Assembly (NCBI RefSeq): GCF_009914755.1
Contig: NC_060931.1
DNA: 64,000 nt
Direction: 5' to 3' (one strand)
DNA from: the human T2T-CHM13v2.0 reference genome, Homo sapiens
Shown one piece after another: positions 1 through 64,000 of the stretch. A program made the position numbers and the translations under genes. A model generated the notes under the pieces. It was given only the letters and a program-made list of their open reading frames with translations. It had not been told where the DNA came from and made no database searches. Every line of letters starts with the position of its first letter. The first letter of the stretch is position 1.

Positions 1-332
1 ATCACAATGAAACATATTTATAGTCATGCTTGAACAGATTAGGTTAGTAGCATGCATTCCATTCTGCAATATGAATATTGTTAATCTATTTCCCAACAAA
101 AGTCAAAAGATGCCCAGTGCATAGAAAAATACAAATCACTGTAGTCAATATATTACGGGACTGATCTTGGGACTTACATGGTGATGATGAAGTCCTGAAA
201 TGCCATGCCCACAAAAGCACATTAAAAAGTGGATAAACATATTTTATCAGACAATCTCTAAAAATTAAAGATGAGAGCTTTAAATTTGGGGATGTTCTTG
301 CTGTGTGCTTTGAACAGGGCCTTTCTGCTCAC

Positions 333-515
333 CTCCTTCTGGCTTGACTGGTCCATCAGACATCACCTTCCTGAGGGCTAGCTGGCTTTGGTCTTGGTTG
401 CCATTGGCTGGTGGAGGCAGATTATCAGACTGAGTTCTTTGAATGGGGAGGACTCCTGCTATGCTGTGTCTGTGCTGCTTCCTGGCATGATTAGACTGAC
501 CGCTTTTATGTGCTG
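333..515 (-). CDS. PCLO: In-frame 183-nt PCLO cassette exon: (T)[60 protein letters not shown]
   Basis: ttccatttcacccacactgccacag|CAG acceptor, GAG|gtgagc donor, 61 codons, no stop, phase 1-1 matching the 1715 donor; GC-richer than its flanks. Confidence 0.82.
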
Positions 516-1581
516 CTGTGGCAGTGTGGGTGAAATGGAAACCCAGAGTATGTATCCTCAGATGGAACCAGCTTAAATGTTATTCATGCAAACAGAAGTG
601 CTCTTTTGCTCTATTTAAATAGGTTGTGTTTTCAAATGCCAAAATGACACCACATGCACAGCACTAAAGGGGTTTAAAACTGGCTGTTTCTTTGAAAATG
701 ATGACTAGGGAGATGGAGAGAACAATGATCTATCTCCATTGCCTGGCTAATGCCTTTTAGAAGTAACAGGGTACCTACATTTGTGAAATATTTGCACATA
801 TTAAGTTTTTATATAATTATATCAATCGACTAAATTTTCACAAATGAAATGAAAATACAGCAGTTAAGATAGGTCAATTGTTATACTTTGATTGACTTAT
901 AGCTACCAGACATAGTATATCTTGATTTCCAATGGTTAGAAAAAATATCTGTAAAATCTGTCATCACATACAAAGTGTGATCCAACAGAATGGACCCAAT
1001 TGTGCTCCTCAGTGAGGTTGCATTGCCTTATCACATATGCTTATACATATATTAATTTAATGTAGTTTTTTGAGAATGTAAGAAATAAGATTTTCTTCAC
1101 AGATTTTTCAGAAGACTACAATTTTTTGCACATGGAAAGCTACCATATTTCAGAAGCAAAATTTGTTAGTGTTTTAAAGCACTGTCTTGAAATGGCTTTT
1201 CCTCCAAGGTTCTAGAAGTTGACTGTTGGTTGCATTATCTTCTGCCTAGACTTTTTGAGTGTTTTCAGATACAAGAATCTAATTGCAAATCTGCTCTAAA
1301 TACTTATATGTGTGCACTTTTTTTTTTTTGGTATAAGTCCTGGAAAACTGGCAGCCACTTGTGCTTATAATTTCTGTATTCTAAAAGATATTTAAGCGCA
1401 AACAAAAAGGACACACAACATTGCTTTGCTTCCAAACATCACAGACACTGTATCAAATGCTATGAGCCAGGTTGGATGGATGGTGGAAACAAAGGAGAAA
1501 CAGCCAGTTTTATTTCAGTCTATGTAAATAAAAAAAATCTAAATAAGAAAGAGCATATTAATGTATTTATATCGTTCTTAC

Positions 1582-1626
1582 ACAGACAAAGGGACAGAGA
1601 ACAGGGTGAGCAGAGGATGTTGAAAA
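1582..1626 (-). CDS. PCLO: Candidate 45-nt PCLO microexon: (I)FNILCSPCSLSLCL
   Basis: About 45-nt pyrimidine tract + tttgctttcag| acceptor, TGT|gtaaga donor, phase 1-1, open frame; no transcript evidence available to me. Confidence 0.35.
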
Positions 1627-1698
1627 CTGAAAGCAAACAGGAAAGGACAGCAGGAAAGAAAGGCAACAGATGAACATTAAGCTGCCATGCTGAGGAAT

Positions 1699-1910
1699 TT
1701 ATTTGCGTCTTTTACTTGGTTGAATGCGGAGTTGTTGCACGGCAGCTTCGGCAGCAGCTATGGCAGCCCCTGCATCTTCCAGGTGGGTCTGAGTGACGCT
1801 GGTTTTGCTTTGACTGCGAGATGGTCCATGAGAACGGAGATGGCCTTCTGATGATGATTTTGAGCTACCAGGACTACTATGGGATTTCTCAATGGTGGGA
1901 ACCTGCATGT
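1699..1910 (-). CDS. PCLO: PCLO composite exon: terminal coding exon of the short isoform (DMQVPTIEK...[12 protein letters not shown]); 1716-1910 when the internal donor is used for the long isoform
   Basis: ccag|AC ATG acceptor; TAA at 1699-1701; internal CCAA|gtaaaa donor at 1715. Confidence 0.95.
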
Positions 1911-3456
1911 CTGGTCACAAAAGGGTAAAACATGAGTTAAAGTTGTTCCAGCATTCCTCCTATCAAGCTTGGTTTACACATAATTTGAAACTGCCTAAAA
2001 TTTATGTTAATTCTGAGTCTTATATGATTCATTTATGCAACTGGTCATCATACAGAATGATGATTAAACATCTGGGAAACAATTTGGGGGAGGAAAGGCA
2101 AAAGGATGATAGCAATGAGAAGAGAGAACTTTGAAAAAAGAAATACATTCTGACTAGCTTCTAGTAATAAATATGTTAACTTTTAGTTTCACCAAGCACC
2201 TCTGCTAATTCCAGCAGAGGTCAGGTAGGAGACAATACACAGGAGGAGTTTTAAGCAAAAACAGGATGAAGGATGTGAATCACTAGGACATATTAAGTGT
2301 GGAGATTGTAGAATCATGCCTCAAACCATTGTAGAGAATGTATGGATCACGTATTTCCTAAGGCAGTCATAGAAAGAGATCTTTATACTAATGATCATGC
2401 AGTATGTTAAGCAAGATAAGAGTTGAGATGGCTAAGTGGAACCCATAAATGATCTATAAAACTCATTCATAAATAATCTACAAAACTCGTAGTCAGCAGT
2501 TTATGATATCAACTCAGTGGCCTACTGGACATGGACTCACTTTCTCATCTCCTAGAACACTTGCATTTATGATTCAGAGAATCTCATGTACAAAGAACCA
2601 CTTTACAATTTGCTGGACTTTCCTAGAAAAGGTGACAAGGAAGTAATACTCAAGTCCAATATAAAAATTATATTTAATACTTACAAATAGTTCAGTATAT
2701 CTAGGTAAGGTACCACATGTTTTATCCCACAGAGGCAGTAGCTCAGTTTATGATGAGGATTAATGTTGTGTTGTAGGACAGTTGGTTATGAACCTCTCAA
2801 AGGAAAAGCTCATTTGAATGAGAGTGCTGTACATATTTGCATATTGCCAAACCCAATGTATGGCACTGTTATTTAAAAAATAATAATAGTTATTAAAAAA
2901 TTAGCTTGAGTCCAACATTTAGGAAAGACTTAAGTAAATTTCAGCATACCAATTGTTTTGATGACAGGGGAAAATATTCTTTGTATGATAAATAAAAAGT
3001 AGCATGCAAAATTATATTTATTGGGTAAGACAATATTTATGGACAACCAGAGATTCAAACAATTAGAAGGATTATAACTTAATGATAATGATGATTATGT
3101 CTAGTCAATGAACTCGTAGGGATTTTTGTATTATCTTTATGAAATACCCAAATGCATTTTCTGAAATCATGTTATCATGGATTTTGAGGTGGAATAGACC
3201 AAATAGCTCATTTTACATGTTGAAATTGGACAGTTAGAGAAGTGAAGATTACAAAGTACTACACCTAAGTATGGGTGATGATCTGAGAATAAAGCCCATT
3301 TCTCCTGATTCCACTCTTTGCATGACATTATATTAAGTATTTTCCAGTCGTGTCTAATCTATTAATATAGGTTAAATGTACAAACATTCACACTAAGAAG
3401 ATACAGACTGAACAAATAGACACAAAACTTTTTCTACTTAAAAAAATATTTCCTAC

Positions 3457-3637
3457 CCTTTGATGGGTCAGGGAAGATACCATGGCTTCTGCTTTTGATA
3501 ACAGATGGCTTTGGGGACTGCTGGCTGCTCTGACTGGAATGAGACTTGCCATGATCAATGCTTTCAGTCTGTTCTTTGAGAGGATACCACCTTGGAGTGT
3601 TATCGAGGTGAGATGTGCTAGATAAATCAATCAATAC
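3457..3637 (-). CDS. PCLO: PCLO exon, end of C2A + Ser-rich linker: [23 protein letters not shown]...GIFPDPSK(D)
   Basis: ttcag|GTA acceptor, AGG|gtagga donor, 181 nt. Confidence 0.96.
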
Positions 3638-3904
3638 CTGAAAAAAAGTGTAACAAATAAATGAAATTTAGGGACTAAAGTATAATTGATTCATTACTTT
3701 TTCTATGTTCTAAAATTTATTCAAGGATATAAACCAAGGAATACAGTATAACTTTTGAGGATGATGATTCTTTCTTCCTCAGTTTTCTTCACCAATGATA
3801 CTGGAAACAATGTCTTTTACATACTAGATGCTTAATAAATGTTTGCTTGAACTGAACTGTATAAAATTTTTGACTATTAACTAAATTATTTGGATATGAT
3901 GTTA

Positions 3905-4309
<405 letters not shown>

Positions 4310-4825
4310 TTATTTATTCTATTTTAAAACATACTTTAGTTCACATTTGAAATAGGGATATGACTACCACATTTTGTCATGGTTTAATTGGCAACTTTTT
4401 TTTTCTTAGTACATTGGTGCATTTTACAGTTGCTGACATCTTAGATATGATGAGCTAAAAAGAAATGAAAACCAGACCAATGGATATATGCTTTAGGCTC
4501 ATGTAAACATAAGACCATAAATTAGAAGGACTTCAGTAAGTCACTTTTTTGAAATGAAACATAAAGTCAGGCATAATACTAATCTAGAGTACTCCTGCCT
4601 AGGATCAAGATTAGTCCAAGTGGCTAGAGCTGGATGGAACTGGAAGGTAAGGGTCAAATGCTCCAGTTTTGGTGAAAAGAGATGTGCAAAGTCTTAAGAA
4701 CCAAACAAGTCCTCATTATCACCTTGATTACACAAAAGGATGTCGTATTTTGTAGGTTTTGGATTTTTTGGAGATTATTTTTAACATTAATTCATAACTT
4801 CTGCCCTAAGCAGAACACTAAACAA

Positions 4826-5181
4826 TGTGTATGTGTGTATATATATTATATATATTATACATAATATGTATAGTATATATACATTGTATATATAACGTGT
4901 ATATATACATTATATATACACTGTAGACATACAATTGTATACACTGTATAGTATATATTATACATTGTATATAGACATATATACATTGTATATACACATG
5001 ATATATACAATATATAAAATATATGTATATACAATGTATAATATACGTATATATAACATATAATGTAAATGTGTATATATATACACAATGTGTACATATC
5101 TACATTATACATATAATATTCCTATATATAAACAATATGTGTATATATTATGTTCATATATATAAACAATGTATATATATA
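4826..5181. repeat. Degenerate (TA/TACA)n low-complexity tandem repeat
   Basis: Recurring tatatacattgtata-like units. Confidence 0.9.
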
Positions 5182-5227
5182 ATAGATTAAAAATCACAAG
5201 ATCTGTTCACGCTACCAATTTCATGAT

Positions 5228-5312
5228 TATTTGTTTATTTTTAAATTTTTACAAGTACATAGTAAGTGTATATATTTATGGGGTATATGAGATATTCTGA
5301 TACAGGCATACA
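5228..5312 (-). mobile_element. Short L1 (L1MA-type) 3'-end fragment
   Basis: Reverse complement of tgtatgcctgtatca..atatctcat.taccccataaatatatacac. Confidence 0.7.
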
Positions 5313-5809
5313 ATTAGGTTATTTTGATTCCTTGATGTTAATGTAAAAATTGTTTTTATTGTTTTCTCCTACTTGTAGTTTTGCTTCTTAAAATGTTTTC
5401 AGTGATTTTTCTCAGAATACTTAATTATAAATAACAATGCAATCAATATGTCACATCAAATCAATTAAAGAACCTGTAAATGCATTTTTAAAAGTCCAGG
5501 CCATTTTATAATATAATAAATTTGTTACTTCAAATCTCATTTGGACTCACAGTATGATTACATATCTTCCTATTGAAAGAAAATTTCATCTTAGAAATTA
5601 ATTATAAAGTACATCAAGTGATAGAGTGAAAACCATTTCTTGAATTGGTATTAATCTACTCAAATAGTAAATCAGGAAATAAATTCTATCTGCCAGAAGA
5701 TTTTTTTCAGAAACGGCTATCTTATAAACTTCAGAAACATGCTTTGCATCGTGCTTTAATTGGTGGTTTACCATAGCAGCAAATAAGGGAAAGGAAGTCA
5801 GAGGCTTAC

Positions 5810-5881
5810 CTCCCCAAGGAAGTCGTTGGATGAAAATCTATCATAATCCCAAACTGTCACCTCCAGTGTTTTCTTCTTGAG
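5810..5881 (-). CDS. PCLO: PCLO exon, C2A Ca2+-binding loop 3: LKKKTLEVTVWDYDRFSSNDFLGE
   Basis: atag|CTC acceptor, GAG|gtaagc donor, 72 nt; WDYDRFSSNDFLGE retains the loop-3 aspartates. Confidence 0.97.
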
Positions 5882-7093
5882 CTATATAGTTCAAATAGAA
5901 ATCTAATTAAACCTATCTTTCCATCATACATTTTCATTACACACATACAGTAGACATATTTATTTTTTTCCTTAAACTCCTTCCATTTATGTGAAAATAC
6001 TTAAAATTTTACCGAAAACTATGTAGTTTAAATATTAAATATTATGTAAAATTTGAATGATTTTGCACTCTAAACTAGTGTTTGATCATGGGGAACATTA
6101 TTATTTTGTGAATAAAATGATAATTCTTACTTATTTATTGTATCCCCACCTCATTTTCAAAAATAGAAATCAGAATTTATAAATACTCTAAATATAAGAA
6201 ATTCATAGATTGCAAAAATGTCTAGTATTATCTAGATGAAGTATTGGATTAAATGTTTCAGCAATTTCCAAAAAACTTAGTAGCATTGCCTTATTTCTGC
6301 AGGTGAGTTTATTTTAAATTCACAAACCCAGATTATAATTTATATCCAGCTTCATCTTTGTAATGAAATTAATCTACTAGAAGACAAATTAAGAATCTCA
6401 TTTTGAAAGACAGTTCACTTGTAAATTGGTTTATGTGGGAACTGTCTTTATAGTTTTCTCTCTGAATTCAACCTTATACATTTCAGTTATTGTCTGTTAA
6501 GCAAAGATATAAAAATGCAGATTTTCAGAAATATAATAATGTAATTTTTGCCTACAGTTACTTATCTCTGGTGATAATCCTTTATACTAGTCATCATTTT
6601 GCCTTCTTCTGTAGAGATTAGCACCACAATGCCAGATTCTTAGGAGGCCTCAATTTAGCAAAGAGATGAGATCCTAAAATATTGTCTAGTGGAGTAATAC
6701 AGTTCTATGCACTGAATCTTATTTTTTTTGTGTATTGTGTATGAAAGTCAAAATATAGCCAGTTGGAAAATGTGTTTCTCTCTCAAATATGATAAATGTG
6801 GCTTAGTCTATTAAAAATTTTAAATTCTGAAATAACAAATGGAAAATATTCCACTAGTTTTCTTATTTTATTTGTTTATGTTTTGGCTGCTTTGTCAAAA
6901 TGTGCACATTTACTTTCACCCTGTGCTTAAATGTCACTCATTTTTTTCCATTGGCTACATTTCTTACATGTATTTTACTCAACTTTTTTTGTTTGATTGG
7001 CAAAATGTATACAGATCCCAATTTTTGAATAATTGTGTTATCACTGTACTTATATTAGCCTAATTCTGTCACCTAGAAATAATCTTGACATAC

Positions 7094-7187
7094 CTGTTCC
7101 ATGGAAATACTTTTATAAATTACTGTTTGATTCCACTCAGGATTAAGACTTTTCTGGACATGTTTAGTCCTTCTCTTGTACTCAGCA
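7094..7187 (-). CDS. PCLO: PCLO exon, C2A: [31 protein letters not shown]
   Basis: ttcag|T acceptor, CAG|gtatgt donor, 94 nt; C2 motif TK...LNPEWNQT. Confidence 0.96.
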
Positions 7188-8544
7188 CTGAATTGGGAGA
7201 AAAGAAAGAGTTATCTTGATTATTCACCTTAGTTTATGACTTCACAGTTAAACTAAAGGACATGCAGACTATTCAAGATATTTTATTTCAAATCACTATA
7301 TAATTATCTCATCATCCTCATGTCTTAAACCTTAGTTTAAGTTGAATGCACAGTGACAATTTAAAAATATGTTGGATGCTTGTAGTTTTCTTTGCCCTTA
7401 TGATTTTTTTTTAAAGAAATGCTTGTAGGTGTTCTAAATATACTATAATTTCAGAAATCTTGCTCATTCCTGAATGTAGGAGATAATTACATGAACTAAA
7501 TAGTAACATCAATGTTACTGCCCCATAAACAATAATTTGGTGTTTAACCTTACTATAGTTTTGTACATACGGAAAAGCAAAACTAAAACATTGTAATGAG
7601 TGTACTGAGAAAAAGATGAAGAATGGCTGTTGCTGTGGCTCACATTCCATAAACACTTGTTACTGATATCTAAAGTATATTCCAACACTCTTGGTAAAGT
7701 ATATTTAATGCAGTTATAAAGCAATTTTAATTAAATATAAATTTTTGGTTTATGTCAATATGCTATTTTACAATTGATGAACCAAATAAAAATCTTTCCT
7801 CAATTATTAGAACTTGGGACATCTGCATTAATCCTTGACTTTCCATTTCCTCTGAGCACCAATTAGAAGCTTATATGCTACACATTTAAAAACAATTTAT
7901 TTTCAAAGCCTATCCTAATGAAGTCTGGCAGAACATCTATAGCTGGCACCAACCTGCTGATGGGGTTGAAATTAGATTACTGTTACTTGCTATTACCAAA
8001 TGGTGCCCACACAGACAAGGCCTTTCTCTAACTCTCACTGCTTTTTTCTGAATTTTCTGCCCAAGCTTATGTCTCACGTTCTAAATAATACTTCATCTGT
8101 GGTGGGCACTAGAGTCCTGTAAACCAACCTCTCTGTCTGGGGGTCTTGACATGTGTCTGGATTTCACAAGTTGCCTTTCCCTAAAAGGGGGCTGGACCCT
8201 GACTCTTGTAATCTGTAGTTCTATTCCAAACTATAGCCAGACTAACTCTTGCTACATTCCTGGTCTCAAGTATTGCCATATCCTGGATGCCTAGAAATTT
8301 TCCCCAGCCACTAATTTACCTATACATTGTAGAGAAAGCTATTGAGGATCAAACTCCAGCTCACCACTCACTTTTAAAGATGGGCCTGCAGGCAAGTACT
8401 TTCCCTGTATCTCTGATTTTATTTTCTTACCAGTCAGATACAAGGGAAATAACGCTCAACATTGACTGCATAATGGGATCACCTGAGTTCTGGTGGTGGG
8501 AGGTGGGTCAGTCAACCCTCCACCCACTTCCCTCTTGCCCCTGC

Positions 8545-8657
8545 TTACTCCCCGAAGGAAAGTCTGACTTGATTAGTCTGGGATGAGGCTTGAGTATTAG
8601 GATTTTTGAAGGCTCGCAGGTGAATCTAATATGTAGCGAAGATTAAGAAGCACCGAG
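8545..8657. mobile_element. MER5-family (hAT-Charlie) fragment
   Basis: tctgacttgattagtctgggatgaggc...caggtgaatctaatatgtagc..gattaagaagcac. Confidence 0.6.
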
Positions 8658-8889
8658 TTGGTGTTTCATAACACTTCACAAGTCAGCCATTGTGAGCTGA
8701 ATCCAACTGAAGAAATAAAGCAGCATTCCTCGCACTTCAACCTATTTGAATGTACACAATTAAGGGCAGAATTTGACAGCTGTCACTCAAGATAAATTAC
8801 AAAGAATTTTAGGGAAATATACAGACAATGATTTAAAGAAAGAGGAGCTCTCATAGACTATGGATAGGAAGTTTCTATATATACTTTTT

Positions 8890-9510
8890 AGATAAATTTG
8901 TCAATATCTAGTGAAGTTTAAGTTTATATACCCAAACATCCAAATATTCAATTTCTACTAATTCCACTTCTGCCATAGAGAAATTCTCCTACCTGTGAAC
9001 AAGAAATTTGTTCAAGAACATTAATTGCAACATTATTTCAATAGTAAGCCAATAGAAGAACGAATAAATACATTGTGATATATTCATTTCAATGAAATAG
9101 TAAGTGGCACTGAAAATCAATTAAATTTTAAAAGCCTCCATATGTCAAGATAGATACATCTTGAAAAAAGTTTTGATCAAAAACTTAATATGGTATGGTA
9201 TAATGGTATAAACATAAAATCATGTGAAATAAGGTTACACATTATATATACATGTATATATGACATACATATATATTAATATCGTAAGAAAACTTGTAAA
9301 TTATGAATATTAAATTCAATTTAGTGAGTTTTTTAATGGATAGGGAAGTGATTTCAGAGGGCTTCAGGGTATTATCTTTTAAAAAATCTAAAACAAATAT
9401 AGCAAAATCTTAAAATTTGACAAAATTGGATAGCAAGCACACAGGTATTTGTTAGGGTATTTTCTATAATTTTTAGTAAACTTGAAATATTTTATAATGA
9501 AAAATTCAAA
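8890..9510 (+). mobile_element. Old L1 (L1ME-type) 3' fragment
   Basis: Degenerate attccacttct..agagaaattctc..attgcaacattattt.aatag motifs. Confidence 0.55.
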
Positions 9511-10279
9511 AATTTTTAGTAAGATATGTTCCTTTAAATTTAGTTTTGGATTCTTTTTTTGATGGTGACTTAGAACTAATGACTTAATTTGATGGTGATA
9601 GAATTAGTGTCTACAAAAAAGTGTCTACATAGAAATAATACATATAAATTAATACATAGAAAGAGTTAATAACTTTAATTTGATAGTGACATAGAAAGAA
9701 TTAGTGACGACTTTTAAGTTAATAGTAAACTTGGATTGCTACTTTAGAATCATGGCTATTCTCATAGGTGAATATACATAGGAAACAAACACATGGTAGT
9801 ATGAGTTTTAAAGCCTCTGTTTTGGACTTACTTATCAAGGTGGTGAGGTTATGGAAACCATATTAAGATTTATAATACACTGAACAGTAATAAAATTATG
9901 TTTTTTAAGTTCTAAAAAATACATAATTTGTTTAACAAGATGGGAATTAATATCAAATGCAAACCCATGTACTATCACTAAAATTCTGGGTCTGCCAATA
10001 CATATTAAAATAGTCTGAAGTAGTATTAAAATACCTTTGAAGGGATTTATCAGTCACTATCTTTTCTTAATCCATACATGTGAATAATTGTTATTCAAAT
10101 TTTTCAAATCCACATTTAGTCTTTTTTTCACTTATACACCTAGCAAAAATTAGTGAATGCCAACTCTGTATCAGGAATTGTAGATGTCTATCAACTAAAA
10201 AACCCTTAATTGTATTGACATATGAGTATATATTTAATTCATGCATGAAAAGCATTTTTAAAAGTAAGCATATTAAAAT

Positions 10280-10510
10280 CATAACTAACATTTATTAAAT
10301 GCCTCCTTTTTCCTCTGGTAAAGTTCTAAGTGCTTTTCATGTGTTAACTCATGTAATACTCATATTAACCCCATTATACAGGTATTACTTCTTACTCCAT
10401 TTTATAGGTGAGAAAACTTGAAGCTCAGAAAAATTAAGGCGTATTGTCAAAGTTGCATAGTTATTAACTGGACCAGGATCCAAACATAGGTAATTTGATT
10501 TCTTGCTTTT
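10280..10510 (-). mobile_element. MIR
   Basis: ctaagtgcttt...ccattttataggtgagaaaacttgaagctcaga core. Confidence 0.8.
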
Positions 10511-11479
10511 AAATAAATGTTATATGAACTCAATTGATTAGGCCCATCATAAAATGTGACATCCATCTATTTTCTTAATTGCAGGCTTCACTACCTGAAG
10601 TATCTAGTTTGTCTTCTTTATAATCTAAAATTCTCCATCTCAATTTAAATACATAATTTTTATACATATAATATAAATTATGTATAATGTGTGTAGACAC
10701 GCATTATAAACATCGTGAACAAGTTAGGCCTTCTTTAGAGTTGCCTAGGGAAATTCTGAATAGTACATCCGAAGTGAGTGTTGTGGAACAATTACGCCTA
10801 CTTATTGTAAATACTGATGTTTGGCCAGATACATTTAGAAATAACCTAAACTGATTGGACAAAAGTTAAAATGTTCATTTTAATAGAGTATCTTAATCAT
10901 AGTAATGAGTTTGATTCTCCAATTCTCTCCAGACCTAAAACATCCTTTAGAATTAATGAAAGTAAAAACAGCTTGCTCCTAAACACCAATGAAAGCCTTT
11001 GCAGTATTTTTTGCCCTTGCATTTCCTGACATGCAGAGCTGGTCACACAAAGCCATTCTTCAATAACAGTTGTTTTATAACTACCATGCTCTGATCATAT
11101 CATACACAATTTCAATGAACTGTGTTGCCACCTAACACAATTTAAAACTCTACACAAAATAGTCATATCAAAATCTGTGGAGTTGAAGGTAGGCAGGGAA
11201 ACAGGGGGATTCTTAAATGTGAGCATAAAGTCAGGCTGAGAAATAAGTGGAGTTCATCCTCCCTTTCCTTTCTTGTCTAGTAAACACACTATATTCTCTT
11301 GTGGGAAGATTACATTAATGATTTAACATTAGGACAATTAGGACAATTATATCTAATAATTAAAGAAGTTTATTAATAAGGGAAAATAAAAAGGTCAATA
11401 CATAAAGATGGGACATGGTGCTTATCAAAAAATATCTAAAACTTCACCCTCTTGAAGTTTTGCCTTGTTTGTTGGTTTG

Positions 11480-11743
11480 ATTATTTATTTTTTGAGATGG
11501 AGTCTTGCTCTGTTGCTCAGGCTGGAGTGCAGTGCAATCTCGGCTCACTACAAGCTCTGCCTCCTGGGTTCACGCCATTCTCCTGCCTCAGCCTCCTGAG
11601 TAGCTGGGACTACAGACACCCACCACCATGCCCGGCTAATTTTTTTTGTATTTTTAGTAGAGACGGGGTTTCACCATGTTAGCCCGGATGGTCTTGATCT
11701 CCTGACCCCATGAACCACCCTCCTTGGGCTCCCAAAGTGCTGG
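11480..11743 (-). mobile_element. Alu (AluY/Sc-like), about 30 nt missing at the 5' end
   Basis: caagctctgcctcctgggttcacgccattc; gttagcc.ggatggtc. Confidence 0.93.
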
Positions 11744-12019
11744 TGGTTTATTTTTTTATTTGTTTTTATTGGTCATTTTGTCATGCATAGGTATATATAC
11801 TTTTAAGGCTGTCTGAAAAAATTTTTGAAATTCAATTATTCTACTCAAGACCAGCAGGAAAACAGTTTCCATGTACATATTTTTTAATTTCAAAAGAAAA
11901 ACTGAGAAAAGATAATGAAATTTGAAGGCTTCTTTGGTGTATCTACTTTCATAAAATTATCTAAAACATTGAAAGTATTCATTTTTAATGATTTATCTGG
12001 TTTTCCTTTACTAAACTTA

Positions 12020-12021
<2 letters not shown>

Positions 12022-12065
<44 letters not shown>
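12022..12065. repeat. (AC)22 microsatellite
   Basis: Perfect dinucleotide run. Confidence 0.97.
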
Positions 12066-12069
<4 letters not shown>

Positions 12070-12204
12070 TTCAAAATTACTCCTCTGAGGTTATTTCTCT
12101 TAATTTAGAAAAAATACAACTTGCATCCCATTTTGTAAGCTCTGTTTAATAGTGCGATGGTGTGCTTATTGTCTATCATTTTATTTTCCTCTTTGCTCTC
12201 TGAT

Positions 12205-12295
12205 GGCAGAGACTATATGGCTACATTGTCAATTGTAACCCCTGCACCTGGCACAGTGTCTGACACATAGTCTGTGCTAAGTAAATATTCAGTGA
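12205..12295 (+). mobile_element. L2 3'-end fragment
   Basis: cacctggcacagtgtctgacacatagt..gtgctaagtaaatattc. Confidence 0.55.
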
Positions 12296-12974
12296 TCCTT
12301 AGAACATGCTTGTATTTTGTTTTCCTTTAAAATCTACTGAAGTAAAATAAATTTTGGACACCATATTGTAAATACACACACCACCTGTACCTGCTTTCCA
12401 CAGGTCCCAGAGGAAATAGTTTGATAGGATACCAATGTTGTTTAGAGAAAGGTCCAGCCAGGAATTGGGCTTCCAGGTATAAAGATAGCTAAAAATAATT
12501 ATATTCATAACAAAATCTCAGTAATGAGAAAATATTTTCACTTCGCTCAACAGTGTGATGAGAGAAAACCAGAGCGAGGCCCTTCATATATGCTCATTTC
12601 CATTTCTTAATTATCCAACAGGAAGTATTGAGTTCACGCACGACCCAGACCTTTTCCTAGTCATTCTCTCACCTTATCTTGCCTGACATTTTGCCCCTCA
12701 AAGTTTGAGTATATTGATCAGAGGGTGGGAAGAAAAAAGTAAAGGAGACAAGGAAACCAAATCAGTGTACTTTTTAACTAGCTAACAGGACTCTTATTTT
12801 AAATTTAAGAATGAAAGATGTATTACATTTTAATATTAAAGAAAAGTTGTTTAATTTTCTATATAGTATTTTAAAATAATTTAGTATAATTCAGAAGCTC
12901 AAGCATTCTGTACCTTTCTGTTGCAGAGATAACCAACCACTGGTCGCAAAAAAATGTATGATACACATTGCTAG

Positions 12975-13160
12975 CAATAATAATAACAACTACTATTGAT
13001 TGAAAGCTTATTATGTTCCAGACATTATGCTTATCACTTTTGATGTATTTATTTCATGTATTTCACAGAAGGCCTGGGAAGGGAGCTGTTATTATTCCTA
13101 TTTTGCAGAAGATAAAATAGTTTTAGAGAAATCTTAAAGCTTCTAAGTGACAGGGCTAAA
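12975..13160 (-). mobile_element. MIR
   Basis: gcttattatgttccagacattatgct...ttattattcctattttgcagaagataaaa. Confidence 0.7.
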
Positions 13161-14037
13161 ATTCAAACGCAAGTTCTTAAGGACCTCACTTATTGGCTTC
13201 CACAGTCTAACTTACAATGTCAGTACCTTGTCAATATAATTCCCTCTTACATTGACAATTCTCAAAGACATGGTGAAAGTGATTTCTAGATGAAAGATAT
13301 AAGAAAGTAGCTTCTAGATCTTTTAAATAGTTATTTAAGACATGGTATTATTTATAATTTATAAAATATTCTCTCTTTTATAAGTTAAATACAATCTCTA
13401 TCATTCTGATAATTTTCCCCAAGTTTCTATATATAAAAGATAGGGAGATTCTGAATAATGTGATTAATAATATCTGTTCTAAAAATAACACTATTTCTTT
13501 GAAACAAAACTAATTTTGCATATCAGCCTGAGATACCTGGATTGTGTTCTGTGATGAGAGAACCAGCCATAACAAGGAATCTATCACAGCGTCAGTTACA
13601 TTGTTTGCCATAATTATGTGGCTGTAAGGAAACAAAAAGTTTCTGGGCAATAGCAAGGCTGTGGTAACAAATCCTATTGTTTGAAATATTTACGTATTTA
13701 TGCTTTTAAAAATCAGAAACAGCCTCATTTGGGAAACAGTTCATTCGTAGTAAATATGTGAAATTTTAATGTCATAGACAAAAACGAATGCTGTACCATT
13801 AATAATCTGGGTGGGATTAAAATTCCCATCACCCTATTGCTACAGATCATACATGATTTGCCTTCCCAACTAAATGACACATTTAATTTATAATGCAATG
13901 AGAGATGTGCAAAATAATGCTTTTGGCTATGTACTAAGAAATTGTCTTAGTTGACAGTGTAATGATGCAACTTGTCATGAGCTGTATTAGAAAACGCTCC
14001 TACTATTGGGAACAAAGGAAGATTAACTTATTGCTAA

Positions 14038-14462
<425 letters not shown>

Positions 14463-14887
14463 TGGGATATACACCTGCACTGGACATCCAGAAGACCCAT
14501 TAATTACTTTTGAAAAATGGCTACAGATATTTTTAATAGAAGACTCGAGAACTTAAATCATGATTATTATGTGAGAAGCTAAATGAGTTTTAGTGAATAG
14601 ATTATGAGACTTTAGTTATGTCTAATTTCATGGTAATAATATTTTTTTCATTGTTTCTATGCTTTTAATATTTTCTACTTTTCTGTGTTCTATTGCACAC
14701 ATCTGCTAAAGCTATTTAGAAATATGCTCAGAACAATTTGTCGCAGTGCTGATTCAATAGATACAAACATGTAGAAAAATATAAGTTACAGCCCATGTTG
14801 AAGTGCCAGTGAATGTACATAAAAATGCCAAAAGTATAATTCAAGACATAGCAGCAGAGCTTGACACTGAAAGAGAAACAACTCTAC

Positions 14888-14914
14888 CTTGCATTCTGGA
14901 CAACCATGACTTGA
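14888..14914 (-). CDS. PCLO: PCLO 27-nt alternatively spliced microexon in C2A: (G)QVMVVQNA(S)
   Basis: Pyrimidine tract + atgcag|T acceptor, AAG|gtagag donor, phase 2-2; matches the known 9-residue Piccolo C2A insert. Confidence 0.94.
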
Positions 14915-17438
14915 CTGCATTGATTCCAAGAGCGAGAGTGAAGGGGTAAAACAGGAAAGTAGAAAAGACAGGAAGAAAATAGTTAGGAACAGAAATAAGA
15001 AAGAAAACATGAAAATAATAACTAGAGGAGCTATCCCATAACATAAATGACATGAGGCAGAAAATGCTAGAACTACAGTGAAAATAATACCTTGCAAGTG
15101 TAATACATTCCAAGGCCTTTGCTTGTCTAATAATTAGGAGTGTGATTAAAAGAAAGACCCAGGAATTGAATAGGGGTAGCTTATTAGCTGCCTTTGAGCC
15201 AAACCTCACCAAGTAGGGACGTTTTATTTGACAAATTGCATGAGGATAGCTTTAGGTGGGGCATTTGTTCTCCATTTCACCATGGTTCCCACCATTCCTT
15301 GTTGCTTACCCCAGAATGGACTGACAGATTCATGTTACCTGCCTGTCCTTCCTGGTTCTTTAAGTTTGTAACATTCTAATTGACACATATCCTGTAATAA
15401 ATAAAAGATAGATACTCCCATATTGTGTAAAAGATGATATTCCAGGATATCATTAGAGAATATAGAATATAAACAACAATGCTTTATTTTCATTCTTTCA
15501 TTTGCAAATGCTTATTACAGACAAATCCTTGGCAGTGATTTCCCCTTGTATCATAATATTGTCATAAATAACATTGAAGGTCTAATAAATCAAAGGCGGA
15601 ATGAAGTTATCAGTTTGTTGTTGTTGTTAGACTCTAAAAGATATTGCCAAATTATAGTTACAACTACTATATATAGATATAAATGAATTAACATAAAACA
15701 AAAACTACCTTTTCCTATACTATGTGACTATTGGTAATCTCTACATAAAATTATTGGTTTTTCAAAATGTTCAATAAAGTAAAACTAGAGCAACCATACC
15801 AACAATTCCAAGTTTTTAAAATAAAATTATTGAGAAGGATGAAATTAAAAGCTGTGAACTAACTTTGATATAGCACCTGGCAATTTAAAAATTATTTTCT
15901 GAGTATTATCTAATTTGGTTCTCCTGACAAGCTAAAAATGATGATTCTGCCTACCTCGGCTCTCAGGGTTGACAAGAATACTGAATCTCAAAGAAATTGG
16001 TGATCTGCCTGTGGTGATATAAATACTAAGCAGCAGATTCAAGGGCAGTGTATAGCTCTAATTTGGATCCTGTTTAAACAAACCAACTACAGTAAAAGAA
16101 TACACTTCATATAATTAAAATGCTTTTAAATTTGCCACAGATTATTTTATGTCCTAGAAAACAGTCTATTTTGGTGAATGCTCCATGTGTACTTGAAGGG
16201 AATATGTAATTTGCTATTGATGGGTAGTATATTCTGTAAATACCAATTAGATCATCAAACCAGCTAGGAAAATATTAAGAGGCAACCAAACAATTATTTG
16301 AAAAATTTAAAATTATGCTTATACGAGGTATTAAGGCTATTTTTAAATGAGTTTTATTTTTCAGAAATATATACTAAAATATTTGCAGAAATAATTATAA
16401 TAGCTGGGATTTACTTCCAAGTAATCTGGATTAAGGGAGTGTATGAGGAAAAGAAACATGATTGGTCACTAAGTGATAACTGTTGAGGCTGAGTGATGGG
16501 TACATGGTGTGTCAAATTATTCCTTCTACTTGTGTACCACAATGGAAAATTTCCAAGTTAAAAGGAAAATTCAAATATCACTCCACAAATTAAAATGAAA
16601 ATGAATAAAAAATAAAACCAGTTTCTTTAAATTACCAACTCAAAGTTCTTTTTATTTTACCTCCATTTGTTGATCTTATGTTTCCATCTTGCTAATTTGG
16701 CTGATATGAATTGCTCAAGTGAAGGATAATAATTTGTAGGGTTCAAATCAGTGCTTTGAAACTATCCTTGAGTACTGACTTATATACCAGAACACAGCAA
16801 TTTGCATTATGTGAAAGTTAAATATCTCCAAAGAACACTTGCTTATATCAACAATTTATACATCACACAAGAGATTCAAAGAGATATTTTTTATTTATTT
16901 ACCAAAGTCAATACTTCAAATATCACTTTGTGCTATTTTATAATTTTTAAATCAGTGATTTGGAAATATGTGTATAAATAAGGATACATCAAGAAGCCAC
17001 TTAATCAACACTAACATAATGGAAAATACACATGTCCTATAAAAATAAACAGTAACTTGTAAGTCCTTGAATATTGATTTCTCAGATAAATTTGGGAAGG
17101 TAAGCCAATTCTTTAACTTTGACACAAATAATTCCTTAAATGATTTCATAGTGAATCTGATAGTTATCACAGGAGTGGTTTCCAGAATTGAAAGGCTGAT
17201 TTGCTCTCTTGGAGGCTGGTTTCATTATGATCACTGTTCTTCTACAACCCTGTAAGGCTTAATTACAAGTTTTTAATTCCACCTTATCTACTAATTGGAA
17301 ATAAATAAATATGACATGTGGAGGAAAGTAAGGAAAAGATAATAAAGTCAATTAAAATGAGGTGTGGAAATTAAAGAGTAGAAAATACTATACTATTGTT
17401 TTAAAGCATGAGATGAAGTACTTCTTAATTTTACTTAC

Positions 17439-17563
17439 CCTCTCCCTGGAAGAAGGTACACTTTCACAAAAGGGTCAGAATAACCATTGTTGTCTCGAGG
17501 AACAAGATTTCTTGCTTGGAGAATATGTATTATGAGATTTCCAAGATCATAGTTAATTTGAAG
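17439..17563 (-). CDS. PCLO: PCLO exon, C2A: [41 protein letters not shown](G)
   Basis: taaag|CTT acceptor, AGG|gtaagt donor, 125 nt; C2 signature D-x-x-G-x-SDPFVK. Confidence 0.97.
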
Positions 17564-20500
17564 CTTTAGGAGAGAGAAAAATATTCCATAAGTTTTTAAA
17601 AGCATGTTATACATTATCATTCAATATTTACTAGTTTTTTTTAAAGAAAATTCTTATAAGAAGCATCAACTTTCATTTTCATTTTATTTGAAACCAAACA
17701 GACCAGTTAATGTCTAATTTAATTGAGAGCTCCCAGGCATATTTTAATTCCTAGCAAACATGCTGTTCATTCTTTCCACAGTGAAAAGGCCTGGCCTGTT
17801 TAAAAGTTTATTTAGAAGGAAAATCATAAGGTAGAATGCTGGTTATCTTTTTTAATTAAATTGCTACTCTTAGGAAAATAGTAAATGTTGTTAATGTTTA
17901 TTAACAACAATTCCTAGAATTTTGAAAAGAAATTAACTAATTGGTAAATTATTATAAAGTATTATTTGCATTTTGCCAAATAATTAGCAGTGGGGTGGAA
18001 CTGTCATTTAAAGATAAAGCTGTCAGCACTGAAATGTAAGAATATTTAAGAATACACAGATTATTACTTTTTAATGTTATATTATCTGATATTAAACCTA
18101 TAGATACCTTTCGGTACCAGCTTTCCTAATAGAGTGAGATACTACAATACTCTTTTTTTCTTTTAATTTTAGAAGCTGAAAAAAGAAGAGACATTGCTTT
18201 ATAGATGCTTATTGGCTGCTGCACAATTGTGGCTGAATACTAAAAGACATAATTCAAACAAATATTTGAGAAAACTGCATAATTCAAAATAATTGAGTTA
18301 AGCATTTTTTTCTTCTACAATTGAAAGACTCTTTTGGCATCATTTAGAATAAAGCTTAATTCTGTTTGATGTTACTTTTGTTTGTTAAATAATAGAGTGG
18401 AAGGGATCCATATTTCAAAGGGCAAATCCATATAGAAAGATACTAACTTTTAAAATAATCCATATAAAACAGATATGCTGCATTTATATTTAAAATAGGA
18501 TAACTCAGATGAGTCATACTTTCCTGTAAAACTTCATAATGAAATAAATCCTCATTTTAGTATAATTTTGATCTTATTATGTTTCCTGTCAGAAAATACA
18601 TATTCAATTGCTTATCTCCATCCAGAAAAGACTAGAGTCCCTGACCATAATAAAAGCACAGTGAAAAAGAAAGCAAAGTACCATTAAAGAAGAGGAGAAA
18701 GGGGAAGTTTAGAACTCTATGCCATCATGCAGCAACTGTATGCTATAATCTGGTACTGAAATACAGAATATAAAATAACCTGTAATTAATACCACTGAAA
18801 TTTCAAACAACTTCCTGATCTTTATTTAAGGAGAAACACTTCCCCATTCTCTCCTTTCTCTGCCAGCCTTAGAATCCACTTTTAAGTGATGAAGCACCCA
18901 AACCGTTTCTTATTGAAATGAAAACTTGCAGGCCACCCGAAGAGAGTGCTTTTCAAAATTTGCTCTGTATGGCCTTAGGGAACATCTAGAGTTACTCAGG
19001 GTCAGCTTTGAGAGAGAATGGGATGCCCCAGCAATCTTCAATCACAGCGACTCCAGTGCTGATAGATTCATGGTTTGGTTGTCTACATAAGATTTCATTT
19101 GAAATGAGCCTTTGCTAAAATAAAATAATAATAATAATAATTGAAATCACTGCCTTACGAAAATATCCCCCAAATTAAGAAGGAATAATAGTAGGGTAAA
19201 TTTCAACTACAGAATTACATCTTACTCCTTAAGGGAAAGCAAAATAAAATTAGAAAAAACAACAACAATAAAAACAAAAAACACAGTCCAAAAGAAACAC
19301 TAGTCCAAGGACAGAAGTTTAAAAATAGTAGGAAAGAGAAAGAAGGCTATTAAGAATCAGAAATTCTAGCATTTTCTTTGCTGTTTGTGAAATGAAGAAA
19401 GATCAAGTCAGTGAAAAACAGGCTTTCTGGAAGTTGGAAATAGCAGAGAAACAGCCGGATCTGGAGTACAGAGGTCATCAGGGTAGTACTGTTAGTTTGT
19501 TCTTAGTAACGTGTCAACCTTCTGCACATTTTCTCCATTTCCACGCTCACACTCCACTTCTGCTTTGTAGTAGGTTCCTGGATAATCACTTAATTGATTT
19601 CTTTGCCTCAATGTCCTCCCTTTATAATATTTCTTGTAGGTCACTGCCATATGAATTTTTATTACACATTCTTTTCAAATAGTCTCTCTCTTACTCCAAA
19701 ATAGAGATCATGGTATATTATGTAGTGGCTAACATTCCTAGGATTGTGTTCAAGTTTCTTTTTAATTTAGTCTTAACCTACTTCTCGAAGCTGATTCTTC
19801 AACCATTACTCTCGGACAACAATACCTTTAATTGTACTCTTTCTTCTCCAGGAACATAATCTCCCTTTCTTTATGCTTATCTTCAAATTAATTCGAGTTT
19901 CTGTTATCCTTTGTGAAGTCTTTTGTGAAAATTTCCTCTAGAATGTATTAGAGATGCAGCTAAGACTCTCTTTCATCTGAAACATACTGTTTTCAATTAG
20001 TTACTATTTTATAGTGTTAATTCTTTCTATATGCTATTTCTTATTTAGTCTAAATTACTTCTTGGTATCACCTAAGGTGCAGGTTTTAAAGTTTTATTTT
20101 TACTATGACCCACAATCAGAAATATATAAATATCAAAACACAGAGAGAATTTAAAAAGATGATTATCTTTTTATTTTTATATATTTTTCTTTATCTATTT
20201 TTATTTTATTTTCCTGATGAAAATTAATTTTATAAGTTACAAAGCAGTTATGACTTATGCTATGAAAAATACTTCTCTACAAAAACTATTCAGCAATTTT
20301 TAAAGCAATTTTTGATTAAAAGAAGAAAAAATCCCAGTAGACTCATGAAACTCTTAAAGAGGAAACTTCAAATTTCCAGGAGAATCTGTCATGTTTAAAA
20401 TACATTCGACAAATATAAAGTAACTGAGGCACAAAACATGTTGACACTGCTAAGATATCAGGCAGATTTCAAAGTATAGAAATACATAGCTATGATTGGA

Positions 20501-20679
20501 CTTCATAAAACATATATTTGTATTAATATACTATTCTATAAAATTGCATTTTTCCTTTACAGTTCTGTATATATTACAGAATAAGAAAAATCCTAACAGT
20601 GTGTTTACAATTTCAACAAACCAGTGGCAAAACAACCAAAAAAGGTTATATAATGGCGACTTTTTAAAAAACTTCATAC

Positions 20680-20730
20680 CTGAATTTCTCCTGTAATTGG
20701 ATGAGAGACAACCTTTGTTCCATCGGTAGG
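20680..20730 (-). CDS. PCLO: PCLO exon: PTDGTKVVSHPITGEIQ (start of C2A)
   Basis: tacag|CCT acceptor, CAG|gtatga donor, 51 nt, phase 0-0. Confidence 0.95.
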
Positions 20731-21221
20731 CTGTAATATTAAAGAACATATATTACATTAATAGATACATTTTTCACATAATTTATCATTTCGGCTTCCT
20801 TCTGAAATTAGTTTCTATTTGGTCAGAGCAACTGCTTGGAAAATATATTTTATCCATTTGGCTGCTTCAGAATAATGGTGTCTACTTACGGTTCTCAATA
20901 CACATTTAATTTTACAGATGCATAAATCTATTTTTCATTTTGGTAAGCCGGCTTTGAAGCTGTAATTTTATACCAGCAGTATTTTCAATTACTTAAGAAA
21001 ATGAACACTTTAGGTTTAAAGCACTTAATTAAAGTATCTACAGGTTTTAAAGATCTATACAGTAATGTTTAAAATACATTCAACAAATAAAAGATTGGTT
21101 TAATACAAGAACTGCCGAGGAGCACAGAAGGTAGAAAAGTCCTTCTTTCACTTCTTTGCTGAATGCTCAGCACCTCCCTGCTCCCTTCCAGAGTGAATCA
21201 CCCACTCAATCACTTTCCCTA

Positions 21222-23270
21222 TAAAAATTCCAAAGAAATTTTTATAGAACTAGTAAAACATTCCTAAAATTCATTTACAGCCACAAAAGACCCTAATAGC
21301 CAAAGCAATTTTAAGCTAAAAGAACAAAGCCAGAGGAATTATGCTACTTGATTTCAAAATCTACTACAAAGCTATAGTAATCAAAGCAGCATGGTATGGC
21401 TTAAAAGCAGACAGACATATGGAATGGAACACAATAGACAACCCCCAAATAAATACATTCATTTACAGTCAATTGACTTTCAGCAAAGATGTTAAGAACA
21501 CATAATGGGCAAAGGATAGTCTCTCTAATAAATGGTACCAGGAAAATTGGACATCCACATGCAGAGGAATAAACTTAGATCCTTATCTCACACCATATAC
21601 AAAAATCATCTCAAAATAGATTAAAGATTTAAATATAAGACCTGAAAATTTAAAATTATTAGAGAGAAACATAAGGGAAAAGCTCTATGACATTGGTCTG
21701 ACCAAAGATTTTTTTGGAGATGACTCCGAAAGCACAGGCAACAAAAGCAAAAATAAAAAATAGAAGTACAACAAACTAAAAGTCTTTTGCATAGCCAATC
21801 AGCTTCTGCTGATTGTTTCAATCAACAGAGTGAAGAGACAACCTATAGAATGTGAGAAAATATTTGCAAACCGTACATCTGACAGGGTGTTAATATCCAA
21901 AATATACAAGAAAGTCAAACAACTCAACAGCAGGAAAACAAATAACCTGAATTAAAAATGGGCAGAGATTTGGAATAGACATTTCTCAGAAGAAGACATA
22001 CAAAGGACTAAGAGGTATATAAAAAATCAACATCATTAATCATCAGAGAAATACAAATTAAAACCACAATGAGATATCAACTCACCCCAGTCAAAATGGC
22101 TGTTATCCAAAAGAAAAAAGATAGTGAGTGATGGTGAGAATGTGGAGAAAGGGAACCCTTGTACACTGTTGGTGGGAATGTAAATTGATATATCCATAAT
22201 GGAAAACAGTATGGAGGTTCCTCAAAAAAATTAAAAATAGAGCTACCATATGATCCAGCAATCTCACTGCTGAGCATATATCCAAAGGAAACGAGATCAG
22301 TATGTCAGAGATACCAACACTCTCAGGTTCATTGCAGCATTATTCACAATAGCCCAGATATAGTACCAACCTAAGTGTCTATCAATTGATGATTAGGTAA
22401 CGAAAATGTGTTACATATACACAACAGAATATTATTTAGCCTTAAAAAACAAGGAAGTCCTGTCATTTGTAACAAGATGGATAAACCTGAAGGACATTAT
22501 GTTAAGTGGAATAATTCATGCACAGAGAGATAAATGCCACATTATCTCACTCATATGTGGAATCTAACAAAGTTGAACTTATAGAAGCATAGAGAAGAAT
22601 GGTAGTTACCAGGGGCTAAGAGAAAAGGAAGGATTGGAATGATGGTCAAAGGGTACAAACTTCTCTTAGAAGGAAGTCAAAAGCTCTGTTATACAACATG
22701 GTGACTACAGTTAATAGTAAATGTATATATTCTTCAAAATTGTGAAGAGAGTAGATTTAAAAAAAATTTTTTTAAGCCAAATATTTCAGAGGAATGAAGA
22801 GTAGATTTCAAGTGTTCGGACCACAAAAAAATAAGTGAGGTAATCCATGTTAATTAGCTCAATGTAGCCATTCCACAACGTATTCATTTTTTTTTTTTTT
22901 TTGGAGACAGAGTCTCACTCTGTCCCCTCCGGCTAGAGTGCAGTGGTGTGATCTCTGCTCACTGCAACTCCGCCTCCCATATTCAAGTGATTCTCCCACC
23001 TCAGCCTCCTGAGCAGCTGGGACTACAGGCATGTGCCACCAGACCTGGCTAATTTTTGTATTTTTTGGTAGAGATGGGGTTTCACTGTGTTGGTTAGGGT
23101 GGTCTCGAACTCCTGGTCTCAAGTGCTCTGCCTCTCCTGGCCTCCCAAAATGCGGGGATTACAGGCATGAGCCACCATGCCAGGCCACAATGTATACATA
23201 TTTTAAAACATCATGCTGTACAGTATAAACATATACAAGTTTTGTTAATTAAAAATAATTTAAAATTTAA
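21222..23270 (+). mobile_element. 5'-truncated L1MA-type element (ORF2 3' part + 3'UTR), interrupted by an Alu
   Basis: caaagcaattttaagctaaaagaacaaagc, tactacaaagctatagtaatcaa, gtacactgttggtgggaatgtaaattg and 3'UTR motifs. Confidence 0.92.
22887..23186 (-). mobile_element. Alu (AluS/J-like) nested in the L1 3'UTR
   Basis: Full dimer; TSD ccacaaYgtatWcat at 22873-22887 and 23185-23199. Confidence 0.93.
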
Positions 23271-24491
23271 AAATCTAAGCAATATTGCATGAGATGGTTA
23301 ATTGCTTAATTTAAAAAGAAGTTGTCTTCAAATATGTTCAAATTGTATTTTTATAACATAGAAACATCTACAAAACAGAATTTAGTATTAATTATGTTGG
23401 TATTTTAGTTGGCTAGTTTATGAATTATTTTTAAATGATTATCAAAATAGAGCCTCTATAAAGTAATTATTCAAAATTAGCACATAATTGCTTGTGGTAA
23501 AATGTAGTTGTGTTAAAATTTATTTTAAAATTTAGCCTAACTGCCCTTGAAATTACTTTGCTTATGAAGCTTTTCTATATTTAGTTTCAAACAAATCATT
23601 TTACGATGCAATGATTAAGGTCAACCTACTTTTGTTGTTTGCTTCTGAATAAAAGGATTCTTTTTTTGGTGACATCTGCTGTATTTTTATAGTTAAAAAA
23701 CAAACTTTATTTTTTATGTCTGGTCACTTGACCTAAGCATATACAGCCTGTCCTTCCCATATATCTCACCACATAAAGACAAACCTTTATTCATTTTTAA
23801 ACAAAAGGACACTTTTTTCGCATGTATTTATCAACTACAGGGATAGTTTTTCTTAAGAATCAAATCTATGAGGGAAATCATAAATTTTGTATATTTCCTC
23901 TGCTTTTTATAAGGTTAAAAAATAATTTTATGCTTTTTTAAATTCCCCGGCACTTTGAAACAATAGCATTGGAAGCATTTGTTTCGAATGAAGATTTGCA
24001 TCAATAAAAAAATTCTTAATATGGAATTGAGGATAAAGTTCAAAGTAGTGATAACATGTTACTGGTTTTCCTTGTTTGTTATTGTCTTAAATTTTCTTTA
24101 TCACTGTGTCCTTTTTACTTTTTACTTAATTATAAAATCTAATGTAATATGTACCTTTTGTTCCAAAAAGATGCAAAGCTAATATTCTATATACGTATCT
24201 CAGATTCATGCAACAACAAAGAGAACCAGAAAATATAAAGTATCAGAGACATTTTTCAAGTTCCTCATAATAACTACTGAAATATTTAAAAGATGTAGAA
24301 ATACATCATCTTGATACATCTTGATCAGTTTTGTACTCAGAAGAGAAAAAATGTTTCTTGTTTTGATAGATCATCTGGAAATGAGAAATCATAAGAAAAA
24401 TACTTTAGAAAATGATATTTTATTTTCTGTCTCTATGCTGAATAAAGAGCTAGAAAACAAGTGGGTCAGAGGTCACATCAACAATCCTCAC

Positions 24492-24706
24492 CTTGCTGCT
24501 GCCGTGCTTCTTTTTGCTCACTGAGGGGGACCCTGGTTGCCCAGGGCTGGGAACGGAACTGGATCCTGCTGATGTAGGACCTGAATGAACATGAGATCCT
24601 TTTTCAACAACTGATGACAGAACCAGCGGTGACTGCTGTAGTGAAACCTTCTGGAGTTCTGCTGCCAACTGCTTAGGATCAACCCCTGGGGATTTCGCCT
24701 TATCCA
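24492..24706 (-). CDS. PCLO: PCLO exon, Ser/Pro-rich linker: [20 protein letters not shown]...[11 protein letters not shown]
   Basis: gtag|TG acceptor, AAG|gtgagg donor, 215 nt; lies within track ORF 24450..24743. Confidence 0.96.
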
Positions 24707-25787
24707 CTACAACAAAATGAAAGAGATTTACATACTTCTCCATTTCATAGGTACTTTATACCATGGAACTATGTGAGTTCTAGGTGACAAAGGTAAAACA
24801 TTACCTATAAAATAAGCTAAACTTTAAAAATGAAATTAACTCTATTGTACTTTTATGTATCAATTTCTAAGGAAGTCTACAAGGCTCTGAGAAGAGTGAC
24901 ATAATGCTGAATTACAGAGGAATAGTGAAGTTCCCGTTGCATCTTCAGAAAAATGTTTTTAATATTTTACATAAAGAATTGTTTGAATGATGCAATATCC
25001 TATTTTATCCATTGGAACTTAATTTGTATGATTAGCTGTTTTTCCTTCCTTAAATTTTACATAGTTCTTTCTCTAAGGGGAAAATTTTCTAAGGGGAAAA
25101 TTTTAATGGGTTTATTTATATTTACAAATGTATTAAAATTCGTATAGCACTTGGTCTATTCTGCTTAGTACAATAACCCAGACTACTAGAATTGTGGCTG
25201 TCAGAGTAGGAAGTGCTCAACAAAATTTATTAAACATAGGAAAAAGTGATGTTTTTAATCTTACAATGGATTTAACAAATTTGTAGATTATATTTGTTAT
25301 TCAAGAAAGAGTTAAATCTATCTCATCATGTACTTATGAAATTACATGTTGATTTTTGTTTACTATAAAAAGGCAATGAAAGAGTTCAGGAATAATTTTT
25401 TCAAAAACCCAGTTATTCTAAAAAGAATCAAGTACGCTCTAAAAATTATGTAAAACCAAAATGAAATGGCTCCAAGCATTACTTTCACAGGATGAATTCA
25501 TATTTAAAGAATTAAAACTGTGAACTCATGCAGCAAGGATTTTACGTGAACTTGTTTAAGGGGACTAACATGCAAATATGTATTTCCCCAGAATGCTAAC
25601 ACTGTAGCTACAATGCCCTAGATTTTGTTTATAATTATATAAATACATAAAAAAATCTATCCATAACTTTATATTTGTCTATATCTGTGTTTATGTCTAC
25701 ATCTTCATCTACAATTACATCTGCCTCTGCAATTACTTCTATTTCTATCTCTTTATTTACAGTTGAAACTAGATTTCTTTTACCTAC

Positions 25788-25855
25788 CAGCTTTTGGTGG
25801 CTCATGAAGTTCCAGATGCTGGGAATTTTCAGAATCTGATAGCATATTGAGGTCC
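25788..25855 (-). CDS. PCLO: PCLO exon: DLNMLSDSENSQHLELHEPPKA(V)
   Basis: tttag|G acceptor, CTG|gtaggt donor, 68 nt. Confidence 0.95.
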
Positions 25856-26359
25856 CTAAAAATTAAAACAAAACATTAAGAAAGATATTGAGGAAATCTG
25901 AGACAAAGAGCACTTTTTTCCAACTACCCTTAATTTTTTTCATAGGTAAATGAGAAGTGGTTAATGATATAAAGCAACTCCAAAGCATGCCTACCATCCT
26001 AACCCAATATATATTTGCAATGCAGTTAAAAGTCAGAGCTGATAAAAATGATTATTTAAGGTGAAATCTTTATGAATTAAATGTAAGTTCATTTTTAAAT
26101 ACATATCCATGAAATCTAAATGGGTTCAGGCTTTCATTTAAATGAAGCATGTTTCCATAAAAGCATGAAAGGGAAGAGGCTGTTGACACAATCAGAAACT
26201 AAGTTAGCTGAATTCTTTCTATGCTTTAGGCTTTGATTCACTTTATTTTATAATTCCAGAAAATCTTGCTAACTGGCAAAGGTTCCACCTTAACAATTTT
26301 AAATTAAAAGAGTCATGGATAGCCAAAAAATGGAAACAGAAAGATGGGGAAAAACTCAC

Positions 26360-26468
26360 AGTCTTACACATATTTCTGCTTCCCCACTTTGCTGACTAAT
26401 GATACTCTGAACTTCTTCATATGTTTTAGAAGTCAAGGGAATTCCATTCCATTCCAATACTTGCATCC
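26360..26468 (-). CDS. PCLO: PCLO exon, C-terminal half of PDZ: [35 protein letters not shown](L)
   Basis: ctag|GGATG acceptor, ACT|gtgagt donor, 109 nt, frame continuous. Confidence 0.96.
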
Positions 26469-27039
26469 CTAGAAAGACAAATTTGAATATAAAATCAAAC
26501 GTGTGCTATCTCTAGTCTGGGTACATATGGCATTGAAGACATTTATTTGCATTTAGAAGTCAACTCAGCACACCATTTTAGAGAACATCAGTTCCAAGTT
26601 CTCTGCAACATTAATACCAAAACCATTATGTAGTTTGATCTCATTAACTTACCTGAACACATAAAATATATTTAATACAACATGCAAAATTTTGCTTTTG
26701 AAAATCTGTGTAATATTATCAAACGCATGCATTCTGTTCACACTGCCATAAAAAACATTATTGAATATATATTGCTCAGACCAATTTTGTATAGGAAACA
26801 AACAAACAAACAATTAGAAACCCCAATATAATTTTCCTGCGGGGAACAAGCTACTAGAAGAATGTATTTGGTACTTTATCATGAAATGGGAGCAGTAGAA
26901 AAAAGTCATTTGGATTTCTCCATTTCAGAAACTGTTGTAGCTTCTATTTTGTCCAGATGAAACAGAATGCCACTTCGTGTCTTTTTCTTCACGGTATGCC
27001 AGACATCCCTGAATTGAGGAATAGCAGGAATGTTATAGG

Positions 27040-27213
27040 AAGGGCAGCTGCAGGGGTCTGTGACCTGTGCACTAGTACAAGGCCCTGTGCTCAGAAAGGC
27101 CTATGCTTGGTTTAATGCTCTGCTGTTGTCATCTTGACATTCTTAGTAACATTTGAACAAGGAACCCACATTTTAATTTTGCACTGGGTTTTGTAAATTA
27201 TGTAGCTGGCCTG
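27040..27213 (+). mobile_element. MER91A-like (hAT-Tip100)
   Basis: gtgacctgtgca...tgcttggtttaatgctctgctgttgtcatcttga...ttttgcactggg..aaattatgtagctggcc. Confidence 0.8.
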
Positions 27214-27525
27214 GCCTGACCTGGTCAGGGCATTTCATTTTTCCTCTCTATCTAGAAAGATAATTTCATAGAAAAAAGAAAAGTGTAACATAATTAATAT
27301 TTCAATATTTTACATCTAGCTCCTTTGGTCCATTTTATATGACCTGTCAAAATCATTGAGGGGTCCACGTGTGGCATGATTCACATTGTCCTGACATGCA
27401 GCTATGTGAACTGGGTACAGTAGATGAACCCATCCAAGATAGTGCTCAAATATTTGTGAACTTCACCAGCTTTATTTGAGAAAAATGTCTATATACCACA
27501 ATTATGTTGTTGAACCATTAGTTAG

Positions 27526-27847
<322 letters not shown>

Positions 27848-29219
27848 TAATGAGCTTCACAGATGCCTATGTGAAATTACCTATTGATCATCATTGGCTC
27901 CAATGGGAAATTCTAAACATGGCATGATTGTATATTTAAAAGTTTTGATGATTATGATATATATTAGAAAGCATATTACCAGTTGCAAGTAAGTAAAGGA
28001 AAAACTTTTACACTATAGTCAAATGGTAAAAGAATTCCATAAAAAGGCTCACAATAACACAAACAAGAATGACTTTTCTATAACTTACTCCAAGGAAACT
28101 TTATCTTCAGATGGGCCTTAGGTTTATTTCAACAATCCCAGGCTGTTGTACATATAAAATGAGAAAATTATGTAAAAGACAGTGACAACAACACTAAATA
28201 AAAATATAGCACGCTGAAAGAGGAAAATAAAGCACTTTTTTTAAATAAGGAGGAAGAGTACATTAATAAACAGATGATTTTGAATTCAATCAAATTAAAG
28301 TTATTATATTTCAGAAATTTCATTGTCACATTTCTGCAGGAGCACATACTATGAAAAGGAATAGTCACATATTTTCATGCTTTTTCTGTTGAATTTACCT
28401 GTTCATTCTTCACATCCCAAAATAAAAGGGCAAATTTACAAAACAATTATCCTGTAAAATTAAAAAAATGCTTCTAAAGAACTAGTATGGTTAATAAAAT
28501 CTCTTAAAAAATTATACAGATAACTAGGGTCTCGCCTGGATATACACCTGACACCATAAACTACATGATCTGCTCCATACCACAATGCACCAATGGAAAT
28601 TCTTTTTGCGCCACCTCAGTTTCCCACCCTAGTTGTTTCAGTGCTGTAGTTCAAAAGAATGGGACAATTCTTTTATCATTGCTTGTTGCCTACAGTGAGA
28701 CACCATAGGGAAGATGACCACTGAACACAGTCATTTAATAATATTTTCCTTTTCTATTGTCTATCTTCCTACAAATTCTATGAGCCATATTAAAATAATG
28801 AATGATATACAGGTATAACAAATCGCTCCTTATTTATCTCAAAAGAGGTTCTAGTAGTTGTGAAAATTAAATATGGCATTTCGAATATATATGAAAAATA
28901 TTTGTTAATTGTAACATTATATAAACTATTTAAAATGCATGCAAAATTTGTTGAAAATTATTATGATCTGTGGATGTTCAATAATGTATCTTGTCATTTA
29001 ATAGGTTTGAATATAAGCATTTTTAGTCTCAAAACAGCTTTTCACACTGCGTTTTAGAAAGATTTTCTGGAAAATATTACCCATGTGAATTATGATATGT
29101 ATTATTTAGTATTATAAGTAAACATTTATATTTTCTTTACATTTAAATTACTACAAATTTCAGGTATGAAAGTACACAGATGAGACTTAAATTCCTTGAA
29201 AGTACCTATTTAAATAGCT

Positions 29220-29529
29220 TATTATTATTATTATTTATTTATTTTTTGAGACAGGGTCTTGCACTATCACCCAGGCTAGAGTGCAGTGGCACAATCTTGG
29301 CTCACTGCAACCTCTGCCAACCGGGTTCAAGTGATTCTCCTGCCTTAGGCTCCTGAGTAGCTGGGATTACAGGCACCCACCACCACACCCAGCTAGTTTT
29401 TGCATTTTTAGTAGAGACAGGGTTTCACCATGTTGGCCAGCCTGGTCTTGAACTCCTGACCTCAAGTGATCCACTGACCTCAGCCTCCCAAAGTGCTGGG
29501 ATTACAGGCGTGAGCCACCATGCCTGGCC
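29220..29529 (-). mobile_element. Alu (AluSx/Sz-like)
   Basis: Full dimer, ctcaagtgatcc, TSD aatagctt. Confidence 0.95.
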
Positions 29530-31449
29530 TTTAATAGCTTTTAATAGGAAATTAAGACAGTCTGGAGTTTTGCTGAATATGTAGCATCGATGATAGGATT
29601 TGTTGCAAAGTCTTTTGCTTAATAGGCTACTAAACACTGAAAAAGACAATAATTAGGTAATTCAAGAACTTAGTATTAACATAAAACATTATCAAATATA
29701 TGTTTTCATAACCTCTAGGATTACTTAATATTGTATGCTCCTTAAATGGGCAAAAGCTATTCCTCTCTTTATAATACAAAATTTCATGTTATTTCTTGAT
29801 CTATATTTAATATTTACCATCACATTAAAAACATCTTACTGACTAAAATTATTCAGTTAGTTAAAAATCTTACAGGTTACTCTACATCCAAACATATGCC
29901 ACACAAAAGCTCCTGACGTCTGTTCATTTTATTCATTCCACATGTATTTTTCTAACACTTCATATGTGGTAGGCACTACACAATTCATCACCTTTGCTTA
30001 TGTCTAACATTTTATGGTGTTATAAAAATTAATAAAAATGATAGTCTACTAGAAAACAATTGGAAATATCTAAGCAATTAGTAAAATAAAGATCATTCAC
30101 ACAGGAGGAAGTTCCAAAACTTTTGCAAGTATATGAAGAAAACCCCAGATTCATTAGTCATTAGAAAGTGCAAATTGAAGCCATAATATATTACCTAACT
30201 GTCATCATATTGGGACATATTTGAAAACCATAAAATGCTATGTGTTGATTGGAATGTGGGATTGGTGACCTTGAGTGACTATAAATAGATAAAACAACCC
30301 CTTATTTACAATTTATTAACATGTAATTATTTTAATGAGAATGCACATGAGTGCAACTGTTCTGGAAGGCAATCTGGCAGAATGTAGTTAAATTAAGCAT
30401 ATGCATACTCTATCACCTAAAAATTCTTTGTGGGTATGTATTTGTGAGGAGGTGGAGGTATCAAGAGAAATAGGCATTGAGAGCATTGAGAGTGCTGTGA
30501 ACGCTCACGATGAAAATACTTGGCAGAGGCTGGAAGAAACAGACCATACCAGGTGTTAACACCAGAAGGTGGATCCATCCTGAAGTCTTTGCCAAGTTAA
30601 AAACAAGTGAGAAACAGGATCTGACCTATAGGGCAATGTTATTTATGTTGATTTAAATAACACGCGCACAAAATAAATCATTACATATTTTATGAATAAA
30701 TACCAAGCATCTCATAAATTATAATAGTTGTTCACAGAAGGGAGAGCAGAATGGGAAAATAAGATAGAGGAAAATGAATGTGTTAATAAATGAATAAAGA
30801 AATGAAAAAAATGCAGGAGCAGACCTTGAAAAAAAACAAAGGCCCAAACCTAATTTAAAAATGTGTAGTATAAATTATTTGTAATTTGTTTGCTATCTTT
30901 TCCATACTAAGATTATTAATCACGACTATAGGTTAATTTTCCAAATTTGAACAATCACTCTCAGGAGTCTTCTATAAAGCGCTAGCAGCAGCAGCAAAAG
31001 ATCAGCTGAACATGGCCATCTCCCCTGGCGGACTCAACAGCAAACACATCTTGCAAGTGGGGTTCAATACAATTGTCCAAATCAATTATACTCATTGCTC
31101 ATTCATTTTAATGTTAGGCAGTGTTAATGTATGAGAAAGACATAGATAGAGAAGTGGATTTTATTTTTTAAATTTATATATTTTTCATATTTTACAATTT
31201 TGATCTATTTATATATTAACATAAAAGGGGGAAAGGTAAGAAGGATGGAAGAAAGGAAAGAAGAAGGATCAAAGAAAGGAAGGAGTAAAAAGAAAGGAAG
31301 GGGGGAATCTTTGGTAAAGGAAAAAACTAGTATTTGAATAGTGTCCTGCTTATTTACAGAACAAGGAGATACACTCAGTCATAATAAGAGATTTAAACTA
31401 GGGTATATTTTCCTGAGTATATTTATTTTGAAATATACAATAAACTATT

Positions 31450-31988
31450 TGTAATGGTTAATATTGAGTGTCAACTTGATTGGATTGAAGGATGCAGTAT
31501 TGTTCCTGGGTGTGTCTGTGAGGGTGTTGCCAAATCAGATTAACATTTTAGTCAATGAGCTGGGAGAGGCTGACCCACCCTCAGTCTGGGTGGGTACCAG
31601 CTAATCAGCTGCCAGTGTGGCTAGAATAAAGCAGGCAGAAGAAGCTGGAAAGAGCCGACCTGCTGAGTCTTCCGGCCTTCATCTTTCTCTAGTGATGGAT
31701 GCTTCCTGCCCTAGAACATCAGACTCCAAGTTCTTTAGCTTTTGGACTCTTGGATGTACACCAGTGGTTTGCCAGGGACTCTTGGGCCTTTGGGCACTGC
31801 TGGCTTCCTACTTTTGAGGTTTTGGGATTCGGGCTGATCCACTACTGGTTTCCTTGCTCCTCAACTTGCAGATGGCCTATCATGCGACTTTATATTGTGA
31901 TCGTGAGTCAATTCTCCTTAATAAACTCCCTTTCATATATACATATATCCTATTAGTGCTATCTCTCTAGAGAACCCTGACTAATCCA
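31450..31988 (+). mobile_element. MLT2A (ERVL) solo LTR
   Basis: TGtaatggttaatattgagtgtcaacttgattggattgaaggatgc start; ctagagaaccctgactaatcCA end; 5-bp TSD ctatt/ctgtt. Confidence 0.9.
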
Positions 31989-32335
31989 CTGTTGTTAAGT
32001 ATATTCACTCTACTGTGCTATTGAACACTGGATCTTATTTATTCTCTCCAACTGTATTTTTGTACCCATTAACCAACCTCTTTTCATGCCTCACTTAAAA
32101 TCCTTCCCAGCCTTTGGCAACCATCATTTTATTCTCCATCTGTATGAGATCAACATTTTTAGCTCCTACATATGGAGTGAGAACACGCAATATTTTATTT
32201 TCTATGACTGGCTTATTTCATCTAACATAATGACCTCCAATTCCAGCCCTGTTGCTGCAAATGATGAGATCTCATTCCTTTTTATGGCTGAATAGAATTC
32301 CATGGTGTATACAGGTACAATCTCTTTACCCATTT
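31989..32335 (-). mobile_element. L1MA 3' fragment (continues at about 31405-31449 across the LTR)
   Basis: ttttagctcctacatatggagtgagaacacgcaat; tcattcctttttatggctgaatag. Confidence 0.8.
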
Positions 32336-35300
32336 ATAAAATTTTGAAGTTGAAAAGTGTTGTGTTGAAGAGCTAATCTCATAATAATATTGATATTTTT
32401 TAAATTATTATTGCTATTATTTTTATTTTTTGTACTCATGGTTCAAACAAAACTTAAAATAGAGCTTCAATATACAAAATATATAAAAATGGGCCTACTT
32501 TCATCAAAGCAGGCTCAATCTGCCTTCTAGCCTCCTCACCATTCTCCAGATCCTATTCTATGGGTACCCTTAGACACACCCTGTTTCCCTGATGTACATG
32601 AGTTGTGAGTTTAAAATAACATAACAACCTGAATAAGGGCATAAGAACAATTGCTATTAACTAGGACACTGTTTCTTGAGATGTACTGGAAGGAAGGTAC
32701 TCTGAATTTCCGTTTATTGAAAATGAAATCTTAATTGGTTTAAAAACTATAATTTTTTTAAACCCAATAACTATAGGAATAAGGCTTTCAAATAGAGCTC
32801 TGTGTAATATTTACCATTAAAAATTAAAATTTGCCTATCTCTCAATAAACAGAATACACACTATTTTTATATAGATAAATATTTTCTTTATCAGAAATAT
32901 GGTTTATGAGCCACCTTGCTGTTGGTAGCTGACTGTTGACATGTTCTTTTCACCCTAATTGAATTGTGTTCACATGTAGTTTGGTTATTTACTAGTTGTT
33001 GTGCCCTTGAGCAAGTTGGTTAATCCTCCTTCATCCTTGACTCCCTCAAGGGGATTATACTTGCTAGGTGACTGCTCTAGTTTTATTTCCATCCTATGAT
33101 AGAGAATACAATATGACAGAATGGGAAACACAAAACAGCTGCTTGTTTACAACTTGTAAATATGCATTTTTTGAGCTGAAGGTTTATATAAGAAATTTAA
33201 AAAATACTTTAGGATCCTAAAACTTCCATTTTGTTCTTAATTATTTTCCTTATCTATAGCTGTTCTTGACATATACAGTAAAACTTCCCCAAGCATAGAA
33301 ATCATGTCATCTAATTTTTCTTTTTTGCACTTCCCACATCTCCTCTCATGGCCCTCTCAGTGGCAGTTGTCCAGGTTCTTTGGCTTTGTCTTTGCTCCCC
33401 TGGGTGCCAATGGTGTCCCCCTTACTGAGTTTCTTTTCTCTCGGCATTGTTACATTGTTATATTTGTAACATTTGGATTGGTTAACTCTGCATGGGACAT
33501 CCAATCTGCAGTCTGAATCTAAATTTGGTTTAAATCTACATGCCAAGCAGACAAATATTTATCATTAATGCCACTAACCCAAAGTTGATTTAAATGCAAA
33601 ATACCAAAATTTTACTCCATCATACACTTAAAAAACATGTGATACGTCATAATCTTATCTCTTCATAATATAAAGATAATATAATTTTAAACTCATTAAA
33701 AATTTTAATGCAAATTTTATAAATGAATATTCTTTCAAATTTTAGTAGTATTAAATATACATACACAGGAGATTTGCAGTATCATCCTACTCTTTTGCTT
33801 TAAGTCACTGTATTTTTATATTGAATATAAAATGAATGAAACAGATTGTTATGCAAACTTATATGCTATGATAATATACTCTGTTTCCATTTTTGGGCAG
33901 GACTGTTGACAAGAATTCTTTAGATAAATGTTATACAGCATGGATATCTTTTTAAATCGCTCAGAGTTAGAGAAGGTAAATTCTGTATTTGAAACTCTCA
34001 TTGATTTGGGATGTGATCTTGGACAATTTACTTTCCATGTACTTTCTTTCACTCTCAAATTTTGTGAAGAACAAGCAATTAAAATTAGCAAAGTGTGGCT
34101 TGCATATATAAACTCCAAAATGAAATAAATTTACATATTTTTAAAACTTTTCATCACATTTTGAATAAAAGAAATTTAAGAAATACCAAAGACTACAGTT
34201 GAATGGTCTGAGCTGACTGGTATTTCTTTTCTAGGTCTGAGTACATTGAAAGTATTTAGAGTCAATGACTTCTTTACTCACATATCTAAAATAGATTTAG
34301 CTCCAATCACAAAAAAGTATAATTGTAAAATAAACAGATTCTTACTTATATCACAGTATTAATAGTTAACAATAAAAATATTGTTCAAAAGGATTTCATC
34401 GTCAAATGTGTTGTAAAAGCTCAAGTCACAACCATTTTTTAGGCTAATGTTATATAGTAAGCAAGATACTTATAAGTACTGTAGTTTTAATCTGTTATAC
34501 TATATATTTAAAAAGTGACACCTAAGAGGTGATATAACTTGTCTAATATCCCACAGAATGGTAGTACAGAAATATGAACCCCAACCATCTCCTAGGCCAA
34601 TGCATGTATCAGTAAATAAAAAAACTAATTCAACTTATGCCAACTAAGCCTACATGCTAGCCTACCTGAAGGCAAACTATGTTCAAATATGTGAAACTTA
34701 GCAAAAATAACATATATTATTTGTAATGCCATTTAAATTGCAACATAATATGATAATTTGGAAATTTTATTAATTGCCTACATGCTGATATTATTTGGAG
34801 GCTTGGACATGCAAAAACTGAAGACATTATTGAACGAAGAGAAAGTTGCTGTGGGATATATCACTTATGGTGAGTAAACAGTGACAGAAATGAATAAAAT
34901 TTGATTGGGTCTCTTATCCCTTTTCCCCATCTCACTCCCAGAAGAGAAGACAATGTCGTATTTCTCCAGGGAGATTGATGAAAAATTATGCTGAATCTTA
35001 CTGGGAAGAAAAATAATGTAAGAAGGATGAAAGAATAGGAGGTGCAGATTCAGTGCTAGGGAGGAAATGGTGGTTGGAGGTTCCAAAGGAAGTAGGGACC
35101 AGCATCCTGCTTGTTTATATTGCCTATGGAAGATGTCTGGCATATTTTTTCAATAAAAATTGCCAAGAGGTGCCTTTAGAAAGTTGAACACTAGATTCTG
35201 TGACTCTCAATGTAGGCAAAACTACTCTTGTGAAAACTTGGGCACAGTTAAGGGAGCTACTCATTATCAGGAAAGTGTGCTAGCTTTGACATTGCACTCT

Positions 35301-36002
35301 TAGTGGCGTGGACTGATGTACAGAGGCCCAAACTCCAGTGTTCTAGAATGTGTAATACCCTCACTGGGAAGTTCCTCAAGGCATGTGGTGCAGGAAACAC
35401 CAAATGATGAATGCAATTCAATTTCCTACCAACAGATGAAAGAAAGATTGGACTTGATTACATTTGATTTACAGAAAAAGTAATATTTCTTATACTCAAA
35501 TATGACTGTTGCAAAGATATGCTTTTTAAACATACTTAGTGTGAATAAGGGAATACAATTAGCCATGATTTGTGGACCAACCTGTTAGAAGATTATCATG
35601 ATAAGATTCGATTTCTAATCACCGTGACCACTAAAACAATCCAGTCCAGTATTTCCTTGAAGGATTGGTATAGATGCCAAAAGCCACTTTATGGCTACAG
35701 TTCATTGTATGTCTCATTCTATGTGTTATTTGGAACAGACTGAATCAGAAAGTGGCTGAATGAGGCAGAATAAGGGATATGAGTATATTAGTATAATTTG
35801 ATTGGCCCCTAGAAAATAATGTTACATGGGGAGTTATCCAATAATAGATATGTAATGTCATCATCTCACTTGAAGTAGATTGCAGTTTATAAGTTTATAA
35901 CTTCTTCCTAGTTTAATATCACAATTTATTTGTTAGAATGCTCAGAATGGATGTTTTTTACTAACTTTCTAATAAAATGATATTAACAGATTAATACTGG
36001 TC

Positions 36003-36400
36003 TGCTGTGGTTTGAACGCCTCCTCAAAAACTCATGTTGCAATTTAATTGCCAATGTTATGGTATTGGGGGGTGGGTAGGGCCTTTAAGAGATGATGAGG
36101 CCAAGCCCTAATGGATGGATTAATGCCATTATTTCAGGAGTGGGTTAGTTATCCCAAAAGTGAGTTCCAGATACAAAGGATGAGTTCAACCTGATTTCCT
36201 TACTCTCTCTGTGTTGTATGCTTACTTGAAAGAGCATGCCTCTTCACTATTTTATGACACAGCAAGAAGGTCCTCTCAAGATGCCAGCACTGTGATCTTA
36301 GACTTATCAGCCTGAAGAACTTTAAGAAATGAATTTCTTTTCTTTATAAATTACTCAGTCTCTGCTATTCTCTCATAGTAGCAGAAAACAGACTAAAATG
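36003..36400 (+). mobile_element. MaLR solo LTR (MSTC/MSTD-like)
   Basis: tgctgtggtttgaacg..aaaactcatgttg; ttctttataaattactcagtctc..tagtagcagaaaacagactaa. Confidence 0.85.
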
Positions 36401-37154
36401 CTATCAAATCTTATGAATACCATAATCATTTAACAATAACAAACTAAACCAATACTATATGGATTGTGTAGAAATCCACAATTAATTGAATGGACTTAGG
36501 AAGCTAGGGTAGTTGATGCACTTAGGAATGAGAAATGCTTGCCTTAACTGTTGCCTCCTCTGCTTTAAGTATTCTTACTGAATTATTAATAATTTAACTT
36601 CAGTTATGTTGATAACCTTTATGATATTCATATATTCTGTACTGTTCTTTTTTAACTGTTACTTAAATGTATCTTACTACTCAGATGATAGATTTTAACA
36701 TAAAATATCACTTTATACTAGGAAAGTGTCTCCTAACAAATATAAATGCTATCTGAACTAGTGGCAAAATCATCATCACTGCCACCACCATCTCCACTGT
36801 ACATAGATATAAGGACAATATAAATTTCATTTTATAACATAATTTGACAGATAAAATACCCAGAAGTTTGCATAGATTACTGAGGTATAACTTTAAAGCA
36901 TGTGTAAAATGAGATAAAATGGAAATCATGTTTCTGAAAAAGAAAGTTAGAAGAAAGAAATCTCTCAATCAAAATTTAAGAGTAAAAGGAAAATTCAAAT
37001 ATATTCATCCTATAGTATAAGAAAATAAAATGTTTCTTTTGACAAAGGAGGAGAGAGGTTTTATCACAACCCAAATATTAAAAGTATGCTTCACAAGAAA
37101 TAATACAACATGGTCAATTGTTATGTATAAAAATGTTAATTAAAGATTAATATT

Positions 37155-38210
37155 TTAATTGAAGAGGAAGAAATACTTCCAAACTCATTGTATAAGGCCA
37201 GTATTACCCTGATACCAAGGCCAGACAAGGATGCTACAAAGGAAAATTACAGACCATTATCCCTGATGAACATAGATGCAAAACTTCTCAATAAAATACT
37301 AACATACTGAATTCAACAGCGCATTAAAATGATCATCCACCATGATCAAGTGGGATTTATCATTGGGATGCAACAAGGTTTCAACATATGGAAGTCAATA
37401 CACGTGCTACACATTAAAAAAATGAAGAACAAAAAGCATATGATCATCTCAATAAATGTAGAAAAAGCATTTGACAAAATTCAACATCCTCTCATGACAA
37501 AAAACTCTCAACAAATTGTGTATACAAGGAATATACCTCAAAATGTTAAAGTCCATGTATGACAAATCTGCAACTAATATCATACTCAATGAAGAAAAGT
37601 TGAAAGTTTTTCTCTAAGATGTTGGTATCCATTCTCACTAATTCCATCAACATAGTACTGGAAGTCCTACCCAGAGCATTGGGAAAGAAAAAGAAAGAAA
37701 ATACATCTATACTGGAGAAGAAAAGGTTAAAATTGTCTATTTGCAGATGACACGATGTTATATATGGAAAACAGTCAAGACTCCACCAAAATACTGTTAT
37801 AATTAATAAACAAATTCAGTAAAGTTACAGGATATAAAATCAACAACAAAAATCAGCCTATACTATACTCAGCTTATACTATGCACTTCTAAACACTGAC
37901 AAACTATCTGAAAAAGAAATTTTGAAATATCATATATGATAGCTACAAAAAGAAACTATTTGGGAATAAATTTAGCCAAGAAGGTGAAAAATCTATGCAC
38001 TGAAAATGATAATACTGATGAAAGAAACTAAAAAAGACACAAATAATAGAAAAAATACTATGCGCCTATGGATCAGAAGACTCAATATTGTTAAAATGTC
38101 CATACTAACCAAAGTGATCTGCAGATTAAATGCAATCCCTACCAAAATTTCAATGTAATTTTTCATAGAAATAGAAAAAAATCTTGAAATTCATGTGGAA
38201 CCACAAGAGA
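37155..38210 (+). mobile_element. L1 ORF2 reverse-transcriptase-region fragment (degenerate)
   Basis: [10 protein letters not shown]...[18 protein letters not shown] (ORF 37329..37562); tatttgcagatgac (FADD motif). Confidence 0.93.
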
Positions 38211-41200
38211 TATGGTGTCTATGGGGTGAGGCTTGGCTCCTCTGAAAAGGCAGGGAAGAGTGGGAAGGATTGCGTTTGGTTGTTTGAGGGCCAGCTCAGC
38301 TGCAATACAATAGAACACCAGGTAGACTTCTAAGATTTTTGACTCTGGTTCCTGACTCCTGGATGGCACTTCTGGACCCACCTGGGGCCTGGTGGACCTC
38401 ACCACCCTGAAGGGAAAGACACAGGCCTGGCTGGCTTTGCCACCTGCTAATTGTAGAGTTCCAGGGCTGTGAGTGAACATAGGCAATAGACAGGAAGTGG
38501 TTATAGCAGGCCTTGGGCAAGATCCAGTGCTGTGCTGACTTTAGGTCTTACCCAGTGTAGTCACAGTGATGTTGCCCACAGGGGTGCTTGTGTCACTCAA
38601 CCCCCAGCTTTAGGTGGCTCAGAACAGAGAGAGACAGACGTTATGTTTGGGAGAAAGTAAGAGAAGAGAACAAGAGTCTCTGTCTGGTAATCCAGAGAAT
38701 TCTCCCAGATCTTGTGCTACACCACCAAGGTTGTACCTTTACAAGTCTGCCAGAACCACAGCATTACTGGGCTTGGGGTGCCCCCTAAAGCAGACATAGC
38801 TTAGACCATAACACCAAGTCATTTGAAATATCTGGAAAGCCTTCCCAAAAGGACAGTTACAAATAAGCCCAGACAGTAAAGACTACAGTAAATACCTAAG
38901 GGTCTTCAATGCCCAGACAGGAAAACATGACCTCACCTAATGAACTAAATAAGGCACCAAGAAACAATCCTGGAGAAACAAAGATATGTGACCTTTTAGA
39001 CAAAGAATTCAAAATATTTGTGTTGAGGAAATGCTAAGAAACTCAAGAACACAGAGAAGGAATTCAGAATTCTATTAGATAAATTTAATAGAGTATGAAA
39101 TAACTAAAAGGAATCAAGCAGAAATTCTGGAGGTGAAAAATGCAATAGATGCAACTGAATAATGCATCAGAGGTCTTTAATAGAAGAATTGATCAAGCAA
39201 AAGAAAGGATTAGTGAGCTTGAATACAGGCTATTTTAACGTACACCAAGAAGACAAAAAAAGAGAGAATTTTAAAAATAAAGCACACCTACAGGATCTAG
39301 GAAACGCCTCAAAAGGGCAAATCTAATAGTTATTGGCCTTAAAGAGGAAGTAGAGGAAGAGATTGGGGTAGAAAGTTTATTCAAAGGGATAATGACAGAG
39401 AATGTCCCAAACCTAGAGAAATATATCAATATCCAAGAACAAGAAGGTTTTAGAGGGCCAAGCAGATTTAACCCAAAGACAACTACCTAAAGGCATTTAA
39501 TAATCAAACTCCCAAAGGTCAAGGATAAAGCAGCAAGAGAAAAAAAAATAACATACAATACAGCTCCAATACATCTGGTAGCAGACTTTTCAGTGGAAAC
39601 CTTACGGGCCAGGGAGAGTGATATGACTTATTTAAAATGCTGAAGAAAAAAATCTTTTACGTTAGAATAGTATGTCTGGTAAAAATACCCTTCAAACATG
39701 AAGGAGAAATAAATACTTAACCCAGACAAAAAAAAGCTGAGGGATTTCAATACCAGAGCTGTCCTACAAGAGATGCTAAAGGGGGTACACTTCAATCACA
39801 AAGAAAAGGACAGTAATGAGCAATAAATAATCACCTGATGGTCCAAAATTCATTGGTAATAGTATGTACACAGAGAAACACATATTATTATAACGCTGTA
39901 ACTGTAGTTTGTAAACTACTCTTATCCTAGGTAGAAGATTAAATGATGAACCAATCAAAAATAATAACTACAACAACTTTTCAAGACATAGCATAATAAG
40001 ATATAAATAGAAACAACAAAAAGTTAAAAAGTGGGGGGATGAAATTAAGGCATAGAGTTTTTATTAGTTTTCTTTTTGCTTGTTTGTTTATGCAAATAGT
40101 GTTAAGTTATTATCAGGTTAAAATAATGGGTTATAAGATAGTATTTGCAAGCCTCAAGGTAACCTCAAACCAAAAAGCATATGATATATACGCAAAAAAT
40201 AAAAAGCAAAAACTAAATTATATCACTAGAGAAAATCATCTTCACTAGAGGAAAACAGGAAGGAAAGAAAGGAGGAAGAGAAGACCAGAAAATAAACAAC
40301 AAAATGGCAGGAGTAGGCTCTAACTTATCAGTAATAACATTGAATGTAAATGGACTAAACACTTCGATCAAAAGATATAGAGTGGCTGAATGGGTGAATA
40401 AACAAGACCCATTGTTCTGTTGCCTACAAGAAATACACTTAACCTGTAAAGACACACATAGACTGAAAATAAAGGGAGGGATGAAGATATTTCATGCCAA
40501 TGTAAACCAAAAATGGGAACCTAGAAATTAATAACAGGAGGAATTTTGGAAACTATTCAAGTACATGGAGTTATTACACTTAGAAAAAGTAGATTCCAAG
40601 ACAAAAGCTATAAGAAGAGACAAAGAAGTTCACTATATAATGATAAAGAGGTCAATTCAGCAAGAGAATATAACAATTGTAAATATATATGCACCCAACA
40701 CTGGATTACCCAGATATGTAAGGGAAATATTGTTAGAGCTAAAGAGAGAGGTAGGCTCCATTACAATAATAGCTGGAGACTTCAAAACCCCATTTTCAGC
40801 AGAAAATCAGACAAAGAAACATGAGACTTAATCTACACTATAGACCAAATGGATCCAATAGATATTTATAGAACATTTCAGCCAAGAGCTGCGGAATACA
40901 CATTCTTTTCCTCAGCACATGGATCATTCTCAAGGATAGACCACATGTTAGGTCACAAAACAAGTTTTAAAACATTCAAATAATGGAAATCACCAAGTAT
41001 TTTCTCTTACTACAATGAAATAAATCTAGAAATAACCAGAGGAATTTTGGAAAGTATTCAAATATATAGAAATTAAACAATATGCTCCTGAATGACCAGT
41101 GGATCAATAAAGAAATTTAGAAATTGTAAAATTTCTTGAAACAAACGATAATGGAAACACATACTAAAACCCATGCAAAAGCAGTACTGAGAGGGAAGTT

Positions 41201-42385
41201 TATAGCTATAAGTGTCTAAATCAAAAAGAGAAAAAAGTTGAAATGAAAAATCTAATGACGCATCTTAAAGAACTAGAAAAGCAAGAGCAAACCAAACCCC
41301 AAATTAGTAGAAGAAAACAAATAATAAAGAACAGAGTGGAAATAAATGAAATCAAAATGATAAAAATACAAAAGCTCAACAAAACCAAAAATTGGTTTTT
41401 TGAAACAGATATATGAAAAGGTGCTTAACATCATTGATCATCAGAGAAATGAAAATCAAAACTACAACAAAATATAATTTCACCCCAGTTAAAATGGCTT
41501 ATGTCCAAAAGACAGGCAATAACAAATGCTGATGAGGATGTGGAGAAAAGAGAACCCTTGTTCACTGTTGGTGGGAATGTAAATTGCTACAGTCAATATG
41601 CAGAAGAGTTTGGAGGTTCCTCACAAAACTAAACATTGATTTATCATATGAACCCACAATCCTACTGCTGGGTATATATCCAAAAGAAGGGAAATCAGTT
41701 TATTGAGGAGATATCTGCACTCCTATATTTATTGCTACACTGTTTACAACAGCTAAGAATTGGAAGCAACCAGAGCAAGACTCTGCCTCAAAAAAAAAAA
41801 AAAAAAAAAAGAATTGGAAGCAACCTAACTGTCCATCAACAGATGAATGAATAAAGAAAAGGTGACATATACACAATGGGGTACTATTCAGCCATAAAAA
41901 AGAACAAGATCCAGTCATTTGTAACAACATGGATGGAACTGGAGATCATCATGTTATGTGAAATAAGCCAGGCACAGAAGACAAACATCGCATGTTCTCG
42001 ATTATTTGTGGGATCTAAAAATCAAAACTATTGAACTCATGGATATAGAGAGTAGAAGGATGGTTACTAGAGGTTGGAAATAGTAGTAGGGAGTTGGAGG
42101 GAAGGTGGGGATGGTTAAAGGGTACAAAAAATAGAATAAATAAGACCTGCTATTCGATGGCACAATAGTGTGACTATAGTCAATAATAACTTAATTGTAC
42201 ATTTCAAAATAACCTAATGAGTATAAATGTATTGTTTGTAACTCAAAGGATAAATGCTTGAGGGCATGGATACCCTATTCTCCATGATGTGTTTGTTTAT
42301 CTTTGCATGCCTGTATGAAAACATCTCATGTACCTCATAAATATATATACCTACTATTTATCCAAAAAATTAAAAATTAAAAAGT
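38211..42385 (+). mobile_element. L1MA1-3-like element with 5'UTR, decayed ORF1, ORF2 endonuclease, large internal deletion and 3'UTR
   Basis: ORF1 motifs (gcagacttttcagtggaaacctta); EN start MAGVGSNLSVITLNVNGLN..CCLQEIHL at 40304; 3' end taactcaaaggataaatgcttgag..aaaaattaaaaattaaaaa. Confidence 0.92.
41772..41810 (+). mobile_element. Extremely 5'-truncated Alu stub (18 nt + poly-A)
   Basis: agagcaagactctgcctc-A21 between perfect 17-bp TSDs aagaattggaagcaacc. Confidence 0.85.
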
Positions 42386-44429
42386 TATACTTTGCTTACT
42401 TTGCTTATATTGGAGTCAATTATACTACATGATTATTATGAATGATATAATCAAAATTAAAAGGGTAAAGTTGATGCACAATTTCTTTCATAATTAGAAG
42501 TGTCAAAAGATGTAAATAACATAGAGAAGTCAGTTCAAACAACAAAAATATCAGTAACAATTTTATCATCCTGAGAGAATCTTCAAAGAAATAAAATTAT
42601 GTGTCAAGTTATTTCATAAAAAGTGCAAATATTCTGTTCTTTATATCACAATGAAGAATTAGCAAATAATTCACTTTGACTTGGTAGATGTTTAATAAAT
42701 AACATAAAAAATCAAATGTCATTTGATCCCTGAATTCCATTTGAAAAGTTATCAATCTCTTTAATAAATAGAATTCAATTTCAAATGTTATCAATGTTAG
42801 AGTGTATACAATATCCTGCAATAATTGATTTTCCATTGAAAAATAAGAATTGACTAAGAAGAAAACAGTTTAACAGCAATTTCTGCCAACTGAATAGAAT
42901 AAAACTTAACTATGTTCCCTCCAGCTTTCTAATATTCATGTAGAGAAATTCTTTCTCTAATTGTAAATAGGATTACAACTGTAAAAGTAATGGCAATATA
43001 GTTCTATATGAATTATAGAGGGTTTTCATATGTATACCATCTGATTGGTGGTTATTTCAGTTAAAAGGAGTAAAATTTAACCCATTTCACTTGTGGTAAT
43101 ACCTTCGGTATTAATAAGGAGCACCAATACAGGACTCACACAAAAAAGTTATTTTGCCCATTTTTTTTCTCATTTTATCTTCACAGCAATCCAGTAAAAT
43201 AGATAGGGTAAGCAAATCCCCATTTTCACAATAAAACCCCCATAGTTTTAGAAACCACATTTGGTGGCAGTTTGAAAAGCCAGGTCTCCTCATTCCTCAT
43301 CTAAGTTATTTTGGTATTATAAAGGTTTTTTTAATTTTTAAGTTATACAGAATATCTAATTATAAACTTCTGGCTATTTTATAGCTAATATCTTAGATGT
43401 AAGTGCATAATCAGTATAAATAAATATATTGAATTACAATAAAACATCACATCAAGTCCACAAATATTTAGTCAGTAAGTGCCAAAGAGAATACTAAATT
43501 CTGGGCCACTTATATCAATTAGTTATAATTTCTGACATGATTACTCCTACTATGGAGTAGGAACATCATGAACAAATGCTCACAGAAGGCAAATAACATC
43601 ATGGATCTGGGATCAGAGTGGGGCTGGTGGGTGTATAGATGGGAGGTGAGAATGGATAAAGATGAGTTTGTATAGCTGGAATGTGTTGTGGAAGGCTTAC
43701 AGCTAAAATTTTATTTGGACTTAATTAATTTTCTAATATTAAGACATAAAAGGAAAGGTTTATAATAATTAGATCATTATTTTAAAAACATCTTGCCATT
43801 TGGAGAGGATGTATGCATTTCTCCTCCAACTTCAGCAGGTTAGTTTCAGTTTCTTTTGTGTTTTCTCTGTTTCTTGTACACACTTCTGTTATCCTCAAAA
43901 CGTTATACTTTAATTTATTCAGTTATGTAATTGCCTCTATTTTGACAATGGAGACACTAGTGAATGACAATTTGCTGAATGAATGAATGGATAAAATCAG
44001 AGAGACTGGAAGCCCGGAGAATGGTTAAGATTTAAAAAAAATAAGACAGGAATTCAAAATTGCAATTGATTATTAATTCTTACATGAAATAAAATTTTCA
44101 GAAAATATTGTCATGATGAAAAAATAGGACTGCTGAGAATCAGTTCTTGGAATCAATATAGTACTTAAATTCATTTTTTCCACAGTTTATTAATGCAAAC
44201 TGTCTAAGCACTCTAAAATATTGAGAGATTTTATTCACCTTTGTTCTCATAAATAAAGTGATATTGATACAGCCATAATTTTCTTAAATAAAGAAGTATT
44301 ACAGAATGATTTTCCTTCATAAACATTAAAACTGTGGCTCTTGGCTGCCTTTTGTCCTACTGAGATGCAAATTACAAATGATAGAAATAAAAAAAAAAAT
44401 TGAACTGCCACCTGTAGAACCACACAAAT

Positions 44430-44772
<343 letters not shown>

Positions 44773-45069
44773 CTACTAAAATATATGGATTTATTGTGTT
44801 AATTTAAAATAAGATGCAAGACTTAGATACAAAATACTCTGTTGGCTTGCTGTATTATGCAGGGATTTAAGTTTTTAAAAAATGGTGAAGGGATTTTGGC
44901 TTATAAATATGAATACCTAATAAATGAATGAACATATTGAGATCATTTTCATTAACTAAATTAAATACACATATTGTGTTGATACATATGTATATCTATT
45001 ATACATATATATAACTATTTCTTAACACCTCCCTGTTCCCACCTTGGTCTTAACTTACATAGGTTCTTA

Positions 45070-45735
45070 CCAACTCTCCTTGCTTCTACTCTTTACCTCT
45101 TTAAAACTATTCTTAATACAGCAGTAAGAGTGATCCTATTTAAACGTCATTCAGCTTATGTCAGGTCAATTGCGTCTCATCTCACATAAGTACACGTTAA
45201 AGTCCTTACAATGGCCTGCAAGATTTGACCCCTGCTACTTTTGGTATCCGCTCTTTCACGTGTTCACTCAGTTTCAGCCACGTTGGCTTCCTTTCTGTCT
45301 TGCTGTTCTTGGCACACAACAAGCATGCTCTTGCTCAGGATATTTGTGTCCTTGTCACTTCTCTGCCTATAATGCAAGACAACTCCCAGATCATTCTTTC
45401 CCCTCCTTGGTGGCTTTACTGAATTTTTGCCTACTTGCCAAAGCTTTCTCTTACCACCTCACCTCAAATTGCAACCACATCCTCCTACGTGCCATACCCA
45501 CCCTCCTTGCTATATTTTTCTCCTTAGCGTTTATTATCGTCTAATATATGATACTTAATATATTATATGAGATATATTTAACATTTATATATGATATTAA
45601 TATTTGTTATAATCTGTCTTAGCTATTAGAATGTAAGACCCATGCTTTCTTCACTGAAGCCCTCACATGTCCAAGAAGAGAAATTACTTTATACAATATG
45701 TACTAAAAAAAACTTTGAAAAAATGAATGAATAAA
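45070..45735 (+). mobile_element. L2 3' region
   Basis: agagtgatcctatttaaa; aagtccttacaatggcctgcaag; tagaatgtaag; gaatgaataaat end. Confidence 0.7.
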
Positions 45736-45875
45736 TAATGGCATTCAGCAAACTCAAGTGCTGTGGCTGACAGTGACTACGATTTGGGGAATGAGTAGAG
45801 TGTAAAAGGAAACAAAAGTAGCTTAAGAGAAAAATAAAGGAATCTTATTTTCCTTCACTACTCTCAATGAAATTT

Positions 45876-45878
<3 letters not shown>

Positions 45879-45922
<44 letters not shown>
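45879..45922. repeat. (AC)22 microsatellite
   Basis: Perfect run. Confidence 0.97.
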
Positions 45923-45924
<2 letters not shown>

Positions 45925-46341
45925 CTTTAATATGAATTTCTTGAGGACTGAAGTAAAAACCTGCATTCTTGTAGGCTATTGTTTCCACTTCGGCACTTAT
46001 CATTGTATCTGGAATAGTACTCCATAACTATGCTGAACTATTAAAAATTAATTAAAATAAATGAGAACCTTAAAAGATCTGTATAGTTCCTGGACAGTGT
46101 CTTGCCCTCAGGAGCTTATAGTCTGCTCTTAGAAACTACCTGAAGGTTAGTTGGAATTCTTTTGAGTGGGGGAAAAATCTGTAAGCTCCATTTAGTCATG
46201 GTGTTGGTTCTAATGCAAGCAGAGTCAACCAATGTATTCTGCATTTCTTTATTTCTGTATTTTCTTTCAATGAAACTAAAAGAATACATATATCAAAATT
46301 AAAAGGAAGACAAACATCATTAATTTTAAAAAAAGAGTTTT

Positions 46342-46502
46342 GGTCCAGGTGCAGCGGCTCAGGCCTTTAATCCCAGAACTTTGGGAGGCTGATGCAGGAG
46401 GATCGTTTGAGCACAGAAGGTCAAGGCTAGCCTGGGCAACATGGCAACACTCCTGTCTCTACAAAAAATTTAAAAGAATTAGCATATGTGGTAGTGCATG
46501 CC
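46342..46502 (+). mobile_element. AluJ left arm / partial Alu
   Basis: ggaggatcgtttgagc..agcctgggcaacatggc. Confidence 0.85.
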
Positions 46503-48589
46503 TTTTTACTACTTACAATATTCTAAGCATGACATTATGTTTCCTATATCTTATTCCTAAATTTGATAACAATTTTGCCAACTATTATCCCTGTTATCCA
46601 GCTAAGAACACCTGGGTACTAAAAGTTTTAAAAAATCCAGGCAATAAGTACCAGATCTGAATTTAAATCCTGATCTAACTCTAAAAGCATGGCTGTCTAC
46701 AAACCACTGGAGATACTAAAGCATTGGCTGGTGGAAGATCTGGTATGGATATTAAAAAGAGAGGTTAGCATCCTTGCTTCCAAAGTAACCACTCCAAGCT
46801 TACGAAAAAGTGCAGTCTATTCCAAGAAATATTGGTTAGACAAATCCGGAAATCTAACTGTAGGAACAATTGTTCCTTATGAAGCAATATCACTGAACAC
46901 AGAAATACCTCAAAGTATGTCAACCTTGATGAAGGCAATCAAATTAGGATTTGGGGCATTGTACCACATAAAACAGGACATTATTTAGTTTCCTTCATGT
47001 CCCTATCACAAAGATTATAATGTAAGCATAATTCTCCTCTGATAAATTTCAAAATAAATGGATAAAGAAGAGAAATATGTTTCTTTGTACTGGCAATGTA
47101 TCTAATCACTAGTATCGTGATGTGGTGTGATATCACTACATCTTGAAAATAATATATTAGAACCTATCAGCCCAGGGACCAGTAATTTGTATTTTTCTTC
47201 ACAGAAGAGAGTTTCCTAAATATATATTAGAAAATCTTCATATCAACATGAAATGTGGTCTGTGTCATGTGTACCTAACGCACCAGCTTTAAGGAATTTT
47301 GAGAAATCTCATGCTAATGACCAATCCGTACCTGGTAATCCCCCTGGAACAAGAACAAGGAAGCTCACTCATCTGTGTGCTGTGTTTCTTGATCTCCAAC
47401 CTTGATCACTGCCATGCCATCTGTAACATATGCCAAAAAAGCATAAGCAGAAATAGAGACTTTCTTGCCTAGGAGCATTCTTCCTTATGTTATGCTGGAG
47501 TGCGTCCTCTGTCCTCTAGTAATGCTACTGGAATTAGCTCTTCTACCAAAGACTTTTTCATGACAAGGAATTCCAGAGGCCAACTTCTAAAATCAAAACC
47601 ACCACTCCAAAAACAGCTAATTTCATCCTTACTTCAATCCCTGATTCTCAGCATTACATCCAACAGCATTTTCTTGCCAGAAACCCTGTCAGTTCATCTT
47701 TAAGAAGAAGAGCAAGCTAGCTGGACCAATTTCACTCACCTACTCTGAAACAACTAAAAACTAAGAATATAAAAGTATGCATGAACTATAATTCATGTCA
47801 CAGAGGCATTTCCTCACAGAATACCTATGGACAAACAATGAAGTTTCTCTCATTTCATTACAAGTCTTATGGCCTTGGACGTGCTTACTTGCCATGTAGC
47901 TCTGGCTAAATCTATAAGCAAACATAGGATATCACTGGTTTTAGCTTTGTGCTCTTCCATGCTGTGTTACCACTGATTCATTAAGAATGTTCTTGAAGAC
48001 ACATTCAGATTTTAATGTTATATTTCTATCTTAGCTCCAAAGAGTTTTACAAAAATTTTCTAAATTTATCAATTATAATAATATAGATACAAGTTATCTT
48101 CAAAAGATTTTATTAAATTAACAAAGTTGAACAACTTATCAATATAAACAATTGTTTTAGGTTCATTGGATATATGATATTTAGTCCTTGTGGATTCATT
48201 GTTCTCTTACAAAAATTGCTGAAGTTTTAAAAGTATCACGATGGTAATGTATTTCACAATTATGTTATAACACAGACAACTAGGATGAAAATTAATTTGG
48301 AGAACTAGTTCAAAAAATCCAGTGATTAAATAAAGCTTAGAACCAATGATATGTATATAAAAGTTTAGATTTAGTCCATGATATTAACCAAGTAAAATTG
48401 ATTTTATCTATATTTTCTACTCTACCTTTTCTGGAGATATAATATTGGCATAAATTGATAAAACCATATAATATTGTTAATAAGTTTAACAATTGCTATG
48501 GATAATTGTTTTAATGTCCTAACTCTTGTTATTGTATTAATTCAGAATACAATGACTAAGTCTCTAAGTAGAGCAAAAACCTGCATTGT

Positions 48590-51500
48590 GAACTTATTGA
48601 AGACTCAACTGGACATGATTATATGTCTAATTTTTTTCCAAATTAATCAGTCTCTTCAATGAAATTACTATCAAATCTCAACAGAGATTGTCATGAAAAT
48701 TGAAAAACAGATTCCAGAATTTATATGCAAAACCAAAGGGTCAAGAATTGTTCCGAGAGCATCCTGACAAACGGCTCTAGGATGGATCCACCTACGAAAT
48801 GCCAGGATTTAATATAAAGATGTTACAATTAAAACAGTGTGATATCGGTGTAGGGATAGAAAAATAGACCAGAACAGAGAACCTGGAAAAGATCTGTGCA
48901 TGCCTTTTAAAACTTAATATATGACAGATGGGACTAGCAGATCAGTGTGAGTAATAATACACTATTCAAAAAATGGTGCACAGTAGTAGTAAAGAAAAAT
49001 AAGAAAGCAATCCTATTTAAAACAGCTACAGTATAATGAAATACCTAAGAATAAATTTAACTAAATAAATGAAAGATCTTTACAATGGAAACTATAAAAC
49101 ATGAAATATCTTTTCATTCTTATGTGTCCTCTTCAATTTTTTCAATGGATAAAAAATAGAAAGGACACATAAAAAATGGAAAGATATTTCATGTTCATGG
49201 ATTGAAAAAATTAATATTGTTAAATGTCCACACTATGCAAAATGATCTGCAGATTCAATGCAATCTCTATCAAAATATCAATCAATGTCATTCTTCACAG
49301 AAATACAAAAAAATTTCTAATAGTTGAGTGGAACCACAAAAGGCCCTGAATAGACAAAGCAATCTTAAGTGAAAAGAACAAAGCTGGAGGCATCACACTG
49401 CCTGGCTTCAAAATATACTACAATGGTATACTAACCAAAAGAGCATGGCATGGCATAAAAATAGACACATAGACTAATGGAACAGAATACAGAACCCAGA
49501 AATAAGTACATGCATTTACAGCCAACACAGTTTCAACAAAGGCACAAAGAATATACGCTGGCAAAAGGATAGTCTTTTTAAGAAATGGTGCTGACAAAAC
49601 TGGATATTCATATGCAGAAGATTAAAATTAGAGCATTATCTCTTACATATCAAAATAAACTCTAAATGAACTAAAGACTTAAATTTAAGACCTGAGCTTA
49701 TGAAACTACTAGAAGAAAAACATTAAAAGAATACTCCAGGACATTGGTATGGGCAAAAATGTTTTGAGTAAGACCTCAAAAGCACAAGCAACAAAAGCAA
49801 AATTTGACAAATGGGATTACGTCAACCTAAAAAGCTTCTGCATGGCAAAGGAAACAATCAACAAAGTGAAGAGACAACCTACAGAATGGGAGAAAATATT
49901 TGCAAACTATCCATCTGACAAGGGATGAATAGGTAGAATGTATAAGGAACTCAAACAACTTAATAGCAAAAAAAACCCCAAATAATTTGATTTAAAAAAT
50001 GAGCAAAAGATCTGAATATACATTTCTCAAAAGAAGACATACAAATGGCCAACAGATACATTAAAATGCTCAATATCACTAGTCATCAGGGAAATCCAAA
50101 TTAAAACCACAATGAGATTTCACCTCACCCCATTAAAAATGGCTCTTTTCAAAATAGAGATGCTGGCAAGGAGATGAGAATAGCAGATGCTGGCAAAGAC
50201 TTGAAGAAAGAGAAATGCTCATACACTGTTTGTGGCCATGTAAATTAGTCCAACCACTATAAAAAACAGTATGGAGATTCCTCAAAAAACCAAAAATAGA
50301 ACTACCATACAATACACTGATCCCACTGCTAGGTATATATCAAAAGAAAGGAAATAAGTATATAGAAGAGATACCTGCACTCCCATGTCTATTACAGCAC
50401 TATTCAAAATAGCCAAGAGATGGAATCAAACTGTGTTCATTAAGAGATGAATGAGTAAAAACTGTGGTATCAATACATAATAGAATATTATTCATTCATT
50501 GAAAGAATGAAATCATATTATTTGCAGCAACATAAGTGGAACTGGAGGACATTATGTTAAGTGAAATAAGCCAGACACAGAAAGACAAATATTACATGTT
50601 CTCACTCATATGTGGGAGCTAAATAAATTGATCTCATTAATATAGTAAATAAAATAGCCGTTACCTCATGTTGGAATGGGTGGTGTGGAGGGGGGAATGA
50701 TGAGGGATTGTTTAATGAGACAAATGTACAGTTAGATAGGAATAACTTCTAGAGTTTGATAGCACAAAGGGTGACTATAGTTAGCAATAATTTATTGTAT
50801 ATTTCAAAGTAGCAAGAAGGAAAGATTTTAAGTGTTCCCAACACAAAGAAATAATAAACATTTGAGGTGATGGATATCCCAATTATCCAGATTTCATCAT
50901 TACACATTATATGCATGCATGAAAATATCACATGTACTCTATAAATATGTACAACTATTATGTGCCAATAAAAAAAATGACCCAGAAGCATACAGCCCCT
51001 CAGGAGCTGAGCCACTCTAGAGATGGCTCAGGGATGATTGTTGAAAAAACAAGACAAAAGTCCTGTTAAAGTTTCTGAAATATAAAGCTTTAAAAAATGG
51101 TGCATAGGAAACTGATTATACATATTCAGAAGGAAAAAAAAACTAAAATATGAACTTTCTACTTTGGACCACAGATACATTAAAAACAACTTAATTCTTT
51201 GAGCTTAAGAACATTTCTGAAATGTAACATTTTACAGTTTTTAGAAGAAAAAAAGAATAATATATTTAAGACTTCAGGGCATGGAGAATTTCCTAAACAG
51301 TGCAACACATTTACAAAACTTAATTGAAACAAAATGACAAATTTGACTATTAAAACTTCAAATTTTACAAAAAATAAAGAGACAGAAAATAAAAATATAA
51401 GCCATACACTGGGAAAAGGTATTTATATCCTACATATTTGACAAAGGATTATATCCAGAATATATAAAGATGCCCTAAAATGGTTAAAAATACACAAACA

Positions 51501-52440
51501 ATCCAATGAAAGAACAGGCAAAAAGACGAGTCAAATCTCAGATGAGAAAAATCCACAAGCTCACAAGGTTAATAAAATATGATCATACTCAGCACTACTG
51601 AAGGAAAAGTAAATGAAAGCAACAATGGGAAACCATTGCACAACAGAGTTGATAAAAGGAAATGTAAAGAAAGAGGAACAAGTATGTATAGAGATGAGAA
51701 CACTAATTTGACCCTGACAAATGTAAAAACAGTATGAAACACTTGGGAGAGAAATTTGGAAAAAAAAACAAACTAGTTGAAGAAGCCACAGAACATTCTT
51801 CCACATTATTTGACAAGATTGATAGTCATTATAACACAGAAATTTAAGTTGTATTGTAGAATAAACTCCTACACATGGTCACAAGGAGACTACGTGAAAA
51901 ACTAATTATAGCATTGTCTAAAGCGGTAAAAATAAAGCAAACCAAAACTATAATGTCCTAAATAACCAGGGAATGCTTAAATCAAACTGCAGCGGAGACA
52001 TACAGTAACAGAATTCTACCCAGTAGTGAAAATAAAGGAACTAGAGTTACATGTACGTTTTGATTAATCTCCAAAACTTCAGGTGACTTAAAAGTGGCAC
52101 AAAGACATGTGTGGCAAGATATTCTTTAAATAAAATTTTTCAAATAAGCAAAACGAATCTTATATAGTTGTGGATACATACATAACACTGCAAAGAAATG
52201 GAAGCAAAAGTATAACCCGAATTAAGTCTGATATTTTATCCTGGGATAGTAACAGAGGTTTGTGAGTTGAGGGGAGACTACAGGAAGCTTTTACTAATTT
52301 ATAGAGGCCTATTTCTTTTTAAAATATGGAAGAAACATGGTAAAATTGTAAGACAATGAAACAGTATGATAGGTACATGGCTGTTTGCTATATTATTCTG
52401 TAAGTTTTTTTTTTTTTTTTTTTGTACATTCGAACCTTTT
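48590..52440 (+). mobile_element. Older L1 (L1MC/ME-type) host element, split by the insertion at 48981-51091
   Basis: Degenerate ORF2 3' motifs continue across the break: actattcaa-aaatggtgc|..ggaaactgatta. Confidence 0.65.
48981..50977 (+). mobile_element. 5'-truncated L1MA element inserted into an older L1
   Basis: ORF2 3' motifs, 3'UTR ending gccaataaaaaaaa; flanking direct repeat aaaaaatggtgca. Confidence 0.92.
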
Positions 52441-53535
52441 TAATGAAAATTACAGGTCATCGCCTGGTTAAGTGTTAAATAGCATGCATCAGACCATGAG
52501 AAAGCTGAGACACTCCATCCCCCATCCACACTCCCGTCATCCTCTTCCACTCTCATTAGAATCAATGAGATGTAAGGTGATGCACTGGGCATCTTAATAA
52601 GTGAAATAAGAAAAAAGTAGGAATAAGCTATGTGAGTCTTATACGGCAATTTTGCTGACTGGGGAAGAGGCTCAGTTTAAGGAAGGAACATCATGTCCAG
52701 TTTTAGGCATTTTAAACATCAAACCTTGCGCCTACTGTGTAATGCAGAAATTCGACTATTGAGTTGTTTCAATGAAAATTTACAAGACTGAGAGCAAAAC
52801 ACATTCACTATTAAGTGCAAATGAATCACAAACAGGCAGAAAACACTTCCACATAGTAATTGCTATTTTGAGTTGAGATTTTAACTTCTAATCTAAAACT
52901 CCTCTGTTTTGTGTCCTCACCCTTGCTCAACCACAGAATAAAGACAATATTTTGGATCTTCTGGACTAAAGAAGAACTGGCAGAGAAAAATCTCCTCATA
53001 CTCAGTCACTGCACAGGAAGATGGTCCTGTAGTTCTAGATTGGGGGGGTGGTTTCTGTCAGTAACAACCCTGTCCTCCCATCCCAGAGATCTGAATTTAA
53101 ATTTAAAGCAAAGTAACACTGAGGGAAAAAATAAACCTAAAGTAAATGTATGTAAATATATGAGCAGTTAAGTTCAAGGTTGTGAGAACATGTGCCCAGA
53201 GGTAACTTTGCATTTTGTATACTATTTTAAAAAGATAATCGAAAGGTTTAGAAATATTGATGCTGTCTTAAATGCTTAAATTTACATGATTAATTACAAA
53301 TAGTAGTGTATAAACTGCACATATCGTTTTATTTGCTTCACACAATCCCGCGAGGAGTGACATCTTAATAAGTATCCTACTTTTGAAAACAAAGGTTTTT
53401 TTTTTTTAAATCACTTATTTCTTTATATATTGCTTGGATCTTTGCTACTGGCATTGTGCTGGACACAGTATAAAGGAAAAAAAACTGACAAGGTCAAGGT
53501 ACACAATAGATGTGTGCACAAAGTGGTAAGGAACA

Positions 53536-53646
53536 CAGTGCAGGGGCACAATCTCGGTTCACTGCAACCTCTGCCTCCTGGGCTCAAGTGATCACCTTGA
53601 CTCCCAACGCAATGAGATTACAGGAGTGAGCCACTGTGACGGGCCT
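53536..53646 (-). mobile_element. Alu monomer-length fragment
   Basis: caatctcggttcactgcaacctctgcctcctgggctcaagtgat..gattacaggagtgagccactg. Confidence 0.8.
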
Positions 53647-54929
53647 GAATCTGGTCTGTATCGGAGTCAAAAAGAAGTTTCCCTTCGTCATGAGATCTTG
53701 ACAATTGTATTATGAATTTCCCAAATTTGGAGAGGGTTGAAACATTGATCTTAGGTGAACATATGCAGATAGTTATTTTTAAAGAATAAGCATGTAGTAA
53801 ATTCAAAACTTCCTAAAATTGTAATCAGTAGGTTTTACCTAGTAAAACAGTCAAGAGAAAATACAGTTATTTATAGAGGAAGCATTTATTGTTTTAAGTC
53901 TATTAGGTAAGATGCTGGTTATACTGAACTTAAATATAAAAAGGTATATAATAATTAATCTAGGGTAAAGATTTAAAATGAAAGTTGTAAATATATATTC
54001 AAAGTCCATATATTCTAGTACACTTTTAGATGCTCAAACTAGTTCAACAAGAAATACCAATGACAAAGACCAAAATGAGAGACAACATTGTATACCATTG
54101 AATACTCCAACATTGCTGAACATCTCACAGCCTCAACACTGTTGGTCAAAAAATTGTTAAAATTGTAATCCTAAATCAAATAGCAAGAAATAGCACTTCA
54201 GAAACTTAGATTTGTAAATTCCCCAGATCTTTTGTCTTCATCTTTTTTACAGAACAAAGACTAATTTATGCAACTAAAATAAAGAATAATAGGTGGCAAA
54301 AGATTATTCTCTGTCCAGTATTTGTGGTAGGAATGTTTACTAAATGTTACTGGAAAATAAATGTTAAGATTTTGGGATATTATAATCCTTCAAGTACTTG
54401 ATTCTCTGAGTTCTTTCAGGAAATCATTGTAGATTGATTGACAACTAAAAAATTGGTTCAGGACATTTTTAATAGTAAAGTTCTTGAACTGCATTTTTTT
54501 ATTTTAGGAGATGGCACACATACCATTAGGAGTGTTTTAAAACCATTTTATTGAGTATAATCTAATGATTTTGCAATAGTAATTATTCCTAATTCTCTAA
54601 AACATAACATTCTCCTACATTATGTAACAAGGTAGACTAACTTGTTTAGAAACTAGATTTTTCAAAAAAAGATTGAATAAAAATCTTTTTTTCAATCAAA
54701 TAACCAGAGCAGTCACTCAGCACCTTCAGAATAGTACTTGGCTTATGAACATCAGAAAACCTATATGATTGCTCAATATATTTTAAATGAATGCATCAAG
54801 ACAACAAAAGCTAGAAGGAATTTGAAAATACTCCTGTTTTCCCAAAGCCAACATAGTCAGAGTCTATGCCACTGAGTGCTGCAAAAGTGTTAAAATGTTA
54901 GACTCTGATGTCTTAAAATCCTGTTATAT

Positions 54930-55045
54930 GCTAGGTAGCCTGATTTGATCATTCCATAATGTACATATGCATTGAAACATCACATTGTAACTCATAAATC
55001 TATACAGGTATTATTGTCAATTAAAAATCAAAATAAAACTATAAA
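54930..55045 (+). mobile_element. L1MA 3'-end fragment
   Basis: tagcctgatttgatcattccataatgtacat..aaacatcacattgta..ttgtcaattaaaaa. Confidence 0.7.
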
Positions 55046-55675
55046 AATAAAAGCTATACCAAAATATTTTTAAAAGTCTGTGATAAGAGAAATGAACAAA
55101 CTCAGAAAAGCAGGAGACCTAGCTTTTCCAAACAACAGCTTTGTAGATTAGGGTAGAAAAGAGTACACTCTAAGAATTCTATTGCCAACCAAGTTGTCAT
55201 TCATGTTCAAATAAACTGTAAGATGATATTGAATCTGTAAGGGCACAGTCTATATAATTCTGTATTCAGAAATACAGAAAACAAAGATATATATCAAAGA
55301 GATGATCAATTTCTAAGTCTGCCTGGAAGTCATTAAACAGGTGGAAAAATCCAATTACATAAACACATCATCTATTTATTTACATATGTATAATTTTTCC
55401 TTAGGAAAGAATTAACTTTAAACTATGAAATGTTCAACACCCTTATTGCCTTCAACAAATACATTTAAAAAATCAATAATCATGAATTTTTTTAATTGGA
55501 AAAAAAACCTCCAGTGATATATAATTGGCATCATGATAATGCCTCACATCAGGCATAAAAATCAAGGTGGTATCTCAACCAATCTACTGCTTTGGAATTT
55601 TGGGATAATCCATAAGGGGTTGAGGATGAAGGATATAGTGTATAAATTAAACACAGAACTATAGACAAAAACAAG

Positions 55676-55678
<3 letters not shown>

Positions 55679-55716
<38 letters not shown>
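55679..55716. repeat. (AC)19 microsatellite
   Basis: Perfect run. Confidence 0.96.
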
Positions 55717-55722
<6 letters not shown>

Positions 55723-56813
55723 CACACACACGTACCAGTAAATGTACTGGTCTAAACCAGGTGAATACTTGTGAATACCCATTTGAACTTGTAAACTTCT
55801 AGCTAGTTAATCTTTGGATATTAAAGGAATAAACCTTTATCATTGTCACCTGGTAGTGTAGAATACAGGTATAACCTTTTTGAGGGCGAGAAAAGATATG
55901 ATGTACCATATGTTAACATTATTCCCCAAAATATTTAATGTTCAGAACCAGTATTTAAATATTGACAGTCAAGACAGTATCGTGAATCTAATAGAAATAT
56001 TAACAGGTAGTTTATTAAAGAGCTATGTTGTAAGAGTAAATACAGCTGGAAATCATAAATAACAAATTATGGATTTGGATTATACAAGAACTGGACTTCA
56101 ATCAGAGGATTTATACTCATAGAAAGGCCTCACTTAACACCTTGGCAAAATTTTGAGAGAACGAATAAATAACATAATTAATCAAAATAAAATCTTAAAT
56201 CATATGCATACAGTTTTTAATGATTTCTCACTTAAACCAATTAAATTGCAAAAATATTAGTTCCGAAATAAAATAAGAAGGATTTAGTAGCAGTCTTAGA
56301 GCTTGTAAAATCACAAATACAATTTTAGATTTACTTTTGTTTTCTCTCTTGAGATGGTATCATATCTATTTTTAAAATTAAACTTATGAACTTAATAAAG
56401 GCCACCTAGACTACAAAGTGCAGAGAGCATCACTTCCTCATAGAATATACTGCGTTGATATTGTCTTTAGAATCATGCTGATTTGTAGTATTTGTTGATT
56501 TTCATGGTGTTAATCCAAAAAAGTACACGGTATTTTATTTATAAATTATTCAAGTATTTTTGCCAAATGATACTAGACACAGTTGTTATTGCAAATGTTA
56601 TTTTAAAATAAAAATAGCATGTTCATTTTTCTTCTAGGGTATACTGTGGAAAGTGATCCTATCACTCTCATCCTTAAAAATGGGTCTTAATTTATATATC
56701 CTTATTAGACTGTAACACCAAAAATTATCATTGGGCGTGAAAGGGTTATAGTCATAGAAAACGCATATACGCCAAGTACTTTGCTTATAACTGTTATTTC
56801 TTTATTCATATAG

Positions 56814-57209
<396 letters not shown>

Positions 57210-57234
57210 AACAATATGCTTTTAGTTATTTATT

Positions 57235-57453
57235 TGGTGATGTGCTGGTAAGCTGGCATTCTGAAAGCAAATAATTAAGCAAGCAAGCAAACAAAAAGGT
57301 TTGAGTTATAGCATTTGCCTATTTCCACATTGTAAATGCTGCCACTATAGCCAATTCAAGCTATCATCATGATGTTACTGAATTTGAAGTTGGGAAGAGA
57401 TTTGTACAGAATATCTTATTGATGTGGAGCAACCTGGCTCCAGCATAACATTG
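57235..57453 (-). mobile_element. MER63-like (hAT-Blackjack)
   Basis: gcatttgcc.atttcc..tgtaaat..caagcta..actgaa...gttgggaagaga...ggctccagca. Confidence 0.7.
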
Positions 57454-57962
57454 TGATGAATAAATACTGCTTCTAATTTGTGTTTATTCTAATAGTCTAT
57501 CAAAATGTCCAGGGACATTTTCTGGTAGGTTCCAATATATTTAATTCGAGAAAATCACAGTGAGTCATTTTTAGCATGATTAAAGTTTTTAAGCAACAGC
57601 AGACAAAATTTTATTAAACTATGAAATGACAGAAAAACATTTATTTCAAATAATATTATATTTAGAGTAAAAATAAAAAGGTTGCATTTACTTTGTGACA
57701 ATGTTCATTATAAAAATATCATCAAAACCTTGCAAACTATATTTATGTTAGAGAATCTGGAGAATGGAAATGACCATACTATCTGATTGACAATTGAAAA
57801 TTTTCATTATGTATTTTGAGAATCTAGGTCTAATATTTTACTGAATGAAAATGATTAAGTACATATTTTATGGCCCATTATCTCCTACTCTAATGATCAT
57901 TACTTTAAAACACTTTTGATGTAATGAGGCGATTAGTATCTAAAAATAGACCACACCTAGTA

Positions 57963-58187
57963 CAGGGGTTAGCAAATGTTTTCTGTAAAGGGCCAGGAGT
58001 AAATAGTTTAGATGCTGCAGACCATACATTCTCTGTCATGAATGCAGTTCTGCTATTGTTTTGGTAAAGCACCCAGGCTTGATATGTAAATTAATGATCA
58101 TGACTGTGTTCCAATAAAACAGTATTTACAGAAGCAGGCAGCAGATGGATAAAGCCTGTGGGCCATCCATAGTTTGCTTACCCAACC
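57963..58187 (+). mobile_element. MER58A-like (hAT-Charlie)
   Basis: caggggttagcaaatgttttctgtaaagggccag...ctgtgttccaataaaac...catagtttgct. Confidence 0.85.
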
Positions 58188-58565
58188 TTAGTGTGTACTG
58201 GATCATTTGATTTTTTTTGTAGCTCTAATTTCAATATAACTTTTCTTGGTGTTTGTGAAACATTATCACAGATAACTAAAGTGTTTTTTAATAAAATTGC
58301 CCCAGTCAGTAAAAAAGTTTTGACTAGTGTTTCTTAAACAAGATACTTCTGTAGCCAACTGCCAAAAGGACAATGCAATTGAAAATAAAATGAATATATT
58401 TGTGGACATGTTTTCTTTCATATTACTATACCAAAATTTCACAACTAACCATAAGGAGAGAGGTTTACCTACACAGAGAAGGATGAGAACATTTGCATAT
58501 TAAATTAAAATGTATTTAATATGAGTGCATTCATTTTATTTTACTGTAAAATTCCTTATTCTTAC

Positions 58566-58691
58566 CTTCCATAAGCTTCCCCGTCTGTTCCGCACTTCCC
58601 CCAGGAAGAATCTTGGCAATATAGGCTCCAATTTCTCCACTATGTCCCGGGATTTCTTTACCACCCACAATTCTAATTCCTAATCCATTAC
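58566..58691 (-). CDS. PCLO: PCLO exon, N-terminal half of PDZ: (G)[41 protein letters not shown](G)
   Basis: tacag|GTAAT acceptor, GAAG|gtaag donor, 126 nt, phase 1-1; GLGI carboxylate-binding loop. Confidence 0.96.
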
Positions 58692-59419
58692 CTGTATTAA
58701 ACAATTAGCAAATTATTAGTACTAATTTAAGAAGGGACAATAGTTATCACAAGTTACAGAGAGCACAAAAAGTAGGTCTGGTATCCAGAAGCTAAATATA
58801 ACATGAATATTGGAAATGAACACCAAAACCAAAGTATGTTATTCTGATTTCGATAATATAAAATAGGATTTTCTGAGATCTTGGTAGACTCTCCAATGAT
58901 TGACCTGATATTAACAAGTAATTTTTCTAATTCAGCCATATTCAGTAATATACCCAGGACTTGCCAATTTTTGACTAGGTATTTTGTAAAAATTTTATGA
59001 GAGGATGTTCCCAGAGCATACAATTCACTTATGAGACTAAGGAACATTTTACTTATAGAAGAGCAGTAATGACTATTCCAAATTGAGAAGACACAATCCA
59101 ATCATACATACAATTGTAATTTATAAAGTGAAAACATGATCATAATTTATAAATTATTTATTTTTCAGCCTTAATTAACCAACTAATATTGTTTGTGTAT
59201 TAACCTGACACTTTCTACAAGACACGATAAAATTATTCTTGACTGATGAACATCTTAGTAAACTGTTTCTTACTTTGCAGTACAGGTTCTTCTGGAATTA
59301 GCCACATGAAAAGACCAGGGTGAATAATATTATTATGAGAAACCTAACTGAGATAAATATAAGTGTTTATATTTTTAGTTTCTGTGTTTTTTAAAAAATA
59401 GCTAAAAATTAGCAAGTAT

Positions 59420-59542
59420 ATAGAGCATGAAACATACCTAAACATGGAAAAACTACAGTGAATGTACTGTACTGTAATCTTATGGGACATTGTTGCATAT
59501 ATGGCTCATCACTGACCAAAACATTATGTGGCACATGAGTAC
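59420..59542. mobile_element. Tigger/MER47-like terminal fragment
   Basis: taatcttatgggac...catcactgaccaaaacattatgtggcacatga. Confidence 0.65.
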
Positions 59543-59639
59543 ACTTTAATGCATAGTGGTTTTAAGACCATTATTTTGAAAGGCAAGAAACAAACACATA
59601 TTAATCATGACAAATAATGAAATATTTGAATAGCTCTAT

Positions 59640-59757
59640 TCTTTTTATCTTTTGTAGAGACAAGGTCTCACTATGTTGTCCAAGCTGGTCTCAAACTCCT
59701 AAGCTGAAGCAATCCTCCTGCCTCGGCCTCTCACAGTGCTGGAATTACAGGCTTGAA
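59640..59757 (-). mobile_element. FLAM / Alu left monomer
   Basis: tttgtagagacaaggtctcactatgttg...gctggaattacaggc. Confidence 0.85.
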
Positions 59758-59773
59758 CTCTTTTCTTTTAAAG

Positions 59774-59978
59774 CAGTGGCTCTCAAATGGGGGTGACTTT
59801 TCCTCCCAGGGTATATTGGTCCATGTCTAGAAACATTTTTGGTTGTCACCGTGGAACGATGCTACTGGCATTTAGTGGATAGAGGCCAGGGATGTTGCTA
59901 AACATCCTACAATGCACAGGGTATCTTCCTAGGATTTTCCAGGCCAAAATGTCAACAGAGCCAAGGTTGAAAACCCCT
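59774..59978 (+). mobile_element. MER20 (hAT-Charlie)
   Basis: cagtggctctcaaatgggggtga..tttttggttgtcac..gaggccagggatgttgctaaacatcctacaatgcacagg..ggttgaaaacccctg. Confidence 0.9.
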
Positions 59979-60295
59979 GTTTTAATGAAAGCAATGCATG
60001 TTAATTATTTTAAACCTAATGTGACTATTGGGCAATCTTGAATTTTTAAGCTATAAAAATTAGAAAGATTGACATTGTTGTAAAACTAAAACAAGAAAAT
60101 CCTTTGGCAGAATTCCTTCTATAGTAACAAATGGGTTACAAACATGGGAACAGATCCTAAATAACACCAATACTTTAGACACATATTTTGGGGCTTTCCT
60201 TCTATTTGAATATCTTTAAAAATAGTTTTTCTTTTCCCAGCAAGTCCATATCAGAACTGAGAATCCACAAATAGACTTAAGATTGCTATAACTTA

Positions 60296-60469
<174 letters not shown>

Positions 60470-60884
60470 TCAAAATCTATTCATTGGCATGAAGGACTTA
60501 CAAAAATTGGTTATAGTTTCATTCTGCAAATGACAGTGTCTTGAAGGTGAAGTAGTTGGGTCCTTAGAGTCATTTGATTTCTAGTAGCTGAGCACCTTCT
60601 AAAACCCTCTGGTAAAGGATCAGTGATGAGAAACTGTAATTATAACCATCTCAATAAAGTAGCACAGGCACAATAATTATTTAATTTTGTAATGTATAGT
60701 CTCACAATAGTGACTTCAAAATGCTTTTGAAATATACTTCATAAGCCTCATGTCTTTGGTAAATAGAATAATACAGTCATGACAATCCTGTGAGAAATGA
60801 GACTATATACATAGAAACAATTTCAGTCATATAGTTAATTTTCAACAATTACTGTTCCTCTTGTTGACATTGCTGCTATTGTTT

Positions 60885-61170
60885 TTGTTTTGAGACAAAA
60901 TTTCACTCTGTTGCCCTTGCTGGAGTGCAATGGTGTGATCATAGCTCACTGCAGCCTCAAACTCATGGGCTCAGGGATCCTCCCACCTTAGCCTCCTGAG
61001 TAGCTGGGACTACTACATGCCACCATGCCCACCTAATTTTTTTTTATTTTTAGTAGACACCCAGTCTGGCTATATTGCCCAGGCTGGTTTCAACCTCCTA
61101 GGCTCAAGTGACCCTTTTGCCTCAGCCTTCCAAAAGTTCTGGGATTACAGGTATGAGCCACTGTGCCCAG
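60885..61170 (-). mobile_element. AluJ
   Basis: gatcatagctcactgcagcctcaaactc diagnostic; TSD ctgctattgttt. Confidence 0.93.
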
Positions 61171-62989
61171 CTGCTATTGTTTCTCATGTAGACAATTAAG
61201 TTGCATAAGAAGATCAAGAAATTTTTGAAGAATAGAACGTTAGAAAATAAATAGACCCAGGAAAAATAACATTTGTTTGTTTATTTTATAGTAGCTGCTT
61301 CTACCCTAATTTGAATGTCGTGAAAAGAAATTGAATTTATATAATTTTAAAGAATTGAATCTGGATATTTTGATTTCACATTTCTATAGTTGTACTGTAA
61401 TGTTTTATATTTCAAATATAGATAAAATGAATAAAAATATTTCTATAAAAATCTAACACCACTCCTCAAATCTAGAAAGCAGAATACCAATAGAATTTTT
61501 TGTAAACTCAAGAAGCAACATTAATTTTGAACTGAAATTCTTAGAAGTAAATGACCCTTGACAAGTGATGTGTATAGTATCATTGTTTTTCAACTTTTGA
61601 CAAATTTTTATCAAGATAAGGTCATCTCTCTGCTTTTGTTTCATCTCAAAACATTGATGAAATGCTTCTTCAGATGCCATGAAAATGGTCTTGTTCTTGT
61701 GTTCACAGTATGACAGCATACAGAGACATGTAAACCAATAGTTACTCCAGATAACATAAGTGCTTTACTAAAAAAGAAAGTCATAAGTTATGGTAATTTC
61801 ACAATACATAAGCATATCTGTGGTTAAGAAAGTGTTATAGAGAAGTTTAAAATTTAGAAAACCTTCAAAGGTTGGGATATTTATAGAAAAGAGAAATTCA
61901 ATGATAAAAGTGGCAAAACCATTAAGAAAATGCATTACCTCTACTAACCTGAGAATTACAATTTAAGTCTCTATGTACATTATAAGTATTTGATAAATAT
62001 GCTACTTTGGAGTCACTTTAAAAATAAGCTATGCACAACACAAACATGAGCATACTAAGGAAAAATCTTTACATTTGCATTTAAATTTACAGATTACATC
62101 TAATTTTATGTGTTTATTAATCTGCTACAATGAAAGCTCTGGTATTTTAAAGTATCACAAAGAATGTTTTATTTTCAACATTAAAATATATACTAAAATA
62201 TTATGAGGTTATAATTAGAACATTACATTTGGATAAAATTAAAATACTTGTTTAATTTCAATACCCTCATATCCTGTATCTAAGCATCAACGGAAAGCAA
62301 AATTGGTATTAATGAACATACTGTATCTTATGAATAGTTTAAATCAACTGTGTTGATTTTTTATAATAAAGTTATCCTAGAATAAAAATATATTGCGTAG
62401 TTCAGTCATGTCATTGGTTGGGCTAAAGAAGAAAACAGATTATACAAATAATAATGCCTATAAAATACCAAGAATAATAGAAAAGTCCCCAAAGGATAGT
62501 TCATTAAATTTATTTTTATGTAGTTTACACATTACTTACACTCTTGAGTAAGGCTGTGAGAATTTAATTTTATATTATTTCACTGACTTATCTCTGTGTT
62601 ACAAATTATACATAAAAGTGTTTAAGAAAGTAAACCAAATTATATTAAAAATTCAGTTATTTCCCTTTTTGTCCTATCAAATGAAACAGTTTGTTCATTA
62701 ATTCTCAAACATGAAGACCTAAAGAATTTTCACTATTTATCCAATTATTGGTCAGTATTTAAAAAAAAATTCCTATAAACACAACAATGTACATCAATCA
62801 CCTTAATAACAATCCATATTTTACAGTTTTCAGCAACATCAAAACAGAAACAGCACACTCATGCCAAGTTTAATCGAACTCTAATCCTGAGTATTCCAAT
62901 AATAAATTCACTTATTCCTATTAGCTTTTTCTTATCCAGCCAATTGCTCCAGGCATGAAAATTGCTGTTCAGCATCCTTTTGTTTCTAG

Positions 62990-63297
62990 TTTTATTTTTT
63001 ATTTTTTAATTTATTTTGAGATGGACTCTCGCTCTGTTCCCCAAGCTGGAGTGCAGTGGTGCGATCTTGGCCCACTGCAACCTCCGCCTCCAGGCTCAAG
63101 CTATTCTCCTGCCTCGGCCTCCCTAGTAGCTGGGATTACAGGCTCCTGCCACCACGCCCAGCTAATTTTGTGTACTTTTGGTAGACAGGGGTTTTTGCCA
63201 TGTTGGCCAGGCTGGTCTCAAATTCCTGACCTCAGATGATGCCTGCCTTGGCCTCCCAAAGTTCTGGAATTACAGGCGTGAGCCACCGCGCCTGGAC
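62990..63297 (-). mobile_element. Alu (AluSx-like)
   Basis: Full dimer. Confidence 0.94.
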
Positions 63298-64000
63298 TTT
63301 TTCTGGTTTTAAATATATATCCTTTATGTACATGAAAAATTTGAAGAGAACAATTCATCTCACATTTCCATGAACTTGCATTCACACCTCTTTTCTAATG
63401 TAATCTAAATAATATTAATATTAAAATGTTATGTACAGTTCAAAGAATGTACAAAAGCCTGTCCATATTCACAGTATATTGCATGAGATGAGTCCAAGAT
63501 GGCCTGCCATATGACTGAAATGACCATTGGCATGGGAAATAAGGAAGACGAGTAAAAAAATACACAAAAATGACACTGGTATTCTGGCTTTGTGGAACAC
63601 ACTTTTCAAATGACAGATGATGCATGCTGTTAAAGTAATTTTACTCAAAGCACATAGGATTTTCTCCTCTTTATAGACTTGGAATAATTCCTACCAAGAA
63701 AATTTGTCAGGACTGCCACATTCACAAATGCATTCTTCATTCATGTAATGACATAAAGATTTTCTTTTTTCTTCATTTTAGCTTATATAAGACAATTGCA
63801 AAATTAGAAGCATAAAGACTAAATCTGAAGGGTTTGCCGGATACTTCTATAAAAGGCAATGAAAAGGAAATTTATTTCATTTAGCAGTACTTAGGGTCCA
63901 AAACAAAATGATTATTTGATATGAAACTGGATGTCACAAAATTGGAAAATAGGGTCACTTTATAGGTTTGGCCTTGATACTAAATTGATGGCAGGCCAGG

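What the first reader, a model, noticed from the sequence alone, without database searches (positions are those of the whole stretch)
333..515. Hidden 61-codon in-frame cassette exon inside the short-isoform 3'UTR
Seen: a GC-richer island on the minus strand bounded by ...ctgccacag| and GAG|gtgagc, 183 nt, no stop, phase 1-1, fitting the IQP-A| donor at 1715. It gives ...[64 protein letters not shown]. The ORF track missed it. Recall, unverified: the usual long Piccolo reads IQPTKPPNH without this insert, and an 'XL' aczonin variant with an insert of about this size between C2A and C2B has been reported, so it may be under-annotated rather than new. Inference: the same DNA serves as UTR, intron or coding exon.
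Basis: partly seen in the sequence, partly recalled or inferred. Interest (0 to 1): 0.8.

Follow-up and report, generated by a model that had tools for sequence, protein, structure and literature searches.

The report
Known PCLO "XL" cassette exon
This stretch is a real 61-codon optional exon of the human synaptic gene Piccolo, but it was described in 1999 and is already in the RefSeq annotation, so it is not a new find.

Summary
Window 333-515 on the minus strand is 183 nt. It is bounded by cag| and |gtgagc, is open only in the frame that continues the ...IQP-A| donor at 1716, and is phase 1-1. It is also a GC island: 0.52-0.53 against 0.25-0.40 in the flanks.

The interpretation as a coding cassette exon is right, but the exon is neither hidden nor new.
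- The hub's RefSeq table already lists exon 333-515 in other PCLO transcripts.
- Wang et al. 1999 (PMC2164979; passages read) described "aczonin-XL": 61 extra codons (AHKS...PEGA) at this junction in chicken. RT-PCR showed mRNAs with and without the insert in similar amounts in chicken brain. They also state that the human gene encodes the XL insert on an exon downstream of the SKRRK end.

Conservation supports coding use. Protein models from koala, pilot whale, a frog and a catshark carry the insert (48-57 identical residues), and 29 of 60 alignment columns are invariant.

The peptide is basic and hydrophilic, matches no Pfam family or PDB chain, and is predicted mostly coil. It most likely extends the C2A-C2B linker and carries conserved serine motifs. 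That function is inferred and untested.

Verdict: already known. Interest is low.

The parts
333..515 (-). Alternative cassette exon of PCLO (the aczonin/Piccolo 'XL insert'): 183 nt, phase 1-1. It encodes T(split codon)-AHKSGQ...VKPEG-(split codon).
   Evidence: Searches give the sequence, frame and phase. The hub's RefSeq table lists exon 333-515 in other transcripts. One search is the published description. Searches show conservation from catshark to human.
516..540 (-). 3' splice site of the cassette: ttccatttcacccacactgccacag|, with 12 of 16 pyrimidines at -20..-5 and a CAG acceptor.
   Evidence: The score lies within the range of the 11 RefSeq exons in the window (9-15 of 16).
327..332 (-). 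5' splice site of the cassette: GAG|gtgagc, 7 of 9 matches to the MAG|GTRAGT consensus (consensus recalled).
   Evidence: The 11 RefSeq exons in the window score 6-8 of 9.
280..332 (-). Read-through of the cassette donor. It adds 17 codons in all (the first one begins at base 333), reading [17 protein letters not shown], then TAA at 282-280. This is the coding end of the RefSeq terminal exon -302..515.
   Evidence: and the hub table. Pilot-whale model P0004 ends in the same way, with 12 of 15 aligned residues identical.
1716..1910 (-). Upstream constitutive exon ending ...QQLRIQP + A. Its donor at 1716|1715 is either spliced (to this cassette or to the next exon) or read through.
   Evidence: and the hub table (NM_033026.6).
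1699..1715 (-). Read-through of the 1716 donor. Together with base 1716 it reads S-K-R-R-K, then TAA at 1701-1699. This is the C-terminus of the short isoform, whose 3'UTR runs on through 333-515.
   Evidence: sequence; the SKRRK end described, and said to be contiguous in the human gene. The hub table lists exon -302..1910.

Best explanation
Window 333-515 (minus strand) is the human copy of the Piccolo/aczonin 'XL insert', a conserved, alternatively included 183-nt coding exon of PCLO.

At the donor at 1716 the transcript has two fates. It can run on: five more codons (SKRRK), a stop, and a long 3'UTR that contains this stretch. That gives the short isoform without C2B. Or it can splice. Splicing to the next constitutive exon, which lies outside the window, gives the long isoform. 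Splicing first to the acceptor at 515 and then from the donor at 333 gives the XL isoform. A fourth annotated outcome enters at 515 but reads through the donor at 333, adding 17 codons and then a stop.

Inclusion adds 61 residues to the linker between the C2A and C2B domains. The added segment is basic, hydrophilic and largely unstructured, with a possible short helix.

Inferred, not shown: it acts as a regulated linker module. It lengthens the tether between the two C2 domains and contributes three conserved basic-x-x-Ser type sites that could be kinase targets or docking motifs.
For: Shown by the sequence:
- Exact boundaries, the only open frame, and phase 1-1.
- The 11 RefSeq exons in the window plus the cassette give one stop-free frame of 1446 nt.
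- Its splice-site scores lie within the range of the constitutive exons, and it is the only one of the 80 open phase-1-1 AG..GT stretches of at least 183 nt with sites that good.

Annotation (hub table): exon 333-515 is present in other RefSeq PCLO transcripts, together with -302..515 and -302..1910.

In print: Wang et al. 1999 (PMC2164979; passages read).
- Chicken aczonin-XL has 61 additional codons, AHKS...PEGA, at the position of mouse codon 4829.
[quoted passage not shown] Conservation:
- 9 of 12 candidates passed E <= 0.001.
- Identical residues in the cassette: pilot whale 57 of 60, koala 56 of 60, frog 49 of 58 aligned, catshark 48 of 57 aligned. The neighbouring constitutive exon gives 59-63 of 64.
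- 29 of 60 columns are invariant across the 10 rows.
- All 5 unnamed genomic-ORF rows stay open in the same frame.

Placement: the koala model has PDZ, C2A, 106 residues, the insert, about 85 residues, then C2B.

Nature of the peptide:
- pI 10.4, GRAVY -1.14, 38 of 60 disorder-promoting residues.
- 0 Pfam families at E <= 1 and 0 PDB chains at E <= 1.
- AlphaFold2 with the 10-row alignment: mean pLDDT 68, pTM 0.20, a single helix at residues 42-52.
- Ser17 and Ser29 are invariant and Ser52 nearly so, each with R or K at -2 to -4.
Against: - No expression data for human or any mammal could be examined here.
- In Wang et al., 0 of 9 mouse brain cDNAs carried the insert: 8 were short and 1 long. 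Inclusion in mammals may therefore be low or restricted to certain cell types.
- Five of the nine homologous rows are mechanical ORFs from unnamed genomic contigs. The named ones are gene predictions. They show conservation, not expression.
- The functional part (phospho-regulated linker) rests only on composition, on conservation and on kinase consensus motifs that I recalled. The AlphaFold2 alignment is shallow, at 10 rows.
- No paper in the searchable library mentions peptides from the insert (0 papers). Supplementary proteomics tables were not searched.
Confidence: 0.93

Rival explanations
1. The exon is real and is used in birds and some other vertebrates, but in humans it is rarely or never included. 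In human the stretch would then act mainly as 3'UTR or intron, and the RefSeq transcripts that carry it would be predicted or minor forms.
For: In Wang et al., 0 of 9 mouse brain cDNAs had the insert; the XL form was cloned from chicken only. The review by Gundelfinger et al. 2016 (PMC4709825) has no mention of the insert in the passages returned for splice, isoform and C2B terms. Apart from the 1999 paper, 'aczonin-XL' and 'XL insert' occur in no Piccolo paper in the library (18 papers, the other 17 about Bcl-xL or unrelated subjects).
Against: Mammalian copies are 93-98% identical in protein, with no frameshift or stop: whale 57 of 60, koala 56 of 60, and all 5 unnamed genomic ORFs open in frame. 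Disuse across mammals would not be expected to leave that pattern. The human splice sites are intact and as good as those of the constitutive exons.
Confidence: 0.1
2. The conservation reflects an RNA-level element in the short isoform's 3'UTR, such as a regulatory or localisation signal, and the open frame is incidental.
For: The stretch does lie in the 3'UTR of the most often cloned isoform (hub table; 8 of 9 mouse cDNAs were short). It is also a compositional island.
Against: A cDNA with the insert spliced in frame between the flanking coding exons was cloned from chicken, and RT-PCR showed it in chicken brain. The frame is kept open from catshark to human, and the three length differences in the catshark model are whole residues. 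Conservation starts and stops at the splice sites in the protein alignment, apart from GEQKG just after the donor. I could not compare synonymous with non-synonymous change, because no orthologous DNA was available.
Confidence: 0.03
3. It is a chance open frame between chance AG and GT dinucleotides, a pseudo-exon.
For: The window's minus strand holds 80 open phase-1-1 AG..GT stretches of at least 183 nt, so those features alone are common.
Against: The exon is published as cDNA and annotated (hub table). It is conserved at 79-98% protein identity across jawed vertebrates. It is the only one of the 80 with good splice sites.
Confidence: 0.01

Closest known systems
Chicken aczonin-XL insert (Wang et al. 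1999, J Cell Biol 147:151; PMC2164979; accession Y19187 as named in its Fig. 1 legend)
   Same: Same junction (after ...QQLRIQP), same length (61 codons), same first four residues (AHKS) and same end (PEG, then A from the split codon). The paper itself says the human gene has the exon downstream of the SKRRK end.
   Different: None in kind: this is the human orthologue. I could not see the full chicken insert sequence (Fig. 1 is not held as text), so identity to chicken was not measured.
RefSeq alternative PCLO transcripts on T2T-CHM13 (hub table: exons 333-515, -302..515, -302..1910)
   Same: Identical coordinates to the finding.
   Different: The selected transcript NM_033026.6 skips the exon. 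The accessions and evidence level (curated or predicted) of the transcripts that carry it were not given to me.
Alternative splicing in the C2A-C2B linker of RIM proteins
   Same: Optional segments lie between two C2 domains of an active-zone scaffold. Wang et al. themselves draw this parallel (Discussion passage).
   Different: No sequence similarity was found: the 4 named hits are Piccolo or Piccolo-like models, and the 5 unnamed ones align over the same exon. This is an analogy of architecture, not shared membership.
The 27-nt alternative exon inside the Piccolo C2A domain (Garcia et al. 2004; only the title seen, in a reference list)
   Same: Another optional in-frame exon of the same gene in the same window (14888-14914). 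It is absent from the koala, frog and catshark models.
   Different: That exon sits inside a folded domain, and according to the paper's title it switches the domain's conformation. The XL insert lies in a linker and is predicted to be mostly unstructured.

Membership tests
Piccolo/aczonin XL insert exon | 61 codons inserted in frame directly after ...QQLRIQP, at the junction where the short form instead reads SKRRK-stop | tested here: met
   183 nt, phase 1-1, open only in the frame that continues IQP-A|. The SKRRK-stop read-through is at 1716-1699.
Piccolo/aczonin XL insert exon | Insert reads AHKS ... PEGA | tested here: met
   The window translation starts AHKS and ends PEG, followed by a split codon beginning with G. 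The final A needs the next exon, which lies outside the window. The koala model reads PEG-A.
Piccolo/aczonin XL insert exon | In the human gene the exon lies downstream of the contiguous SKRRK end | tested here: met
   The exon lies about 1.2 kb downstream of the SKRRK stop on the minus strand, as stated in Wang et al..
Piccolo/aczonin XL insert exon | Lies between the C2A and C2B domains in the protein | tested here: met
   Koala Piccolo model P0006: PDZ at 298-375, C2 at 499-608, insert at 715-774, and a second C2 stretch after it (2 C2 stretches reported).
Piccolo/aczonin XL insert exon | Included in mature mRNA in human tissue | not testable with these tools
   No RNA-seq or EST data were on hand. 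RefSeq lists transcripts with the exon (hub table), but their evidence level is unknown to me.
Folded protein domain (any Pfam family or solved structure) | Significant profile or sequence match | tested here: not met
   0 Pfam families at E <= 1 and 0 PDB sequences at E <= 1. The AlphaFold2 pTM is 0.20.

The most novel reading that the evidence does not exclude
The XL insert may be more than a spacer. It would be an ancient regulatory module, at least as old as jawed vertebrates. Its three invariant or near-invariant serines in basic contexts, and its short conserved helix ([11 protein letters not shown]), would make the C2A-C2B region of Piccolo answer to presynaptic kinases or bind a partner, but only in the cell types that include the exon. 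As far as my searches reach, this function has not been studied since the insert was first described in 1999.
Probability: 0.3. Interest if true: 0.4.

Novelty: already known. Interest (0 to 1): 0.1.

Why it matters
The finding adds nothing new. The exon was published in 1999 and is in RefSeq.

What remains open is narrower. Piccolo is a major active-zone scaffold and PCLO is linked to human brain disease. This insert is conserved from shark to human almost as well as the neighbouring constitutive exon (48-57 identical residues against 59-63 of 64). Yet I found no follow-up of it in the searchable literature, and a major review's passages on isoforms do not mention it.

For variant interpretation, the stretch should be treated as coding in some isoforms, not only as 3'UTR or intron.

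Tried and rejected
Literature searches that found nothing useful:
- Full-text searches for peptides from the insert: 0 papers (one string, five strings). Supplementary tables are not covered by that search, so proteomic evidence may exist there.
- Names 'aczonin-XL', 'XL insert', 'Piccolo-XL', 'aczonin XL': only the 1999 paper was relevant, out of 18 hits.
- 'Pclo' plus 'alternative last exon': 1 paper, a false hit on the plasmid name 'pClone007'.
- A broader search at min_terms 2 returned general splicing papers without Pclo and was not pursued.
- Passages from Nonet 2012 (PMC3484663) and Gundelfinger 2016 (PMC4709825) say nothing about this insert.

Other attempts:
- Pfam and PDB gave no match for the peptide.
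- Earlier findings of this scan were not open to the session.
- I considered 14-3-3 and SH3 motif readings, using consensus motifs from recall. I dropped them because the peptide has no proline at +2 of the serines and no basic residue flanking the PPP stretch.
- I did not run the representative-library search or a fold search. Neither could change a verdict of 'already known'.

Full report
**What is there.** On the minus strand the stretch reads ...ttccatttcacccacactgccacag|CAGCACAT...CCAGAAGGAG|gtgagcag. It is 183 nt long.
- Two of its three frames contain stops (3 and 4). The third is open and translates to a 60-residue peptide that starts AHKSGQ and ends VKPEG.
- The upstream RefSeq exon 1716-1910 ends ...QQLRIQP plus one base (A). 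Joined to the cassette, only one frame is stop-free.
- Chaining all 11 NM_033026.6 exons that lie in the window with this exon gives one open frame of 1446 nt. The exon is phase 1 at both ends, so including or skipping it keeps the frame.
- GC content is 0.52-0.53 over 301-540 against 0.25-0.40 on either side. That matches the GC rise over the constitutive exon at 1716-1910.

**Is it more than chance?** AG..GT bounds with an open phase-1-1 frame are not rare. Among 104,983 AG..GT pairs of 60-600 nt on this strand, 80 are at least 183 nt long, a multiple of three, and open in that phase. Requiring splice sites at least as good as those seen leaves exactly one, this exon. The 11 RefSeq exons score 9-15 of 16 and 6-8 of 9 on the same scales, so the cassette's sites are ordinary for real exons in this gene. 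The thresholds were fitted to the observation, so the count overstates the case. The stronger evidence is external.

**It is already described.** Two sources show this.
- The hub's RefSeq table lists, among "exons of other transcripts", 333-515, -302..515 and -302..1910.
- Wang et al. 1999 (J Cell Biol 147:151, PMC2164979; I read the returned passages of Results, Discussion and figure legends) report the following. Splicing at mouse codon 4829 can replace the last 210 residues, including C2B, with a short SKRRK end (aczonin-S; 8 of 9 mouse brain cDNAs, with 1 of 9 long). [quoted passage not shown] The window matches this point for point. The read-through of the 1716 donor gives S-K-R-R-K and then TAA at 1701-1699. 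The insert begins AHKS and ends PEG with a split codon.

**Conservation.** A search of the 5.8-billion-protein collection with the 60-residue peptide, restricted to longer proteins, gave 9 proteins at E <= 0.001 among 12 candidates. They fall into two groups.
- Four are named gene models: pilot whale "piccolo-like", koala "Protein piccolo" (984 aa, PDZ + C2), a frog (Staurois parvus) and a catshark (Scyliorhinus torazame).
- Five are unnamed ORFs from genomic contigs. These translate the intron in front of the exon and read through the donor behind it. They are mechanical calls, not evidence of expression.

| Species | Cassette, identical residues | Upstream constitutive exon, identical residues |
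|---|---|---|
| Pilot whale | 57 of 60 | 60 of 64 |
| Koala | 56 of 60 | 63 of 64 |
| Frog | 49 of 58 aligned | 61 of 64 |
| Catshark | 48 of 57 aligned | 59 of 64 |

Across the 10 rows, 29 of 60 columns are invariant. They include [17 protein letters not shown] and SQLA. All 5 genomic ORFs keep the frame open, and the three length differences in the catshark model are whole residues. I had no orthologous DNA, so I ran no synonymous/non-synonymous test.

**Where it sits and what it looks like.**
- In the koala model the order is PDZ (298-375), C2A (499-608), 106 residues, the insert (715-774), about 85 residues, then C2B. The insert lengthens the C2A-C2B linker by roughly a third.
- The peptide is basic (pI 10.4; 8 K+R and 4 H against 4 D+E) and hydrophilic (GRAVY -1.14). 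It has 38 of 60 disorder-promoting residues.
- It matches no Pfam family at E <= 1 and no PDB chain at E <= 1.
- AlphaFold2 with the 10-row alignment gave mean pLDDT 68 and pTM 0.20. The model is coil throughout except one helix at residues 42-52. The alignment is shallow, so this is weak support for "mostly unstructured with a short helix".
- Three serines sit 2-4 residues after R or K, in the contexts RHS, RTQS and RKVMS. Two are invariant and the third nearly so. That they fit basophilic kinase consensus motifs is my recollection of those motifs, not a test.

**Most likely mechanism.** Shown or published: the donor at 1716 is a decision point.
- Read-through with polyadenylation further on gives the short form. 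Its 3'UTR contains this stretch.
- Splicing past the stretch gives the long form.
- Splicing into 515 and out of 333 gives XL.
- Entry at 515 with read-through of the 333 donor adds 17 codons and TAA at 282-280. That is the RefSeq terminal exon -302..515, and the pilot-whale model ends in the same way (12 of 15 aligned residues identical).

Inferred: the insert is a flexible linker module. It changes the spacing between the C2 domains and adds regulated short motifs, as the optional segments in the C2A-C2B linker of RIM are thought to do. Wang et al. draw that parallel themselves.

**Against, and left open.** I could not examine expression in humans. None of the 9 mouse cDNAs had the insert, so inclusion in mammals may be low or cell-type specific. 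The strong conservation in mammals argues that it is used somewhere. No paper in the searchable library carries peptides from the insert, and none uses the XL name apart from the 1999 paper. The isoform passages of a 2016 review and of a 2012 gene-structure paper do not mention it. Supplementary tables were not searched.

**Verdict.** The feature is published and annotated, so its novelty is "already known" and its interest is low.

Noticed in passing
window 14888-14914 (-): This 27-nt RefSeq exon (phase 2-2) adds nine residues, QVMVVQNAS with split codons, inside the C2A domain between LLPGRG and AEYKRR. The koala, frog and catshark models lack it. It appears to be the known alternatively spliced C2A insert; of Garcia et al. 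2004 I saw only the title, in a reference list.
   Followed up: partly
window 367-515 (-): An internal GT at 366 (AGG|gtgatg, 7 of 9 consensus matches) could act as an alternative donor. It would give a 149-nt version of the cassette that shifts the frame. There is no annotation for it in the hub table.
   Followed up: no
window 280-333 (-): Reading through the cassette's donor gives [17 protein letters not shown] and then a stop. RefSeq has this as terminal exon -302..515. The GEQKG part is kept in all 5 unnamed mammalian-like ORFs and GEQK in the pilot-whale model; the rest drifts. A fourth C-terminal variant of Piccolo therefore exists, at least on paper.
   Followed up: partly
window 7491-7604 (-): This is the only other open phase-1-1 AG..GT stretch of at least 60 nt in the window with splice sites as good as the cassette's (114 nt). 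It is not annotated and is probably chance. I did not check its conservation.
   Followed up: no
proteins P0002, P0003, P0005, P0007, P0008: The large protein collection holds 'proteins' that are plain ORFs run through vertebrate genomic DNA: intron translated upstream, exon in the middle, donor read through. They are useful as extra copies of the exon but misleading if taken as real proteins.
   Followed up: partly
window 46488-47420 (-): The hub table lists a 933-nt exon of another PCLO transcript, deep in the intron between exons 58566-58691 and 26360-26468. It may be an alternative first or last exon. I did not examine it.
   Followed up: no
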